This document shows positions 1-64,000 of a DNA stretch of 64,000 nucleotides, one piece after another. Within the stretch, counting starts at the first letter, position 1; each line of letters starts with the position of its first letter. The notes below the pieces were generated by a model. That model had not been told where the DNA came from, ran no database searches, and was given only the letters and a program-made list of their open reading frames with translations. A program made the translations under genes and the position numbers. This DNA comes from an uncultured Nitrososphaeraceae archaeon (lineage in GTDB: Archaea; Thermoproteota; Nitrososphaeria; Nitrososphaerales; Nitrososphaeraceae), in assembly GCA_963765895.1 (NCBI GenBank), contig CAVXZB010000019.1, positions 96,001 to 160,000 of the forward strand. The letters run 5' to 3'.

Positions 1-189
1 AAATCTCTTACAATCGCTCTCCCGTAACCTCAGGTTAAGAACCATGGTATAGTTAGCACGCAATTTACTATATCTGGATGTGTTGGTAGAATGCTATCAG
101 CCCTTAGGAATTTTTCCTCCTCTCTAGGCATCGTTTACTCATGATCAGTGGAGATTATGATTCACAACCTGTTACCAGAAAGTAGAATG

Positions 190-534
190 TTATACCTGAT
201 CTTCACCCCTTTTCTTGGATCCAATATCAACTGCGTCTTCTACATCTGATACGAATATTTTACCCTCGCCTGCCAAACCTGTGCTAGTGCTACCGACGAT
301 AGTGTTTACTACATTTTGCAAATCGGAGTCCTTTATTACAATGACTATAGTTGAATTTACGTTGAACTCGGGCACATATGTCGATGTGCCTCTGCTTGAT
401 TGTATCCTGGGCCTTGGCATTTGACCCCTTCCCTTAGATTCGTAGTACGTAATCCCGCCAAGATTCAACTGCCTCAAGGCTGATAACGCCAGGTCTAACC
501 TTGCATGGGGAACAACAGCTTCAATTTTCTTCAT
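190..534 (-). CDS. glnB: P-II family nitrogen regulatory protein
   Basis: 114 aa; MKKIEAVV start, KGRG T-loop entry, GEGKIFVSDVEDAVDI C-terminal P-II signature. Confidence 0.92.
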   Translation of the reverse strand: MKKIEAVVPHARLDLALSALRQLNLGGITYYESKGRGQMPRPRIQSSRGTSTYVPEFNVNSTIVIVIKDSDLQNVVNTIVGSTSTGLAGEGKIFVSDVEDAVDIGSKKRGEDQV

Positions 535-799
535 AATGGTGTATTTTTAACCGGGACTATTATGTAATTCTTTTTGTTGCAGTTCGATTAGTAACTTGAA
601 AACCTGCAGATGTTTTTTCAATGATATTGTGGACTGGACCGTATAAGCTACGCCTTGAATCAATCCTTACATGTCACCGGCGGATATATTTCGAGCTACC
701 GTCAATGATACTATTAATATCATCTAAGCGGATTCTGATAAACCAGTTATTAAACCAGATGATAAAGGATAAAATAACCAACCAATGATGATGAACTGA

Positions 800-1054
800 A
801 TGACAAAAACGTGCCTTAAATGTGGCAAGACTTTCAATGAGAAGGATATTGACGACCCTGCCGCAGACAAATTTCCTTCATGTCCTGAATGCTGGGATGA
901 ATGGAAAAAAAACGCCGTTATGGTAATGAATGAGATGAGGTTGGATATGTCAATGCCGGAACATAGAAAAGCGTTGAGGAAATATGAACGGATGTTTTTT
1001 GGACTAGAAAAACCCGAAGGCGAACTACAAAAGAATCCTGAGCAGAAGCCATAA
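800..1054 (+). CDS. YggX-like Fe(II)-trafficking / oxidative damage protection protein
   Basis: CPECWDEWK...MVMNEMRLDMS..EHRKAL...FFG resembles YggX core; extra N-terminal CxxC. Confidence 0.7.
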   Translation: MTKTCLKCGKTFNEKDIDDPAADKFPSCPECWDEWKKNAVMVMNEMRLDMSMPEHRKALRKYERMFFGLEKPEGELQKNPEQKP

Positions 1055-1080
1055 GCAATAACTCCTGATGGTATCAAAAC

Positions 1081-1539
1081 CTATGTCCTGAGGAATTCCA
1101 AAGCAAATTCTGGAGTCATTGATTTTAGTCTGTCTCTATCATAATGTAAAAGAAGTGCCTCGAAATAGCAGTCGACCAGCAAATGCCTCTGATTAATACT
1201 AAGTCTCTTTAGTGTCTCCATAATTGGTTCAAGATCTACTGATTGCACAAGCTCAGGATTTAACAGAAAGGTTTCGAAATAGATGTAGAATGTATCGACT
1301 ATTATTCTGGCGTCTAGGGTCGAAATGATTTGGAAACACGTAGTTAAAACTGGAATTAAATGGGTACTATGTAGACTTCGATATCCATCCAATACAGAAC
1401 TAATGGTTTCACTTTTTTGCTTGTCAGTCAGCGAGGAAAACTCAGAAATCTTGTTCAGAATAATAGACTTTCTTAAATGCTCTGGAACATTCGATAATAT
1501 TCTAAGTATATCTCCGGATAATGAATGATTAGTTTTCAC
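1081..1539 (-). CDS. hypothetical helical protein
   Basis: 152 aa ORF filling the gap between the YggX-like gene and purA; no recognisable motif. Confidence 0.6.
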   Translation of the reverse strand: MKTNHSLSGDILRILSNVPEHLRKSIILNKISEFSSLTDKQKSETISSVLDGYRSLHSTHLIPVLTTCFQIISTLDARIIVDTFYIYFETFLLNPELVQSVDLEPIMETLKRLSINQRHLLVDCYFEALLLHYDRDRLKSMTPEFALEFLRT

Positions 1540-1629
1540 AAAATGAGAGAAATGATTTCAAAGATATAAAGACGTACCTAATACTGAATTGGATGGCAGA
1601 TTTAAATATAGAAGACAGGCAGCAACTAT

Positions 1630-2641
1630 ATGACATGTACCGTCGTAGTGGGTGGGTTTTACGGCGATGAAGGTAAAGGAAAACTCATCGCATATTTGGC
1701 TCAAAAAGACAAGATATCGGTCGCAGTTAGGGGAGGTGTAGGCCCAAATGCCGGGCACACATTTGCACTAAACGGAATAAAATACAAAGTTAGAATGCTG
1801 CCGAGCGCAGGCTTGAACCTTTCTACCAAGTTGTTTATTGGTCCAGGTGTTCTCGTTGACCCCACTATTCTGCAAACGGAAATCAAGACATTTGATTCTC
1901 AAGATAGAACATTTATTGATAAAAATTGTGCAATAATAGAACAGAAACACATAGAGAAAGATAGTTCCCTAAACCATCTAGCCGAAAAGGTCGGGACAAC
2001 CGGTACCTGGTACTGGTCCGGCAAATGCTGATAGGGCTTTGAGAATAGCTAGAATAGCCAAGGAAATTCCAGAACTCGCAGTCTATCTAGAGGATGTGAG
2101 CGAAGCTATTAACAAGGCTCTAGATAGCAATGAGAATGTTATAGCGGAAGGTACTCAGGGTACATATTTATCGTTGTATTATGGGGACTATCCATACGTA
2201 ACCTCGAAAGACGTGACTGCTTCTGCGATATGTTCAGACGTAGGGATTGGTCCTAAAAGCGTCGATGAAGTAGTGGTAGTTTTTAAATCTTACGTGACCA
2301 GAGTAGGTCAAGGACCACTCAACAATGAGTTAACTTCAGAACAGACAGGAATTAGAGGTTGGCAAGAGTTTGGGAGCGTAACAGGGAGGCAGAGGAGAGC
2401 TGCTCCGTTTGATTTGAACCTTGCGAAAAAGGCAATCCAATTGAATAGTGCAACTCAACTGGCAGTAACAAAACTCGATATCCTTTTTCCGGAATGTGCC
2501 GGAATGAGGGACTATACAAAACTGCCAGATAAAGCCAAGCAATTCATAGAAAACATTGAGAATGAAACTAGAAAACCGATTACAATGATTGGTACTGGCG
2601 AGGATCTGACTGAGGTGATCGACAGAAGACTTCATAATTGA
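1630..2641 (+). CDS. purA: adenylosuccinate synthetase (split by +1 frameshift near 2006, probably a sequencing error)
   Basis: GDEGKGK, GPNAGHT in ORF 1630-2031; EGTQG, YPYVTS, YVTRVG, TGRQRR, TKLD in ORF 2039-2641; removing one base restores GTGTGPANAD. Confidence 0.95.
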
Positions 2642-3047
2642 TTGTAAATATGTCTATATGAAAAGATCGCATCCCTGGAACTTTGTACAAAACTTCTATC
2701 TTAAGTTACAAGATATAGTAAATCTATTTGTTGATACTTATCCACGACTGGCCACTTCTCAGTTTCTGTAAGTCAGACTATAACGAATTGATCGTCGATA
2801 ATGGGTTAATGTTATTTGTGCCTCGAAAGGCGACCGGCTCAGATTTGACAACTAATAATTTGTTTGCATTGCAGGATGGTAGTCAGATATTTATTGAAAT
2901 TTAGATCGTTTGACTAGAGTTGAAATCCACAACTCCAACAGCTTAAGGCAAGTACAGGTCGACGGGGGATAAAAGCAGTTGATGTTAGAATTGCAAAGCT
3001 TATAATCAAAGGACATTAATACTGTCACAATTAAAAATAATAGATGA

Positions 3048-3731
3048 TTGCGTACTAAATTACCTTATTACATAGAATTGTCAGATCTAAATGATTTCGG
3101 GAGGTTAGCTTGCGCTTTAGAACATGTTCCGTTAGTGTCTTTATCGCTAAATTTGATTAACGAACAGGTACTCGCAGTGGAAGGTGATTTCATGCTCGGA
3201 CGACCTATATTGTTCTACGTAAAAAATAGAAAAAATCAGAGCGGTGAATATTTAGCATATCGGGTTAGTGGCGGACAGGAAGAAGTTGCTATAGTTGATT
3301 ACGTAAGTAGCCCGACATTTAGTTACTCGCCTATAATAAACATCAATACGTTTCCATTCTCCATTACTCGAAAGGCTAGGACAAGACCCAGAACTGGATA
3401 CAAAGGAATCAGACTAAAGGATCTGACGAGTCTATTTAAGGTCTGTGCATACAAATCTTATGACGAGCCGCCGATCCCTCTCTTCCTTTTTGAAGACGAC
3501 AAAACTAAGAAGGTTGTTATTGGAGCTGCGGCTACCTTAGGCGAGTCTGACGATTTCTATTGTTTCTATTATGTTCAACTTGACAGCGTTCCTTCTAGTC
3601 CCTTCATAAGATATTCCAGTCAAAAGGCAGAACAACCCTCTTTTTCGAATAAGCTGGACGACCATGGTTGTACTTACTTGAAAGTTATCAAACTAGCGTC
3701 AAGCCATCCTTTAGTGAATCTAGATGAGTAA
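3048..3731 (+). CDS. conserved hypothetical protein
   Basis: 227 aa ORF overlapping the pyrF start, consistent with an operon. Confidence 0.7.
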   Translation: MRTKLPYYIELSDLNDFGRLACALEHVPLVSLSLNLINEQVLAVEGDFMLGRPILFYVKNRKNQSGEYLAYRVSGGQEEVAIVDYVSSPTFSYSPIININTFPFSITRKARTRPRTGYKGIRLKDLTSLFKVCAYKSYDEPPIPLFLFEDDKTKKVVIGAAATLGESDDFYCFYYVQLDSVPSSPFIRYSSQKAEQPSFSNKLDDHGCTYLKVIKLASSHPLVNLDE

Positions 3732-4482
3732 TGGAATCTCCTACCGAAAGAGGATCGAATATTGTTCAAAACGCAAGAACAGCAGAATTGTGCTTGCATT
3801 AGATCCAATATGTAGTAACGATGTTTTAAAATACCTCAATGAAAAGATAGTTCTGCTTCAAGAAGAAATTTGTGCGGTCAAGTTCAATTTCCATGTCATT
3901 TTACCACTTTCGCTTCAAGAATTGTCGAATATAAACAGCACTGTTCATTCTTACGGCCTGCAGTCAATTGCTGATATAAAACTAAATGATATCTCCTCTA
4001 CGAATGCTGTTGTAATAAATCATCTTGCAAATATGGATTTTGATGCGGTCATTGTTAACCCGATCATTGGGATGGACGAATTAAGCCAGGTCATAGAATC
4101 CTCACATCATTATAACCTAGGGGTCATTACCGTTATATATATGAGCCATGCCGGCGCAAGAGAAGGTTTCGGTCTTAACGTTGTCGATGATTCTTGGATC
4201 TCAAATCCGTTGTATCAAAGACTATTACAATACTCCGAATGTTGTGACGTCGATGGAATTATAGTGGGAGGAACAAAGGTAGACATCATAAATAGGATAT
4301 CCAGTGAAAAAAAGTTGCCTATTTACTCTCCTGGTCTAGGAATTCAAGGCGGGGATCCAAAAACAGCAGCGAAAGCAGGAACGGATTATTTCATAATTGG
4401 AAGATCGATAATTCAGTCAAAAGACTCGCTAAAAGCTGCCAGGCTGTTGAGGAAACAGATAAATTCGCTCAAAGAAGGTTAA
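3724..4482 (+). CDS. pyrF: orotidine-5'-phosphate decarboxylase
   Basis: LALD, DIKLNDISST (DxKxxDI), SPGLGIQGGD, IIGRSI motifs. Confidence 0.93.
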   Translation: MSNGISYRKRIEYCSKRKNSRIVLALDPICSNDVLKYLNEKIVLLQEEICAVKFNFHVILPLSLQELSNINSTVHSYGLQSIADIKLNDISSTNAVVINHLANMDFDAVIVNPIIGMDELSQVIESSHHYNLGVITVIYMSHAGAREGFGLNVVDDSWISNPLYQRLLQYSECCDVDGIIVGGTKVDIINRISSEKKLPIYSPGLGIQGGDPKTAAKAGTDYFIIGRSIIQSKDSLKAARLLRKQINSLKEG

Positions 4483-4714
4483 TTATAGCTTTTTGTTTTT
4501 GGTGGGTAATCTATACCCCTTTAAAGTACCTTGTAAGCGCAAAACCAGAGTACAATGAATGGAATATCCAAGGATTGGTACGGGCTTAATAACTAGACGA
4601 GCATGAGCCTTCAAATCAGAATGAATCTGGTAGCATGATAGAACATTGATTTTTGACAACTTGCTCTTCCCACGTAAGCCACCTAATTTCGTCTCTGGAG
4701 AATGGCAATACTAT

Positions 4715-5524
4715 TTATCTTCCATGCTTTCGAATTCTATGCTGATATGTCCTGATTGCTCTCATCAGATCTATTTTTCGAAATTCGGGCCAGAAAACAT
4801 CCATAAATACCAATTCGCTATACGCACTCTGCCAGATTAGGAACCCGCTGAGCCTCTTTTCTCCAGAGGTGCGCAAAATCAGATCAGGCTCCGGTTGCGG
4901 CAAGTGCGAGGTATACAAAAATGATTCTATTAGTTTCTCGTCAATTTTTTCTATATCCAGCTTTTCGCATTTGGCCATAAGGGCAATCTTCTTTATTGCC
5001 TCGACTATCTCTTTTTGCCCGCCGTATGCTATAGCAATATTTAAAAACATAGATTTGTATTCTGCGGTCACATTCTCCAGTTTGCAAAGTATTTCTTGTA
5101 GACCAATAGGGAGTATCGCGAGATTTCCAATCGCCTTTATTCTCATCTGCAACCGGTGAATTCTAGAATCTTCATATAGCTTCTCCAATTTTGTTTGCAA
5201 AAGCCTATAAATATTGTCAACTTCGTTTTCATCTCGATCGAGATTTTCGGTAGACAGTACATATAGTGTTGTAATTCTAATTTTTAGCTCATGAATCCAG
5301 TTTAATAACTCCTCAGCCTTGTCAGCACCTGCGAAATGACCAGTAGATTCTCGTGTGAGATTTGTTTTAGCCCATCTTCTGTTACCGTCTAAGATAATAG
5401 CGATATGATTAGGAAGTGGATACTTGGTAATTTCGGATTCCAAATGTCTTTCATATAGAATATAAAGGCCACTACGTTTGAATATGACATCAGCTATGGC
5501 TTTTTTATTAGTAAAGGCTGGCAT
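4715..5524 (-). CDS. uppS: cis-prenyltransferase (undecaprenyl/polyprenyl diphosphate synthase)
   Basis: HIAIILDGNRRWA, STENL.R, YGG, PDLILRTSGEKRLSGFLIWQSAYSEL. Confidence 0.95.
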   Translation of the reverse strand: MPAFTNKKAIADVIFKRSGLYILYERHLESEITKYPLPNHIAIILDGNRRWAKTNLTRESTGHFAGADKAEELLNWIHELKIRITTLYVLSTENLDRDENEVDNIYRLLQTKLEKLYEDSRIHRLQMRIKAIGNLAILPIGLQEILCKLENVTAEYKSMFLNIAIAYGGQKEIVEAIKKIALMAKCEKLDIEKIDEKLIESFLYTSHLPQPEPDLILRTSGEKRLSGFLIWQSAYSELVFMDVFWPEFRKIDLMRAIRTYQHRIRKHGR

Positions 5525-5605
5525 GTCCCTCTAAACTCTTTTCATAATAAGAATACGCTGATTTTCCACAACCTTAGCTGAATTTGCTTGCAATATGTAT
5601 TTCTA

Positions 5606-6782
5606 TCAATGTTTGAGTGCCTCACCACCCTTTCTGTTTCTAAAATATTGAAACAAGAAAGTGGCAGCTATTAGAGTTATTGCGAGTCCGATCAAAAGCG
5701 ATGAAATTAACGAAAATGGATTGGTTCGTTCTATCAAAACTGAAGTAAACTGCAAAATGGGGATGTACAATAATGCCAAGACGACTAATCTGAGAATATC
5801 TGACATTGTGGTAATACTTCCCTTGAACCAGTTACTTAGCAGGGAACCGGCCAGTATTGTGGCTAATCCTATCCAGAGCAAGGTAATCGTTCCATGGATA
5901 AAACTTCCAATGATTATTCTATTTGTGATGATACTTACTATACTAGGATGTTGTGAGATGAGATCGACAGGGACATTAGACAGTCCATTTACAATTGAAA
6001 CTACAATAATAAGTACACCTGCGAAAGCCGAAAAGATTCTAATAAATCCGGAAGGAGTTGGTCTTCCTAAGGAGCTTAATGCCTTATCTAGGTCAAAGGC
6101 CCTAATAATGAAAGCAATACCCAGGATGCTTAAAACCAAAGCAACTGCTTCTCTGGTTAATCCAAAAAGAGTAGAGACTCCTGCTACAACGAGAAGGGCT
6201 CCTGGTACTCCTAGGAAGAACTTTGAGTATCGCGGATCATATACAAGCATCTTGATATATCTGCCAAGAATAGCGTAAGAGTATTCTACGCTGCTGGCTG
6301 TGTCGAATAATGACGCGTTGCACTGAAATTATAGGTAATATCGTATGAATTACTGGTATTATTGTCTCATCGTCTTCTCCATCTGATACTATTACCGCTC
6401 CATCTGCTGCATAGATGTCCAGGATAGATTGTATTTCAAAACCTATTTTCTCATCTGCTGCAATTCCACGGTCCATTTTACCGGCGACCAGAGCTACCTC
6501 AGCATCATAGCCCTTTGCAAGCAGATCCTGATGTATTTTTATTGCTCCAAATATGGCATTGGCATCTGCATCCTCGGGGTCTTCTAGAGCCAAACTGATA
6601 CCAGCCTTTATGCATTGTTCTTTTCCTATAATTGGAGTTGCCACTCCGCCCTTTGAACCAATATCATCATCGCGATCTATACACAGAACGAGAATCCTGT
6701 TATTAATAAGAGGAGACTTTGAGAGTACATCTCGACCAGGATCCATTTTCAGATGATCACCTGACTTGTACGTTCTTGACAT
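5606..6782 (-). CDS. DUF373 family membrane protein (+1 frameshift near 6295)
   Basis: LVLCIDRDDDIG, DPEDADANAIF, VSDGEDDE N-terminal domain followed by multi-TM ORF 5606-6250. Confidence 0.85.
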
Positions 6783-7018
6783 TGTCTATGGCGTACATTC
6801 TCAGAGTACTCTACCAATTAATTAATTGATCTCAAAATATAAAGGTAAGATTTTACTGCCACTATAACTGGTAAACTAATTGACCATATAATATTAAATG
6901 TGCATGACCTAATAATTCAAGTATGATTCTACGAAATATTTTATAAAGTGTATCTATCAGCAACCATAAATAAGATTTATTCAAATAAATAGGTAAGCAC
7001 GAATGGAGTCCTCTAATT

Positions 7019-7354
7019 TTGTTCGAGCGAAGTGATGCTTGGGACAGTAAGTTTGCACTCAGAACAATAAAATATCAAAGCTCGTTTATCTCAAACATAT
7101 GTGACTATGAATTAGTAGGTAAAGAGGTCAGGAATGGAGATCATATCATATCTATATCGCGTGAGTATTTCCTAGAAGAGCTTATAGGTCACTCGGAAGC
7201 TAGGAATATTCTCCAGGCATCATCGATGTTGAACCTGGTAGGCAATCGGATAATAAAGCTGGCTATTGAGATGAGGTTAGCCAATGAGACGACGGTCAGA
7301 AATATTCAAGGAATACCCTTTTTAATGATATTCAAATTCAGGCATTTTGACTAG
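7019..7354 (+). CDS. DUF424 family protein
   Basis: ICDYELVGK...ISREYF...NLVGNRII..AI pattern. Confidence 0.75.
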   Translation: MFERSDAWDSKFALRTIKYQSSFISNICDYELVGKEVRNGDHIISISREYFLEELIGHSEARNILQASSMLNLVGNRIIKLAIEMRLANETTVRNIQGIPFLMIFKFRHFD

Positions 7355-7495
7355 AGCTTTCTCCGCCTGTACCTAATAACTGCTTTATAAGAATTTTTAA
7401 AAAGCTAATATACATATATGCGGTCTTGGGTATCGAAATGGAGATCTTGGAACCTTGTACATTTCTGTTTATTATATGGAGGATAGAGCGTAGAA

Positions 7496-8095
7496 GTGAG
7501 CTTTCAGCAAGTAGTAAAAGTACCTGATGATCGAGTTGGTGTTATAATTGGCAAAGATGGAAGGGTAAAAGATGAAATAGAGCATAAATGCAAGGTTTTG
7601 ATTCAGATCGATAGTGAAGGTGGTAACGCGATAATTTCGCCTCGTGATTCCACCTCTATAGAACAAGCTTTTAAGGCTGTGGAGATAGTCTCTGCAATTT
7701 CGAGAGGATTCTCACCAGAACGGTCTTATAGATTGTTAGCAGAAGATGTTATCCTTCAAATTGTCGATCTAACTGAATATCTAGGTCGGTCACATAATCA
7801 AATTGCAAGGTTAAAGGGAAGGATAATAGGACAGGGTGGAAAATCACGGAAGACAATCGAGGATTTAACTGGGACAAACATTTCAATTTATGGACATACT
7901 GTCGGAATAATAGGCACTTTCGAAGATATCAAACCGGCATCAGATGCCATACTTCAGCTTATAAAGGGAAGCTCACACAAAACTGTTTATAATTCCCTTC
8001 AGGATAAAAGGAGACAAGCCAAAATTGACAAATTACATCTGTGGGAAGATGAGGGTTTAAAACGTGGGAAAGACTACCCACCAGGAACGGACTGA
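7496..8095 (+). CDS. KH-domain pre-rRNA processing protein (Dim2/Pno1/Krr1 family)
   Basis: RVGVIIGKDG and RLKGRIIGQGGKSR KH GxxG loops, RGFSPE, G..HKTVY. Confidence 0.9.
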   Translation: MSFQQVVKVPDDRVGVIIGKDGRVKDEIEHKCKVLIQIDSEGGNAIISPRDSTSIEQAFKAVEIVSAISRGFSPERSYRLLAEDVILQIVDLTEYLGRSHNQIARLKGRIIGQGGKSRKTIEDLTGTNISIYGHTVGIIGTFEDIKPASDAILQLIKGSSHKTVYNSLQDKRRQAKIDKLHLWEDEGLKRGKDYPPGTD

Positions 8096-8477
8096 ATTCA
8101 AATATGAATTACGACTATTTCTTCGCAATATGCCCATGATTATTAGTGGATCATCATATTGCCACATTTATAATTGATTGTGGACGGATAGAATATTCTT
8201 TAAATAGTCTTTAGTTATTTTATTCCCTACATTGCTTTTAGTTTAGTGCAGTAATTCAGTTTAGGCTTATATACACATGGAAATACGAAATTCAGGAAAG
8301 GCATGCTACAATTATCTATGTTATGAGGCTACAATTACGAAACCATAGGCTAGGAAGTTAATTTGTGATATAACCACTAAATCAGACCAGGTTTAGAAAT
8401 TAAACGTCGCCTGACTACACCAGAGCTCTATTAAGAGCCCACCCAGAAGCGATACATAATCTTCCTGGCAAGGAAGA

Positions 8478-9035
8478 TTATTCACCAGACCATCGTTGGT
8501 ATAAATCATGGGCAATGGAGAACTGATCCAAGACTTTTCCCACAATATGGGCTATCATATCATCAATTGTCTTGGGTCTTTGATAAAATCCAGGTGCAGC
8601 AGGCAAGATTGTGACTCCAGCATCGACCAGGGTTCTCATATTTTCGATATGAATTTTGGAAAGGGGTGTCTCTCTTGGAACGAGTACCAGTTTTCGTGAT
8701 TCCTTAATGCAAACACTTGCTGCTCGAGAAATTAGGCCGTCGTCATAACCATTGGCAATACTAGACAATGTCTTCATACTGCAGGGAACTATTCCCATGC
8801 CATCGGTCTTGAACGACCCGCTTGAAATTGAGGCTGCCATATTTTTACTATCATACCACACACTTGCCAATCCCCTCACATAGCTGACACTTTTTTCAGT
8901 CTCTATTTCGATGTTTTTCTCACCCCATTCGCTCATTACCAGATGAGTTTCGACCTTCAAGGCCCTAAGATATTCTAACATTTTTATACCGTAAATTACT
9001 CCAGAACTTCCCGTTATCGCGACTATTAATCTCAT
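8478..9035 (-). CDS. ubiX: flavin prenyltransferase
   Basis: VAITGSSG, SSGSF, PCSMKTL, LVPRETP, PGFY. Confidence 0.95.
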   Translation of the reverse strand: MRLIVAITGSSGVIYGIKMLEYLRALKVETHLVMSEWGEKNIEIETEKSVSYVRGLASVWYDSKNMAASISSGSFKTDGMGIVPCSMKTLSSIANGYDDGLISRAASVCIKESRKLVLVPRETPLSKIHIENMRTLVDAGVTILPAAPGFYQRPKTIDDMIAHIVGKVLDQFSIAHDLYQRWSGE

Positions 9036-9111
9036 AGGATAAATGACAAATTTACTAAAGAATATATATAACTGCCCATACCAAAATTTTCTTTAAAGAT
9101 ACGGATATCCA

Positions 9112-10006
9112 GTGTTAAGTGTATTTGGAAGTGTTGCATTAGATACTACTAGAACCCCGTTTGACACTCAGACAAGGATCTTAGGAGGAGCGGCGACCTA
9201 TGCATCCTTGTCGGCTTGTCACTTTGTTAAGACATCTCTTATAGGGATCGTAGGTTCAGATTTTCCTTCAGAATATAGATCCATTCTTCAAACGAAATTG
9301 GACATGCGCGGACTAGTAACTAGGAAAGGCAGTACATTTCATTACGATTCCTCCTTCGACTATGATCTGTCTCATAGAACGACCAACAAGACCGAATTAA
9401 ATGTCGCAGCTAATTTTGACCCGGTCTTACCTTCGGATTATCCTAATCCTAATCACCTTTACCTTGGTAATAATGACCCCGTGCAAAATGTCCGACTGCT
9501 TTCTAACTTTTTGTCACCTAAGATGACAATGTGTGATACAATGGAGGTACTGGATTCGAAATAGACGGGAGCAGGTAATCGATATGATGAGTAGAGTGAA
9601 TGGGGTGGTAATTAACGATGAAGAAGCAAGATTACTTTGCGGATCAGCCAATCTTATCAAATGTGCGAGAATAATTTTGTCTTACGGCACAGAATTTGTG
9701 ATCATTAAGAAGGGTGAACACGGGTCGCTTTTTTTAAAAGATAATGTCATATTTCCAACACCTGGCTATCCTTTAGAAGAAGTAGTAGATCCAACCGGTG
9801 CTGGAGATTCATTTGCGGGCGGCTTCTTAGGACATATAGCTGCAAACAGCATTGTAGATTCTGATGTTATGCGAGAGGCCGTCGTTTATGGCAATGTTAT
9901 GGGCTCTTTTGCTGTGGAAGATTTTGGTGTAAGGAGGCTTCTAAGCATTACTAGGGAAGATATTGATTTGAGATACAAAAAATATGTTGATCTGGTGAGG
10001 TTTTGA
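9112..10006 (+). CDS. PfkB-family sugar/nucleoside kinase (+1 frameshift at ~9546)
   Basis: GSVALD, GGAATY in the first ORF; NDEEA, KKGEHG, DPTGAGDSFAGG in the second. Confidence 0.9.
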
Positions 10007-10134
10007 CATATAGGGTATTTTTAATGTCCTCTATATTTGTCTACCACCACGGTAGACTCAAACCAACATTGACAGTCCTTGATACGGATTTTTCTCTCTT
10101 ATTTCAATAGCCAAATTAGGAGGTCGGGGTATAT

Positions 10135-10797
10135 TTGAATATTTTGAACCGTAGGTTTTATGCTCGGCCAACTCAAGACGTAGCTAAGGAATTGATAGGA
10201 AAAAAATTACTACGCCTGCTTGGCGGAAGTTCGCCACATATAGTAAGTGGTATTATTGTTGAGACCGAGGCATATGGATCTACAGACGATGAAGCCAGTC
10301 ATGCGTTTAATGGTATTAGCGTAAGAAATTCGATGATGTTTGAAGACGTTGGAAGATCCTATGTATATCTTTCATATGGTACCCATTTTTGTTTCAATAT
10401 TACAGCCCACTCGACAAATGAATCTGCCGGAGCTGTACTTATCAGAGCTATTCAACCATTAGAAGGGTTATCGATAATGAAGAGATTTCGCGCTATCGAT
10501 GATCCGTTCCTAATTGCTAGTGGCCCAGGAAGGCTGACACAAGCCCTAGATATTAAAAAAAATGACAATGGTGTAGACGTAACAGTTCCAAATTCAATTA
10601 TTGTCGAAAATGGAATTGTACCACCAGCAATTCTTGTCTCGTCAAGGATAGGTATCAGCAAGGCAACGAATAAGCAATGGAGGTACGTCTTTGCGCATTG
10701 GGATCATCATGCAGATTTACCTTTATCTAGTCGATATGCCTCAAGATCGAGGCAAACTTATACCGCCGTCTATCGAATATGTGGTACTAACAGTTAA
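10135..10797 (+). CDS. mpg: DNA-3-methyladenine glycosylase (MPG/AAG family)
   Basis: IVETEAY, ASHA, YVY.SYG.HFC, AVLIRA, GPGRL, RIGIS. Confidence 0.92.
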   Translation: MNILNRRFYARPTQDVAKELIGKKLLRLLGGSSPHIVSGIIVETEAYGSTDDEASHAFNGISVRNSMMFEDVGRSYVYLSYGTHFCFNITAHSTNESAGAVLIRAIQPLEGLSIMKRFRAIDDPFLIASGPGRLTQALDIKKNDNGVDVTVPNSIIVENGIVPPAILVSSRIGISKATNKQWRYVFAHWDHHADLPLSSRYASRSRQTYTAVYRICGTNS

Positions 10798-10931
10798 TCT
10801 TTCTTAGAACCAAAAAGTATTCATAAAAATTACTAATTGTAAACTACCTATGGACCGTAGCGCGATTGAGTGTGACTGTGAATTATGCTTGATACCCTTA
10901 CAATTTTAAATCAAACGATGTAATATTAGCG

Positions 10932-11582
10932 TTGGCCATGCAAAAGCTTTTCTTCATATATGTATCCAAACACGATGAATGGCAAGAAAGAGAGAAAACC
11001 GATTGGGATTATGTCTATTCGATGGCAAGATTCTATCATTGGTGGATAAAACGAATATTTAATATAGATTTTAATCTCCAGGCAGATATATTACCAGTTG
11101 TACCTGGCAAGCTCTTCGATAGGATGTCTGTTGCATATCTTATGCGAGATCATAAGGAAAGAGGTAATAAGATATATCATTTTTATCTAGCTTACTTCAA
11201 GCCTTTTTGGACTGATTGTGGGACAGAAGGCTACAGTGCAGATAACTTTGGCATGGTAGAATGGAAGAGACCAGATCAAACATGCGTAGATTCAATGAGA
11301 TCCAAATATTTTGCTGATGTCAACTGTCCGAAAGTTTCGCATTTAATCACTCATGAGGTCTTGAGGAACAAAGGAAATAAAAGAAAAGAATATTTTGATG
11401 CAGTTCACGATTTATGGAATCGGCATGTACATGATGGACTGCCGTACCTTTATTATAACGAACGCTTCTCTGAAGTTTCAAAAAGTAGCTCTTACAGATA
11501 CGTTACGTTGGATATCAAGGCAGCTAAGGTCTATACTATAAACAGGGAAGCTGGACTTAAGAAGGTAAAATTTTGTACTTAG
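10932..11582 (+). CDS. conserved hypothetical protein
   Basis: 216 aa aromatic-rich ORF with an upstream TATA-like element; no function recognised. Confidence 0.7.
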   Translation: MAMQKLFFIYVSKHDEWQEREKTDWDYVYSMARFYHWWIKRIFNIDFNLQADILPVVPGKLFDRMSVAYLMRDHKERGNKIYHFYLAYFKPFWTDCGTEGYSADNFGMVEWKRPDQTCVDSMRSKYFADVNCPKVSHLITHEVLRNKGNKRKEYFDAVHDLWNRHVHDGLPYLYYNERFSEVSKSSSYRYVTLDIKAAKVYTINREAGLKKVKFCT

Positions 11583-11845
11583 GAGTAATCATCAAGATAG
11601 GTGCGATATTCTCCGTCGTAGGCATTTGCTTATTTGTTATCCTAATAGCCTTACTCCTTGTCTTCCCGGTGATAAAGCAATGTGTTCCAGCAACCAAATG
11701 CACATACTCATCGACTGCACCTGAGCCTTTTTTGTTACTTATAAACCCTGGTTATGCATGCGTTTCCCTAACATGTATTGCTACCGGGGTTTTGATGTTC
11801 AGGGTGGGTATATATTACAAAAATAGAAGGAAAGGAACCACATAG
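11573..11845 (+). CDS. small two-TM membrane protein, Cys-rich
   Basis: 90 aa, two hydrophobic stretches and a basic C-tail. Confidence 0.45.
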   Translation: MYLGVIIKIGAIFSVVGICLFVILIALLLVFPVIKQCVPATKCTYSSTAPEPFLLLINPGYACVSLTCIATGVLMFRVGIYYKNRRKGTT

Positions 11846-12456
11846 CAAGAATTAAAGTTAATTGGTAAAAGATGTTAAAGATGCAGAATCTAATAGGCTA
11901 GTTTGCCTATCCCAAAATATTTTGTGGTGGCTAGGATAGTGAGAGATTTTGGATATAGATGTGGGGCATAAAAGCATATGAATAGTTAAATCAGCTTTTA
12001 AAAATAGTTATACTTTGCCACTTTCTATTAAGAAAAAATAAAAGTTGTCATGATAAAAACCTGCAATGGTCAACAACGATGCTAATCAATGGACATGATC
12101 CCGGATTGACTTAATTTTACTTGCACGCGACCAAACTAGAGGCTTATGTCGTTCGAGGCCGAACCTCGTTCTAGTGGCGAACTATCAAGCGCATTATTTT
12201 ATATCGATAAATTGAGATCTTACTAGCAGCCTTTCGATTCGATATGAAATGGTCAAGCAAGATGGTATTGCAAAGTACGCATACTACAATACACTTATTC
12301 TAGACCACATGTTCATTTATCTTCCAGAATTCCTTTCGATACCTCTGGTGTAGCCGAGGTCTAGGAATAATTCTAGGAATTCTATTGAACCGAATCATGA
12401 ATTAATTCCCGAGAACAGCAACATAGAAACGATATTGTTTTAAGGAACCAAAGGTA

Positions 12457-12593
12457 TGGGGCCGAAGGGAAATGTTCTAAATAGGTGCTTTACCATATTT
12501 AATTGAACCCCTGATCCACGGGTTTCCTCCATAAGACCAGCCCTAGTCTAAAGATCTGGAGCCCGTTGCGATGCCAGACTTCGCTACGACCCC
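12457..12593 (-). tRNA. tRNA-Trp(CCA) with two introns (37/38, ~12524-12555; 58/59, 12472-12502)
   Basis: Minus strand: GGGGTCG/CGGCCCC acceptor, GCGA/TCGC D-stem, ACGGG CT CCA G..A CCCGT anticodon arm, AGGGG TTCAA..TT CCCTT T-arm; BHB helix GTTC/GAAC with 3-nt bulges flanks the T-loop intron. Confidence 0.9.
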
Positions 12594-12777
12594 ACGTGGC
12601 ATCGATCTACGATACGAAAGAATATCTGTATAAGTCTTACTCGAGTAGTGGATGCCTTATTCAAGCTTGATAAGTACTATTAAGGCATTTGCCTTACAAG
12701 CAATCGATAAACAATGTGCTAATGATAACCGTGACAAGCTAGAAACAGATAAATAATTTCAAGCTATAACATCGATA

Positions 12778-13645
12778 TTGACTGGAGAAACACAACTGCG
12801 AGCCAGGCGTACAAGGCTGAAAATATTGAGGGCAATTGCAGGAAGCAAGGGTTCTGCGGGTTTCTCGGAAATCAGAGATGCAACTGGTCTCTCGACTGGT
12901 TCTATTTACTATCATCTGGAAAGAATGAGCAAGTACATTATAAAGGACGCTAAACAATATCTTATTACGCAGGATGGTTGGGAGATTCTTAGAGAAATCG
13001 ACGTAAAGTCTCCTGATGTTCGCAAAGATGAATGTTCAGAATCGGATGACCAGCATCCCGAACCTCTTAGAGTGGGTACTAAAAAATCAATTGCACTGAA
13101 CATTTTACGTGGAAACCGCTTCATATTGTTGGCGATAGCTATTGTAGCATCTATTTCAATAGGCATTTATTCGCAGTCTTATGCACTTTTTCCGGGCATA
13201 TCCTACGCAGGAAAGATGATTGCCAATGCCACTATGATCTCTTCGCTTTCGATAGCAGACTCTTCTATCCTTATCATTTTTGATTATGTTGAGGAGACAA
13301 ATGATACCCAAAGGATACAGGGTGTTAATGATATCATCATTAACTGTCGTGTCAGTTATTTTGGTGAATATCTTGATCTTTACTGGTCTGGGCACGCAAA
13401 TAGTAATAAATCCTAGTATATCCTACGCAGGAAAGATGATTGCCAATGCCACTATGATCTCTTCGCTTTCGATAGCAACTCTTCTATCCTTATCATTTTT
13501 GATTATGTTGAGGAGACAAATGATACCCAAAGGATACAGGGTGTTAATGATATCATCATTAACTGTCGTGTCAGTTATTTTGGTGAATATCTTGATCTTT
13601 ACTGGTCTGGGCACTCAGATTGGAAGTGGACAATTAACTTACTAG
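12778..13645 (+). CDS. membrane-anchored winged-helix (ArsR-like) transcription regulator with duplicated TM module (+1 frameshift at ~13258)
   Basis: TRLKILRAI...FSEIRDATGLSTGSIYYHL wHTH, then hydrophobic helices; frame restored by removing a G that is absent from repeat copy 2. Confidence 0.75.
13198..13614 (+). repeat. tandem direct repeat, 2 x ~197 bp (13198-13395 and 13418-13614)
   Basis: Copies identical except one extra G in copy 1; 22-nt unique spacer; 219-nt corrected period keeps frame. Confidence 0.95.
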
Positions 13646-13974
13646 TAAACACTTACCGATATCTGATAGAGTTTTACAATAATAATTAGACAAAAGATAG
13701 ATTTGTCGTCATAGCGGGACATCCTGTTAAGCCATTTGTGAGTGGCAAGGGAGCATTTAAGACATGCAAGACTATTGAGTGAAGCCAAGTGTGTAATTAG
13801 TATTTAGCAAGATTATGAGGGCATTCACATACCAATCAATTTCTGCCGTACCTTATGTGCTCAGTCGACATCTATTTCTGGTCAATTTTATGCCAGAAGT
13901 TCAGTAACGAACTCATCTGAGATAACTTTATACCTACGTCGTAAATAATATCAATAGCTTGTATTCAGTAAAAA

Positions 13975-14319
13975 ATGAATGACCTGTTATGCATTCTACA
14001 AACTGAACTTGGACTATCTAAAAATGAATCAGGGCTATTCTTGTACTTGGTAAAAGGCGGGCGCAGGACGATAGATCAAATTAGTGCAGATCTTAACTAT
14101 ACTAGTCATGATGCCAGTGTGACTGCGCAGGCGCTAGTAAATTTGGGAATGATAGTACATATATCTGAACTCGCATACATGCCTTTACATCCTAGATTTG
14201 CAATTGTCAATAGATACAGAGAAAAATGCCGAGAAGATAATGTGCCGTTTCGCAGAAATGTATTGATTGATAACTTAGGGGTTATATTGGAGAAATACTT
14301 CGATCATATCAATGTCTAA
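13975..14319 (+). CDS. TrmB-like HTH protein
   Basis: LGLSKNES..FLYL..GG..T...IS..L HTH and L...GMI...Y.PLHPR. Confidence 0.7.
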   Translation: MNDLLCILQTELGLSKNESGLFLYLVKGGRRTIDQISADLNYTSHDASVTAQALVNLGMIVHISELAYMPLHPRFAIVNRYREKCREDNVPFRRNVLIDNLGVILEKYFDHINV

Positions 14320-14326
14320 ATAGGTT

Positions 14327-14773
14327 ATGATTACTTCAAGTACTACGAAATTGTCTGATTCTAAACAATTGAGTTCAGATAAGGTAGTGTACCTTGGTGT
14401 CATAAATCTTCTTGAGAACGATAGACTTATTGGCGCTGTTGACGTTTGGCGAAGTGTTATTAGTAAAGAGCTATTCTGTGAAGAAAAACGACTGGGAATA
14501 CTCGACATTGGCGATAAGATAGGAATGCCTAAGATTCCTACAGATAGAAAATGGGCGGTTGCGGTTAGTAACGTTAGAACGGGAAAAGACAAGTGGAACC
14601 TAGTATCTCTCATAAAGTCGGGTGAGGCTACGTTCACGGACCAGCTCGACGAGAAAATTATTACAGTCAAAGTTGAAGACTATACAATTCTAGACAAAGA
14701 ATGGTGGAGCTTCCTCATAGAAAAGAATGTTAATAGAAACATAGACATTACTAAAGAGGGCAATGCAAAATGA
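14327..14773 (+). CDS. conserved hypothetical protein
   Basis: 148 aa; tight operon spacing; 4-nt overlap with the next ORF. Confidence 0.7.
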   Translation: MITSSTTKLSDSKQLSSDKVVYLGVINLLENDRLIGAVDVWRSVISKELFCEEKRLGILDIGDKIGMPKIPTDRKWAVAVSNVRTGKDKWNLVSLIKSGEATFTDQLDEKIITVKVEDYTILDKEWWSFLIEKNVNRNIDITKEGNAK

Positions 14774-15084
14774 CAATATCTCCAGACCTCGGTGAAAACG
14801 TGCCTATAACCGTAGTTGTAAAATCAGCAAGAGGAGGAAACGTAGCTAGCAAATTAAATGGCGTCTTTTTACTTAGAGGTAAAGAATTCAGATTCAAGGC
14901 TCTTGCCTTCGGCAGAATTGGAGGCCACAATATTAGTCTTACCATTCCGAAGATCGCATTAAATGAGATAATAAAAATGGGACTGGATCCAGATATTATT
15001 TATTTAAAAATACAAAGAAAATTGATAGAAGGCGAAGTAGATCTTGAAGCTAAACCAACTGGCGCGGGAAGGGCAAGTTTATAA
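14770..15084 (+). CDS. conserved hypothetical protein
   Basis: 104 aa; ATGA overlap with the upstream ORF; FKALAFGRIGGHN. Confidence 0.7.
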   Translation: MTISPDLGENVPITVVVKSARGGNVASKLNGVFLLRGKEFRFKALAFGRIGGHNISLTIPKIALNEIIKMGLDPDIIYLKIQRKLIEGEVDLEAKPTGAGRASL

Positions 15085-15891
15085 GATCGAATTTTCAAGC
15101 GAATTGTTACAAGTGCATTTGTCTCTTCCATCCGGTATTTGAGATATAATTTGTGCGATGATCTTTTTTGTTTTCGAAACATTATCTTCTAGTATTTTGA
15201 TAATATCCTTCGAATTTACTGGCTTCTCTGTCCAAACGTCATAATCTGTAACAGTGGATAAAGAAACATAGCATATTTCTGCCTCCCTTGCCAATATGCA
15301 TTCAGGAATTAAAGTCATCCCAATAATTTCTGCATTCATCACTTCCCTGTAGTATTTCGACTCGGCCATAGTAGAAAACCTTGGACCTTCTATGCATATG
15401 TAGGTCCCGCCACCATGACTATCAAAAGACAATTCTTTCAAGCTGCTTGAAGCAATTTCGCTCAGTTCTGGACAGAACGGCCGTGCAACAGAAATATGAC
15501 ATACTTTTCCACCATCATAAAATGTACAAGCTCTTTGCTTAGTTAGATCTATGAATTGATCAGGTATAACAAAATCGCCTGGCTTATATCGAGTATTTAG
15601 ACTCCCTACTGCCGAAGGAGCAAGAATCCTGGTCACGCCCAAACTCTTCAACGCCCATATATTGGCACGATAGTTGATTCTATGTGGAGGTATTCTATGT
15701 CCCTTTCCATGTCTAGGAATGAAAGCAATGGATTTGTTAGAATGCCTTCCGATGCACACATTGTCCGAAGTCTCCCCGTATGGAGTATGGACCTTTATCT
15801 CAGTTAGATCATTGAACATTTCAGCACTATAAATCCCTGTCCCACCAAGTATGCCTATTTCGGCTGAAATTGAGCTCAAAAGGCTAATCAT
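15079..15891 (-). CDS. mtnP: S-methyl-5'-thioadenosine phosphorylase
   Basis: IGILGGTG, TPYG, RHGKGH.IPPH.INYRANIWAL, EGPRFST.AES, GMT, VTDYD. Confidence 0.93.
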   Translation of the reverse strand: MISLLSSISAEIGILGGTGIYSAEMFNDLTEIKVHTPYGETSDNVCIGRHSNKSIAFIPRHGKGHRIPPHRINYRANIWALKSLGVTRILAPSAVGSLNTRYKPGDFVIPDQFIDLTKQRACTFYDGGKVCHISVARPFCPELSEIASSSLKELSFDSHGGGTYICIEGPRFSTMAESKYYREVMNAEIIGMTLIPECILAREAEICYVSLSTVTDYDVWTEKPVNSKDIIKILEDNVSKTKKIIAQIISQIPDGRDKCTCNNSLENSIL

Positions 15892-16420
15892 ACACCACCA
15901 ATGATGCTACATCATATCCTAAATCCCTCAAAGTCCTGCCGCCTTGCAATTGATCAAGTTCAATAACGAAGGCAAAACCAACTATCCGACTTCCTACTTG
16001 TTCTACAATTTTTGCTGAGGCCATAGCTGTTCCACCGGTAGCAATCAAATCATCTGCGATCAGCACATCAAGACCTTTACCGAGTGCACTAATTTGCATC
16101 TCCATTATATCATTTCCATACTCAACTTTGTATGATTTCTTTATAGTCTCTCCAGGAAGTTTTCCAGCCTTGCGGATAAGAGCCAATCCAGTTCCGAACT
16201 TTAGCGCTATAGCGGTAGCTATGATAAAACCTCTAGATTCGATGCCGACAACTAAATCAATCTTTCGTCCCTTAAGCCTATTCTTAAATTGATCGGCTAT
16301 AAACTCAAGTGCCTTCGGGTTAAGTAGAACTGGATTAATATCCCTGAACAAGATGCCCTTTTTTGGAAAATTAGGATATTCTTGGATCAATTTGCGCAGG
16401 TCTACTTCTTCAGTTACCAT
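15884..16420 (-). CDS. apt: adenine phosphoribosyltransferase
   Basis: FPKKGILFRDI, ESRGF, RKAGKLP, DDLIATGGT PRPP loop. Confidence 0.95.
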   Translation of the reverse strand: MVTEEVDLRKLIQEYPNFPKKGILFRDINPVLLNPKALEFIADQFKNRLKGRKIDLVVGIESRGFIIATAIALKFGTGLALIRKAGKLPGETIKKSYKVEYGNDIMEMQISALGKGLDVLIADDLIATGGTAMASAKIVEQVGSRIVGFAFVIELDQLQGGRTLRDLGYDVASLVVYD

Positions 16421-16670
16421 AAAAACCTGTGCAAATGGTAAACATAAAAAATGTTTTGCTTAGTCTAATGGAAATTTTGCTGAGTTGGTAAAGAAATAAC
16501 CAAGCTGCTGCAAAGGTCGACCTTCTGACAAGTATAAATCGCATGGTTGGGATGGACTACATAATAGACCCAAAGGGTACCGGTGAACGGGTCATGCTAA
16601 GCTCGGCGTATCATCGCAAATTGAAATTTTTATTTACTAAACGGAACATTTTAGTCCCGCGGTCTGTCCA

Positions 16671-16684
16671 AAAAGATATAAATA
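16671..16684 (+). promoter_or_regulatory. BRE/TATA box of the 4-hydroxybutyryl-CoA dehydratase gene (leaderless geometry)
   Basis: AAAAGA-TATAAATA ending ~25 nt before the ATG at 16710. Confidence 0.55.
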
Positions 16685-16709
16685 TTATCTTAAGCATAAA
16701 GTCTTTATT

Positions 16710-18215
16710 ATGCCTATTAAAAACGGGGCAGATTACATCCGTAGCCTACGTGGAAGAAATTTGAGGGTCTATTTGTTTGGCGAACTCGTTAGAGAACCAG
16801 TTGATCACCCGATGATTCGCCCATCGATAAATGCTGTAGCTGAAACGTATGACTTGGCGGAAAAGTACCCAGATTTGGGGTCTACTCATTCTTCGCTGTC
16901 TGGTCTCAAAGTAAATCGGTTCCTTCACATTACGGAAAGAGAAAGCGATCTAGTAAATCAGAATAAAATGCAACGAAAGTTGGGACAATTAACCGGGACT
17001 TGTTTTCAGCGATGTGTGGGTATGGATGCATTGAACTCGTTATATTCTACGACTTATGAAATTGATTCAAAATATAACACTGATTATCAGAAGAGATTGA
17101 TTGAATTTATTAAAATGATTCAGAAGGAGAATCTAATGATTGGTGGGGCAATGACAGATGTGAAGGGAGATCGTAGTCTTGCGCCATCTCAACAAGAAGA
17201 TCCTGACATGTTTGTCCATATCGTAAAGGAAGATGAAAAAGGCGTTTATGTTAGCGGCGCTAAGGCTCATCAAACGGGCTGCATTAATTCGCATTGGATC
17301 ATTGTTATGCCAACCATGCGATTGAGACCAGAGGATAAGGATTACGCAATAGTTGGTGCTGTACCGGCTAATGCAGAAGGTATTACCTACATTTATGGAA
17401 GGCAGTCATGTGACACACGAAGCATGGAAGATGGAACTCTAGATGCGGGCAATTCGAAATTTTCCGGCCAGGAAGCTATGATCATTTTTGATAACGTATT
17501 CATTCCAAATGAATTGATCTTTATGCGAGGCGAAGTAGAATTTGCATCCATGCTAGTAGAACGGTTCACCTGCTATCATAGGAGGAGCTACGTCTGCAAG
17601 ACTGGACTGGGGGATGTTTTAATTGGTGCAGCTGCAGCCACGGCTGATTATAATGGAGTTGCGAATGCCTCCCATATAAAAGACAAGCTCGTCGAAATGA
17701 CTCATTTGAACGAGACTATTTACGCAGCTGGTATTGCATCATCGTATCAATCCCATAAGACTGCATCTGGAAATTATCAAAATGATGACATGCTAGCGAA
17801 TGTTTGCAAGCATAACGTCACGCGATTTCCTTATGAACTAGGTAGGCTAGCCCAAGATATTGCCGGAGGCCTAATGGTAACTATGCCATCGGAAAAAGAC
17901 TTTAGGAGTCCTATTACTGGTCCTCTACTTGAGAAATATCTAAAGGGTAAAAAGGGTGTCTCTACTGAAAATAGAGTAAGAATATTACGACTAATAGAAA
18001 ATATGACAATGGGCCGCAATGCTGTCGGTTACCTTACTGAATCGATGCACGGTGCTGGTTCGCCTCAAGCGCAAAGAATACAAATTGCACGCCAGATGCA
18101 ACTGGGATATAAGAAGAAGTTGGCCAAAAACCTTGCAAACATTTCTGAAGGTGAGGCAATGGATCTAACCAAGGAACAGTCTGACTATTTTGACAAAATA
18201 TTTGTGCCCAATTGA
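16710..18215 (+). CDS. hcd: 4-hydroxybutyryl-CoA dehydratase (3HP/4HB carbon fixation cycle)
   Basis: CFQRCVGMD, AMTDVKGDR, GAKAHQTG, YHRRSYVCK, HGAGSPQAQ motifs; 501 aa. Confidence 0.96.
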   Translation: MPIKNGADYIRSLRGRNLRVYLFGELVREPVDHPMIRPSINAVAETYDLAEKYPDLGSTHSSLSGLKVNRFLHITERESDLVNQNKMQRKLGQLTGTCFQRCVGMDALNSLYSTTYEIDSKYNTDYQKRLIEFIKMIQKENLMIGGAMTDVKGDRSLAPSQQEDPDMFVHIVKEDEKGVYVSGAKAHQTGCINSHWIIVMPTMRLRPEDKDYAIVGAVPANAEGITYIYGRQSCDTRSMEDGTLDAGNSKFSGQEAMIIFDNVFIPNELIFMRGEVEFASMLVERFTCYHRRSYVCKTGLGDVLIGAAAATADYNGVANASHIKDKLVEMTHLNETIYAAGIASSYQSHKTASGNYQNDDMLANVCKHNVTRFPYELGRLAQDIAGGLMVTMPSEKDFRSPITGPLLEKYLKGKKGVSTENRVRILRLIENMTMGRNAVGYLTESMHGAGSPQAQRIQIARQMQLGYKKKLAKNLANISEGEAMDLTKEQSDYFDKIFVPN

Positions 18216-18273
18216 GATGGTTTGAACTTCGCGTACCTCTTCCGTGTAATGTCGCATTCGGAAATCAAGGGTA

Positions 18274-18906
18274 ATGAAACTAAGCGAAGCAAGAAAGGAT
18301 TATTACCGCAAACGCGCCAAGAATGATGGCTTTAGAAGTAGATCTGCGTACAAGCTCCTACAATTAAACAAATCCTATCATTTTCTAAGAAAGGGGAGTC
18401 GGGTCATAGATATTGGGTCCTATCCTGGCGGCTGGCTACAAGTCGCTAAAGTTGAAGTAGGAGAACATGGCCTAGTTATAGGTACAGATCTAAAGCGGGT
18501 AGATTATCTAGAAGATGTGGTGTTATTGAATTACTCGGTAGAAGATCCTGAATTACAAGAGTACCTGATTCGACATGTAGGACGTGTCGATGTGATATTG
18601 TCAGACCTTTCTCCGAATATAAGTGGTATTTGGGAAATTGATCATATTACACAAATCAATCTCAGTCGTGTTGCCTTTGGCCTTGCGACCAACGTCTTAG
18701 TAGATGGTGGAGCAGGAATATTCAAAGTCTTTGATGGCGATACACTAGGAACTTTTGTTAAGGAATTATCTAGTCGATTTAAACGAGTGAAAATAAGTAA
18801 ACCAGATGCAAGCAGACAGTCCAGCAGTGAAAGCTATCTTGTTTGTTCCGGCTTTCAGGGACTGAAATTGGTACCTGATACTGACAATGGATCAACTCAC
18901 AGATAA
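18274..18906 (+). CDS. rlmE: 23S rRNA Um2552 methyltransferase (RlmE/FtsJ)
   Basis: RSRSAYKL, DIGSYPGGW, SDLSPN.SG, KP.ASR..SSE.Y. Confidence 0.93.
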   Translation: MKLSEARKDYYRKRAKNDGFRSRSAYKLLQLNKSYHFLRKGSRVIDIGSYPGGWLQVAKVEVGEHGLVIGTDLKRVDYLEDVVLLNYSVEDPELQEYLIRHVGRVDVILSDLSPNISGIWEIDHITQINLSRVAFGLATNVLVDGGAGIFKVFDGDTLGTFVKELSSRFKRVKISKPDASRQSSSESYLVCSGFQGLKLVPDTDNGSTHR

Positions 18907-19000
18907 TGGGGCCCTTAGTAACAAATGGACTTGATGCAATCGAGCCGCACATTAGAATCGCTCCTAGATGTAAACCATACCATGAATGAACGCTATTACA

Positions 19001-19852
19001 TCAATCCCCCTCGTTATACAATAGCTTTAATTCTTCGAAACTAAGTTTTGATCCAGATTCCAACTTTCTTTTTGCCTCTTCTTTAACTTTCAATATGGCG
19101 CTATCAGATATGTACTGACCGTGTGTTTGAACGCGCTGCCTTCTAACCTTTGAGATTTTGTCCATCTGCAAATTTACCAACTCAAGTTTTTGAAGAGCAG
19201 TATTGTAACTATTTAATAGATTGCTTCGTTCATCCGACAATTTACGCCTATCAACGTATAACGCATCTAGAGCGATTCTAATGCTATTAATATGATTGTT
19301 CAGCTTCATATCTTCCATATCCAGTTGTTTGATGTTCTCTTTAAAAGCGTCCGCTTGTTGGTTGAGCTGATTAAGTCCTTGTTTTATCGTGTTTACGGCC
19401 TTGATGGCCTCCATTTCCATAGATCTATCTCTTATCTCCTGAGAAATTCTATTTTTCTCGTTCTCAGTTGCGTATTGCTTATCTTCAAGACTTTTCGTCA
19501 GAACATTTATAGTGTGAATTAGATCATGTTCGGTCTCATTAGTAACTCTTGATTCCATTGTACTCAAGAAATCTTTTGATTGTGAAATTTTTTGACTAAC
19601 TGCTAAAAAATCAGAATTTTTAGACTTGATCGAGCTTCGAATCTCTTTAGACCTTCCCAATAGCGATTTGAGATTGTCCGTATTAGATTGAATCTTATTA
19701 TTCACGGATTGTATCTTTGATGTTTCGATTTCGATGATATCGTTGGTTAACTGTTTTAAATAGGAAGAGAAGCTCCGCTTCAAATTTAATAGTTCATTCC
19801 AATCCAATGATTCTATATCTTTTTCAGCAAAATTTTGATCAGCTGAACGCAA
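19001..19852 (-). CDS. archaeal coiled-coil protein
   Basis: 283 aa heptad-rich; C-terminal KLESGSKLSFEELKLL typical of archaeal coiled-coil family. Confidence 0.7.
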   Translation of the reverse strand: MRSADQNFAEKDIESLDWNELLNLKRSFSSYLKQLTNDIIEIETSKIQSVNNKIQSNTDNLKSLLGRSKEIRSSIKSKNSDFLAVSQKISQSKDFLSTMESRVTNETEHDLIHTINVLTKSLEDKQYATENEKNRISQEIRDRSMEMEAIKAVNTIKQGLNQLNQQADAFKENIKQLDMEDMKLNNHINSIRIALDALYVDRRKLSDERSNLLNSYNTALQKLELVNLQMDKISKVRRQRVQTHGQYISDSAILKVKEEAKRKLESGSKLSFEELKLLYNEGD

Positions 19853-20089
19853 TCTCCAGTATATACCCTCAGGTCTTTAGACGCAGCTATATAATAAAAG
19901 TATAATGTAAAATCCGTCCCACAGTACTTCGTTACATTATAATTAGCCGTATTAAACTACATATCTTATACTTTTAATGAGAAAGTATCGATCTGAAATC
20001 ATCCTATACTGGGTGGGATGTCCTAGAGTCTAGAAGATGAAAGGCAGTGGATATTCAAATCTCCAGTATTTGATATGGACAATTACAAT

Positions 20090-21177
20090 TTATGGAGATG
20101 CTATCTCTAGGTTCTCTTCAATCTCCTCTAGTCTACTTTTTCGTCCGCAGCGTTGAATCAATTGATACAGCTTCTTTTTTGCTCTACCTTCTTTTATGGA
20201 TTTCCGAGCAATGTCTATCCCTTCATTTAAATCATGAGCCTTATCTGCAACAACTAAAGCAGCAGCGGCGTTTAATTCAACTATCCCAAGGAGATCCCTT
20301 TCAGCTTCACCATAGATGCACTTTAAGGTTACTCTAATAGATTCTTCTTTTGTCTTCATCGCTAACGTTTCTAGCCTTGCCGTATCTAGATTTACGTCTT
20401 TAGGAACTAAATGGATTCTTTTAATGGAGTTACCATCCTTAAATGAAATATCATTTGGGCATGTATTTGATAACTCATCTATGCCGTCGTGGGCATGTAC
20501 CACCATTATGTTTCTGATACCAAGATTTAGACTAGCTTCTGAGATTCTCTCGAAGAGTGAAGCATCTGTGACCCCAATGACCTGTCCCGAAAGATTGGTG
20601 CATGGATTACTGAGTGGACCAACAATGTTGAAAAAAGTTCTTGCACCAATTAATTTGCGAGCAGCCGCAGCTGCTGCCATAGCAGGATGAAATCTTGGGG
20701 CATAAACGAAGCCTAATCCTATTTGCTCTACGGAGGACAGTACAGTCGTAACGCAGGTGTTAAGGTCATAACCCACATATTCCAAAAAATCTGCGCTGCC
20801 ACATAACCCCGACATAGACTTATTTCCATGTTTTGCCACGCAAGCACCGCTGCCTGCTGCCTACTCAGGGCTGCTCGGGTACTAATATTAGGCGTATTGA
20901 TTGAATCTCCCCCGGTTCCGCATATATCAACGATCGATGAATTTAGATTTGGCGTAAGACGGATTGAGCGCCCCTTGATAGACCTAATTAGGTATCTGAG
21001 CTCATTGGCGGTTTCCTTTTTCATAGTAAGTGCAACCAAAAAGGCCACAATTGATCCCTGTGATACCCGTTCTGTGGAAATTAAATCGATAGATGTTTCA
21101 ATTTCTCCTTCCGTCAATTCTTTTCTCGAAATTAGTTTTCTAATGAGAGGTTGGAATTCAGTATCACCGTTTGTCAT
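20090..21177 (-). CDS. trpD: anthranilate phosphoribosyltransferase (net +2 frameshift near 20860)
   Basis: DICGTGGD..NT.NIST in ORF 20728-21177; AKHGN, GSAD.LE, RTFFN..GPL.NP, DGIDE in ORF 20090-20839. Confidence 0.92.
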
Positions 21178-21765
21178 CTTTTAATCATCGAAAGAAAGTT
21201 TAGTACTATTTTTGGGCCTTCAGAAGTCAAAACAGATTCTGGATGGAATTGAAGTCCTTCTATTAGGTATTTCTTGTGCCTTAGTGCCATTATCTCTCTA
21301 TCGTCTTCTGCTACAGCGGTTATTTCTAGGCAATCTGGTAACCGAGTAGAGTCTGCTACCAATGAATTGTACCGCGTAGCGGCGAAGGGATTTTTTACAT
21401 CTTCAAATAGCCTACTCGAGTTGTTGTGTCGTATCATGCTCGTTTTACCATGGGTGACAAATTTCGCATTGATGACCCTACCTCCGAAAGCACTGGCTAT
21501 ACCTTGATGCCCAAGACAAACCCCCAGTACCTGGCATTTTTGGACCAAGGTCTTTTATGACTCTGTCACATACTCCAAAATATTTTGGATCTTCTGGATT
21601 TCCTGGACCAGGAGAGAGAATTACTGCGTCTGGTTGTATTTTCTTAATCCCTCGGATTGTAATGACATCGTTTCTTCTCACTACGGGTTCCACATTATGC
21701 TGTCCTAGAATCTGGACGATATTGTATACGAAGGAATCATAATTATCAATAACAAGAATCTTCAT
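21174..21765 (-). CDS. trpG: anthranilate/aminodeoxychorismate synthase glutamine amidotransferase subunit (+1 frameshift at ~21530)
   Basis: IDNYDSF, SPGPG.P, GVCLGHQ, QFHPES. Confidence 0.92.
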
Positions 21766-22004
21766 CGAACTACAGCCCATACAAGAAATACAATATGAGG
21801 CATTTTATCTGAACCAGTTAGGATGACACCTCGGCATAATTATCTCCATATTGTCTCATACACACAATTTGTATATATGGATAGATATCTATAATAGATA
21901 ATCTATAGTTTGCCAACTAGTTTGATTAATAGACTATTAGAATAAGTCCGAGAAAAATGTATATAATATCCTCAAGTTGACTTAAATTACTAAGCGACAT
22001 TAAT

Positions 22005-23048
22005 TTGGTGAAGTTATTTATTAACGGATACGGAAATATCGGTAGGCGTCTGGCAACCGCGGTTTTGAAGGATAGTGAGATGGAGCTGATTGGGGTTGCA
22101 AAATACACTCCAGACGACAGGATCCATGAAGCTCTAGATAATAATCTAGACGTATATGTTCCCCAGAATAAGCTTGATCTGTTCCAAAAGAAGGGATATG
22201 AAATTGCCGGGACCATTTTTGAGGCGTGTAAACAGAGTGATCTTATCCTAGATGCATCAAAGGAAGGTGGCGGCTTTGAAAATAAGCGCAAATTTTATCG
22301 GCCACTAAAAAAACCTGCGATTTTTCAGGGGGGAGAGGATAGACATGGTAAGTATAGCGTGGCAGATATGATCCATAACTCTAGAGTAAATTATGATAGG
22401 GCGTCCGCAAGAAAGTACGTAATCCAAGGTAGCTGCAACGTTTCAGGCATGGGAAGACTCATGCAACCATTAATTGAAAACTATGGAAAACGAATAAAAA
22501 GATTTGATGTAACTTTAATTAGAAGATGGGCCGACCTGGAGGATTCAAAAGAGGTCAAAGACTCTATAGAATGGGATAGAAACCCTCATCATCAAGAAGA
22601 TGTCAAGGATTTTATCCCTGCCGCGAACCTATTTGTTGATGCACTGAAAGTACCATCTAGAATGATGCACGTTCATCAAATGATAGTACGATTTAACGGC
22701 AAAGCCCCGTCTAGGGATAGTCTGATTGAAATTTTTAGAAATGAGTTTGGCGTTGCATTATTTGGTTCTGCTAAGGGCACAGCAGACGTCAGAAATATGG
22801 CTCTTCGATTGGGGTTTCCACACGGTGATACTCAAATGGTACATATTCATCAGGAGGTGCTTAAAGTTCAAGATGATGTCGCTAAAATCGTCTATTCGGA
22901 TGATCAAACCGGGATGGTAATTCCTGAAAATTATCTGCTGATTCAGTCAATGTTTTTTAAAAGGGATAGGACTGAAGCAATCAAAAGGGCAGATAAATTG
23001 TTCCAGATGACGCATAAAAAGAAAAAACTCGAAAATGAGTTCAAGTAG
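22005..23048 (+). CDS. gap: archaeal type II glyceraldehyde-3-phosphate dehydrogenase
   Basis: INGYGNIGRR, FQGGE, SCN active site, RRWAD, HH.ED, VIPEN. Confidence 0.9.
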   Translation: MVKLFINGYGNIGRRLATAVLKDSEMELIGVAKYTPDDRIHEALDNNLDVYVPQNKLDLFQKKGYEIAGTIFEACKQSDLILDASKEGGGFENKRKFYRPLKKPAIFQGGEDRHGKYSVADMIHNSRVNYDRASARKYVIQGSCNVSGMGRLMQPLIENYGKRIKRFDVTLIRRWADLEDSKEVKDSIEWDRNPHHQEDVKDFIPAANLFVDALKVPSRMMHVHQMIVRFNGKAPSRDSLIEIFRNEFGVALFGSAKGTADVRNMALRLGFPHGDTQMVHIHQEVLKVQDDVAKIVYSDDQTGMVIPENYLLIQSMFFKRDRTEAIKRADKLFQMTHKKKKLENEFK

Positions 23049-23295
23049 TTTCCTAACGATCTCATCTTTGGTATTAATAGACAAGGAATATTGGCTGCGT
23101 GGGGTCACGCATAAGAAACAAATCCGTCTAATTGAATAATATCATATTAATTTGATTATGTTTTGTAAATGTACAGCAACGGCACCAGGCCAGGGTCGAC
23201 TCGCCTATTGAAACAGCAGTAATTTCTTGATTCAACTGTGCCTGTGAATTCCGCTAGGACCATTAGGATCCTCTGACAAGACAATTAACTGATAG

Positions 23296-23496
23296 CTATT
23301 TTGAATCTTTTTTCCAGAGTTGAATCTGTCCTCCGTATACCTCATTGTTGTAGACGAAGGTTGGTATTTGAGCATAATATCCATGTCTTCCAGAGCTGAA
23401 TACTTTTGGTGGCATAGCGATTTCATGATCCTTACCGTCAGGCATTCTGATGATGGCATAAACAAATTTTGTATTAGGACTCTTTTCCTCGCTCAA
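23296..23496 (-). CDS. small hypothetical protein
   Basis: 66 aa; protein-like beta-rich sequence (PKVFSSGRHGYYAQ); TTTTATAA ~30 nt upstream on the minus strand. Confidence 0.6.
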   Translation of the reverse strand: MSEEKSPNTKFVYAIIRMPDGKDHEIAMPPKVFSSGRHGYYAQIPTFVYNNEVYGGQIQLWKKDSK

Positions 23497-24230
23497 TCCG
23501 TTTCAAAGCAATGTAGGATTAGTTCCTTATAAAATATGTTGACTCATCGAAATCATGTTTTCGCCTAAAAAATGGATAAGAATATTGTCATACAGTTATT
23601 ATCTCTGATTATTTTATTTCATTGAATGTCTCTGCTGAGGAGGAATCAAAAAGGTTACAAATGTGTCTGGTCCTAGTGCGGTAACTTCTCGCTACTTCTA
23701 AACATCTACAGTGGAACATTAGAAAACGATATATTATGGCTTTTGCTTTGGGGTCCTACCTCTTGATTTGGCCGAGGTAAGTGAATGAATACGCAAAACA
23801 ATTTGTTTCTGATGAGTTTGAACGAAGCCGGGATCTAGTGAGCACCCTGAGATGTCTTTCAATCTATTACAAAAAAACTGACTCTATTGCTCTTGCTTGA
23901 AATAAATGCTAGTTCAGGTTTGACCTTGTTAATATGCAGTTATTTGTAGCAAAATTACAATTAGGTAATTGGTATTCCTCTAATATTGAGGTACTTATCA
24001 CCTCAGTTAATGAAATCATAGTTGTTTGTATTTCACGCCATCAGTATAGGTTAAATATCATAAATATATACGTGAGTACAAATATAACTTGATTTTGTAC
24101 GCGCGAATCTTAAGCTGCATGCATATTACATTTTCATCTTCTAACTATTTAGATTCTTTTTGTCATCACACATTAGGACGCAGCGACCAAACTCCGCTGC
24201 TAATGTCTTACAACTATATCACTAAAACTG

Positions 24231-25127
24231 CTACAAAGTAATTACGTCAGCGCCGGTATCAGATGGTATCAGTGTATGTTCAGCCTGAGCTACGACTTTA
24301 CTATTTCCTTCGACTAAAATTGGGTATCCGTGAAGATTTCTCTTTTTTCTCAGAGTTTCGATAAGCTGCTTTATTTCACTAATTTCAAATTCATTGGTCA
24401 ACCATCTGGCGCTGAACGGCAGCGTTTTGTATTTGTTCCATATTTTCTGAAGGAAATCATTGATACCTTTTTCTTTCTGAGGTTTTCGGGAAATCACGCT
24501 AAATATATTACACGTTTTTCCTTCATATACAACACCTTGGCCGTCCTTGGTAGTCAAGAATGGCTCTATGGCATAGGCGTGATTCGCAATTAAGACTATA
24601 GAAGAGCCAATGGTCTTTATATTAGGGATAGATTTACCCGCATGAATTGTAAACTGTTCAAGCGAGTGCCCACTGAGATTTTGAATGGGCTTGAAACCAT
24701 GTTGAGAAATACTAGTTTCTATTACTCTTCCAATGTCAGCAGCTCTGGTACTGGCTCTAGTTATTCTTATTGCCTCGTTCAGGGCCGTCTCAGCAGATCG
24801 TACAAGAGAATCATACTTCGAATTGTAACAAACTGTGACAGCAGTATCCGCCACAAAGCCCTCGACATGAACTCCAATGTCAATCTTTAACACATCACCA
24901 TCTTTAACGACAATCATATCGTCGGGCTCAGCAGTATAGTGAGCAGCTATATCATTTAGACTAACGTTTACTGGGAACGCTGGATTACCTCCTAATACTT
25001 TGATTTTATGTTCAACGGACTCACATATCTCATATAATGATCTACCAACGTGATGTTTTTTTTTCGAATTCTCCCGAACTTCAGATGCTATTTTGCCGGC
25101 TTTGTGGTAGCAGTCAAGATAATTCAT
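24231..25127 (-). CDS. map: type II methionine aminopeptidase
   Basis: AFP.N.S.N..AAHY, KIDIGVHV.G..AD.A, GHS, IHAG, AIEPF, EHT. Confidence 0.95.
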   Translation of the reverse strand: MNYLDCYHKAGKIASEVRENSKKKHHVGRSLYEICESVEHKIKVLGGNPAFPVNVSLNDIAAHYTAEPDDMIVVKDGDVLKIDIGVHVEGFVADTAVTVCYNSKYDSLVRSAETALNEAIRITRASTRAADIGRVIETSISQHGFKPIQNLSGHSLEQFTIHAGKSIPNIKTIGSSIVLIANHAYAIEPFLTTKDGQGVVYEGKTCNIFSVISRKPQKEKGINDFLQKIWNKYKTLPFSARWLTNEFEISEIKQLIETLRKKRNLHGYPILVEGNSKVVAQAEHTLIPSDTGADVITL

Positions 25128-25734
25128 AGATGAGGATTCAAAATATTTACGGCATATTTAGAGATATAGCCCTAGAATCGGTCGTATATTTTTTGAGCAA
25201 GGAGTTTATATAAGGTCTATTAGCCCGTCCAATCCAACAACCAGACAAAACGAATTTACTATCCACCTCAGTGCCTTTCCTCAATCTATCTTCAATAAAC
25301 TTATTTAGTGGAATACCCCCACGCCACCATAGATTGTATTTAATAGTACAAGTTAGACTTGCAACACCGATTTCGGGACTCTAGGCCTCGATAGACTTTA
25401 TTTGTCTATCTATCTATAGTGAAAAGCTGATGCAAATTAGATTAGGGGAAGTATTATTCTCAACTGATTGATAGATAAGACCAATACATAATACCCAAAT
25501 ACCCGGGCAAATATTCAAGTATTCTTCTTCTGCTGGTGCTGTTTATTGCAACAACCTGGATTTACCTTATCCTGTCTTATCGCTTTGGCGGTTAGGGTAT
25601 TCTGTTGATATAGAGTTTCCTATGGTGTAGAACTAGGAATACCGGGATTTTGTAATTTGAACAAATAACAGTTTTAATAATGATTTGATACCATTAAATA
25701 AAAAAATAAGGGCTCGCTATTCACAGGATAGCTA

Positions 25735-25983
25735 TTAACAGGATGGTGCACTATTTAGAGCGTTTACGCAGATTTGTCCGACTTGAGCTTGTACGCCTAC
25801 GGCAGCATTTACACCTGCGAGACCATTAGCGTTTGCCCCTTGAGCTGCGCCTTGAGATTGTGGTGCTCCTACAATTCTATTAACTGCAAATGCAGACTTG
25901 GTGAAGGAGGGCAATGCGAGTGTTACAATGAACAGAGACGTAGCTGCTATGACGCTTATTGTTGCTAATGTGTATGATTTCAT
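25735..25983 (-). CDS. small secreted Ala/Gly/Val/Asn/Gln-rich protein with C-terminal Cys pair
   Basis: Signal peptide ending SAFA; mature region QSQGAAQGANANGLAGVNAAVGVQAQVGQICVNALNSAPSC. Confidence 0.7.
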   Translation of the reverse strand: MKSYTLATISVIAATSLFIVTLALPSFTKSAFAVNRIVGAPQSQGAAQGANANGLAGVNAAVGVQAQVGQICVNALNSAPSC

Positions 25984-26464
25984 TTCAGCTAAACAAAATC
26001 TCTATAGTCAATAAATATTGTAGATATTTTAAGGATAATCTTACTTCATTTTGTATTATATTCTTATAATGATCATTTTTAACTAATTTTCTTTGTTAGA
26101 GGCATACAAAATCTACGATAACTATGAGGTAAAAAAGCCGCTCATTTGCATGGTCATTGATGATTTTCCTGCATTTGCCAATTAACGTTAAATGTCATTT
26201 GGTTGTATTGAACTGAGCAGTATTGTATAGACGCAGGACACTATTTCTTAAAAAGGCAGCGAATGCTAATGTGAGAATAGAACCAGAATTAAAAGAGAAA
26301 ATCAAGGCAGTGCGTCCAGGGCCAGCAATCCTAACAAAAATTACCCATGGCCCAACAAACAATTATGGTAATAACGGACGCCGTCCTTGGACAATTTAGG
26401 TTAAGGGTATGGTTAAACGCCTCTCAGGTTTCAGAGTCATTACAATTACAATATTCAGCCATCC

Positions 26465-26701
26465 TTATTGATTATTACTAGTGCTTTTGCTATTGTTATC
26501 GTTATTGCTATTACTATTGTCGATTATGTCTGTGATATTGTTTTCATTGTCGCTGTTGTCGAGGGATTCGCTGTCTGAACTTGTTACTGCCGTTATTTTT
26601 CCAGATTTTATTAGCTTATTTGTATAGGTATTTTTTGCTATGACTGCTATAAAATAGGGTACAGTTAATAATATCAATGTTGCGGTGGGAGGAGTCATCA
26701 T
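26465..26701 (-). CDS. possible small protein, N-terminal hydrophobic segment plus Asn/Ser/Asp low-complexity tail
   Basis: 78 aa ORF over an AAT/GAC-type triplet-rich tract. Confidence 0.35.
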   Translation of the reverse strand: MMTPPTATLILLTVPYFIAVIAKNTYTNKLIKSGKITAVTSSDSESLDNSDNENNITDIIDNSNSNNDNNSKSTSNNQ

Positions 26702-26810
26702 CGTATTTAGTTACCAGATTTATTATTATCCTACTATCATTTAGAGATATGTGGCTAATAAGCTTAAAATTATCGACAGGTAACAGATTCAAAAAGCACA
26801 AGACAAGAGA

Positions 26811-26884
26811 GGGGTCGTTGTCTAGCATGGTATGATGCCAGCCTTGGGCGCTGGAGGCCGCTGGTTCGAATCCGGCCGACCCCG
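26811..26884 (+). tRNA. tRNA-Pro(TGG), intronless
   Basis: GGGGTCG/CGACCCC acceptor, CCAGC CT TGG GC GCTGG anticodon arm, GCTGG TTCGAAT CCGGC T-arm. Confidence 0.96.
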
Positions 26885-27141
26885 TATAATATATTAAAAA
26901 GGCGTGTCGAAATAGAACGCCTGCGTATTTGACGTACTCCCAAGTGTACGCAATGCATTTCACAGATAAATTGTCTGCCCGCAATTCAAACTGCGCAGGT
27001 GATTGATTTATCCAGAACAGGTGTAGTCCACAATCGTTCACCGACTCCAGTGAATTTGTTGATCTTGGAGATTATTGCTAACAACACCTAAGCTTTCCAA
27101 AAATATCTAAAATGAGCCCTGATTGTCATAACTGCTGAAAC

Positions 27142-27369
27142 TTATTTGTCAGAATTATAATTCCTCTTAGAAACGGCAACCTTCATAACGCTATGACATA
27201 TAGGACATTCGGCCCATTTTCGCCCGCCGAAATACTTCCACTCGAATGCGCACCTTTTATAAGTACATTTGATCCAGGTGCCCTTTACTCCTGCTTTAGG
27301 CCAATTATCTTGCAGAGGCTTGCGAGTCCTCCTTGCGGACCTCGGCGGCCGCTTATAGGTCAGTTTCAA
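27142..27369 (-). CDS. small basic Zn-ribbon protein
   Basis: CTYKRC...CPIC pairs; Lys/Arg-rich N-terminus. Confidence 0.65.
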   Translation of the reverse strand: MKLTYKRPPRSARRTRKPLQDNWPKAGVKGTWIKCTYKRCAFEWKYFGGRKWAECPICHSVMKVAVSKRNYNSDK

Positions 27370-27537
27370 CGTGAATTCTGTAAATACCCAAGATAAAGAC
27401 GTTTTGATCTTTGTTTAATTATCAGCATTTGGTCATGCGCTGTCCAAGATGATTATTTAAAAACCTAAGTATTTACCTGACAGAGTCTTTTTTTCAAAGT
27501 ATTCACTAATTTTAACTATCAAGCTTTTCTATACTAG

Positions 27538-27855
27538 ATGACATGTCATGTTAAATTGACTAAACGTCAGTTCCTTATAGATATTGGGTATGAAAAAATC
27601 CCAGTAGAAGGTCAAATTCACAAGAATGTAGCTCTGAAATACTTAATGAAGAGAAGGAGAAGTTTATTAATGACTCGGAATCCGCAGAAGGTAGAATCTT
27701 TGTACGCACAACTTCCACAGGAAATTACGATAATCGGAAAGTCTGTTACAAAGACATACTATTTGAATTGGCAGAGACAAGGCTCTGAACAGTTTCAAGG
27801 CTCGAGGTTCACCTTTGAGATGGCTAGTGAACGCATCATGAAGGTCAACAATTAA
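27538..27855 (+). CDS. conserved hypothetical protein
   Basis: 105 aa basic ORF with upstream TTTTAA TATA-like element. Confidence 0.7.
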   Translation: MTCHVKLTKRQFLIDIGYEKIPVEGQIHKNVALKYLMKRRRSLLMTRNPQKVESLYAQLPQEITIIGKSVTKTYYLNWQRQGSEQFQGSRFTFEMASERIMKVNN

Positions 27856-28341
27856 TCTGATATTACTTTACGCATCGGTTCTCTATGAAAGACCCGTTTC
27901 CAACATTGAATAAAAACTAAATATTCCAACTGTTACAGTGTAATGTGTATGATGCATTATAAATATGATCAGATTCAATTTAGGTAACAGGGGGCATTAT
28001 CAAACTCTATCGTATCTTCGTTAGTTCTTGTAATTAGAAATTATCTGGAACATGGATATTGTTGACCTATCACAAGAATGTTGTTAATGTAACGGGACTT
28101 CGATTTTAGGAAACAAATGGATATAGGCATAATTATCGACTTTCAGACGAGAATCAGTTTAGTGTAAATGCTTACCCTGGAACCATCAACCTCAACACAC
28201 AATATCTACTGTCGCGCATAATAAGTAACTCTGAACTGGGTTAGAGAATTAGTCAAAATATATAGGCGAGTAAGTATGACAGTTAATATATGATGAGGAC
28301 TTATAGGGGGTTTTTTTACTATATCTATTGATTTTGAAAAA

Positions 28342-29769
28342 ATGCTTCAGTATTTGACGCAACAAAGAAGCGATTTAACAATCGACAAATTAAGATCTTT
28401 AATCGAAGCAAAGAAGCAAAAGATTGGCGCAGGCTATCTGACCGAACAGGGTGCGCTGTTTCTCGTCGCTGCAGACCTTGGCATCTCACTGGATCAGCAA
28501 AGATCGCCTTTACGTATTAGCGATCTTTATGTAGGAGCCAAAGATGTGACGCTATACGGCAGAATCCTTACTATTTATTCTCCAAGACAATTTGCAAGAA
28601 AGGATAATACCGAAACGACCAAGAACCGCACGATGGTGATTTATGATGATGATCAATCAACTATCAAAATAAAACTTTGGGATAATAAGGTTCAAGTGCC
28701 AGAAGAAATGGGACTCCGACCAGGGGATATGATTAAGTTAAGCAAAGGATACGTCAAATCGGGCTTGGACGGGAAACCATTTATCAATGTTGGCATGGAT
28801 TGTCAGCTAGAAAAAACTAAGGAGGCACCTAGCGAAATTCCTGATCTGAGCGCCATGACTAGAACGATAGAAAATGTAGGTTCCCCTGCAGATAATATCA
28901 TAATTGAGGGCTATGTACGATCCAATCCTCGTATGTCTGATTACCGAGATTCCCGTGGAAATATGAGTAAATCACTCCAGCTTCAGCTATTTAATGAAGA
29001 TGGTACAAAATCCCTGCGTACGATTATTTGGAACGTGTCTGAGACAAGACTACCAAAAGTATTCAAAATTGGGTCCAAAATTAGACTAATTGGGGTAAGA
29101 ATTAAATCTGGAAATCCGCAGTACGGTAACGGCGATTTTGAAATTCACGGAGATGAAGGAACTGTTTTGTCAGCTCCTGAAGAACAAACCGATATTGAGA
29201 CTATGACATTGAGATTAGTATCGATAGGATCTAATACCGCAGGCGATAGATTAATCTCGCTAGGTCTTTTGGGCGATGGTAAGTTAGTTTCAGTTATTAT
29301 CGATAAAACCCTCTTACCAAATAATATGACTTCTGGTTCAATAATTGAATGTGTCCCAAGTAGAATCTTTGGCACTGAAATAACATTAACCCTGAATGAT
29401 TCCTATATACGAATATTGGATGAGGGTACTCAATTCCCAAGTGTGTCGGACTACCAGACTAAGATTAGCGAGGTTGTGGCATCAAATGTTCCATATATAA
29501 TAGAGGCAATAGTTTTGCAGCAGCCGAATACGACACAGGTTAACACCAGAAGTAACGAAATGATAGAAATGACGGATACATTGATCGGAGATGACTCGGG
29601 AGAAATAAGACTAATAGGGTGGAGAGATTTAGGCCATAGCATAAATTCTCTTGCATTGGGTGACCGGATTAGGATAATTGGCGCAGTTGCAAACAATGGC
29701 TTACAAGGAACTCCAGAAATTACGTTAAAACCATACTCGTCTATAACAAAAATAAATTCAAAAATCTAA
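28342..29769 (+). CDS. rpa: replication protein A (multi-OB-fold ssDNA-binding protein)
   Basis: GAGYLTEQGALFLVA.DLG N-terminal domain; repeated D.TG/S.I...LW OB-fold motifs. Confidence 0.88.
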   Translation: MLQYLTQQRSDLTIDKLRSLIEAKKQKIGAGYLTEQGALFLVAADLGISLDQQRSPLRISDLYVGAKDVTLYGRILTIYSPRQFARKDNTETTKNRTMVIYDDDQSTIKIKLWDNKVQVPEEMGLRPGDMIKLSKGYVKSGLDGKPFINVGMDCQLEKTKEAPSEIPDLSAMTRTIENVGSPADNIIIEGYVRSNPRMSDYRDSRGNMSKSLQLQLFNEDGTKSLRTIIWNVSETRLPKVFKIGSKIRLIGVRIKSGNPQYGNGDFEIHGDEGTVLSAPEEQTDIETMTLRLVSIGSNTAGDRLISLGLLGDGKLVSVIIDKTLLPNNMTSGSIIECVPSRIFGTEITLTLNDSYIRILDEGTQFPSVSDYQTKISEVVASNVPYIIEAIVLQQPNTTQVNTRSNEMIEMTDTLIGDDSGEIRLIGWRDLGHSINSLALGDRIRIIGAVANNGLQGTPEITLKPYSSITKINSKI

Positions 29770-29787
29770 CCCGTGCCTATAGGATTC

Positions 29788-32619
29788 TCAATCTGCCCAG
29801 AATCCTCGTGTCATTACGTATGATCTTTCAGCTTGGTAAATACTTTTGAATAACTCGATATCATCTACATAATCCCGCAAGATTCGAGCTGCGGTGTCTG
29901 GCCCTATCCCGTGACCAGCTAGTACTTTAAATGCTATTGAACCAAAACTGTTAATTAGGGATGCTGTCTTCCATACTTTGTCAAATCGTTTATTTTCTTC
30001 GGAAGTCAATCTTTGTCCTCGTAGTCTCATTACTATCGTTTTGGATAGAGTGTCATCAGACCAGAAGGTAGCCCCGATAAGCCTTGATCTGCAGCGCGGG
30101 CAGGTAATTGAATCGGGTATCTGACGAGTCTCCATTATCCTTTCCCAGTTACCGCATCGCATACATATCAATCTGTGCCTTGTCTTTTCTAATCTCTCCT
30201 TCATTAATTCTATAACACCACTCTCAGTAGATAGTGGGGTAGAGGAAAACCTAGCAGTATGCTCAGTGATGGGTTTTGCGAGCTCAGAGAATTCATCAAC
30301 TTCACGCCAATAAAGCGTGATCTCCCCCTTTCGAATTTTCAAATTGATGTCTTTAGTCGATCGAAAATCGAATTTGTCATGTGTTATTTCTCTGATTGCC
30401 TCTTTAGTAAGTACAGTGTGAAAATATCTATCGTAAATCATCCTTGCTATCTTCTTATCATAAATCGCTTCACGGCTGACTACACCAAATCTCTTGGCAA
30501 CAGACCATACCCTCCAATTTATGTTAGGAGTTCCTGCCAAAGATGCAATTATAACATCCTCCACGTCATAGACGTCGGTAAAAACTTGTCGAATATCGTG
30601 TTCATTTATTCGTGCGTTGGATGTAAGGAAAATTCGATATGCGTCGCTTTTCGTTTCCACAGAATAACCTAATTTCGAGGAGAGTAGAGTCGAAAGCAGA
30701 GCAGCAATGGTATTGTTCGTTTTGGTTCCGAACATTGAATGAATCACAAGAGCATTCATCTTAGATGACCTTTCAATTACTATACGATCTGAGCTAGGTA
30801 CGATTTTCAATTCGTTATGAGCATTGTAAATAGTATCGCCTTTCAAGATCCTGCTGTTGAGTGCCTCTTCTCTAACTTTTCCGACATATTGTGCAGTAAG
30901 GGGATCAATCGGAATTATTTCCCCCACCCAATATGGAACGTTTAAAGTACCTACTTGCAAAGGTTCAACATTTATGACCATGCGTTTTTGATCTAAAGCA
31001 ACTATCCTCCATTGTGATCCTTTTAGCACAAATACATTTCCTTGCTCACCGTAATCACCCACAAACTGCTGGTCTAGTGTACCGATTTTCCGCTTGTTGA
31101 TACAGTCAAATACGTCAAATTTTAAAACCGTAGGGATGGTAGAAACGTTTTCAAAGTAATACCTGTATGCCCTTCTCATCCGCGTGTAAGATTGATCATT
31201 ATTACTACACCTAATGATCTTGTTGGAATCAAGTAATTCTAAGCAACCGTAGAAATCTTCTATAGTGAGTTCGATAAATGGGTAGGCCTTCCTAATAGTG
31301 CTAAATGCATATTCGACTTTTACTTTATCTTTGCTCTGGAGGCAAAGTCCAACTATATGATGCGCCAAAACATCTAAAGCTCCGTAATGTAGCGGCTGTT
31401 CTTCAACGTTACCACTTTTCATAACACGAATGATAGCCAAGGCCTCAGCCTCATCGTCGGGAATATTTGTTATAATTAATCCCTTTGCAGAAAGATCCTG
31501 CCTATGTCTACTTCTCCCAATTCTTTGCAATAGTTTCGTTACTTGTCTGGGAGAACCGTAATGTATTACGAGGTTTACAGACCCTAGATCTAGGCCAAGC
31601 TCTAATGATGATGTGCAGACAACAATGCCTGCAGTTCCAGTTCTCAATTTCACCTCCGTTTCTTCTCGCATTTCCCTAGATAAAGATCCATGATGCATGT
31701 CAACGTGAATTAATTCTTTGCTTCTCAAAACGGTACCAATGTATTCTGCCTCATCCCTAGTATTTGTAAATAGTAGAACTGATCCGCCGTCAGGATATGA
31801 ACTAACGTTTTCTCTGACATAATTTAGAATGAATGAGGCAACGTTATTTATCGAACCTTTTAGGAACTTGACATCGATATCATATGATCTTATGGACTTA
31901 TCAACTATGATTGCACTTTTTCTCTCATATCCTGCAATAAATTTTGCGCCTTCACGTATATTACCTATACTTGCTGACATTCCTACTCTCGTAATTGTAT
32001 AACAAGACATGATTTGCAATCTTTCCAAACTAATAGACAGGTGAGAGCCTCGCTCGGTTGAGAGGAGCTCATGCACTTCGTCAATAATGACCCACTGGAG
32101 ATTACCAAGATGATTGAGTAATTTTTCATTGACAAGAATTATAGCAAGTGATTCAGGCGTGGTTATCAGTATGTCAGGAGGAGAGGTTATAATTTTCCTC
32201 TTGTCCCGTGCAGATGTGTCTCCATGTCTGATTTGGACAGTAAGGTTTTCGGATTCGGCATATTTTATGATTCTTCGAAATACGTCATTGTTTAATGCCC
32301 TAAGGGGCGTGATATAAATAGCCTTTATGCCGTTGGATTCTGATTTTGGGTTGTGCACTGAGAGGCGTTCTTTGCTCAACGACGATAGTATGGGGATCAC
32401 TGCAGCTTCCGTTTTCCCTGAGCCAGTAGGCGCAACAATTAGTGTATTAATTTTTCTAGCAATAGTCGGTATAGACTTCTTCTGAATTGCTGTTAGAGCC
32501 TTGAAGCCTTCTCTCTGAAATTTTTCGTAAATGAAAGTCTCGTTGTCGAAGTTTTCAGTTACTGGAAGAGATTCCCTTATCTTCATGATATTGTTTTGCG
32601 TTAGAGGATGATTTTTCAT
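29788..32619 (-). CDS. lhr: Lhr-type DEAD/DEAH helicase with C-terminal Zn finger
   Basis: APTGSGKTEAA, TPLRALN.D, RHGD, DEVHE, TSSLELG.D.G, QRIGRS.H; CxxC..CxxC and GIGP.TA.RIL at C-terminus. Confidence 0.93.
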   Translation of the reverse strand: MKNHPLTQNNIMKIRESLPVTENFDNETFIYEKFQREGFKALTAIQKKSIPTIARKINTLIVAPTGSGKTEAAVIPILSSLSKERLSVHNPKSESNGIKAIYITPLRALNNDVFRRIIKYAESENLTVQIRHGDTSARDKRKIITSPPDILITTPESLAIILVNEKLLNHLGNLQWVIIDEVHELLSTERGSHLSISLERLQIMSCYTITRVGMSASIGNIREGAKFIAGYERKSAIIVDKSIRSYDIDVKFLKGSINNVASFILNYVRENVSSYPDGGSVLLFTNTRDEAEYIGTVLRSKELIHVDMHHGSLSREMREETEVKLRTGTAGIVVCTSSLELGLDLGSVNLVIHYGSPRQVTKLLQRIGRSRHRQDLSAKGLIITNIPDDEAEALAIIRVMKSGNVEEQPLHYGALDVLAHHIVGLCLQSKDKVKVEYAFSTIRKAYPFIELTIEDFYGCLELLDSNKIIRCSNNDQSYTRMRRAYRYYFENVSTIPTVLKFDVFDCINKRKIGTLDQQFVGDYGEQGNVFVLKGSQWRIVALDQKRMVINVEPLQVGTLNVPYWVGEIIPIDPLTAQYVGKVREEALNSRILKGDTIYNAHNELKIVPSSDRIVIERSSKMNALVIHSMFGTKTNNTIAALLSTLLSSKLGYSVETKSDAYRIFLTSNARINEHDIRQVFTDVYDVEDVIIASLAGTPNINWRVWSVAKRFGVVSREAIYDKKIARMIYDRYFHTVLTKEAIREITHDKFDFRSTKDINLKIRKGEITLYWREVDEFSELAKPITEHTARFSSTPLSTESGVIELMKERLEKTRHRLICMRCGNWERIMETRQIPDSITCPRCRSRLIGATFWSDDTLSKTIVMRLRGQRLTSEENKRFDKVWKTASLINSFGSIAFKVLAGHGIGPDTAARILRDYVDDIELFKSIYQAERSYVMTRGFWAD

Positions 32620-33056
32620 AAATTATTACTCCTAGCAAACCTAAGATGAAGAGCCCCAGTGCTCCCCAAACATATGAATCAAAATTTGCGATAGCTTCAA
32701 AGACCATCAACCAGTCATCGTTTATTCGTGAATATATTCGTTGGTAAAGGATTCGAGTTAATGCTGGGATATAGGTCCAATGTCTAGCGCAATATTTGAG
32801 AAATTAATCAGGAAGACTGCCACGAACATTCAATATTTGTATCTTCATACTCGGTCAGGCCATAAATTTTGATGCGACAAGGGTGACCACCACCACAGTG
32901 TTTGGTTGCAAGTATATGGGTGACTTATTGATTACTCCTAGATTATGACGGCCTTTCCGACTGTAGTTGTTAAGCGGTTATGTCTACAACATATTTTTTG
33001 CTGAGCAATATGATTATATGTCTTGCCTCCCCTGCAACCATTGTAGAATAAAAAAT

Positions 33057-34085
33057 ATGCAGACACCTGATACCAAGTCACAGAAAAAGAAAGCAGTGGC
33101 ACTCCTATCTGGTGGCCTAGATAGCAACTTGGCAGTTAGAATTATGCGCGAGCAAGGCATAGACGTAGAAGCGGTGTCAATCAAAACACCCTTTTGTGAT
33201 TTTGACTGCGGTAGAGGATGTGGGCACAATCTAAAGGAAGTCGCGTCTGATCTGGGCATTAAACTCAAGACTATATACTTGGGAGAGGATTATCTCAAGA
33301 TGGTGAAGAACCCGAAACACGGCTACGGTTCTGGTATGAATCCTTGCATAGATTGCAGAGCTATGATGTATAGGAGTGCAAAGGCCCATATGGATGAAAT
33401 AGGAGCCGATTTTTTAATCACTGGCGAAGTTCTTTCTCAAAGACCGATGAGTCAGAATAAAAGAGCATTGCAGATTATTGAGCGAGCAGCCGAAGTTGAG
33501 GGCAAGGTCGTGCGGCCATTATCCGGAAGAAACCTTCCTCCTTCCGAGCCCGAGATTTCCGGTCTGATAAAACGCGAAAACCTTTATTCCATAAGTGGCA
33601 GGTCTAGAAAAGAACAGCTCAAGCTGGCAAAGCACTACGGCATAAATGACCCTCCCAACGCTGCTGGGGGATGCTTGTTAACAGATCGAAGCTTTTCAAA
33701 TAGACTAAGAGACCTTATCGCAAAGTGTGATTTTGACATGACTTTAAATGATGTAGAGCTCCTGAAAGTCGGTAGGCATTTTAGATTGTCTGATACCGCG
33801 AAACTAATAGTAGGTAGAAAGGAGGAAGAAAATGAAATTATAAGTAGTCTTTCGAGGAGTAACGACCTATTACTGGAAGCAATAGAATACAAAGGACCGG
33901 TGGGAATGATACGGGCAAGTGATCCAACGTCGTTATTGATCACTGCCGCAGCAATAGTTCTCAGATATTCGGACGCACCTAAATTAGGCGCATCTGCGGT
34001 GGGAGTCTATACTGGTGATCAGATTTTGTTCAGTATAAACACAATTCCATGTGAAGAATCATTACTTGATAATTTGAGAATCTAA
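33057..34085 (+). CDS. PP-loop tRNA thiolation protein (ThiI/MnmA-like, DUF814-type C-terminus)
   Basis: LLSGGLDS, NPCIDCR, TGEVL.QRPMSQ, GRSRKEQ, AGGCLLTD, GRHFR. Confidence 0.82.
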   Translation: MQTPDTKSQKKKAVALLSGGLDSNLAVRIMREQGIDVEAVSIKTPFCDFDCGRGCGHNLKEVASDLGIKLKTIYLGEDYLKMVKNPKHGYGSGMNPCIDCRAMMYRSAKAHMDEIGADFLITGEVLSQRPMSQNKRALQIIERAAEVEGKVVRPLSGRNLPPSEPEISGLIKRENLYSISGRSRKEQLKLAKHYGINDPPNAAGGCLLTDRSFSNRLRDLIAKCDFDMTLNDVELLKVGRHFRLSDTAKLIVGRKEEENEIISSLSRSNDLLLEAIEYKGPVGMIRASDPTSLLITAAAIVLRYSDAPKLGASAVGVYTGDQILFSINTIPCEESLLDNLRI

Positions 34086-34764
34086 AGCAGTTATTTTAGT
34101 TACGTATAGCAAAATACTCATGTGGTGACGGAGATGGTTGCATACTGAAATGCGGCGAATCTAAATACTATGCTCTTACGTAAGCGCAACGCATTGATGC
34201 AGAAACAAAATGAGGTTAGATAGGACGGGAATTCTCAAAAAATTACGAGATATCCACTTTTTGAACCATCTTGTTACTGAACACAAAAATTGTGGATTTT
34301 ACTCTTTCTTAAGATTAATTATGCACAAGCCAGAACAATAAATAATCTGTTGGCTTCGCGATGCGTTTTGACTTGGATAGAGTATCCTTCGAAATATATT
34401 ACAGCGTTGCGAGCTAATAATGGCAAAGGGAGCCTTACTAATGGATCCAAGAGTTACCATATTGTATACGTGTTGATGCAATTAGTAACATACATAAGTT
34501 ATTTGCCAATCGAAGAGTGGATCAAATGTATCGTTGACAACATACATTTCGTGAAATCGACTTCTTGTCGAATAATTTCTAAAGACGCTCAGGTAATCGT
34601 CAAATATTGTGTCATAACAAACACGAATCGAGTTCGGTGACTCTATCAAAAGCTAGAGTGGAACATCAGAGCTATGATGCTAAGTAGTGATTTCGGTAGA
34701 TTTGAGGGAAAGCGTAAGACACCCTAAAATATTCCAACCTGCCATTTGGCAATTAGCGTTTGAT

Positions 34765-36648
34765 TTAAACAAGCCTAACTGATTCTTCTACTAACGGATA
34801 CTGTGTTTGAATTTTAAGAATCTTATTAACTGAATTTGCTAAATTCTGAACTCTTGTTTTTTCACCATGATTAATCAATACTCGTCTAAGTTTTTGTTTC
34901 ATTCTGCTTATATAGGCCAGTGACTGATTATAATCATTGTGTGGAGATAGCCCGTTTATTGTCTCGATCTGTAATTGTAAATCAAATACCTCATCTTCAA
35001 CTAATTGACGAGTTGAACCATCTTGGATGCTTTTCCCTAGTGTTCCGGGTATTTGATAAGATGTAAAAACGATCTTATTTGTTGGAGATCTGCAAATTTG
35101 TTTTAGATAGTGAACAGATGGTCCGCAGTTAAGCATTGATGAAGGCGCCAAAATAACAGCAGGTCCGGCATCTAGATTCGATGAATCAATTGTCTTAAGG
35201 TTATCAGGTCTTAAAGGATTTTCGTTACCTTGAGAAAGTACTGTTTGCAATTCTTTTGATAGATACTGAATGTAACTATCATAAATAGATGTAGTTTCTG
35301 CTATGATTTTCTCGATGAGAATTGATGATCTCTTGATCTTCCCCAGAGTCATGTAGCGGTTGATAGTCAACATCAATTCTTGCGGAAGTCCAACTGAGGG
35401 TACTGGTAAGAGTACTTTTCCTCCTTCAATAATCGTATTATTTAAACTTTCAATTAAAGTGGCATCTGCCTCATCACGGTGTGGGAAAACGTCTTGTCTT
35501 CCGCCGTACGTTCCTTCTATAATAAGTGTCTCAACTCTTGGGAAATTCCAAACGGCATTGTCAAGAGAATATGTCCTTCCAAACTTTAGGTCACCAGAAT
35601 AGACCAAATTATGATCGCCATTACCAATATGAATGTGGATTATAGAAGAACCTATAATGTGTCCGGAGTTCCCGAGGGTTATCTTGATGTCTGGAGATAT
35701 ATCTGTCACGCTTCCGAATGTCAACGGAATGGTGTGAAGAATCATCTTCTCTATCTCTTTTATTGAGTAAAATGCCTGGGATCCAGCCTCCTCAATAAAG
35801 TGCTTGTGCAAAACGTACATGAGATGCACTGTTGGATCAGAACAATAGACCGGACCAGAATAGCCATACTTGAAGAGCGCCGGGAGGAATCCTGTATGAT
35901 CTAGATGAGCATGACTAATTACTACGGCATCGATATCGTACATTTTTATACCCAGGATGTCAAACCTCGGCATCGCGGTAATTCTATCTCGTGAATAAGG
36001 ATTGATCCCACAATCAAATATAACTTTGCTCTCGTCAGTAACAAGCAAAAAACAAGATCTTCCAGCTTCGCCGAAGCCACCCAAAGCGATTATACTAGCC
36101 TCAACGGTCTCGCTCAACTTGGATCTAAATATTTTTTCGCCTACTATTTTATAAAATTGTGCACGTTCTTCCACTCCTTTCTTCAAGACATCGTTAATTT
36201 CCTTTATGCTTGTGATCATCTCAGGACTTCTCATTAAAATGAGCTTCCACCCTGTTTTCTTTAGAAATTCACTACTGATACTGTTGAAATCAGTAGATGT
36301 TGGTAAGCTTTGGATCCACACCCTGGCCTCTCCTAATGCATCATCAAAAAAAATCTCTCCTATTCCGTTCTCAGCCGGCAACACCTCTAGTAACATTTTC
36401 AATGACTCTTTTTCAGGCAGTCGGATGGACTCATCTGTGCGGATGACTATCCTCTTCTTAAGGATATTTACCATATTAGAAATAATTTGTGTATCCTTCA
36501 TGATGAACTCAATATTTTTTGCATAAAGGGCAATTCTCGGGCCCTCGTAAACAATCTTCGTAAGACCGGAATCCGTAGGTATATTATTCAATATACTAGC
36601 CATAATGTTCTGTTTTGAAGACTCATTTCCTGATGAACTATTTTGCAT
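34765..36648 (-). CDS. aCPSF1/FttA-like KH + metallo-beta-lactamase/beta-CASP ribonuclease (divergent paralog)
   Basis: YEGP.IALY KH start, GG..E.GRSC, HAHLDH, GHIIGS, YSGD, TYG, SPHND, HGE. Confidence 0.88.
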   Translation of the reverse strand: MQNSSSGNESSKQNIMASILNNIPTDSGLTKIVYEGPRIALYAKNIEFIMKDTQIISNMVNILKKRIVIRTDESIRLPEKESLKMLLEVLPAENGIGEIFFDDALGEARVWIQSLPTSTDFNSISSEFLKKTGWKLILMRSPEMITSIKEINDVLKKGVEERAQFYKIVGEKIFRSKLSETVEASIIALGGFGEAGRSCFLLVTDESKVIFDCGINPYSRDRITAMPRFDILGIKMYDIDAVVISHAHLDHTGFLPALFKYGYSGPVYCSDPTVHLMYVLHKHFIEEAGSQAFYSIKEIEKMILHTIPLTFGSVTDISPDIKITLGNSGHIIGSSIIHIHIGNGDHNLVYSGDLKFGRTYSLDNAVWNFPRVETLIIEGTYGGRQDVFPHRDEADATLIESLNNTIIEGGKVLLPVPSVGLPQELMLTINRYMTLGKIKRSSILIEKIIAETTSIYDSYIQYLSKELQTVLSQGNENPLRPDNLKTIDSSNLDAGPAVILAPSSMLNCGPSVHYLKQICRSPTNKIVFTSYQIPGTLGKSIQDGSTRQLVEDEVFDLQLQIETINGLSPHNDYNQSLAYISRMKQKLRRVLINHGEKTRVQNLANSVNKILKIQTQYPLVEESVRLV

Positions 36649-37302
36649 GTTTTATCATTTCACTACTAATATGACAATGTTAAGCCTTAAAGCGCGGTTT
36701 AACTACATTTGTAACAGTATTGCCATTTAAAGATGTTTCGTAAATGACGCATGGATAGAATAAGATGTTTAGATCAGTTGTTGTTTGAATCATTAAGTTG
36801 AAATAGCGCAAACATGATTTTCTGACACTGACTGACTTGGAGACTAATAATGCACATTTTCTAGAAAAACGATCAGAAACTTATTCCGTATCCATGCAGT
36901 TAGCAATATCCTGTTGCCTTACAATTTATGTGCCACTTTGGTTATAACGTTGGTGACTTATTTCCGGGACATGTACGATTCAGACAAAGTGCGAACTTTA
37001 ATTAAGGGCTCAATTAAAGAGGAACGAATTATTAATAGGCAAGCGAGAAATGCAGGATCACTAGTTGCAAATGCCACATAGTCTTTATGAGAGAAACAAA
37101 CTTTGCTGACAATATTGCATATGATACTTCAGTAGTCGGGTACACGATTTACTACAGCTGCTAATAGAGAGATCTCTTCAAATCACTATGAAGCCAGTTG
37201 ATGACCCACGTTCCTACTGCAAAACTATTTTAGTGAGAACAAGCATATTGACGAATTCTAGCAAATGAATCAATATTTACACCTTTGTATTGTTGTTTTG
37301 GG

Positions 37303-38385
37303 ATGAATATGACCAGTCTGGGTTCTAATTCTACCCACTTGATGGAATTTCCTAGGAAGATCCTCATTGGTCCAAACGTAATCCAGGATTTGGGATCGTT
37401 TCTGACCGCGTTGAGTGAGAATTTCTCAAATCTTGCAATTGTGACCGGAAGGACTGTGAAGTCAAGAGTTCAATCAATGTGTCAGTCATCTCTAAGTAAT
37501 TTTTCCTTTAATGATGCTTGGTATACTGTTAATGATGCAACAATGTTTTCTGTTAAGTCATTAGAAGAGAGTATGAGCTCTAATCTACCTGATGCTATCC
37601 TTGGACTTGGTGGCGGGCGTTCAGTAGACATTGCTAAGATGGCCGCATTTGATCTCGGAAAACCTCTCATAAGTATTCCTACTTCTGCTTCACATGATGG
37701 TATATCTAGCCCTTTCGTTTCTATACGAGGAATAGACAAGCCCTTCTCGATTCAGGCTAATACCCCTTTAGCTGTATTAGCCGATACTCATCTTCTCTCT
37801 GAAGCACCAAAACGCCTCCTGTCGAGCGGATGCGGCGACCTCGTAGCTAAGGTTACCGCAGTAAAGGATTGGGAGCTCGCAAGGGAGGATACTAATGAAT
37901 ACTATGGAGCATACGCTGCCAATCTTGCATTCCTGAGTGCAAAAATTATAATCGACAAATTTTCTGAAGAGAACCATGAGGATACCCAGAATGAAATTCG
38001 TACCATCATTGAAGCACTGATAAGTGCAGGTGTCGCTTCTTGTATTGCAGGTAGTAGTAGGCCGTGCTCTGGGGCTGAACATCTATTTAGTCATGCGATT
38101 GAATACGTCGCAGGACATGGTTATGGACTTCATGGTGAAAGAGTCGGATTAGGTACTATTATGATGGCAAAACTCCATGGGCTTGACTGGCAAAAAGTAG
38201 CGGACACGCTGCGAAATGTCGGTGCTCCGACGACTGCTAAAGAACTTGGATTAAATGAACAGCATATAGTCTCATCATTAGTCCTGGCACGATCATTAAG
38301 ACCGGACAGATATACCATTCTTAACAAAATTAAGCTAGACAATTTATCAGCCCTTGACTTAGCAAGATCTGTTTCAGTTATATGA
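37303..38385 (+). CDS. egsA: sn-glycerol-1-phosphate dehydrogenase
   Basis: GGGRSVDIAK, PTSASHDGI.S, GCGD..AK, SSRPCSGAEHLFSHA, LHGE. Confidence 0.95.
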   Translation: MNMTSLGSNSTHLMEFPRKILIGPNVIQDLGSFLTALSENFSNLAIVTGRTVKSRVQSMCQSSLSNFSFNDAWYTVNDATMFSVKSLEESMSSNLPDAILGLGGGRSVDIAKMAAFDLGKPLISIPTSASHDGISSPFVSIRGIDKPFSIQANTPLAVLADTHLLSEAPKRLLSSGCGDLVAKVTAVKDWELAREDTNEYYGAYAANLAFLSAKIIIDKFSEENHEDTQNEIRTIIEALISAGVASCIAGSSRPCSGAEHLFSHAIEYVAGHGYGLHGERVGLGTIMMAKLHGLDWQKVADTLRNVGAPTTAKELGLNEQHIVSSLVLARSLRPDRYTILNKIKLDNLSALDLARSVSVI

Positions 38386-38479
38386 AAGTCTGAAGCGGTC
38401 TGAAAAGCAATAACTTGCCGGGCTGCGAGGAAAAGCCTCTCTAGGATGTATTCACAGGTTATAGTATAACAAGAAGATG

Positions 38480-39239
38480 TTAGGCTGTCTTGTTCTCTGA
38501 AGCTTCCAATACTTTTTCGTCAGATTTTGGCTCTTCTAATGGCGCTGGAGACTCGCTCGTTGTCTTATATTCTTCTATAAAATAAACAGTCTTAATTTCT
38601 TTGACAAATTTGAAAATATCCTCTGCGATCGCTCTTTTGACAATTTGTAATCCCTCCAATAGATAACTCTCTCCTGGTAATCTAACTTCCACAGTTGATA
38701 TATCTGATTTAATTTCAATTGACTTATCATCAATTGGAATTCTTCTATTTATGAGCTGAAAAGCCTTTTCAGCAGTGCTATCCACTGTCTTCAAAATGTT
38801 CGCTTCGTAAACAAGCAAACGGCCAGCGTACTTGTGGTTAAAGTCAACTTGAACTCGACCAGAGCCTATGTACCTAACTGTACCACGACGTTGATCTCAG
38901 CTCTATTTCATCGCCTACCCCTACCTCATCTGCCTTTTCACCTAACTTTCGCTGTGCAATCATTCTTACTTTACTGGGCTCTCTTTCTCCAAATCCCTTA
39001 TCTGGAGTGACTGTAATACTTAATTTATCACCAGAATTAGCGTTTGCCAATGCTTCGTCAACACCCTTCAATACCCATCCTTCCCCTACGGATATTAGTC
39101 TTGATCCATATCGTCTATCTGGATCATAAATATTATTTTTTTTAGCTTCTTCTTCGTTAGTAGTTTCAAATACTTGGCTAGTATCTTTAATCTTGGCAGT
39201 ATAATCAACTAATATCAAAGTACCCTTCTCTAAAGTCAT
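38480..39239 (-). CDS. long archaeal FKBP-type peptidyl-prolyl isomerase (SlyD-like; +1 frameshift at ~38898)
   Basis: VDYT, FETT, G.GWV..G.DEAL, P.KGFGER; after the shift, VQVDFNHKYAG read on the minus strand. Confidence 0.9.
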
Positions 39240-39298
39240 AAAACTCGCTAATGATTTACCATATATTAAGTTTGACGCATGAAGCAAACCGTGTTCTT

Positions 39299-40441
39299 TT
39301 ATGGAATAGCTTTTAATTTTTCAGCCGCTATGCCTAAAGGTTCGTCATTCGTTTTGGCGTTTAACATACTAGTTACCGAGTTAATAGACGAAATTGTGCG
39401 CATGACGTGATATTTGTTCACTTCTCCCATACATCCTATTCTAAATACTTTTCCTTTTAGCTTACCGAAACCACCTGCAACCAATACCTTAAACTGCTTT
39501 GAAAGCGACGTTCTAAATTTGGAGTCATCCATCCCGTCCATGTAATTGAAGGCAATAACGACGTTGCTTCTTGCCTCAAGCTTGGCAAAAGGCTTGAATC
39601 CAATTGCACCCAAGCTGCTGTAAAAGGCGTCGGCACAGGTTGCGTGCCTTCTTATTCTAGTTTCCAAACCTTCCTCCAACACCATATCCAAAGCTTCATT
39701 GAAAGCAAAAAAGAGAGGCAATGCAGGCGTAAATGGTGTCTCAAAATTTTCTTCAAAATATTTAAAGTATCTTGCGAGATTAAAATACTGAGTCGGAGGT
39801 GGGTTGGACTTTAAGTACTTTTTAGCCTTGTCACTAATCGATATTGGCGATACGCCAGGAGGAGCCGCTAAGGCCTTTTGTGAAGCCGTTACACAGATAT
39901 CAATGCCCCACTTATCGACAGGAAGCTCATCGCCGCCTAATATGGAAACAGCGTCTGCAATGAAAAAAGCCCCCTTACTATTACATAGTTCGCCTAGCTT
40001 TTCCAAGTACCGTAGGGTTGTTCCAGTGGAAGTTTCATTGTAGACCGCGTATGCAGCCTTGATTTCATTCTTTTCAAACGCCTCTTCAATGGCTCCAAAA
40101 GGTGGATTTTCTCCAAATTCGGATTCTACTCGAATCGCATGTCCCCCCCATGCATCAATTAAATCTGCCAGACGATTTCCAAACTCACCATTGACAGGAA
40201 CAAGCGCTTTATCGCCCTTTCTAATCATGTTTATCACAGATGCTTCAACAGCACCAGTACCTGATGCTGTTAACAAAATAATGTCGTTCTCAGTCTGAAA
40301 GACTTGTTTGGTTTTCGATACAATAGTCTTGTATAGATTTCTAAAATCATCGCTTCTGTGATTAATAATTGGAGTAAGCATAGCATTCATCACTCTCTCG
40401 GGCACATTGGTTGGACCAGGCACCATCACTAAATATTCCAT
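39299..40441 (-). CDS. class V PLP aminotransferase (serine-pyruvate/alanine-glyoxylate type)
   Basis: VPGPT, SGTGAVEA, NETSTG, DAVS, ASQKAL.APPG, FRIG.MG. Confidence 0.92.
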   Translation of the reverse strand: MEYLVMVPGPTNVPERVMNAMLTPIINHRSDDFRNLYKTIVSKTKQVFQTENDIILLTASGTGAVEASVINMIRKGDKALVPVNGEFGNRLADLIDAWGGHAIRVESEFGENPPFGAIEEAFEKNEIKAAYAVYNETSTGTTLRYLEKLGELCNSKGAFFIADAVSILGGDELPVDKWGIDICVTASQKALAAPPGVSPISISDKAKKYLKSNPPPTQYFNLARYFKYFEENFETPFTPALPLFFAFNEALDMVLEEGLETRIRRHATCADAFYSSLGAIGFKPFAKLEARSNVVIAFNYMDGMDDSKFRTSLSKQFKVLVAGGFGKLKGKVFRIGCMGEVNKYHVMRTISSINSVTSMLNAKTNDEPLGIAAEKLKAIP

Positions 40442-40512
40442 AATCTAATCGATAAGACCGATCGTCCCCGTATTTATAATTACACGAATAGTAAAAATGA
40501 TAATACTCTCAT

Positions 40513-41617
40513 GTGACAACACATGGCATGTTCGCTAATAATAGAGATAAGGTTCTTGGTCTCATTTCTGAACTGCATTGTGACACATTAGTTTCCTTCA
40601 GGCCAGAAAATATCTACTATCTTACTGGGTTCTGGGGAGAATCAGTAGCGGTTTGCGCGAGAAACAGTTCTAAACTCATTTTACCACGATTGGAAGCCAA
40701 AAGGGCAGAAAAAGCAGCTCCGTCGTATGAAATAATTGCTTCAGAACGCGGCAAGCCCATTATAGAGCAAGTTTTGAACCAAATCAAAAGAAAAAAAATT
40801 TGCTCTGATTGTGATGACCATGTTTTGATAGAATTCTTGCTTAAAAACCTGACGAAAGGCTCTCTTATTATTAATTCTGAGCCTTTTTCTAAAGCTGAGG
40901 ATAATAAAGGAAAAACAAGAAATCGAGATGATAGCCAAGGCCTCTCAGATAATTGACAAATTGTATGAACGGTGTATTCAAGAACTAAGGCCAGGTCAAT
41001 CTGAAAGCTCGTTACAGGCGATTCTTGTTTATGAAGCACTGAGATCTGGCGCAAATTTGGTATCTTATAAATGGTCTACTAACCCAATTATTGTCGCATC
41101 GGGTCACAATAGCTCATATCCTCATGCTCAGGTCACGGATAGAATTTTTGGCAAGAATGACATAGTCGTCGTTGATTTGACCCTTCGATACAATAATTAT
41201 ATTGGAGATGCAACAAGAACATTTTTTCTTGGGACGCCAAGCCCAAGAGTTAAAAATGTCTATGAAGTAGTGAAGATCGCGCAGCAGGCCGGAATCGAAG
41301 CATTGACCTCACCACAAATATCCGGAAACATAGACAAGGTAACAAGATCAATCATAGCAAGAGGAGGTTACGGGGATGATTTTATACATTCTACTGGACA
41401 TGGCGTAGGATTAGAAGTTCACGAAAGACCTTGGATCAGGGCTGACGGTGAGGAGTGCATACAAAGTAATATGGCTGTTACGATAGAACCTGGAATATAT
41501 ATTAAAAACAAGTTTGGGGTGAGAATAGAAGACACCTTATTAGTAAAAAATAATTTTACTGGCGAGCCTGCAAGAAACTTCAACTCGTTTACTAAAGAGC
41601 TAATAGAGATTACCTGA
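40513..41617 (+). CDS. pepP: Xaa-Pro aminopeptidase (M24B; +1 frameshift at ~40897)
   Basis: ENIYYLTGF N-terminal domain; PH, D.TRT, HSTGHGVGLEVHE.P, TIEPGIY, GVRIED. Confidence 0.9.
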
Positions 41618-41678
41618 CTCTGATTACAGAAAATTAGCTGAATACAAACGGGAAAACCAAGACAAAACCTTACCATGA

Positions 41679-42976
41679 CTATTGCAATTGTTTTGATTTA
41701 GCTGCTCGAATCTCGATAATGTCCAGTAAGGATTTTGCAAACATTGGCTTATCTTGTATCGGTGTATGGATGACATTTTTCTCAACATCAACTATATAAG
41801 TCTCAATCTTGTCGGAACCAATTTTAGAGCAGTCTCTACCTATATCATTTGCAACCATCATGTCGCATCTAGATTTAATCAGTCTTTCATATGCCTTTTC
41901 AATCAAAACTGAACAAGGTAAGCTATATTCAGCTTTGAAACCAACCAAAAACATCTTATTCGATAAGTCTCTAACTTCATCAATAATCTTTTTGGTGGGA
42001 GACAATCTTAAATCAAGGTAGGGAGAATCACTTTTCAGTTTAATATTTGATTTGTCCGCTAGAGTATAATCACTTACCGCTGCGCTAAAGATACCTACGT
42101 CGTGTACTCTGAGCTAGACAATACCTGTCTTACAGTATTGAGCATATCTTCTGATGTACTTACATTAATTATTCTTGAGTCATTCAACTCCTCAAAATTT
42201 GAGCAGCCATTTCCAAAAACTAGTGTCACGTCGGCTCCCCTAGCCTTTGCTTCTCGAGCGATAGAGATGCCAGTCTTACCACTACTTAGGTTGCTAATCA
42301 CTCTGACAGGATCAATAAATTCAATAGTACCTCCAGCAGTGACAAGGACTTTTTTATTTTCGAACCAACTCTTTTGTGAGATTGGTTGAAGTTTTTTGAT
42401 GACAAGGGCAACAACGCTTTCGAAGGCGGTAACCTTCGCTTTGCCTTCGTAAATATCAGGTTCTAGAATATCGATTCCTACTTGTTTGAGCTTATCTATG
42501 TTGGCGAGAATAAGCTTATTGTAAAACATCGATTGATGCATTGCGGGACAAATAATTATCGGGATATTCGCTCCAACAGCAACCGATAGGATTGAAGTAA
42601 CGGAAGTATCGTCGATCCCATTTGCGATCTTGCTAATCGTATTGGCAGTACACGGATAGACGATAATAAGATCAGAAGTATTGTAGTCAGCCAACGAAAT
42701 GTGCTCTAGATTTCCGGTTAACTTCGTAACCACGTTGTTACCGGTGGCCCATTTCATCAGTTCCGGATTAATTAACTTTGATGAGCTGGTATCAGACATT
42801 ACAGGATAGACCTCAGCTCCATATCTCATAAGAAGCCGCGCAAGATCGACCGCCTTGTATGCCGCTACGCTACCAGTTATACAGAGTACTATCTTCTTAT
42901 TCAGAAGTACTGTACCCAGACTAGCGATAATATCTTTGGACGGATGTTTATTTTGATTTATTCCGGTCCCATTCAT
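41679..42976 (-). CDS. coaBC: bifunctional phosphopantothenoylcysteine decarboxylase/synthetase (+2 frameshift at ~42100)
   Basis: ITGSVAAYK, PCTANTI.K, PAMH, VTAGGT.E.IDPVR...N.SSGK.G; AAVSDY, VGFKAE, VAND. Confidence 0.93.
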
Positions 42977-43833
42977 TCATCCACACCGTCGCCCTTTCCT
43001 AGCATGTTCTTCAATCTAGAATATTCATCATTGGACATATGAAAAATATTTTCTTTTGAGGGAAAGACTCCTGATCTTACGTCGTTGATATAATTGGAAA
43101 GTGCCACGGAAATCACCTCTGATAGGTTCAGATATTGCTTCACAAACCTAGGCTTTAACTTTCCATAAAGACCCAAAATGTCATGCAAAACGAGTACTTG
43201 TCCATCACAATTGTTACCAGAGCCTATTCCGATAATGGGTACCGCTGTAGATTTGGAAATTATTTCAGTCACTTCATCTGTGACCATTTCCAGAACAATA
43301 CTAAATACACCGGCCTGTTCCAAGGACTTGGCATCAGAAATGATTTTGCGAGTCGCAGCCAGAGTATTCCCTTGAGTTTGATATCCATCCCATAATACTG
43401 ATGTTTGCGGTCTTAAACCAACGTGTCCCATAACCGGTATCCCTGAATCGACCAGGGCCTTAATCGTACCAGAAATTTCAGTCCCTCCTTCAAGTTTAAC
43501 CGCATCACTACCTGCTTTGATAAGTTTTATGGCATTGTCAATTGCACTATTTACGGAAGTTTGGTACGAGCCAAATGGCATATCTGCCGTAATTAGCGAG
43601 TGTTTTGTTGCTCTACCGACAGCTCCGACAAATAGTAACATCTCCTCCATTTGTACTGGTATTGTAGATGGATAACCCAGCACAACCATTCCTGCACTAT
43701 CACCAACTAGAATAATGTCAATTCCGGCATTATCGCAGAGGAATGCCATCGGATAATCGTAAGCAGTTAGGACAGTTAATTTTTCAGTACTACTCTTCTT
43801 TAGTAAAATGTCGTGAACTCTAAGCTTCTTCAT
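42973..43833 (-). CDS. panB: 3-methyl-2-oxobutanoate hydroxymethyltransferase
   Basis: LTAYD, LVGDS, DMPF, KLEGG, GHVGL.PQ, IGIG.G..CDGQVLV. Confidence 0.96.
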   Translation of the reverse strand: MKKLRVHDILLKKSSTEKLTVLTAYDYPMAFLCDNAGIDIILVGDSAGMVVLGYPSTIPVQMEEMLLFVGAVGRATKHSLITADMPFGSYQTSVNSAIDNAIKLIKAGSDAVKLEGGTEISGTIKALVDSGIPVMGHVGLRPQTSVLWDGYQTQGNTLAATRKIISDAKSLEQAGVFSIVLEMVTDEVTEIISKSTAVPIIGIGSGNNCDGQVLVLHDILGLYGKLKPRFVKQYLNLSEVISVALSNYINDVRSGVFPSKENIFHMSNDEYSRLKNMLGKGDGVDE

Positions 43834-43840
43834 AGTGCAA

Positions 43841-44617
43841 TTATTCTGAATTTGATTGTTTTTCGAGCCCATCAAGTATAACCTTTAATGAGTTAGCAAG
43901 GTTTCTTCTATTATCGAATTCGTCTATAATGTTCTGCAAATGGTCTATATCTTTTTCTCGCTTTAGGGCAGTTATAGTATCTATCATTGTCGGCATAACT
44001 CTAATTACATTATCCACAATAGTGATATCTGCTGTCTTAGCTGTTCTAGACAGAGGATTTATGTCCAGAGCAATAACTTTTTTGCCCATATCCAAAAGCG
44101 CTTGGGTACAATCTCCATCCTCCATAGTTAGCATGATTACATCCGCCTTGTAAATACCGTTAGAATGCACAAATCTTCTGCTGCTTGTTAGTCCTGGAAC
44201 AAGAGCCGATTTATTTGAAAAGGAACCAAGACAATCCTTTGCACCTTTACTTTCAAGTTCTTGATTTATCAAGCGTTCTCTTTCCGAAGAGCGATGGAAA
44301 AGATTGATTTCTATACGTGCTGGTATTAAATTGCTTAGCATGACGATTTCTGTAGAACACAATGCGGCAAAATTTCCATTAACTGATATGACCGGAAACT
44401 TGGCAGTCAGAAGAGAGCAACATGCAGCATCTATCGCGCTGAAAGAAAACTTACTAGTATGTTCGCCCATCAAATAGTCGAAAGCTTCTCCTCTTCCATG
44501 AGCGATTAGGCCTTCTGAGACAACGAATCCCCTCTGAAAGCCATCCACTAATTGAGATCTAGTCTTGAGTGATATAAACCTGGGATGGTTTTGGGGGATG
44601 TCCGATTTCAATTTCAA
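43841..44617 (-). CDS. 4-phosphopantoate--beta-alanine ligase (PPS)
   Basis: HPR..SL, GLIAHGRGEAFDYL.GE, SVNGN, EDGD, D.NPLSRT. Confidence 0.93.
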   Translation of the reverse strand: MKLKSDIPQNHPRFISLKTRSQLVDGFQRGFVVSEGLIAHGRGEAFDYLMGEHTSKFSFSAIDAACCSLLTAKFPVISVNGNFAALCSTEIVMLSNLIPARIEINLFHRSSERERLINQELESKGAKDCLGSFSNKSALVPGLTSSRRFVHSNGIYKADVIMLTMEDGDCTQALLDMGKKVIALDINPLSRTAKTADITIVDNVIRVMPTMIDTITALKREKDIDHLQNIIDEFDNRRNLANSLKVILDGLEKQSNSE

Positions 44618-44618
44618 T

Positions 44619-45557
44619 TTAAACTTTCAGAACCATTGCTCCTGCGGTATTAACTTTGCATTCAATTAACGTACCACTAAGATCTCTTAAGCATCGCTTC
44701 GCTTCCCTTGCATCCTCACTTGGCACTAAGGTAAATATAGTCCTCCCGAATAAAGCCATCCCACAACCAAAGCCTGCTGATCTCAACCGCGTCATACCTA
44801 ATCTACATCTATTGTCAATAAACTGAAGGGAATTGGAAAAATCATAGGAAATACGCAAAAAGTTTTCTACAGTTGGCGTTTCTATGAACCTTTGCATTGC
44901 GGTTCTACCAAGTCTAGCCAACAATGGTCTATTCTCATCTGATGATAGAATCAATTTCGTAGAGATAGGAGCAACGCACAAGATAACAGCTGTGTAATTT
45001 GCTATCGGCATTTTCGTAACCGATCCTATTCCAGGAGCTCCGCACGCAGTCCTAATGTCAAAGCCTCCAGCAAATTCAGACATAACCGTACCTAGTCCTG
45101 TTTTGCAAACGATTTCGGCCTTGTGAGCAATTTGAGCAGCTGATTCTTTAGTCAAACCCAATTTTAATGCGTCATTCAGAGCATAAGAAAGACTCAGCGC
45201 ACCTGCTCCGCTCGCGCCCAGGCCAAATCCAATGGGAATTTCACTGTTGTGAGTTACGCTAATGTGCAGAGGTTTATCGACTAGCTTCAGAAAGTAGCGT
45301 ATGATCCATTTTGATACTTCATGTCTACCTGATGTGCGATTAGAAACAACAATATCGTAAGAAGCAGAATCCCCTTCAAAGATCCTTACCGTAGTGGTGA
45401 TTCCACTATCAATGCTGAATCCGACACCTGTTGATCCTTTATGAAGATCGTCATCTGGATTTTTCATGGCCAATTGGGGTTCAAAAAACCCAGTCACATG
45501 ACCAGGACTATAGGCCTTGGAGATTGAAATAGGTCTCGCAAGCTCAGATAGAGCCAT
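44619..45557 (-). CDS. pantoate kinase (GHMP family, PoK)
   Basis: PGHVTGFF, GS.G.G, PIGFGLGASGA, AH.AE....TGLGTV, GAPG.G; clustered with PPS, panB, coaBC. Confidence 0.92.
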   Translation of the reverse strand: MALSELARPISISKAYSPGHVTGFFEPQLAMKNPDDDLHKGSTGVGFSIDSGITTTVRIFEGDSASYDIVVSNRTSGRHEVSKWIIRYFLKLVDKPLHISVTHNSEIPIGFGLGASGAGALSLSYALNDALKLGLTKESAAQIAHKAEIVCKTGLGTVMSEFAGGFDIRTACGAPGIGSVTKMPIANYTAVILCVAPISTKLILSSDENRPLLARLGRTAMQRFIETPTVENFLRISYDFSNSLQFIDNRCRLGMTRLRSAGFGCGMALFGRTIFTLVPSEDAREAKRCLRDLSGTLIECKVNTAGAMVLKV

Positions 45558-45622
45558 AATTATATAATGAAACATGAAAATATAAAAATACTGTTTAATT
45601 AGTATTAATTGATATATATAAA

Positions 45623-46636
45623 ATGAGTAGATACGCGCGAAGGATTCAGAAAGTTGGAAGCAGTATATTAATTTCACTTCCAAATGAGTGGATAAAGTTT
45701 AATAATTTGAAGAAAGGCACGACCCTATTAGTTGAAGTAAATAAAGATAATTCGATCTCAGTGTTTCCATCTGCTGATACGAGTGAAGTGGTCAAATCGG
45801 TTGTTATTCCTTACTCTTACGAGAATATGGATAATTTGATTAATCAGATCTATGGTGCTTATCTGCTTGGCTACGATATTATAAAGATTAAGGCAAGGAC
45901 CCAGATTAGATTCGAACATAGTGAAACTATAAAATTCGCGATGAGAAAGCTGGTCGGCTTAGAGATAGTTGACGAAGATACCTCAAATATAGAGTCTCAA
46001 TTCCTTATTGATACCAATTCACTTGATGCAGCGAAAATTCTAAAACGGATGAATACGATTGTTGCAGGAATGTACAGGGACATACTTGACGTCTTCATGA
46101 GTAAGAGTCCTGGAATAGCTAAACTTATTACAAGTAGAGATGATGAAGTAGATCGACAATATTTTCTGTTAGTGAGGCTGATACGAAGCGCAATGATGGA
46201 TCAAAAATTGGCTAGAAAGCTTAATTTGAGCAACATCGACATACTTGATTATAGGATAGCAGCAAATCATCTTGAAAGTGCCGGAGATTATATGGTAGAA
46301 TTTGCTTCATCCTTGCCGTATTTGTACAAAATGAACCTTCTTGAGCCGCTTAACAGTGTTTGTTCGTTCATGGAAGAGATGCAAATTAGATCTGTTACAG
46401 CTTTTGTAAACAAAAATAGTCTCGAATCAATCCAAGTTGTCAGAATGTACGACGAGTTTAACAGGTTAATGGATGTCGTCAAACAAAGGGTTTCCCGAGA
46501 AGATCAGGGAAGTTCGAAGTCAAACATAGCCTTGTTGAATTCCATTTATTCGTTAAACAATCTCGCGAGACTATGGGTCGATGTTGCCGATTTGGTAAAA
46601 CCCGCTTACTTAGTTGCTCCCTTAGGAAGTGGTTAA
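45623..46636 (+). CDS. AbrB-PhoU phosphate uptake regulator family protein
   Basis: RRIQKVGSS.LISLP.EW AbrB domain; AYL.GYD.I, GLEI, RDDEVDR.YFL, LE..GD. Confidence 0.88.
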   Translation: MSRYARRIQKVGSSILISLPNEWIKFNNLKKGTTLLVEVNKDNSISVFPSADTSEVVKSVVIPYSYENMDNLINQIYGAYLLGYDIIKIKARTQIRFEHSETIKFAMRKLVGLEIVDEDTSNIESQFLIDTNSLDAAKILKRMNTIVAGMYRDILDVFMSKSPGIAKLITSRDDEVDRQYFLLVRLIRSAMMDQKLARKLNLSNIDILDYRIAANHLESAGDYMVEFASSLPYLYKMNLLEPLNSVCSFMEEMQIRSVTAFVNKNSLESIQVVRMYDEFNRLMDVVKQRVSREDQGSSKSNIALLNSIYSLNNLARLWVDVADLVKPAYLVAPLGSG

Positions 46637-47117
46637 TCAAGCCTAAGTTAAAATACGTAGATTAATTCTGGCAATATAGGACTCCAATACACTTCTTTTT
46701 GGATGTTAGACCATTGACAGATTTGAGATAGGTAAGCAAAAGTAAAAGACAATGTCCAACCTTAATTCTGGTCTGACACTAAACAACACTAAAATATCTG
46801 AAAAAAGGCCTCCGAGGCATTCGATCTTAAACCTGTCCATTTGCTTAGCCAAACACAGATACACTAGTTTGAAGCGGCTCAGAGGTGTGAATCATTTTTA
46901 ACATAAATTTGGGCTCAAACTTACTCTACTCCAATTGAGCCTTTGAGCCCCTGTACCTTCATTTGCAATATCCATTTATTGCCATATATTAGATTCCTAG
47001 AGGTAAGAGAGCTCAAAACCATATAAGATATTTTCTACATAAAAAAATGTTTCAGTTTATAGAATCATGTCGCAGCTAGATCCCCGAAATCAGTTCATAC
47101 TTCATTCAATGGATGAT

Positions 47118-48164
47118 TCATTTGTTTGGGGTAGTAGTCGATAGAAATGTATTTACTATCTTACCAATCTCAGCCGGATATTGATTCATTACTGCGTGAC
47201 CAGCATTTTTAATCTGTACAAGCCAGGCTCCTGGAATTTTACTTGCAAGAATTAAAGCATTTCCATGCGGCATGTAGTTATTATCATCTGTTCCAGTTAT
47301 GACCAACGTGGGTTTTGCCAATTTAGCTTCCTTATCACAAGCACCACTCCAGTTTGTTTTCTCCCAACTACCTAGGTTATTCTGCTTATTCGCTATTTCA
47401 GGGGACAAACCAGGCTTCAATTGTTGTAATGATGTAGTGTTTGCTGGAATGACAGCAGATTCAGGATGCAGTTTAATCCATCCTGATCCTAACGAGGCAA
47501 CATTAAGCGCTTTCAATTCCTGAGTAGCGGGAATATTATGTAGAGATTTGTTTACAATATCAGCTTGCAATTTAAGAAATTCAGGTGGTTTAGGTATACC
47601 ATCTTTTCCGCCACATGTTGTAGCAACAAGTATTAGTCTGTTAACCTTTTCTGGATAGCTAATTGTAAATGCCTGAGCTATATGTCCTCCCAAAGAATAT
47701 CCCATAACATCTGCTTTTGGTATTTTCAGAGCATCAAGCAAACCAGCTGTATCGTTTGCTAGTTGCGGATAGGTATATGGTTTGGAACCAACTGTTGAAT
47801 TTGCAATTCCACGTTGATCAAACACAATCACTGTGTGATTTGAAGAAATACCCGTTAGAAAGGACGGATCCCAGGCATTCATATTATCAGAAGCGCCATT
47901 GAAAAGTATTAGAGGGTCGCCTTTGCCAAACATTTTGTACGCAACATCAATATCCCCTACATGAACTTTTTTTAATGGGATATTTTGTGTATTTACCGAA
48001 TTCTTAGAATTGGAATTCGTTTGGTCTGGACCTGATTGGCCGTAAACTACTTTAGTAATGTCAAAATAACGATAGTTACTGCTTGATAGGCTTGTAATAA
48101 CAAGAGTAGATATTACTGCAATAAGGACTAGATTATCTTTTCTAATAGGTCTGTGAGTCGGCAC
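47118..48164 (-). CDS. secreted alpha/beta hydrolase
   Basis: N-terminal hydrophobic leader; FD.RG, GYSLGG nucleophile elbow, G.DD, AGH. Confidence 0.85.
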   Translation of the reverse strand: MPTHRPIRKDNLVLIAVISTLVITSLSSSNYRYFDITKVVYGQSGPDQTNSNSKNSVNTQNIPLKKVHVGDIDVAYKMFGKGDPLILFNGASDNMNAWDPSFLTGISSNHTVIVFDQRGIANSTVGSKPYTYPQLANDTAGLLDALKIPKADVMGYSLGGHIAQAFTISYPEKVNRLILVATTCGGKDGIPKPPEFLKLQADIVNKSLHNIPATQELKALNVASLGSGWIKLHPESAVIPANTTSLQQLKPGLSPEIANKQNNLGSWEKTNWSGACDKEAKLAKPTLVITGTDDNNYMPHGNALILASKIPGAWLVQIKNAGHAVMNQYPAEIGKIVNTFLSTTTPNK

Positions 48165-48871
48165 GAACCCTATTTACGCTGAGACGTATTTAAAGTAAAT
48201 CTGACTTACAAAAAGAGTTGTCCACTCGTAAATTATCATAAATTGAGGAGATGTGGGTTATTAAAGTACAACTCTTGATAAATATAAGACATTACGATAC
48301 TTCCTGTTGTAATTCGGATTGACTAGAGTCACGGTCTTGAATGACTGGATCTTCGTACTATAGTTAATGATATTGTTGGCTGACTTTCTTGAGGATACTA
48401 AATCTTTTGAACCCATTTTAAAGTGGCGGAAGGTGTATGAATCAAATTTGACATATTCTCTTAATTGGGATCTAACTACCAAATAGTACCATATGCGTAT
48501 CCTTCTCCAGCACCACTGCGTTGTAATACAGATTATTAGCCGCGCGCCTCATGATATAAGGCATAAATAAATTTTATCACTATCCTGGAACCTTAGTCTG
48601 TACCTGGGACGAAGTGTTTTCGATAAAGTTTAAAACCCGGCACCCTACGTATTAGGTTATAACGCTATTTCCAAGATAATTATGCCGGATGTGTTAAAAA
48701 GTCCGATGCGTTAAACGTATTGGTATTAAATGGAGCTGAATACTGCCGACGTGTCTCCGGAGCCTTGAAGCATACATAAATTGTGATAAAGGGTTAACCT
48801 CTTGCTCTAAAGCTATTTCAGATTTAAATTATGTGATATCAAAGGGCCCAAATAAATGGACAAGTTTGAAG

Positions 48872-48964
48872 CGGGCCCGGAGGGATTTGAACCCTCGACC
48901 TGACGCTTAGGAGGCGTCCACGCTATCCATTTTTCGCCCAAGTTTTGGTCTGCGCTACAAGCCC
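48872..48964 (-). tRNA. tRNA-Arg(CCT) with ~18-nt D-loop intron (48932-48949)
   Basis: GGGCTTG/CGGGCCC acceptor, GACGC CT CCT AA GCGTC anticodon arm, GAGGG TTCAAAT CCCTC T-arm; D-loop oversized by ~18 nt containing a CCAA/TTGG hairpin. Confidence 0.9.
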
Positions 48965-49235
48965 ACTAGATTTTGCGTCCAAGCGCCAATTTAAATATTT
49001 AATCTAGAATCGATGTGACCTAGGACGAAGATAGGATATAGACAGAGGAGATTATATTGTCTATTGTTCTCATCGGTAGTATTAGCAATCTGATGACCCC
49101 GTTTATCCCCCCTGAGAAATTGGATTATAGCAAATTTTCCTAGAATATAGAGAATCCTGCGTATTCCTCATACACATTTACGTATCTAGTCAGGTGTAGC
49201 AATAATATATATATACAATGTTATGGGAATCTTTC

Positions 49236-50403
49236 ATGGCTAAAAAAATTAGGGTTGCAATAGCCGGAATAGGAAATTGTGCCTCAGCCCTAGGTACAGG
49301 GTATTAATTATTATCATACAAATAGAAGCGATACTCGTCTAAAATCTGATGATACGGTCAAGTATAACAGTAACCGTGATGACGCTGAATCCAATATAGA
49401 TAAAAAAAATATTGACAATAACGGCACAAATGGATTAGGACTGACTGCTTATAATTTAGGGGGCTATGACCCAGATGATGTTGAATTCGTAGCTGCATTT
49501 GACGTTATTGAATCGAAAGTCGGTAAGGATTTATCCCAAGCAATATTTGCCGAGCCAAATAATACTGTTTTCACTTCTGATGTTGATAAGATGGATGTAA
49601 AGGTACAAAAAGCTGAAGTATTGGATGGCATAGGTGACCATTACCGTGGGAAAGTGCAGATATCAAACCAAGCATCTGCTGATGTAGCGCAAACGTTGAA
49701 AGATACACATGCAGAAATATTGTTAAATTATCTGCCAGTAGGAAGTAGGGACGCAACTAAATTCTATGCTGAAAAGTGTCTTGAGACTGGGGTGTGTTTC
49801 ATTAATGCTATTCCTGTGTTTGTTGCATCTTCGCCAAAGTGGCAGCAGGCGTTTGATAATAAAGGTATTCCATGTGCAGGAGACGACGTAATGAGTCAAA
49901 TTGGAGCGACTGTTGTCCACAAGACACTAGCAAAATTATTTGTGGATAGGGGAGTCAACATAGATGAGACATATCAATTAAACATTGGTGGTGATATGGA
50001 TTTTTATAACATGCTTGATGAAGATAGATTAGAAGACAAAAGGATTAGCAAAACTAGCGCTGTAGCGGCGATGGCACCTTACGATGTTCCAATGAGAATC
50101 GGACCGTCTGATTATGTGAGTTTCTTAAAAAATGATAAAATATCGTACATTTATCTTCGGGGAAAATATTTCGGTAATATCCCAGTTGAAGTCGATCTTA
50201 AGCTAAGAGTTGTTGATGCTTATAATAGTGCTGGTATTATGATTGACGCAATCAGGGGCGCGAAGGTGGCTCTCGACAGGGGAATTTCAGGGTCATTAGA
50301 AAGTGTCTCCGCGTATTGTTTCAAGCACCCACCCAAGCAAATGTCATATAACCAAGCCAAGAAGAATTTCATAGATTTTATAGAAGGCAGTATAGAAATT
50401 TGA
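49236..50403 (+). CDS. ino1: myo-inositol-1-phosphate synthase (+1 frameshift at ~49293)
   Basis: MAKKIRVAIAGIGNCASAL-VQG read by hand from 49236; VAAFDV, NYLPVGS, GDD..SQ.GAT, QLN.GG..DF.NM, SKT, GPSDY, NSAG, FK.PP. Confidence 0.93.
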
Positions 50404-50711
50404 AGTAATGAGAAATTCATATATGGTATAACAATCCTTACCAGCTTTACCAAAGAAGGTTTCTATTGAGGCTGTCAAGCAACCCGAAGATAGGTTGAGG
50501 GCGAAATAATAGATCCCTTTCTCAAGATGCTATAGTTCTGAAATCTAACAAGTTGAATTATTAGTAGCGCAAGTATTAAACAAACGCCTTATTGATCAAG
50601 TCGCTACAATCATTATACTCCCAAGTTCTAGTACTAGGATCTTACCTTAGGCTTGAGTAATATCTGCTAGAATCGTGCCCATAGTAAATAGACAACTGAC
50701 TTATTTCAACT

Positions 50712-51490
50712 CTATAAAGACTTTAGTGCAAATATTGCCTTAACCTGGACTATCTCAAAGCCCAAATTTCTGTAAATATTAATAGTATTTTCGTTTGCTA
50801 ACGAATGAACGATAAGATATTCGGAATCCATCAGTCTCTCAGAAGCGACAGCGAATCTAATCATTCTAGTTGCAATACCCTTTCGCCTGAATGGTTTTAA
50901 AGTACCTAAGCAATATAGACCAGTTATATTATGAAATTTATATAATAACATGCATCCTACAGGATTATTTGGTTTTTCTGGAATATGCGCTATAATTAGT
51001 GCAAGATTACTTTTGTTGCGTTTAATAATTTTGTCTACTTCGTCTTTCCAGGTTGGAACAGAAAACGTATCGCAAAAAACCCTGACCCATAGTTCTGTTT
51101 CATGTTGCACTTGGAAGTTGATACGAAGAGATGGCCTTCCATGATCGCTGGTAATATCAGGATTGTTAACTATCTTTAGTACATGTACATACTATCAATT
51201 GATCGGAATCCTCTTTCCAAAAGCAACGAAATTAAAGGATAGTTATCTGAGGTATATGGAATATGAACATAAAGATCATGTTTATTTTTTGAACATATCT
51301 CTAAAGCCTCACCAAGTGCATCTTCGATTTCGCAAAATTGGAGGTTGTTTAACCTATTAAAAAAATAGTCTCCTCTTAGTTTGTCATTAAAAAATAGATT
51401 GGCACAGTCGTCAATTCTTTGAAAAGTTGTCCACAATGAACAAAACTTGTTCTCGTTGTCTTCTATACAATTGTCAGTAATAAAGGCCAA
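50712..51490 (-). CDS. GNAT-family N-acetyltransferase, ~259 aa (net +2/-1 frameshift at ~51183)
   Basis: LGT..PFRRKGIAT acetyl-CoA motif A and Y..LGF; joins in frame to ORF 51176-51490 after indel correction. Confidence 0.82.
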
Positions 51491-52619
51491 ATATATCTGT
51501 CATCTTAGAAAGGATAGTTCTGTCGATACCATTAGTTATTCCCTCTAATAAGATATTGAGTGCCCCTTGAGTGTCAAAGTCATTATCTAAGCATGTTTGG
51601 AATTTCTCAAAAATTTTGTTACTGTAACTAATACAACCAGAGTCATTTTCTGAAATGATGGACTCTGCAATAAGCTTGTTAATGGAAACATATTTTTTAA
51701 GATGGGTTCTGGAAAAGGCTAGATCTTCACGATAGTGCTTAGACAAGAGGTAGAGCTTAATAACGTTAGGTAAGAATTCTCTTGCCAGATCTCTTATCTT
51801 TAGCGTGTTTGATAGTGAATTAGACATCTTATTCCCTCTTATAGTAACCGTGCCTACATGACTCCACCACTTTACAGGTCTAGCGAGATTAGTAAGTGCC
51901 CTTAATTGTCCAAGAATAGTTTCGTGATGAGGATAAATCAGTTCTATGCCGCCCCCGTGAATATCATAACGACCTTCAAAAATTGAAATTGCTATCGATG
52001 CATCTTGGATATGCCACCACGGTATACCATTTCCGAAAGCAGGGTCGTAAAATTGCTGACATGAAAGATTAATTGAGTTCCACAGAAGGATGTCCCCTGG
52101 GTTACGTTTGTTTGCCGCTATATCAATCCTGAGTTCTTTGATTTTGTCATACGACATGCCAGACATTTCTCCGTATCGGAGAACTTTTCGAACATCTATA
52201 TAGATATTGCCGGATGCTGAGTACGCTAGCTTCTCGCTAGATAACTTCTTGATGAGGACAATAGCGACATTAACATAATCTGATACCCTGGCTAGAAGGA
52301 AAGATCCGCCAATCTGCAACAGAGACATGTCGTGCAGCAATTCAATCATGAATTTATCCGAGACAGCCTGGGTTGAATTGCCAATCCCTATCGCCTTTGC
52401 AGAGATTTTTGGATCTATGTCTGTGATGGTAACAACAGTCATAGTGTGAAAGCCCTTGTAAATAAAATATCTGGTCATTAGGTCATAAAAATATAACACT
52501 CGGGCATGTCCCAGATGACACAATTCATATAAAGTTGGGCCACAAACGAGGATTTTAATCTGTTCTGGATAGGGTCCCAACCTGATCCTTTTCATCCTCA
52601 ATGTATCAAACAATTTCAT
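51474..52619 (-). CDS. cysteinyl-tRNA synthetase paralog lacking the anticodon-binding domain (MshC-like architecture)
   Basis: CGPT.Y...HLGH, TDID.KI, WHIQD, DIHGGG.EL.YPHHE, KMSNS, HYR, D.DF.T; ends at ~381 aa. Confidence 0.85.
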   Translation of the reverse strand: MKLFDTLRMKRIRLGPYPEQIKILVCGPTLYELCHLGHARVLYFYDLMTRYFIYKGFHTMTVVTITDIDPKISAKAIGIGNSTQAVSDKFMIELLHDMSLLQIGGSFLLARVSDYVNVAIVLIKKLSSEKLAYSASGNIYIDVRKVLRYGEMSGMSYDKIKELRIDIAANKRNPGDILLWNSINLSCQQFYDPAFGNGIPWWHIQDASIAISIFEGRYDIHGGGIELIYPHHETILGQLRALTNLARPVKWWSHVGTVTIRGNKMSNSLSNTLKIRDLAREFLPNVIKLYLLSKHYREDLAFSRTHLKKYVSINKLIAESIISENDSGCISYSNKIFEKFQTCLDNDFDTQGALNILLEGITNGIDRTILSKMTDIFGLYY

Positions 52620-52830
52620 AATTAGATTCTGGACTGTACCACATAATGATAATAATAACTGCATAGAACAATCAATAGTAAATGACCAAGAAAGGTTTTA
52701 TTTATCTGCAATATTTGTATTTCTATCTTCAATTGAAAATCCATTTCAGAGATCGGTTGCTTGGAAAGCTACGTCAAGGTACGCTAGCCATGGGCATAAA
52801 ATCTATATTGATTATTCATTTTTACCCACA

Positions 52831-53100
52831 GTGGATGGTGGCCGCCGTATGAGGCTAGAGAAAAAAATAAACCCCAAAGATATGATCTTCCATTTGAATA
52901 CATTGGATCTCGATGATGGAATAAGGATAGATGGCGTTAAGAAGAAAATCTTTGTAAATAAGACCGATGTGCATGAATTCATACTGCAAATTAAAGAAGA
53001 CAATGGAAGCGAGCAAATATCCTATCATAGAACTGCCTCTGGCGTGATGCGATTGGTTAATGCCACCCTTAAAGGAAAGTTTTCAGTTTCTACTTACTGA
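52831..53100 (+). CDS. small conserved hypothetical protein
   Basis: 83-89 aa protein-like ORF (likely start 52849). Confidence 0.6.
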   Translation: MDGGRRMRLEKKINPKDMIFHLNTLDLDDGIRIDGVKKKIFVNKTDVHEFILQIKEDNGSEQISYHRTASGVMRLVNATLKGKFSVSTY

Positions 53101-53880
53101 TGGTTTTTGGCAAGAATAGGAATCTCATCGACATGATCTGGTGTACTGGGTTGCCTAAACATTAAGATCGAAATTCAGGATTAACATTTTTGGATATCTT
53201 ATAGATTAATGAAGGAACGATGGGTCTATAGCAAGTTTGCCGATGACATCGAGAGGAACCTAATATCGTATGAAACTATTAATGAATTTTAGTGCTAATG
53301 TAATCTAAAACCAGCCCATCCAATCGTAGTTCATTCCGGCACTACACTACTCTTGGTCTTTATTGTTATTTTGAGATAAGTCGGGACTGGCAAAATAGGT
53401 TAGAGATAGCTAAGTCTAAAGTTGAAATATCGATTATAATACTCATGAGGGGCTATCTCATTATAAAATTTGGAGACGCATGATTCGAAGTGTCCTACAT
53501 TGATAAAATTTGCCCTGGTGCATAAAACCATGGAACGTTAATTCTTATTAACACACGCTCCTTCCACAAATCATGAACATATATTTCTCATAGGTCATAC
53601 ATATTCTCGTCTGCAGGATGTATAAGGTGGCAAAAAAATGTCCTTTAAGAATAAAAATACGGGGCAGCCGTGCCAATAAGTGTAAAATCGCACCTGAAGC
53701 GTCATGACTTGGTTAGATTGATTGTCTGGTGATCGTATCCGAATAGAGATCATTTAAATTACGCTGGCATACATCCAATCGTCGACGATTAGCATTCGCA
53801 ATGCTCAATAAACAGAATTAGCCTCATGAATAAGCAAGTTAGAAATACTCGTAAAGCACCTAAATACTGAATGTTACCGA

Positions 53881-54186
53881 TTATCTAGCCCTTGTAATAG
53901 AAACTTCAATTGTAGAAACATTTCTTGTTCGGCCGTCATCAGACTGTATGATTTCGGTTCCCACCTTCACCGGACCTACCTTGTATCCAAGCGTATCCAT
54001 ACGCTTAACAATTATTTGAGCGACGTCAACTGCCCTAGTTATGCTCTTACCTCTTGCCTTTATAACTACCATTGGTTCATTTGCTAACTGTACTAATGTA
54101 GCAGTCACGTATGTCATAAGTGGTTTCTTTCCTATGAAAATCTCATTGCTTGCTTTGCCTGAAATGCGCGCATTTGTAGAGGACAT
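53881..54186 (-). CDS. albA: Alba chromatin/RNA-binding protein
   Basis: IFIGKKP.M.YV, KARG..I..AVDVA, NVSTIE. Confidence 0.96.
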   Translation of the reverse strand: MSSTNARISGKASNEIFIGKKPLMTYVTATLVQLANEPMVVIKARGKSITRAVDVAQIIVKRMDTLGYKVGPVKVGTEIIQSDDGRTRNVSTIEVSITRAR

Positions 54187-55886
54187 CGCGTTAAGTTATG
54201 CCTGTCAGTGAGATATATAATGTTTGTTAATGCCACAAATCTATAATCCTTCGAATTGCAATCCAGGTGAGGACCGTTAAGTGATAGGGGACTTAAATGG
54301 ATCTATCGTATTTAATTAACTAATTTTGTTTACCTAGTGTCATACTAGGACATAGCGATCGTCGGGTTCTTTATTGCTATTAGTTAGTAATCCTAGGATT
54401 TTTCAATTTAGGTAATTTTCAGAAGCTGATTTTGAAAACGCAAATTTTTCATTGGATCCTGTTCATTATCTAACCTAAGTCATATTTCAAACGCATAACT
54501 GTCAAATTCATGCATGCGGGCGTGTTGCCTATCAGTTTATATATAAATTTATGGAGGGCTGCGTTTTAAACTCATCATTTGATGTAAATTCGATAAAAGC
54601 TAAATAACATTCAATTATACCTGGATGTTAGTTCTTCAGATGACCCCCCTATGCATTTCGTCAAAAAATTGGAGTTGTACGACGATACTTCAACATCTCT
54701 TTTAATTTCATTTATAAAACAACTCAAAAATTATATTTGTCCAGTTATCGCACCATATTCCGTAATCGTTATTCTATTTTATTGACGTTTCTCTAACAGA
54801 TATCTCTACTTATCGAACGCTGGCCTGAATATATTGCATACAAATGCAGTAGATGTAATCAAGGTTAGTCATGTAATAAAGTTGAAATTGAAATGACATC
54901 ACCTTAACCAAAGTAGAGCTTCACAATTTGGAACACTTGGTATCGAATGGAAGCAGGAGATGGCGATCTAGTGTTTGCTGCGATCTCAAACCCTCCTGCC
55001 TACGGTGATCTTCTCCAAGTTAGGTCTGTTCGGTAGGTACCGACTCTATGATAGTGGTGATCTAGTAGTCAGTATCGTTATTACAAATCAATAGCTATTT
55101 TTCATTCTGTTTGAATCATAACTTTTGCGGCTAAATCAACCTGACGTGAACTAGCGAGTGAAATAAACTTCCTTTGGCTGGTTTGTGTGGTGACATAATA
55201 ATAGTGACTTATTCGAGATTATGGCATACCTTCTTATGATTTGATTGATTCCTAAAGTTAAGTTTTTTAGTTTGTTGGATAACTGCCATCTCATTTCGAA
55301 TTTGCTAGAATAAGACTGTACGCATCTTAGGCTAGACAGATTCAGTCAGACTTGATCATCTATGCCGGATAGCGCTAATTCAACATAGTAATAAATAGTC
55401 CAGCAGTTTTACAGTCATCACGATGGAAGGCTTGTCATTCTGCATTTGATGTTTTCGAGTATCTAGTAAAAAATACCCTGCATATCCTTCATCGCTCTAT
55501 TGCTTCTGTTTATACAATCGACAGAGCAGTCGATAAATACATTCCGATCCAGAACTCCATTTCCTTAAATTTGGACTGTTCATTAACCGATCCATATTAT
55601 AAATTGCTTAACTAATCACTGTTCCCCAATCCGAGGAGTGTTCGACATACAGGGTAGTGCTAGTAAGGTATGCACATCAAGTTAATTGGTTAAGACACCC
55701 TGGTTAGCCATTCCTCTAAATGTGATTAATTCATATGAAAGCTTTATAACAGACGGTCACCGCTTCCCAAAATATAATAAATACCTCTGAAAATTAAACG
55801 CCAGTAAGCTCGATAGACCACTCATCGGTAAAGGTTTATACGATATGGCTGTTCCGATCGACGGATCAGTAATGATAGCATAACCA

Positions 55887-56126
55887 TTAACGTCCTATAT
55901 CAATTTCTGAATGCTTCTTTAATATGTCTTCGATCTCTAATGGATTTTTATAGATTTCTTCTATTACCACAGGATCCTGAACCTCGTAGCAGTGAAGCAG
56001 CTCCTCATGATCTTTAAAAAAGAGGAATACTCTTCCTTCGAATAGACAATGATATAACTCGTCAGGCTTCATTTTTTCGGTTTGTAATTTTATGCCATCT
56101 GGTTGTATTGTAACTGGAGAATCCAA
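55887..56126 (-). CDS. small acidic conserved hypothetical protein
   Basis: 79 aa; YHC.F...VFLFFKD..ELL.CYEV; divergent from the UbiA operon. Confidence 0.65.
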   Translation of the reverse strand: MDSPVTIQPDGIKLQTEKMKPDELYHCLFEGRVFLFFKDHEELLHCYEVQDPVVIEEIYKNPLEIEDILKKHSEIDIGR

Positions 56127-56244
56127 AGTGTTTACTTTTCGTGGTATTGATAAAAAAATCTAACTATGGTCTACACAACGCGGTCTGTCTAAAAAAGACA
56201 AAAAAAATGCAAGATAAATGTCGGAAGAATTATAATCGTTTTTA

Positions 56245-57177
56245 GTGACATGGCGTGCTAATCCTGTGGCCCTAAAAGACTATCTGCTTATGGTTAGGTT
56301 GCCGAATTTGTTTACGATCCCGTCTAATATTATTGTTGGGTACATCACACTTCTCAGCCCGCCTAATGTTGGACTCTCCTCGTCATTGCCTTTAATTATT
56401 ATTTCTTCTTGTTTGATTTATGCTGCGGGAATCATCTTCAATGATTATTTTGATATAGAAACTGATATGCGTGAAGGTCGTTTAAGACCGTTATCATCAG
56501 GATCAGTTAGGAAGAGGGCTGCGGTTTTGTTGGCTTTTATTTTCCTAGCCTTAGCACTGGTTATTTCTGCATTTGTAGGTGTTTTGAGCTTTGTGGTTTC
56601 GTCCACAATCATAATCATCGCATTGCTTTACGACTACAAGTTAAAGCGAACTAAGATTGCAGCCGTTGCCATGGGCTCGGCTCGCGCTGCCAATATAATT
56701 TATGGGGCATCTCCAATCCTACTGAGCGGTCTATTTGAATCTGAGAATATACAGAAGCTTATGCTAGAAAGCGCCTGTGTGTTCATGTACGTAGCAGCCA
56801 TAATAATGGTAAGCGAGAGAGAAGCCAGTACAATAAAAATAAATCGAAAATGGCTCCTTCGACCTTTCCTGCTAATATCCCTTGTCGTGCTTGTTATGTT
56901 CGTATCGGCAGTTTTAGGTGTGTTTAGAACGGACTTGTTAGTCAATTTGGCATTTTTAATTTCTATCGTCTGTTTTTTTACTTACAGATGGATATTCAGG
57001 TTCAAGTCCGAAATCGGAAGTGAAGAAATTCAGAATTTAGTCAAGATTCTCGTTCTATGCATGGTGATACTTGATTCAGCCTTTGCTAGCGGAATATTTG
57101 GAATATTGTTAGGAGTCGCAGTTGCATCCTTCATAATACCGGGACTCGTTCTGTCAAGATTGCTCTATGTTACCTAA
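56245..57177 (+). CDS. UbiA-family prenyltransferase, EboC-like
   Basis: VRLPNLFT, LIY.AG..FND.FD...D..E...RPL.SG, LYD..LK, MG..R..N, ILD..FA, C-terminal L.VT as in EboC. Confidence 0.85.
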   Translation: MTWRANPVALKDYLLMVRLPNLFTIPSNIIVGYITLLSPPNVGLSSSLPLIIISSCLIYAAGIIFNDYFDIETDMREGRLRPLSSGSVRKRAAVLLAFIFLALALVISAFVGVLSFVVSSTIIIIALLYDYKLKRTKIAAVAMGSARAANIIYGASPILLSGLFESENIQKLMLESACVFMYVAAIIMVSEREASTIKINRKWLLRPFLLISLVVLVMFVSAVLGVFRTDLLVNLAFLISIVCFFTYRWIFRFKSEIGSEEIQNLVKILVLCMVILDSAFASGIFGILLGVAVASFIIPGLVLSRLLYVT

Positions 57178-58584
57178 TGGGAATCATTTTTAAGGCATTT
57201 GTTCTGCTCATTAGGATAATAGCGGGTACCAGTTTGAAACACACAATTGTTATTAACATGGTCGGACTCGAGCACGGACGCATAGAGGCCGGGCTTCCTA
57301 ATCTTTCGAGGATTGCTGGCGCAGGAGAATCCACACAAATCGAGCCTGTTTTTCCTGCTGTAACCTGTACCGTCCAAGCCTCACTTCTGTCAGGTAGACT
57401 ACCCAATGAACACGGAATAGTTGCCAACGGTTTCTATGACAGAGTTAATCATAACGTATGTTTTTGGGAGCAAGCTAGTGGCCTGGTAATGACCGATAGG
57501 GTTTGGGACGTAGTTTCAAAGCAACAAAGGAAAGAGGAGTTGACCTTTAAGAGTGCCTTACTTTTCTGGCAGAACACAATGTATTCCTCAGCAGATATCG
57601 TTGTCACTCCCAGACCGCTTCATATGGCCCAGTCGACGATACCTTGGTGCTATTCCAAACCTGCCGGCTTCTACGATGAGAAGCTAGCACCAGAATTGGG
57701 TGAGTTTAACCTAGCTAATTATTGGGGCCCGTTCGCATCTAGAAAATCGAGTGAGTGGATTGCCAATGCTGCGAAATATATTTTGGAATTCGCAAGACCA
57801 AATCTGATGTTGCTTTATTTGCCCCATCTTGACTATTCTGCACAAAGATTCGGAAAAAGCAGTCCACAAGTACAGGATGATTTGAAATATGCAGACGAAT
57901 TGATAGGTGAAGTAGTTGAGAAAACAATGAAATTAGGCCTTTTAGATCAGACTCAATTTATTATCATTTCGGAATACGGCTTCAGTGACGTGAGTCTCTT
58001 CTGTAAGTATCAATCTAAAGCTTCGAGACGCTGGGCTCTTAGTAACTAGAACAATAAAGGGAAAGGAATACTTGGACTACGAATATAGCCAAGCTTTTGC
58101 AATGGTTGACCATCAAATAGCCCATATATATGCCAAAAATGATGCCATTGAAGCAACCAAAAAAGTTCTTGAGAATGTGGCTGGTATTTCAGATGTTTTA
58201 TCTTCAAATCAGGAGAAGAAAAAATTGAAAATAGATCACGAAAGATCCGGCGAGCTGATTGCCATTTCTAACAAGGATAGCTGGTTTAACTATTACTGGT
58301 GGTATGACGATACTGCAGCCCCAAGTTTTGCAAGCACTGTAGACATTCATAGAAAACCTGGTTATGACCCAGTTGAACTTTTTTTGGACCCTACAACGAA
58401 ATCTGTGCCACTGGATACTTCTCTAGTGAAGTCATCGCATGGTAGGCCACCAAATGTTAACTCTTATGAAGGACTTGCTGCATATGTATCGAATCGCAAA
58501 GGGTTTGTGAGCCAGCACATTAAGAATAATTTTATGCCAAATTCAAGCGACATAGGAAAATATCTCATAAGCTTGGTAACTTGA
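57177..58584 (+). CDS. alkaline phosphatase/NPP-superfamily protein, EboF-like (+1 frameshift at ~57997; start may be TTG 57234)
   Basis: VIN.VGL, PAVTCTVQ, EHGIV.NG, YWGP, YLPHLDY..QRFG, SEYG, AFA.VDHQIAH.Y, VDIHRKPGYDPVELF.DP, SHG. Confidence 0.88.
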
Positions 58585-58618
58585 GTCATAAAATTATCTT
58601 TTAGTCGATTGATTAGCG

Positions 58619-59477
58619 TTGAAATACTCAATCACGTTATCGTCATTTAGCCAATTAGACGAAGTGTTAGAAGAATCCCTTCGCAGGCTGGTAGCGCAGG
58701 GGTACGATGCCATCGAGGTGTTGGGCGTTCCGCGAAAATCCTATATAGAAAAAGTCAAGGCTACTTTGGATACCTTTGACCTAGCAGTCTCGGGGATTTC
58801 TGGAATGTGGGGAACTATGGGAGAGATAGAAGGATCTCGTCTACGAACTAATCTTATCAGGTACTAATCCTTCTTTCGCAAAGAGTAGTTTAGAATATGC
58901 CAAACATTGCCTGGAAATGTGTCGCTTGGTAGATGGTAAACAAGTAAATGTTTGCCTGACCTCCGACTATCAAAGTATATCAACATATCAATTGACACAT
59001 GGATTTAAACTTGATTCGGAAAAACGACATATCGTAGAAAGCAGGGTTATACCGATGCTAACTGAGCTGACTAGAATAGCCAAAGATAATGACGTGAAAC
59101 TTTTATTGGAACCACTCAACAGGTACTGTAGTCGATTCTGTAATACTGCTAAGGAAGCAGTAGAGATTGCCAAACGGGTAAACGACGATAGCTTTGGGGT
59201 CTTGTTGGACACATATCACATGAATATTGAGGAGAGTTCAATCGAGGCTGCGATACAAAATTCAGGTGAATGGTTGCGACATACTCATTTTGCAGATAAC
59301 AATAGAAAAATGCCAGGGTATGGGCATATTGAATTCGATTCGATCATCAAATCTCTCAAGAAGGTTGGACATGATGAATATATCTGCTTTGAACCAAATT
59401 TGTCATTGGCTGACTTCAAAGATGCGACAAAGCTAGGGTTAGACTTTATCAAAAGGATCGAATATACATATTCTTAA
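58619..59477 (+). CDS. sugar phosphate isomerase/epimerase TIM barrel (ketose 3-epimerase/IolO-like; +1 frameshift at ~58860)
   Basis: EPLNRY, LDTYHMNIEE, HTHFADNNR..PG.GH.EF, FE metal ligands. Confidence 0.87.
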
Positions 59478-59613
59478 TTGTGGGTGCAGAATTAATTAAA
59501 AAAATTATCATTTGGTTGCTTGTGGATTAGATTGCTTTGGTTCGATCTGACAGTCACTTCTAGTACTCTAGTACAATCCGAAATTTTTGCTATGATTTGG
59601 CTACAAATTATAA

Positions 59614-59850
59614 TCAGATAGTAGATGACCTATTGGCCCATGTCACAATTGAAAACGTACTCACTGCAGAACCAACTATTCCTGCTATCAATGCTCCGAT
59701 GATTGCCTGATTCAAAAAATTGGGAATTATGCCTGCAAACCATTCTGCTACACCTGGCAAAGATAAGTAACCAATTGACCCTACTCCAAACCCAATCACC
59801 CAAAAAATCAGAAGAGCAATTCTTCTAGACAACCAACAATCCTCCAACAA
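59614..59850 (-). CDS. small two-TM membrane protein
   Basis: 78 aa with two Gly-rich hydrophobic helices. Confidence 0.6.
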   Translation of the reverse strand: MLEDCWLSRRIALLIFWVIGFGVGSIGYLSLPGVAEWFAGIIPNFLNQAIIGALIAGIVGSAVSTFSIVTWANRSSTI

Positions 59851-60415
59851 TCAAACGAACTAGTCTAAGAGGGCTTTCTACAATTATCGGGTCACTACAG
59901 GATGAACGCACAATAAAAATATTATACACGATTTGATAAGGATGTTAGTTAATTTTTCTAAATATACTGTGCACTAAATGTGTTTTCTCTTAGAACATTC
60001 TACTATAACTCAGGTTTAAGAACTAAATTCACGCTCAGATTGGGTAACGTGTGTGCCTACCACATCAACAATATTCAGAGATTTTTTTTAAACTAAGGTA
60101 AATATCTTATGACCATTCCAGATAAATACGATGTAATCCGCATGGTTTTGAACGAAGCATGTTATTAAGAGATTTTTTACGCCTGTTAGGAATACTGTGT
60201 AGACCTCAATATGACAATTCAAAAGACCCTAATGAAAACCAAAAAAATTGCCTTTACATAGTTAATAAAAATCCAAAGACTAAAAGCACAAAAAATGAAT
60301 TAGAGGGTATCCGTCACGAAAATATCGATAAACTGAAGTATTTCGCTTATATGTTGTGCAGGTTTGAAACAGGCTCTAACTGTATGATCAACCCCTGTTT
60401 AGGCTAGGTGTTGTA

Positions 60416-61750
60416 ATGACTTCCCAAGGATATTTCACACAATGTCCAGAATGTCAATCCGGGCTCATTCATGATTGTAGCAAAGGTGAATATATTTGCC
60501 AAAGTTGTGGATGTGTGGTAATGGATCAGGTGGATGATTATGGACCAGAATCAATTTCTACAGACTTTGAAGAGAAGTCAAAAAATACTCGTGCAAGTGG
60601 CTTCACCAGTTACTCGCTTCATGATTTTGGCCTTAGAACAGAAATAGGCCTAGGTTCTAAAGATTATAGCGGCAAATCAATAGACCAGCAAATAGTAGAG
60701 CAAATGAATAGCATGAGGAAGTGGCATTCACGAATTAGGGTAGCTAGTCCAAAAGAAAGAAGATTGTCAAACGTATTGTCCAAGATTAATGAAATATGTT
60801 CCGGGATGTCTCTACCAAAGACCATTACCGAGACTGCAGCAATGATCTACAGAAATTTTGAAAATAAGAATGATGCTAAGGGCAAGTCCATTTTGTGTAT
60901 GGCCGCCGCGACAATATATATGGCATGTAAGAGATGCTCGGTGGTAAGGTCATTAGATGAAATAGTAAAGGCAGGTGGAACATCGGGGTGCGACAATCCA
61001 AGCTGCAAATTGGCGTCCAAATATTACAGAATGATTGTCATGGAGATGGGAATATTCGGTAATCAGCGTCAGGGTATGGATCAAAAGAGATACATCGGTA
61101 ATGGTAGGCCTTTGGAGAGGAGTCAAACGCATTCAGAAAGTGCAAAACTGCCACTTGCAGAACTCTCGCACATTCGGCCGTTCGAAGGATCGCGCCTATC
61201 TGGATTATATGTTAACAAACCTACTGCTAATATTATCGGGACCAGTATATTTGAGCCTCGCATGAATGTGAACGGTGGCCCTGATTCTGAATTAGGAAAC
61301 TTATCGCAAAATGGTCAAATATCTAGTCCTAACGACCTGAGATCAAGCACATCTACGGCTACGCAATCATATGCTATAACTGCACCTGGCCAACGCTACC
61401 AATCTTATACTCAGCAGGATTCTGTTCATTCTGCGGCAAGAGTGGCCATAGACCATTACATCTCCAAGCTTGCAAACAACGCAAAAATTGATACGAAGGT
61501 GGAAAGGCTAGCAATAGATATAGCACATAAAACCAGTAATCATTTTCTAGCTGATGGGAAATCCCCACATGGTCTGGCGGCCGCGTATATTTACATGGCA
61601 GCCACATTGCTAGGCTCTAATCTCTCGCAGGTAGAAATTTCAGAAATAGCGGGCATTACAGAGGTAACAATACGAAATAGATGCAAAGATATCTTATGTA
61701 ACTTCAAAATTGCTATAAAGCTAAAGCCTCAGCAGAAGGAACGTGGCTGA
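60416..61750 (+). CDS. tfb: transcription initiation factor IIB (TFB) with long internal insertion
   Basis: CPEC...C..CG Zn ribbon, D.GP, HDFGL, ER.L, AA.IY.AC, GKSP.GLAAAY.Y, TEVTIRNR. Confidence 0.93.
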   Translation: MTSQGYFTQCPECQSGLIHDCSKGEYICQSCGCVVMDQVDDYGPESISTDFEEKSKNTRASGFTSYSLHDFGLRTEIGLGSKDYSGKSIDQQIVEQMNSMRKWHSRIRVASPKERRLSNVLSKINEICSGMSLPKTITETAAMIYRNFENKNDAKGKSILCMAAATIYMACKRCSVVRSLDEIVKAGGTSGCDNPSCKLASKYYRMIVMEMGIFGNQRQGMDQKRYIGNGRPLERSQTHSESAKLPLAELSHIRPFEGSRLSGLYVNKPTANIIGTSIFEPRMNVNGGPDSELGNLSQNGQISSPNDLRSSTSTATQSYAITAPGQRYQSYTQQDSVHSAARVAIDHYISKLANNAKIDTKVERLAIDIAHKTSNHFLADGKSPHGLAAAYIYMAATLLGSNLSQVEISEIAGITEVTIRNRCKDILCNFKIAIKLKPQQKERG

Positions 61751-61787
61751 TAGATTTCGACCAAGGATCGCTATATGCATGTCTATC

Positions 61788-62084
61788 TTACTGCAAATTC
61801 CCTTTTGACTGACTGGATTTGCAGGGATGAGATTTATCGCAGATCTGGATTGACATTTCATTTGGTTTGGTATAGTTATTGTTATTGTTATTGTTGCTTT
61901 TACTGTTATTGAAACCATCATGAATATTGTTCGAATTCTTATCAGAGTTCTGGCTCAATGCGTCTTGGCGAGTCGACTCGCCGGTCGCTGCCACCGCATG
62001 ACTAGTATAAAAAATGGAATTAATCATAACTGCGAGCAAAATAGAAACAACCAAGAGATTTTTCGGCTGCTTGGAGCGCTTCAT
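61788..62084 (-). CDS. small secreted Asn-rich protein with C-terminal Cys pair
   Basis: Signal-like hydrophobic stretch ending HAVA; poly-Asn tract; MSIQICDKSHPC. Confidence 0.55.
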   Translation of the reverse strand: MKRSKQPKNLLVVSILLAVMINSIFYTSHAVAATGESTRQDALSQNSDKNSNNIHDGFNNSKSNNNNNNNYTKPNEMSIQICDKSHPCKSSQSKGNLQ

Positions 62085-62205
62085 TGTCTAATATACCAAA
62101 CTTAGTCCAAAATACTTTACTCATCTTTTTTATTAGATCTTTCACTGGACCTCTATTCTATAGGATAATTTTCCTTTATGGCCACTTTTAAAGATCCTTC
62201 AGATC

Positions 62206-63963
62206 CTAACGTTGCAATGTGCGCTTCTGTTGGCTGTACATGGTAACTAATTCTTCGACTTCTGTAGCGTCTTCAGGCCTTTTGTCATCTCGAATTTTGC
62301 CTGTAAACTTCGGAAATCGTAACGCAAGCCCATACTTTTCTTTTATAGCGTTCATGCCGGCAGTATGAATCGGACTCAACGTGATTTCAGATGCTACGAT
62401 TTCGATCACTATTTTTGGTTCAAACCATACATCCATCTGTATTGCCGCGTCAACTCTTGGATGTTTGCGTTTTAACAAATGTCTACCTAAGCTATTGTAA
62501 AAATCAGTCAAGTGTTGATCTGTGAATCCGGTTCCCACTTTCGAGGCTGTCTTGAATGAGTCGGTTTTGGGATCATACGCTGCCAAAAGGAGCGCACCAT
62601 ATCTTCCTACTCTTCTCCCTCTACCGTACAATGCACCAACTATTACTAAATCCAGCGTATCATTGAGATCGCTTCCGTATTCTCTTTTCAGCTTTATCCA
62701 AGCATAACCTCTCGCTCCTGCCTTGTATATTGAATCTAATTGCTTTACCATTATCCCCTCACATCCAGCTTCTAAGGCCTTTGACATGTAATTTGATAGG
62801 CATTTTGTATCATGCACCACTGTCTGAGGGACCAAAAGGATTCTGTAATCATTTATCGTGTTAATCAGACGCTCAATAATTTTTCTTCGATCCGAATAAG
62901 GTAGGCTGGTTTTAGCCTCGCCGTCATAATACAAGACATCGAATACGTTAAGATAGACTGGATAGTTCTTCATTGCCTCGTCGATCCCATGTTTTCTTCT
63001 TCTGTGCATGAGCACCTGAAACGGTAGGAAATTCGAACCGTCTGAGTCGATGGCTACCACTTCACCCTCGAATATAGCATCACTTAATTTTGATCCTGCA
63101 ATAATAGTAGATATATCCGGAAAATGACTAGTTATTTTTTCTAACCGACGAGAGAACAGTTCAACACGTTCATTTCCCTTATGGACTTGAATTCGCTCGC
63201 CATCAAGTTTGAATTCTGCCGCAGCAGACCCATTGACTTGGTGAAAAACGTCTTCAATTGTAGGCTCTCTCTCAGCAAGCATGGGTCTGACTGGCTTGAA
63301 CAATATTATGCTAATCTTTTTTACTGCATCAAGACCTTCCATTGCCAAAATTCTAGCAACTGTTCCGAGATCACTTGAGACATTATACGCGTTTTCTAAC
63401 AGCGTCCTATTTGTTTTGGTTCCAGTGAACGCTAAGGATAGAGCATCCATAACAGTATTATCCGCTATACCGAGTCGCAGCGAGCCCATTATGAATTTTA
63501 TTATATAACGATTCTCCCTGGGTGAAGCCTCGTTGATTATACTACTAACTAAGCGGATTTTATATTCCTGAGAGCGAGGACCTGACGTTCCGGCTATCTC
63601 ATACAAGACTGAGTAGACCCTCTCAACCGTAATTCTTTGAGGCATTAAGCTTGTCTGGTCTTTATGGCGAGTGACCTCTTTTGCGAGGTTTCCCAAATCG
63701 CCAGTACTCCTATATATATCCAATAATGTACTGATTCCCAAACCAGTGGATTGCGCCAATGATCGCAAAATCATTTTTTCTGCCATGCCAATCTCAATTC
63801 CTTCAAAATCCGGCCGGAGTTTACCTTGGATAAGGTAGACTACCTTTTCTATGAGGTCTGTAGGTGTCATCTTAAGCAGGGAAACCAGGTGATCTGTGAG
63901 ACGCAACCTGCTACTAGTCGTTTCCATTTGTTCAAATGCATCTACTAGCAGAGAAAATTCCAT
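62206..63963 (-). CDS. lig: ATP-dependent DNA ligase
   Basis: PMLA, EFKLDGER motif I, EGE, FD.L, EGIM.K, W.K.K, D.V..G, GTG, LRFP. Confidence 0.97.
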   Translation of the reverse strand: MEFSLLVDAFEQMETTSSRLRLTDHLVSLLKMTPTDLIEKVVYLIQGKLRPDFEGIEIGMAEKMILRSLAQSTGLGISTLLDIYRSTGDLGNLAKEVTRHKDQTSLMPQRITVERVYSVLYEIAGTSGPRSQEYKIRLVSSIINEASPRENRYIIKFIMGSLRLGIADNTVMDALSLAFTGTKTNRTLLENAYNVSSDLGTVARILAMEGLDAVKKISIILFKPVRPMLAEREPTIEDVFHQVNGSAAAEFKLDGERIQVHKGNERVELFSRRLEKITSHFPDISTIIAGSKLSDAIFEGEVVAIDSDGSNFLPFQVLMHRRRKHGIDEAMKNYPVYLNVFDVLYYDGEAKTSLPYSDRRKIIERLINTINDYRILLVPQTVVHDTKCLSNYMSKALEAGCEGIMVKQLDSIYKAGARGYAWIKLKREYGSDLNDTLDLVIVGALYGRGRRVGRYGALLLAAYDPKTDSFKTASKVGTGFTDQHLTDFYNSLGRHLLKRKHPRVDAAIQMDVWFEPKIVIEIVASEITLSPIHTAGMNAIKEKYGLALRFPKFTGKIRDDKRPEDATEVEELVTMYSQQKRTLQR

Positions 63964-64000
63964 GTGCTTTAAGGTCAAGGATTCTGAGGCTTTAAGTTTT

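What the first reader, a model, noticed from the sequence alone, without database searches (positions are those of the whole stretch)
50712..52619. MshC-like CysRS paralog with rewired active site, overlapping a GNAT gene: candidate tRNA-independent amino-acid ligase plus acetylase module
Seen: the ~381-aa protein keeps the CysRS catalytic core (CGPT, HLGH, HGGG..L..PHHE). It stops just after the DALR-like helix (…MTDIFGLYY) with no anticodon-binding domain. The canonical GRPGWHIEC reads GIPWWHIQD, so the Zn-ligand Cys is Asp, and KMSKS reads KMSNS. Its 3' end overlaps the GNAT start by 17 nt. Established: mycothiol ligase MshC is such a truncated CysRS paralog, MshD is a GNAT that acetylates its product, and Ino1 supplies the inositol; ino1 lies convergently ~300 nt away. 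Inference: an archaeal small-molecule aminoacylation plus N-acetylation pathway, mycothiol-like or, given the Cys-to-Asp change, using another amino acid. I know of no such pathway described in AOA. Caveats: no MshA or MshB in the window, and loss of the second KMSKS lysine could mean reduced or no adenylation activity.
Basis: partly seen in the sequence, partly recalled or inferred. Interest (0 to 1): 0.78.

Follow-up and report, generated by a model that had tools for sequence, protein, structure and literature searches.

The report
Truncated CysRS paralog gene module
A shortened second copy of the cysteine-tRNA ligase, always found together with a tiny unknown protein and usually an acetyltransferase, is conserved in ammonia-oxidizing archaea and their relatives and probably attaches cysteine to something other than tRNA.

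Summary
Window 51474-52619(-) encodes a 381-aa CysRS catalytic core with HLGH, WHIQD and KMSNS that ends at ...IFGLYY, without the C-terminal anticodon domain. A full-length cysS lies elsewhere in the genome. The protein belongs to a conserved family under purifying selection in class Nitrososphaeria, not only in AOA. It scores closer to CysRS than to MshC.

The interpretation needs revision in four ways.
- Cys-to-Asp at the zinc ligand also occurs in the sole, full-length CysRS of other archaea, so it does not signal a new substrate.
- MshA, MshB, PIG-L and MshD models find nothing over cut-off. ino1 is near-universal in the class and adjacent only in AOA, so a mycothiol or inositol link is unsupported.
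- The GNAT and ino1 genes are frameshifted in this assembly. Contigs of three other soil runs lack the ino1 insertion and two lack the GNAT one, and amoA is broken too, so assembly error is likely.
- The tightest partner is an overlooked 83-aa protein (52849-53100, +) with an invariant C-terminal Tyr. It co-occurs with the paralog. Thioredoxins sit beside the paralog or its GNAT in 9 of 14 non-AOA loci.

Best reading (0.4): a tRNA-independent cysteine ligase plus N-acetylase with an unknown acceptor.

The parts
51474..52619 (-). CysRS-derived paralog, 381 aa (alternative ATG at 52664 gives 396 aa). It has the catalytic Rossmann core, CP insertion, SC fold and helical bundle, but no C-terminal anticodon domain. 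Motifs: C26-GPT, HLGH, PWWHIQD, PHHETI, KMSNS.
   Evidence: dN/dS 0.08-0.20
50712..51490 (-). Tandem-GNAT acetyltransferase gene. Its TTG start overlaps the paralog's end by 17 nt. In this assembly it is split into ORFs 51176..51490 and 50712..51110 by 2 extra bases near 51181-51184.
52849..53100 (+). Small conserved protein ('orf89', 83 aa from the ATG at 52849), divergently transcribed from the paralog. It has an LDxD(E/D)GIRI motif and an invariant C-terminal Tyr, and no Pfam or NCBIfam family.
   Evidence: dN/dS 0.12-0.19
49236..50403 (+). ino1 (myo-inositol-1-phosphate synthase), convergent neighbour. Here it is split by 1 extra G at 49293/49294. It belongs to the AOA synteny block but is not shown to belong to the module.

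Best explanation
The locus is one copy of a vertically inherited module of class Nitrososphaeria. The module has three genes: a small alpha/beta protein (orf89), a CysRS-derived enzyme without the C-terminal anticodon domain, and in most lineages a tandem-GNAT acetyltransferase.

The paralog most likely still binds zinc and ATP, activates L-cysteine as Cys-AMP, and passes the cysteinyl group to a nucleophile that is not tRNA-Cys, most simply a small-molecule amine. The GNAT then acetylates the free alpha-amine of the product with acetyl-CoA, in the manner of MshC and MshD. The product would be a thiol compound with a redox or protective role. orf89 would be an accessory subunit.

The acceptor is not known, and it is not made by a recognisable MshA/MshB route.

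What is shown: homology, motifs, a separate cysS, co-occurrence, synteny and purifying selection. What is inferred: the amino acid, tRNA independence, the order of the two reactions and the thiol role.
For: Catalytic signatures are kept family-wide.
- C26, H35, G37, H38, T66, W202, H203, H231, E233, K264-M-S and S268 are invariant in 16 paralogs.
- Of 96 paralogs, 96 have Q-D at the WHxEC place, and 80 have KMSKS, 13 KMSNS, 1 KMSRS and 2 other forms.
- The residue at the place of the fourth zinc ligand is His in 57 of the 96, so a zinc site is plausible.
- Asp at the Cys209 place occurs in bona fide sole CysRS enzymes.

The gene is a paralog, not the housekeeping enzyme.
- A canonical cysS of 476.7 bits exists in the same genome.
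- The C-terminal domain is missing in all short forms, which are 366-418 aa against 461-472 aa for canonical ones.
- dN/dS is 0.08-0.20.

The GNAT is linked.
- It lies directly downstream, from -59 to +7 nt, in 61 of 75 AOA loci (59 complete, 2 cut). 13 loci lack it there and 1 could not be judged.
- It is also downstream in 9 of 14 non-AOA loci.
- It was found only in genomes that also have orf89, except for one stop-riddled remnant in G138.
- It keeps the R-x-x-G-x-A motif.
- Its model has pLDDT 92.3. The model matches tandem GNATs, including MshD 2c27 (E 1.2e-9, TMq 0.63), better than aa-tRNA transferases such as MprF and L-PGS (TMq 0.47-0.48).

The context is thiol-related in non-AOA lineages.
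- A thioredoxin (PF00085, E 1e-30) lies next to the paralog in 5 of 5 f7 loci.
- A CPHC thioredoxin-like gene follows the GNAT in 4 loci.
- Rhodanese and a GcvH-TusA fusion lie upstream in 3 loci.

An RNA-library contig of 1227 nt, 96% identical, covers 51406-52630.
Against: - No biochemical datum exists, and no acceptor-making genes were identified.
- The window's clade has KMSNS and Ile at the fourth zinc-ligand place, so zinc binding and adenylation may be weakened there.
- The f7 family has the paralog and orf89 but no GNAT (0 of 10 genomes). Acetylation is therefore not obligatory.
- 13 of 75 AOA loci lack an adjacent GNAT.
- The thioredoxin and rhodanese context comes from a few related lineages and is not seen in the window.
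- MshD is only rank 14 among the fold matches, and no NCBIfam model names the GNAT.
- CysRS* shows that a CysRS without an anticodon domain can still charge a tRNA (review PMC9437257, passages read).
- The RNA contig may stem from DNA in the library.
Confidence: 0.4

Rival explanations
1. Protein aminoacylation. The paralog transfers cysteine, or a related amino acid, onto the small protein orf89, as the truncated LysRS paralog EpmA/PoxA modifies EF-P. Where a GNAT is present it caps the added residue.
For: - orf89 is the most faithful partner. It lies divergently upstream in 14 of 14 non-AOA loci and in 13 AOA loci (27 of 96 loci scanned within 1.1 kb).
- It was found in 33 of 151 class genomes. 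These include all 28 with two CysRS-type matches and G140.
- It persists where the GNAT is absent (f7: orf89 in 9 of 10 genomes, GNAT in 0 of 10).
- The C-terminal Tyr, D22 and G24 are invariant in 22 of 22 sequences.
- Complex prediction gave weak support: score 0.54, best of 3 controls 0.00. That mark was reached by 58 of 80 solved complexes and 2 of 110 mismatched pairs. At 0.60 or under it was reached by only 7 of those 80 and by both mismatches that passed. The runs agree in at least 80% of contacts, and the partner's pLDDT is at least 80.
Against: - The complex score is in the weak band, and no interface was given.
- Binding would fit an accessory subunit equally well.
- No conserved Lys, Ser or Cys acceptor stands out in the orf89 alignment.
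- In G122 orf89 lies on a different contig from the paralog.
Confidence: 0.15
2. The paralog still aminoacylates an RNA. The target would be a non-canonical tRNA, as for CysRS*, or a modified nucleoside, as for GluQRS. The GNAT and orf89 would serve RNA binding or act on the charged RNA.
For: - The core, the SC fold and the helical bundle that contact tRNA in CysRS are retained.
- Less diverged members still pass the cysS cut-off of 340 bits: L081 at 425.5 and L090 at 374.5.
- CysRS* is a precedent (PMC9437257, passages read).
Against: - No tRNA-Cys-like or tRNA-Sec-like gene lies near the locus. ARAGORN found none in 44000-58000.
- Rfam found only one partial tRNA hit at 48880-48938(-). I read its anticodon loop as CCU, which would be Arg.
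- orf89 shows no profile similarity to CysRS, including its anticodon domain (hhalign probability 0.2%).
- The GNAT model resembles acetyl-CoA tandem GNATs more than aa-tRNA transferases.
Confidence: 0.2
3. A genuine mycothiol pathway (MshC + MshD + Ino1).
For: - The truncated architecture is like that of MshC.
- A tandem GNAT with MshD among its fold matches lies next door.
- ino1 lies within about 2 kb in 46 of 75 AOA loci.
Against: - MshC model: 162 bits against a cut-off of 485.
- MshA: best 38 bits against a cut-off of 462.5.
- MshB and PIG-L: no hit.
- MshD: best 32.9 bits against 163.1, and at another locus.
- ino1 is near-universal in the class (149 of 151) and is absent from the 14 non-AOA module loci.
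- In Nitrosopumilaceae a deoxyhypusine synthase gene sits between the GNAT and ino1, and SMC follows, so this is a housekeeping synteny block.
- A review found no MSH genes or MSH in archaea apart from a single MshD hit (PMC7278568, passages read).
Confidence: 0.03
4. A catalytically dead or regulatory pseudo-enzyme, for example a cysteine or ATP sensor, at least in the KMSNS clade to which the window belongs.
For: - KMSNS is combined with loss of the Glu/His fourth ligand in the window's clade.
- The cysS score falls stepwise across the family: 425, 374, 288 and 257 bits.
Against: - Purifying selection acts on the KMSNS clade itself (dN/dS 0.08-0.20).
- The HIGH motif and the other pocket residues are invariant.
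- From memory, not from a call: active class I enzymes that lack the second Lys are known.
Confidence: 0.1

Closest known systems
MshC (L-cysteine:GlcN-Ins ligase of mycothiol synthesis)
   Same: Both are CysRS-derived, lack the C-terminal anticodon domain and coexist with a canonical CysRS. Both are followed functionally by a tandem-GNAT N-acetyltransferase (MshD). This is the likely analogy for the mechanism.
   Different: It is not an ortholog. TIGR03447 gives 162 bits against a cut-off of 485, which is below the cysS score of 256.9. PDB MshC chains score 116 bits against 221 for CysRS 8qhp. No MshA or MshB was found. It has Asp for the second zinc Cys. It is archaeal, and it has an extra small partner protein.
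CysRS* of Desulfobacterales (charges the SelC* tRNA)
   Same: It is a CysRS paralog without an anticodon-binding domain, found beside a normal CysRS (PMC9437257, passages read).
   Different: CysRS* is coupled to SelC*/SelB* genes. Here no such tRNA gene was found near the locus, and the partners are a GNAT and a small protein. SelB was not searched for.
EpmA/PoxA/GenX and GluQRS (truncated aaRS paralogs that modify EF-P or tRNA)
   Same: Both are aaRS catalytic cores without an anticodon domain that transfer an activated amino acid to a non-canonical acceptor. For EpmA, as I recall it, the acceptor is a dedicated partner protein.
   Different: They come from different aaRS families. No sequence or fold link was found between orf89 and EF-P. 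The best fold match of orf89 is YkuJ 2ffg (Z 8.3, rmsd 2.8, 70 aligned residues), within the range that the tool calls common.
MshD and other tandem-GNAT acetyltransferases
   Same: The model has a two-GNAT-domain fold (pLDDT 92.3), and the C-terminal domain carries the acetyl-CoA motif.
   Different: The best structural matches are 3frm (unknown function) and VipF, and MshD is rank 14. No NCBIfam family matches it. The non-AOA forms carry an extra C-terminal domain of about 160-200 aa with no known family.

Membership tests
Canonical CysRS (TIGR00435 cysS) | Score at or above the curated cut-off (340 bits) | tested here: not met
   256.9 bits. The genome's other copy scores 476.7.
Canonical CysRS (TIGR00435 cysS) | C-terminal anticodon-binding domain | tested here: not met
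   The protein ends at ...IFGLYY, about 65 residues before the end of canonical sequences. All 96 paralogs are 366-418 aa against 461-472 aa.
Canonical CysRS (TIGR00435 cysS) | HIGH and KMSKS signatures | tested here: inconclusive
   HLGH is present. KMSNS is found here, while 80 of 96 family members have KMSKS.
Canonical CysRS (TIGR00435 cysS) | Four zinc ligands (E. coli C28, C209, H234, E238). The ligand identities are recalled; the positions were mapped through the 1li5 alignment. | tested here: not met
   C26 and H231 are kept, the C209 place is D206, and the E238 place is I235. In 17 canonical sequences C26, H230 and E234 are invariant, and the C209 place is C or D.
MshC (TIGR03447) | Score at or above the curated cut-off (485.1 bits), and closer to MshC than to CysRS | tested here: not met
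   162 bits, below the cysS score. The same order holds for L081, L090 and L095 and for PDB chains.
MshC (TIGR03447) | Presence of the pathway partners MshA, MshB and MshD | tested here: not met
   Nothing over cut-off in the own genome. The genome is 88% complete, so absence is not proven.
MshC (TIGR03447) | Ligates Cys to GlcN-Ins without tRNA | not testable with these tools
   This needs an enzyme assay.
CysRS* (SelC*-charging paralog) | Genetic coupling to a dedicated tRNA (SelC*) and to SelB* | tested here: inconclusive
   No tRNA by ARAGORN in 44000-58000. Rfam gave one partial tRNA hit at 48880-48938, which I read as an Arg-type anticodon. SelB was not searched for.
GNAT acetyltransferases (Pfam PF13508/PF00583), tandem type | GNAT domain match over cut-off, the R/Q-x-x-G-x-G/A motif and a two-domain fold | tested here: met
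   PF13508 at 36.7 bits and PF00583 at 34.6 bits for the window's C-terminal half. R201-x-x-G204-x-A206 is conserved. The model matches tandem GNATs.

The most novel reading that the evidence does not exclude
The module is a new protein-modification system. A CysRS-derived enzyme would cysteinylate the 83-100-aa partner protein, perhaps at or near its invariant C-terminal tyrosine, and a tandem GNAT would N-acetylate the added residue. This would make a protein-borne N-acetyl-cysteine thiol, serviced by the neighbouring thioredoxins. It would be a class I counterpart of EpmA/EF-P and a third functional type of CysRS paralog.
Probability: 0.15. Interest if true: 0.85.

Novelty: new variant of a known kind. 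Interest (0 to 1): 0.62.

Why it matters
In the review read here (PMC9437257), only two CysRS paralogs have assigned functions: MshC and CysRS*. This would be a third, independent recruitment of the CysRS core, and it is archaeal.

It comes with defined partners, and its distribution suits a comparative test. It is present in Nitrososphaeraceae subsets, a Nitrosotalea-type genus and non-AOA Nitrososphaeria. It was not found in the 33 genomes of the largest Nitrosopumilaceae genus sampled.

If the product is a thiol compound or a thiol-bearing protein, it bears on how soil and acid-adapted ammonia oxidizers handle oxidative and metal stress. For that question only ergothioneine and gamma-glutamylcysteine genes have been proposed so far (PMC7554672, passages read).

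The work also shows that Asp can stand at the second zinc-cysteine position in sole, full-length archaeal CysRS.

Tried and rejected
- **orf89 as a detached anticodon domain.** hhalign of A6 against 17 canonical CysRS gave probability 0.2%. Rejected.
- **Fold of orf89.** Foldseek against the PDB gave nothing at E <= 0.001. VIA wide gave YkuJ 2ffg at Z 8.3, within the common range. The Atlas gave only hypothetical clusters at scores of 0.84 or less.
- **Extra C-terminal domain of the long non-AOA GNATs.** No Pfam family. No PDB sequence match better than E 0.042. The Atlas gave only unnamed archaeal clusters. It was not found in the own genome with that one query.
- **Net charge and pI of paralog versus canonical cores as a hint of tRNA binding.** The groups overlap, so this was uninformative.
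- **A second Ino1-like gene as a lead.** It occurs in the 9 paralog-bearing genomes of family f2. Its neighbours are Thi4, sulfite reductase, rhodanese, a thioredoxin-reductase-like gene and a PALP enzyme, with no glycosyltransferase or deacetylase. No link was established, and those genomes are kin.
- **Literature.** Mycothiol with Thaumarchaeota, Nitrososphaera or Nitrosopumilus gave nothing relevant. One search was badly framed and uninformative. MshC/archaea/paralog, LMW thiol/Thaumarchaeota, and CysRS with Thaumarchaeota or with paralogs gave no description of this family. One search, looking for a source for the zinc ligands, found nothing, so the ligand identities remain recalled. Supplements were not consulted. 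Tables S2 and S3 of PMC7554672 may list this gene family.
- **Tree.** MshC and bacterial CysRS sequences could not be obtained through the tools, so the tree has no outgroup. It does not settle whether all short forms share one origin.
- **Reads.** X4's contigs break at 51182/51185, so that run says nothing about the GNAT indel.
- **The search of protein representatives** was not ready and was not tried again.
Full report
**1. What is at the coordinates**

The minus-strand ORF 51474..52619 gives 381 aa, or 396 aa from an upstream ATG at 52664. It is a clear CysRS catalytic-domain protein. Pfam tRNA-synt_1e scores 232.7 bits. The NCBIfam cysS model scores 256.9 bits, below its 340-bit cut-off, and the MshC model scores 162 bits against a cut-off of 485. 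The best solved relatives are CysRS chains (8qhp at 221 bits, E. coli 1li5 at 185 bits). The MshC chains 3c8z and 8hfm reach 116 bits.

Aligned to this genome's own canonical enzyme, the protein stops at the conserved (I/L)(F/L)GL. That is about 65 residues before the canonical C-terminus. It therefore keeps the helical bundle and lacks only the last alpha/beta domain.

A full-length cysS of 476.7 bits, with GRPGWHIEC and KMSKS, lies about 195 kb away on the same contig, outside the window.

**2.

The downstream gene is not one ORF here. It is read in two frames, 51176..51490 and 50712..51110. The close relatives L006-L009 have a single ORF of 257-261 aa. The window carries 2 extra bases (AT) near 51181-51184.

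ino1 is likewise split by one extra G at 49293/49294.

I laid contigs of four public runs from different studies on 49100-52700.
- The one-base insertion is absent in X1, X3 and X4, which are all the DNA contigs covering that place.
- The two-base insertion is absent in X1 and X3. X4's contigs break there.

amoA of the same assembly is also read in three frames. A phosphodiesterase gene in the window is split as well. I therefore take the frameshifts as most likely assembly errors, or at most strain-specific lesions. In the species the genes are intact.

**3. A conserved family, wider than AOA**

The word-index search found 455 proteins at E <= 0.001, and the 120 listed are 333-414 aa long. 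Their sources name them 'cysteinyl-tRNA synthetase' or 'class I tRNA ligase family protein', from Nitrosopolaris, Nitrososphaeraceae and the like.

A scan of species-representative genomes gave 557 confirmed relatives, of which 80 loci were kept.

In a sample of 151 genomes of the class, every genome has a CysRS-type match and 28 have two. A further genome, G140, has a single match of the short type. The short form occurs in:
- this genome and 1 of 3 other genomes of its family;
- 9 of 80 genomes of family f2 (genus g18 in 7 of 7, plus g12 and g21), but none of the 33 genomes of g6;
- the families f4, f7 and part of f9.

Titles of matching proteins point to Conexivisphaerales and other non-AOA Nitrososphaeria.

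Canonical enzymes of the class are 461-472 aa long, with PGWHIEC and PHHENEIA. The short forms are 366-418 aa, and 96 of 96 have Q-D in place of E-C.

In a tree of 76 rows, the 17 canonical EC-type rows form one group (SH-aLRT 99) and the 42 AOA paralogs form another (100). The tree started from 121 rows; near-duplicates at 80% identity or more were dropped. It used the quick LG+G4 method and is unrooted. Inside the AOA paralog group, the main subgroups follow the record names (Nitrososphaeraceae-named against Nitrosopumilaceae- and Nitrosotalea-named loci). The non-AOA short forms form two further groups. Whether all short forms share one origin is not resolved.

cysS scores fall stepwise across the family: L081 at 425, an f4 member at 374, an f7 member at 288 and the window at 257 bits. 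The cysS score is always above the MshC score.

Pairwise dN/dS inside the window's KMSNS clade is 0.08-0.20.

**4. The zinc-ligand argument**

I mapped positions through the 1li5 alignment. The E. coli ligand places C28, C209, H234 and E238 correspond to C26, D206, H231 and I235 here. The identities of the ligands are recalled, not taken from a call.

Asp at the C209 place is not peculiar to the paralogs. Full-length enzymes with PGWHIED are the only cysS matches over cut-off in a Methanobacterium genome (515.7 bits), a Bathyarchaeia genome (535 bits) and a Thermoplasmata genome (491 bits). Cys-to-Asp alone therefore does not argue for a new amino acid.

The fourth place is Glu in 4 of the 96 paralogs (all among the f4 and f9 forms), His in 57, Ile in 15 and Leu in 12. 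Most members thus keep a plausible four-ligand site. The window's clade has the most eroded site and also KMSNS, as do 13 of the 96.

**5. Partners**

*(a) The GNAT.* It starts between -59 and +7 nt of the paralog's stop in 61 of 75 AOA loci. Thirteen loci, mostly Nitrosopolaris-type, lack it there, and one could not be judged. It also follows the paralog in the 9 f4 and f9 loci.

Across the 151 genomes the GNAT profile hits 25. All but one of these also carry orf89 and belong to families where the paralog occurs. The exception is G138, whose weak match is interrupted by three stop codons and which lacks the paralog and orf89. None of the 10 f7 genomes has the GNAT.

The model, built on L006's intact ortholog, has pLDDT 92.3 and a tandem-GNAT fold. 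Foldseek ranks 3frm, VipF and other tandem GNATs first. MshD 2c27 is rank 14 (E 1.2e-9). aa-tRNA transferases rank lower.

*(b) An overlooked small gene.* It lies at 52849..53100(+) and encodes 83 aa. Homologs lie divergently upstream of the paralog in 14 of 14 non-AOA loci and in 13 AOA loci. In Nitrosotalea-type loci a PAC2 gene is inserted between them.

Its profile hits 33 of 151 genomes. These are all 28 two-match genomes, G140, and four incomplete genomes with one CysRS-type match. In G051 that single match lies right next to the orf89 gene.

D22, G24 and the C-terminal Tyr are invariant in 22 of 22 sequences. dN/dS is 0.12-0.19. The protein has no Pfam or NCBIfam family.

Complex prediction with the paralog gave weak support: score 0.54 with a best control of 0.00. 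That mark was reached by 58 of 80 solved complexes and 2 of 110 mismatched pairs. At 0.60 or under it was reached by only 7 of the 80 and by both passing mismatches. The runs agree in at least 80% of contacts, and the partner's pLDDT is at least 80.

*(c) Thiol context in non-AOA lineages.* A thioredoxin (E 1e-30) lies next to the paralog in 5 of 5 f7 loci. A CPHC thioredoxin-like gene follows the GNAT in 4 loci. Rhodanese, a GcvH-TusA fusion and a radical-SAM gene lie upstream in 3 f4 loci.

**6. Inositol and mycothiol**

ino1 lies within the fetched flank in 46 of 75 AOA loci. In Nitrosopumilaceae, however, a deoxyhypusine synthase gene sits between the GNAT and ino1, and SMC follows. This is a housekeeping synteny block.

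ino1 is absent from the 14 non-AOA module loci. It is present in 149 of 151 class genomes regardless of the paralog.

The MshA, MshB, PIG-L and MshD models find nothing over cut-off in this genome, which is 88% complete. Mycothiol proper is therefore very unlikely.

**7. Mechanism and verdict**

The best-supported reading is a tRNA-independent cysteine-activating ligase coupled to an N-acetyltransferase. It would be mechanistically like MshC and MshD but independently derived from archaeal CysRS. Its acceptor is unknown and its role probably thiol-related. The small protein would be an obligatory partner.

Three rivals remain open: that the small protein is itself the acceptor, that an RNA is charged, or that the window-clade enzyme is inactive.

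An RNA-library contig covers the whole paralog at 96% identity, which is compatible with expression but does not prove it.

The literature searched (passages only, no supplements) does not describe the family.

Noticed in passing
window 49293-49294 and 51181-51184; G000:C24:168102-168652: The assembly carries small insertions that break ino1 (+1 G), the GNAT (+2, AT) and, elsewhere, amoA (read in three frames). Contigs of other soil metagenomes lack the first two. This suggests a consensus-error-prone assembly.
   Followed up: yes
window 57177-58049 and 58072-58584 (+): A type I phosphodiesterase/nucleotide pyrophosphatase (PF01663) is split into two ORFs that cover profile positions 1-225 and 259-342. 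It is probably another break of the same kind.
   Followed up: no
G000:C19:342260-343636 (locus L001 1441-2895): The canonical cysS frame is open for 485 codons, but the first ATG, GTG or TTG is 63 codons into the CysRS match. The true start may be lost to an indel or may use another codon.
   Followed up: no
window 48880-48938 (-): Rfam finds a partial tRNA (32 bits, model positions 9-63). I read its anticodon loop as CCU (Arg). ARAGORN does not call it. It lies in an ORF-poor stretch of about 1 kb between the hydrolase gene and ino1.
   Followed up: partly
window 42095-45683 (-): A run of coenzyme A biosynthesis genes: Dfp-type flavoprotein (PPCDC/PPCS), ketopantoate hydroxymethyltransferase, archaeal phosphopantothenate synthetase and a GHMP kinase. 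It lies about 5 kb from the module. No link was shown.
   Followed up: no
L130 5968-6969 (G140:C3) and L131 6139-7152 (G040:C13): Paralog-bearing Nitrosopumilaceae genomes have a second, divergent Ino1-like gene. It sits next to Thi4, sulfite reductase, rhodanese, a thioredoxin-reductase-like gene and a PALP enzyme.
   Followed up: partly
G138:C1:341759-342334: A Nitrososphaeraceae genome without the paralog and without orf89 gives a weak match to the module's GNAT profile (E 2.6e-13) that is interrupted by three stop codons. It may be a decayed remnant of the module.
   Followed up: no
L090 5515-6066; L091 5614-6102: In the f4 and f9 lineages the GNAT carries, or is followed by, an extra domain of about 160-200 aa with no Pfam family. 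Its nearest Atlas clusters are unnamed archaeal proteins from Bathyarchaeota and Thermoplasmatota.
   Followed up: partly
L081 6001-7254 and 7281-8051 (genome G154): This is an intermediate form. A 418-aa CysRS-like protein keeps WHIED and PHHEAEIA and still passes the cysS cut-off (425 bits). It is followed by the same GNAT, in a genome that also has a canonical cysS.
   Followed up: partly
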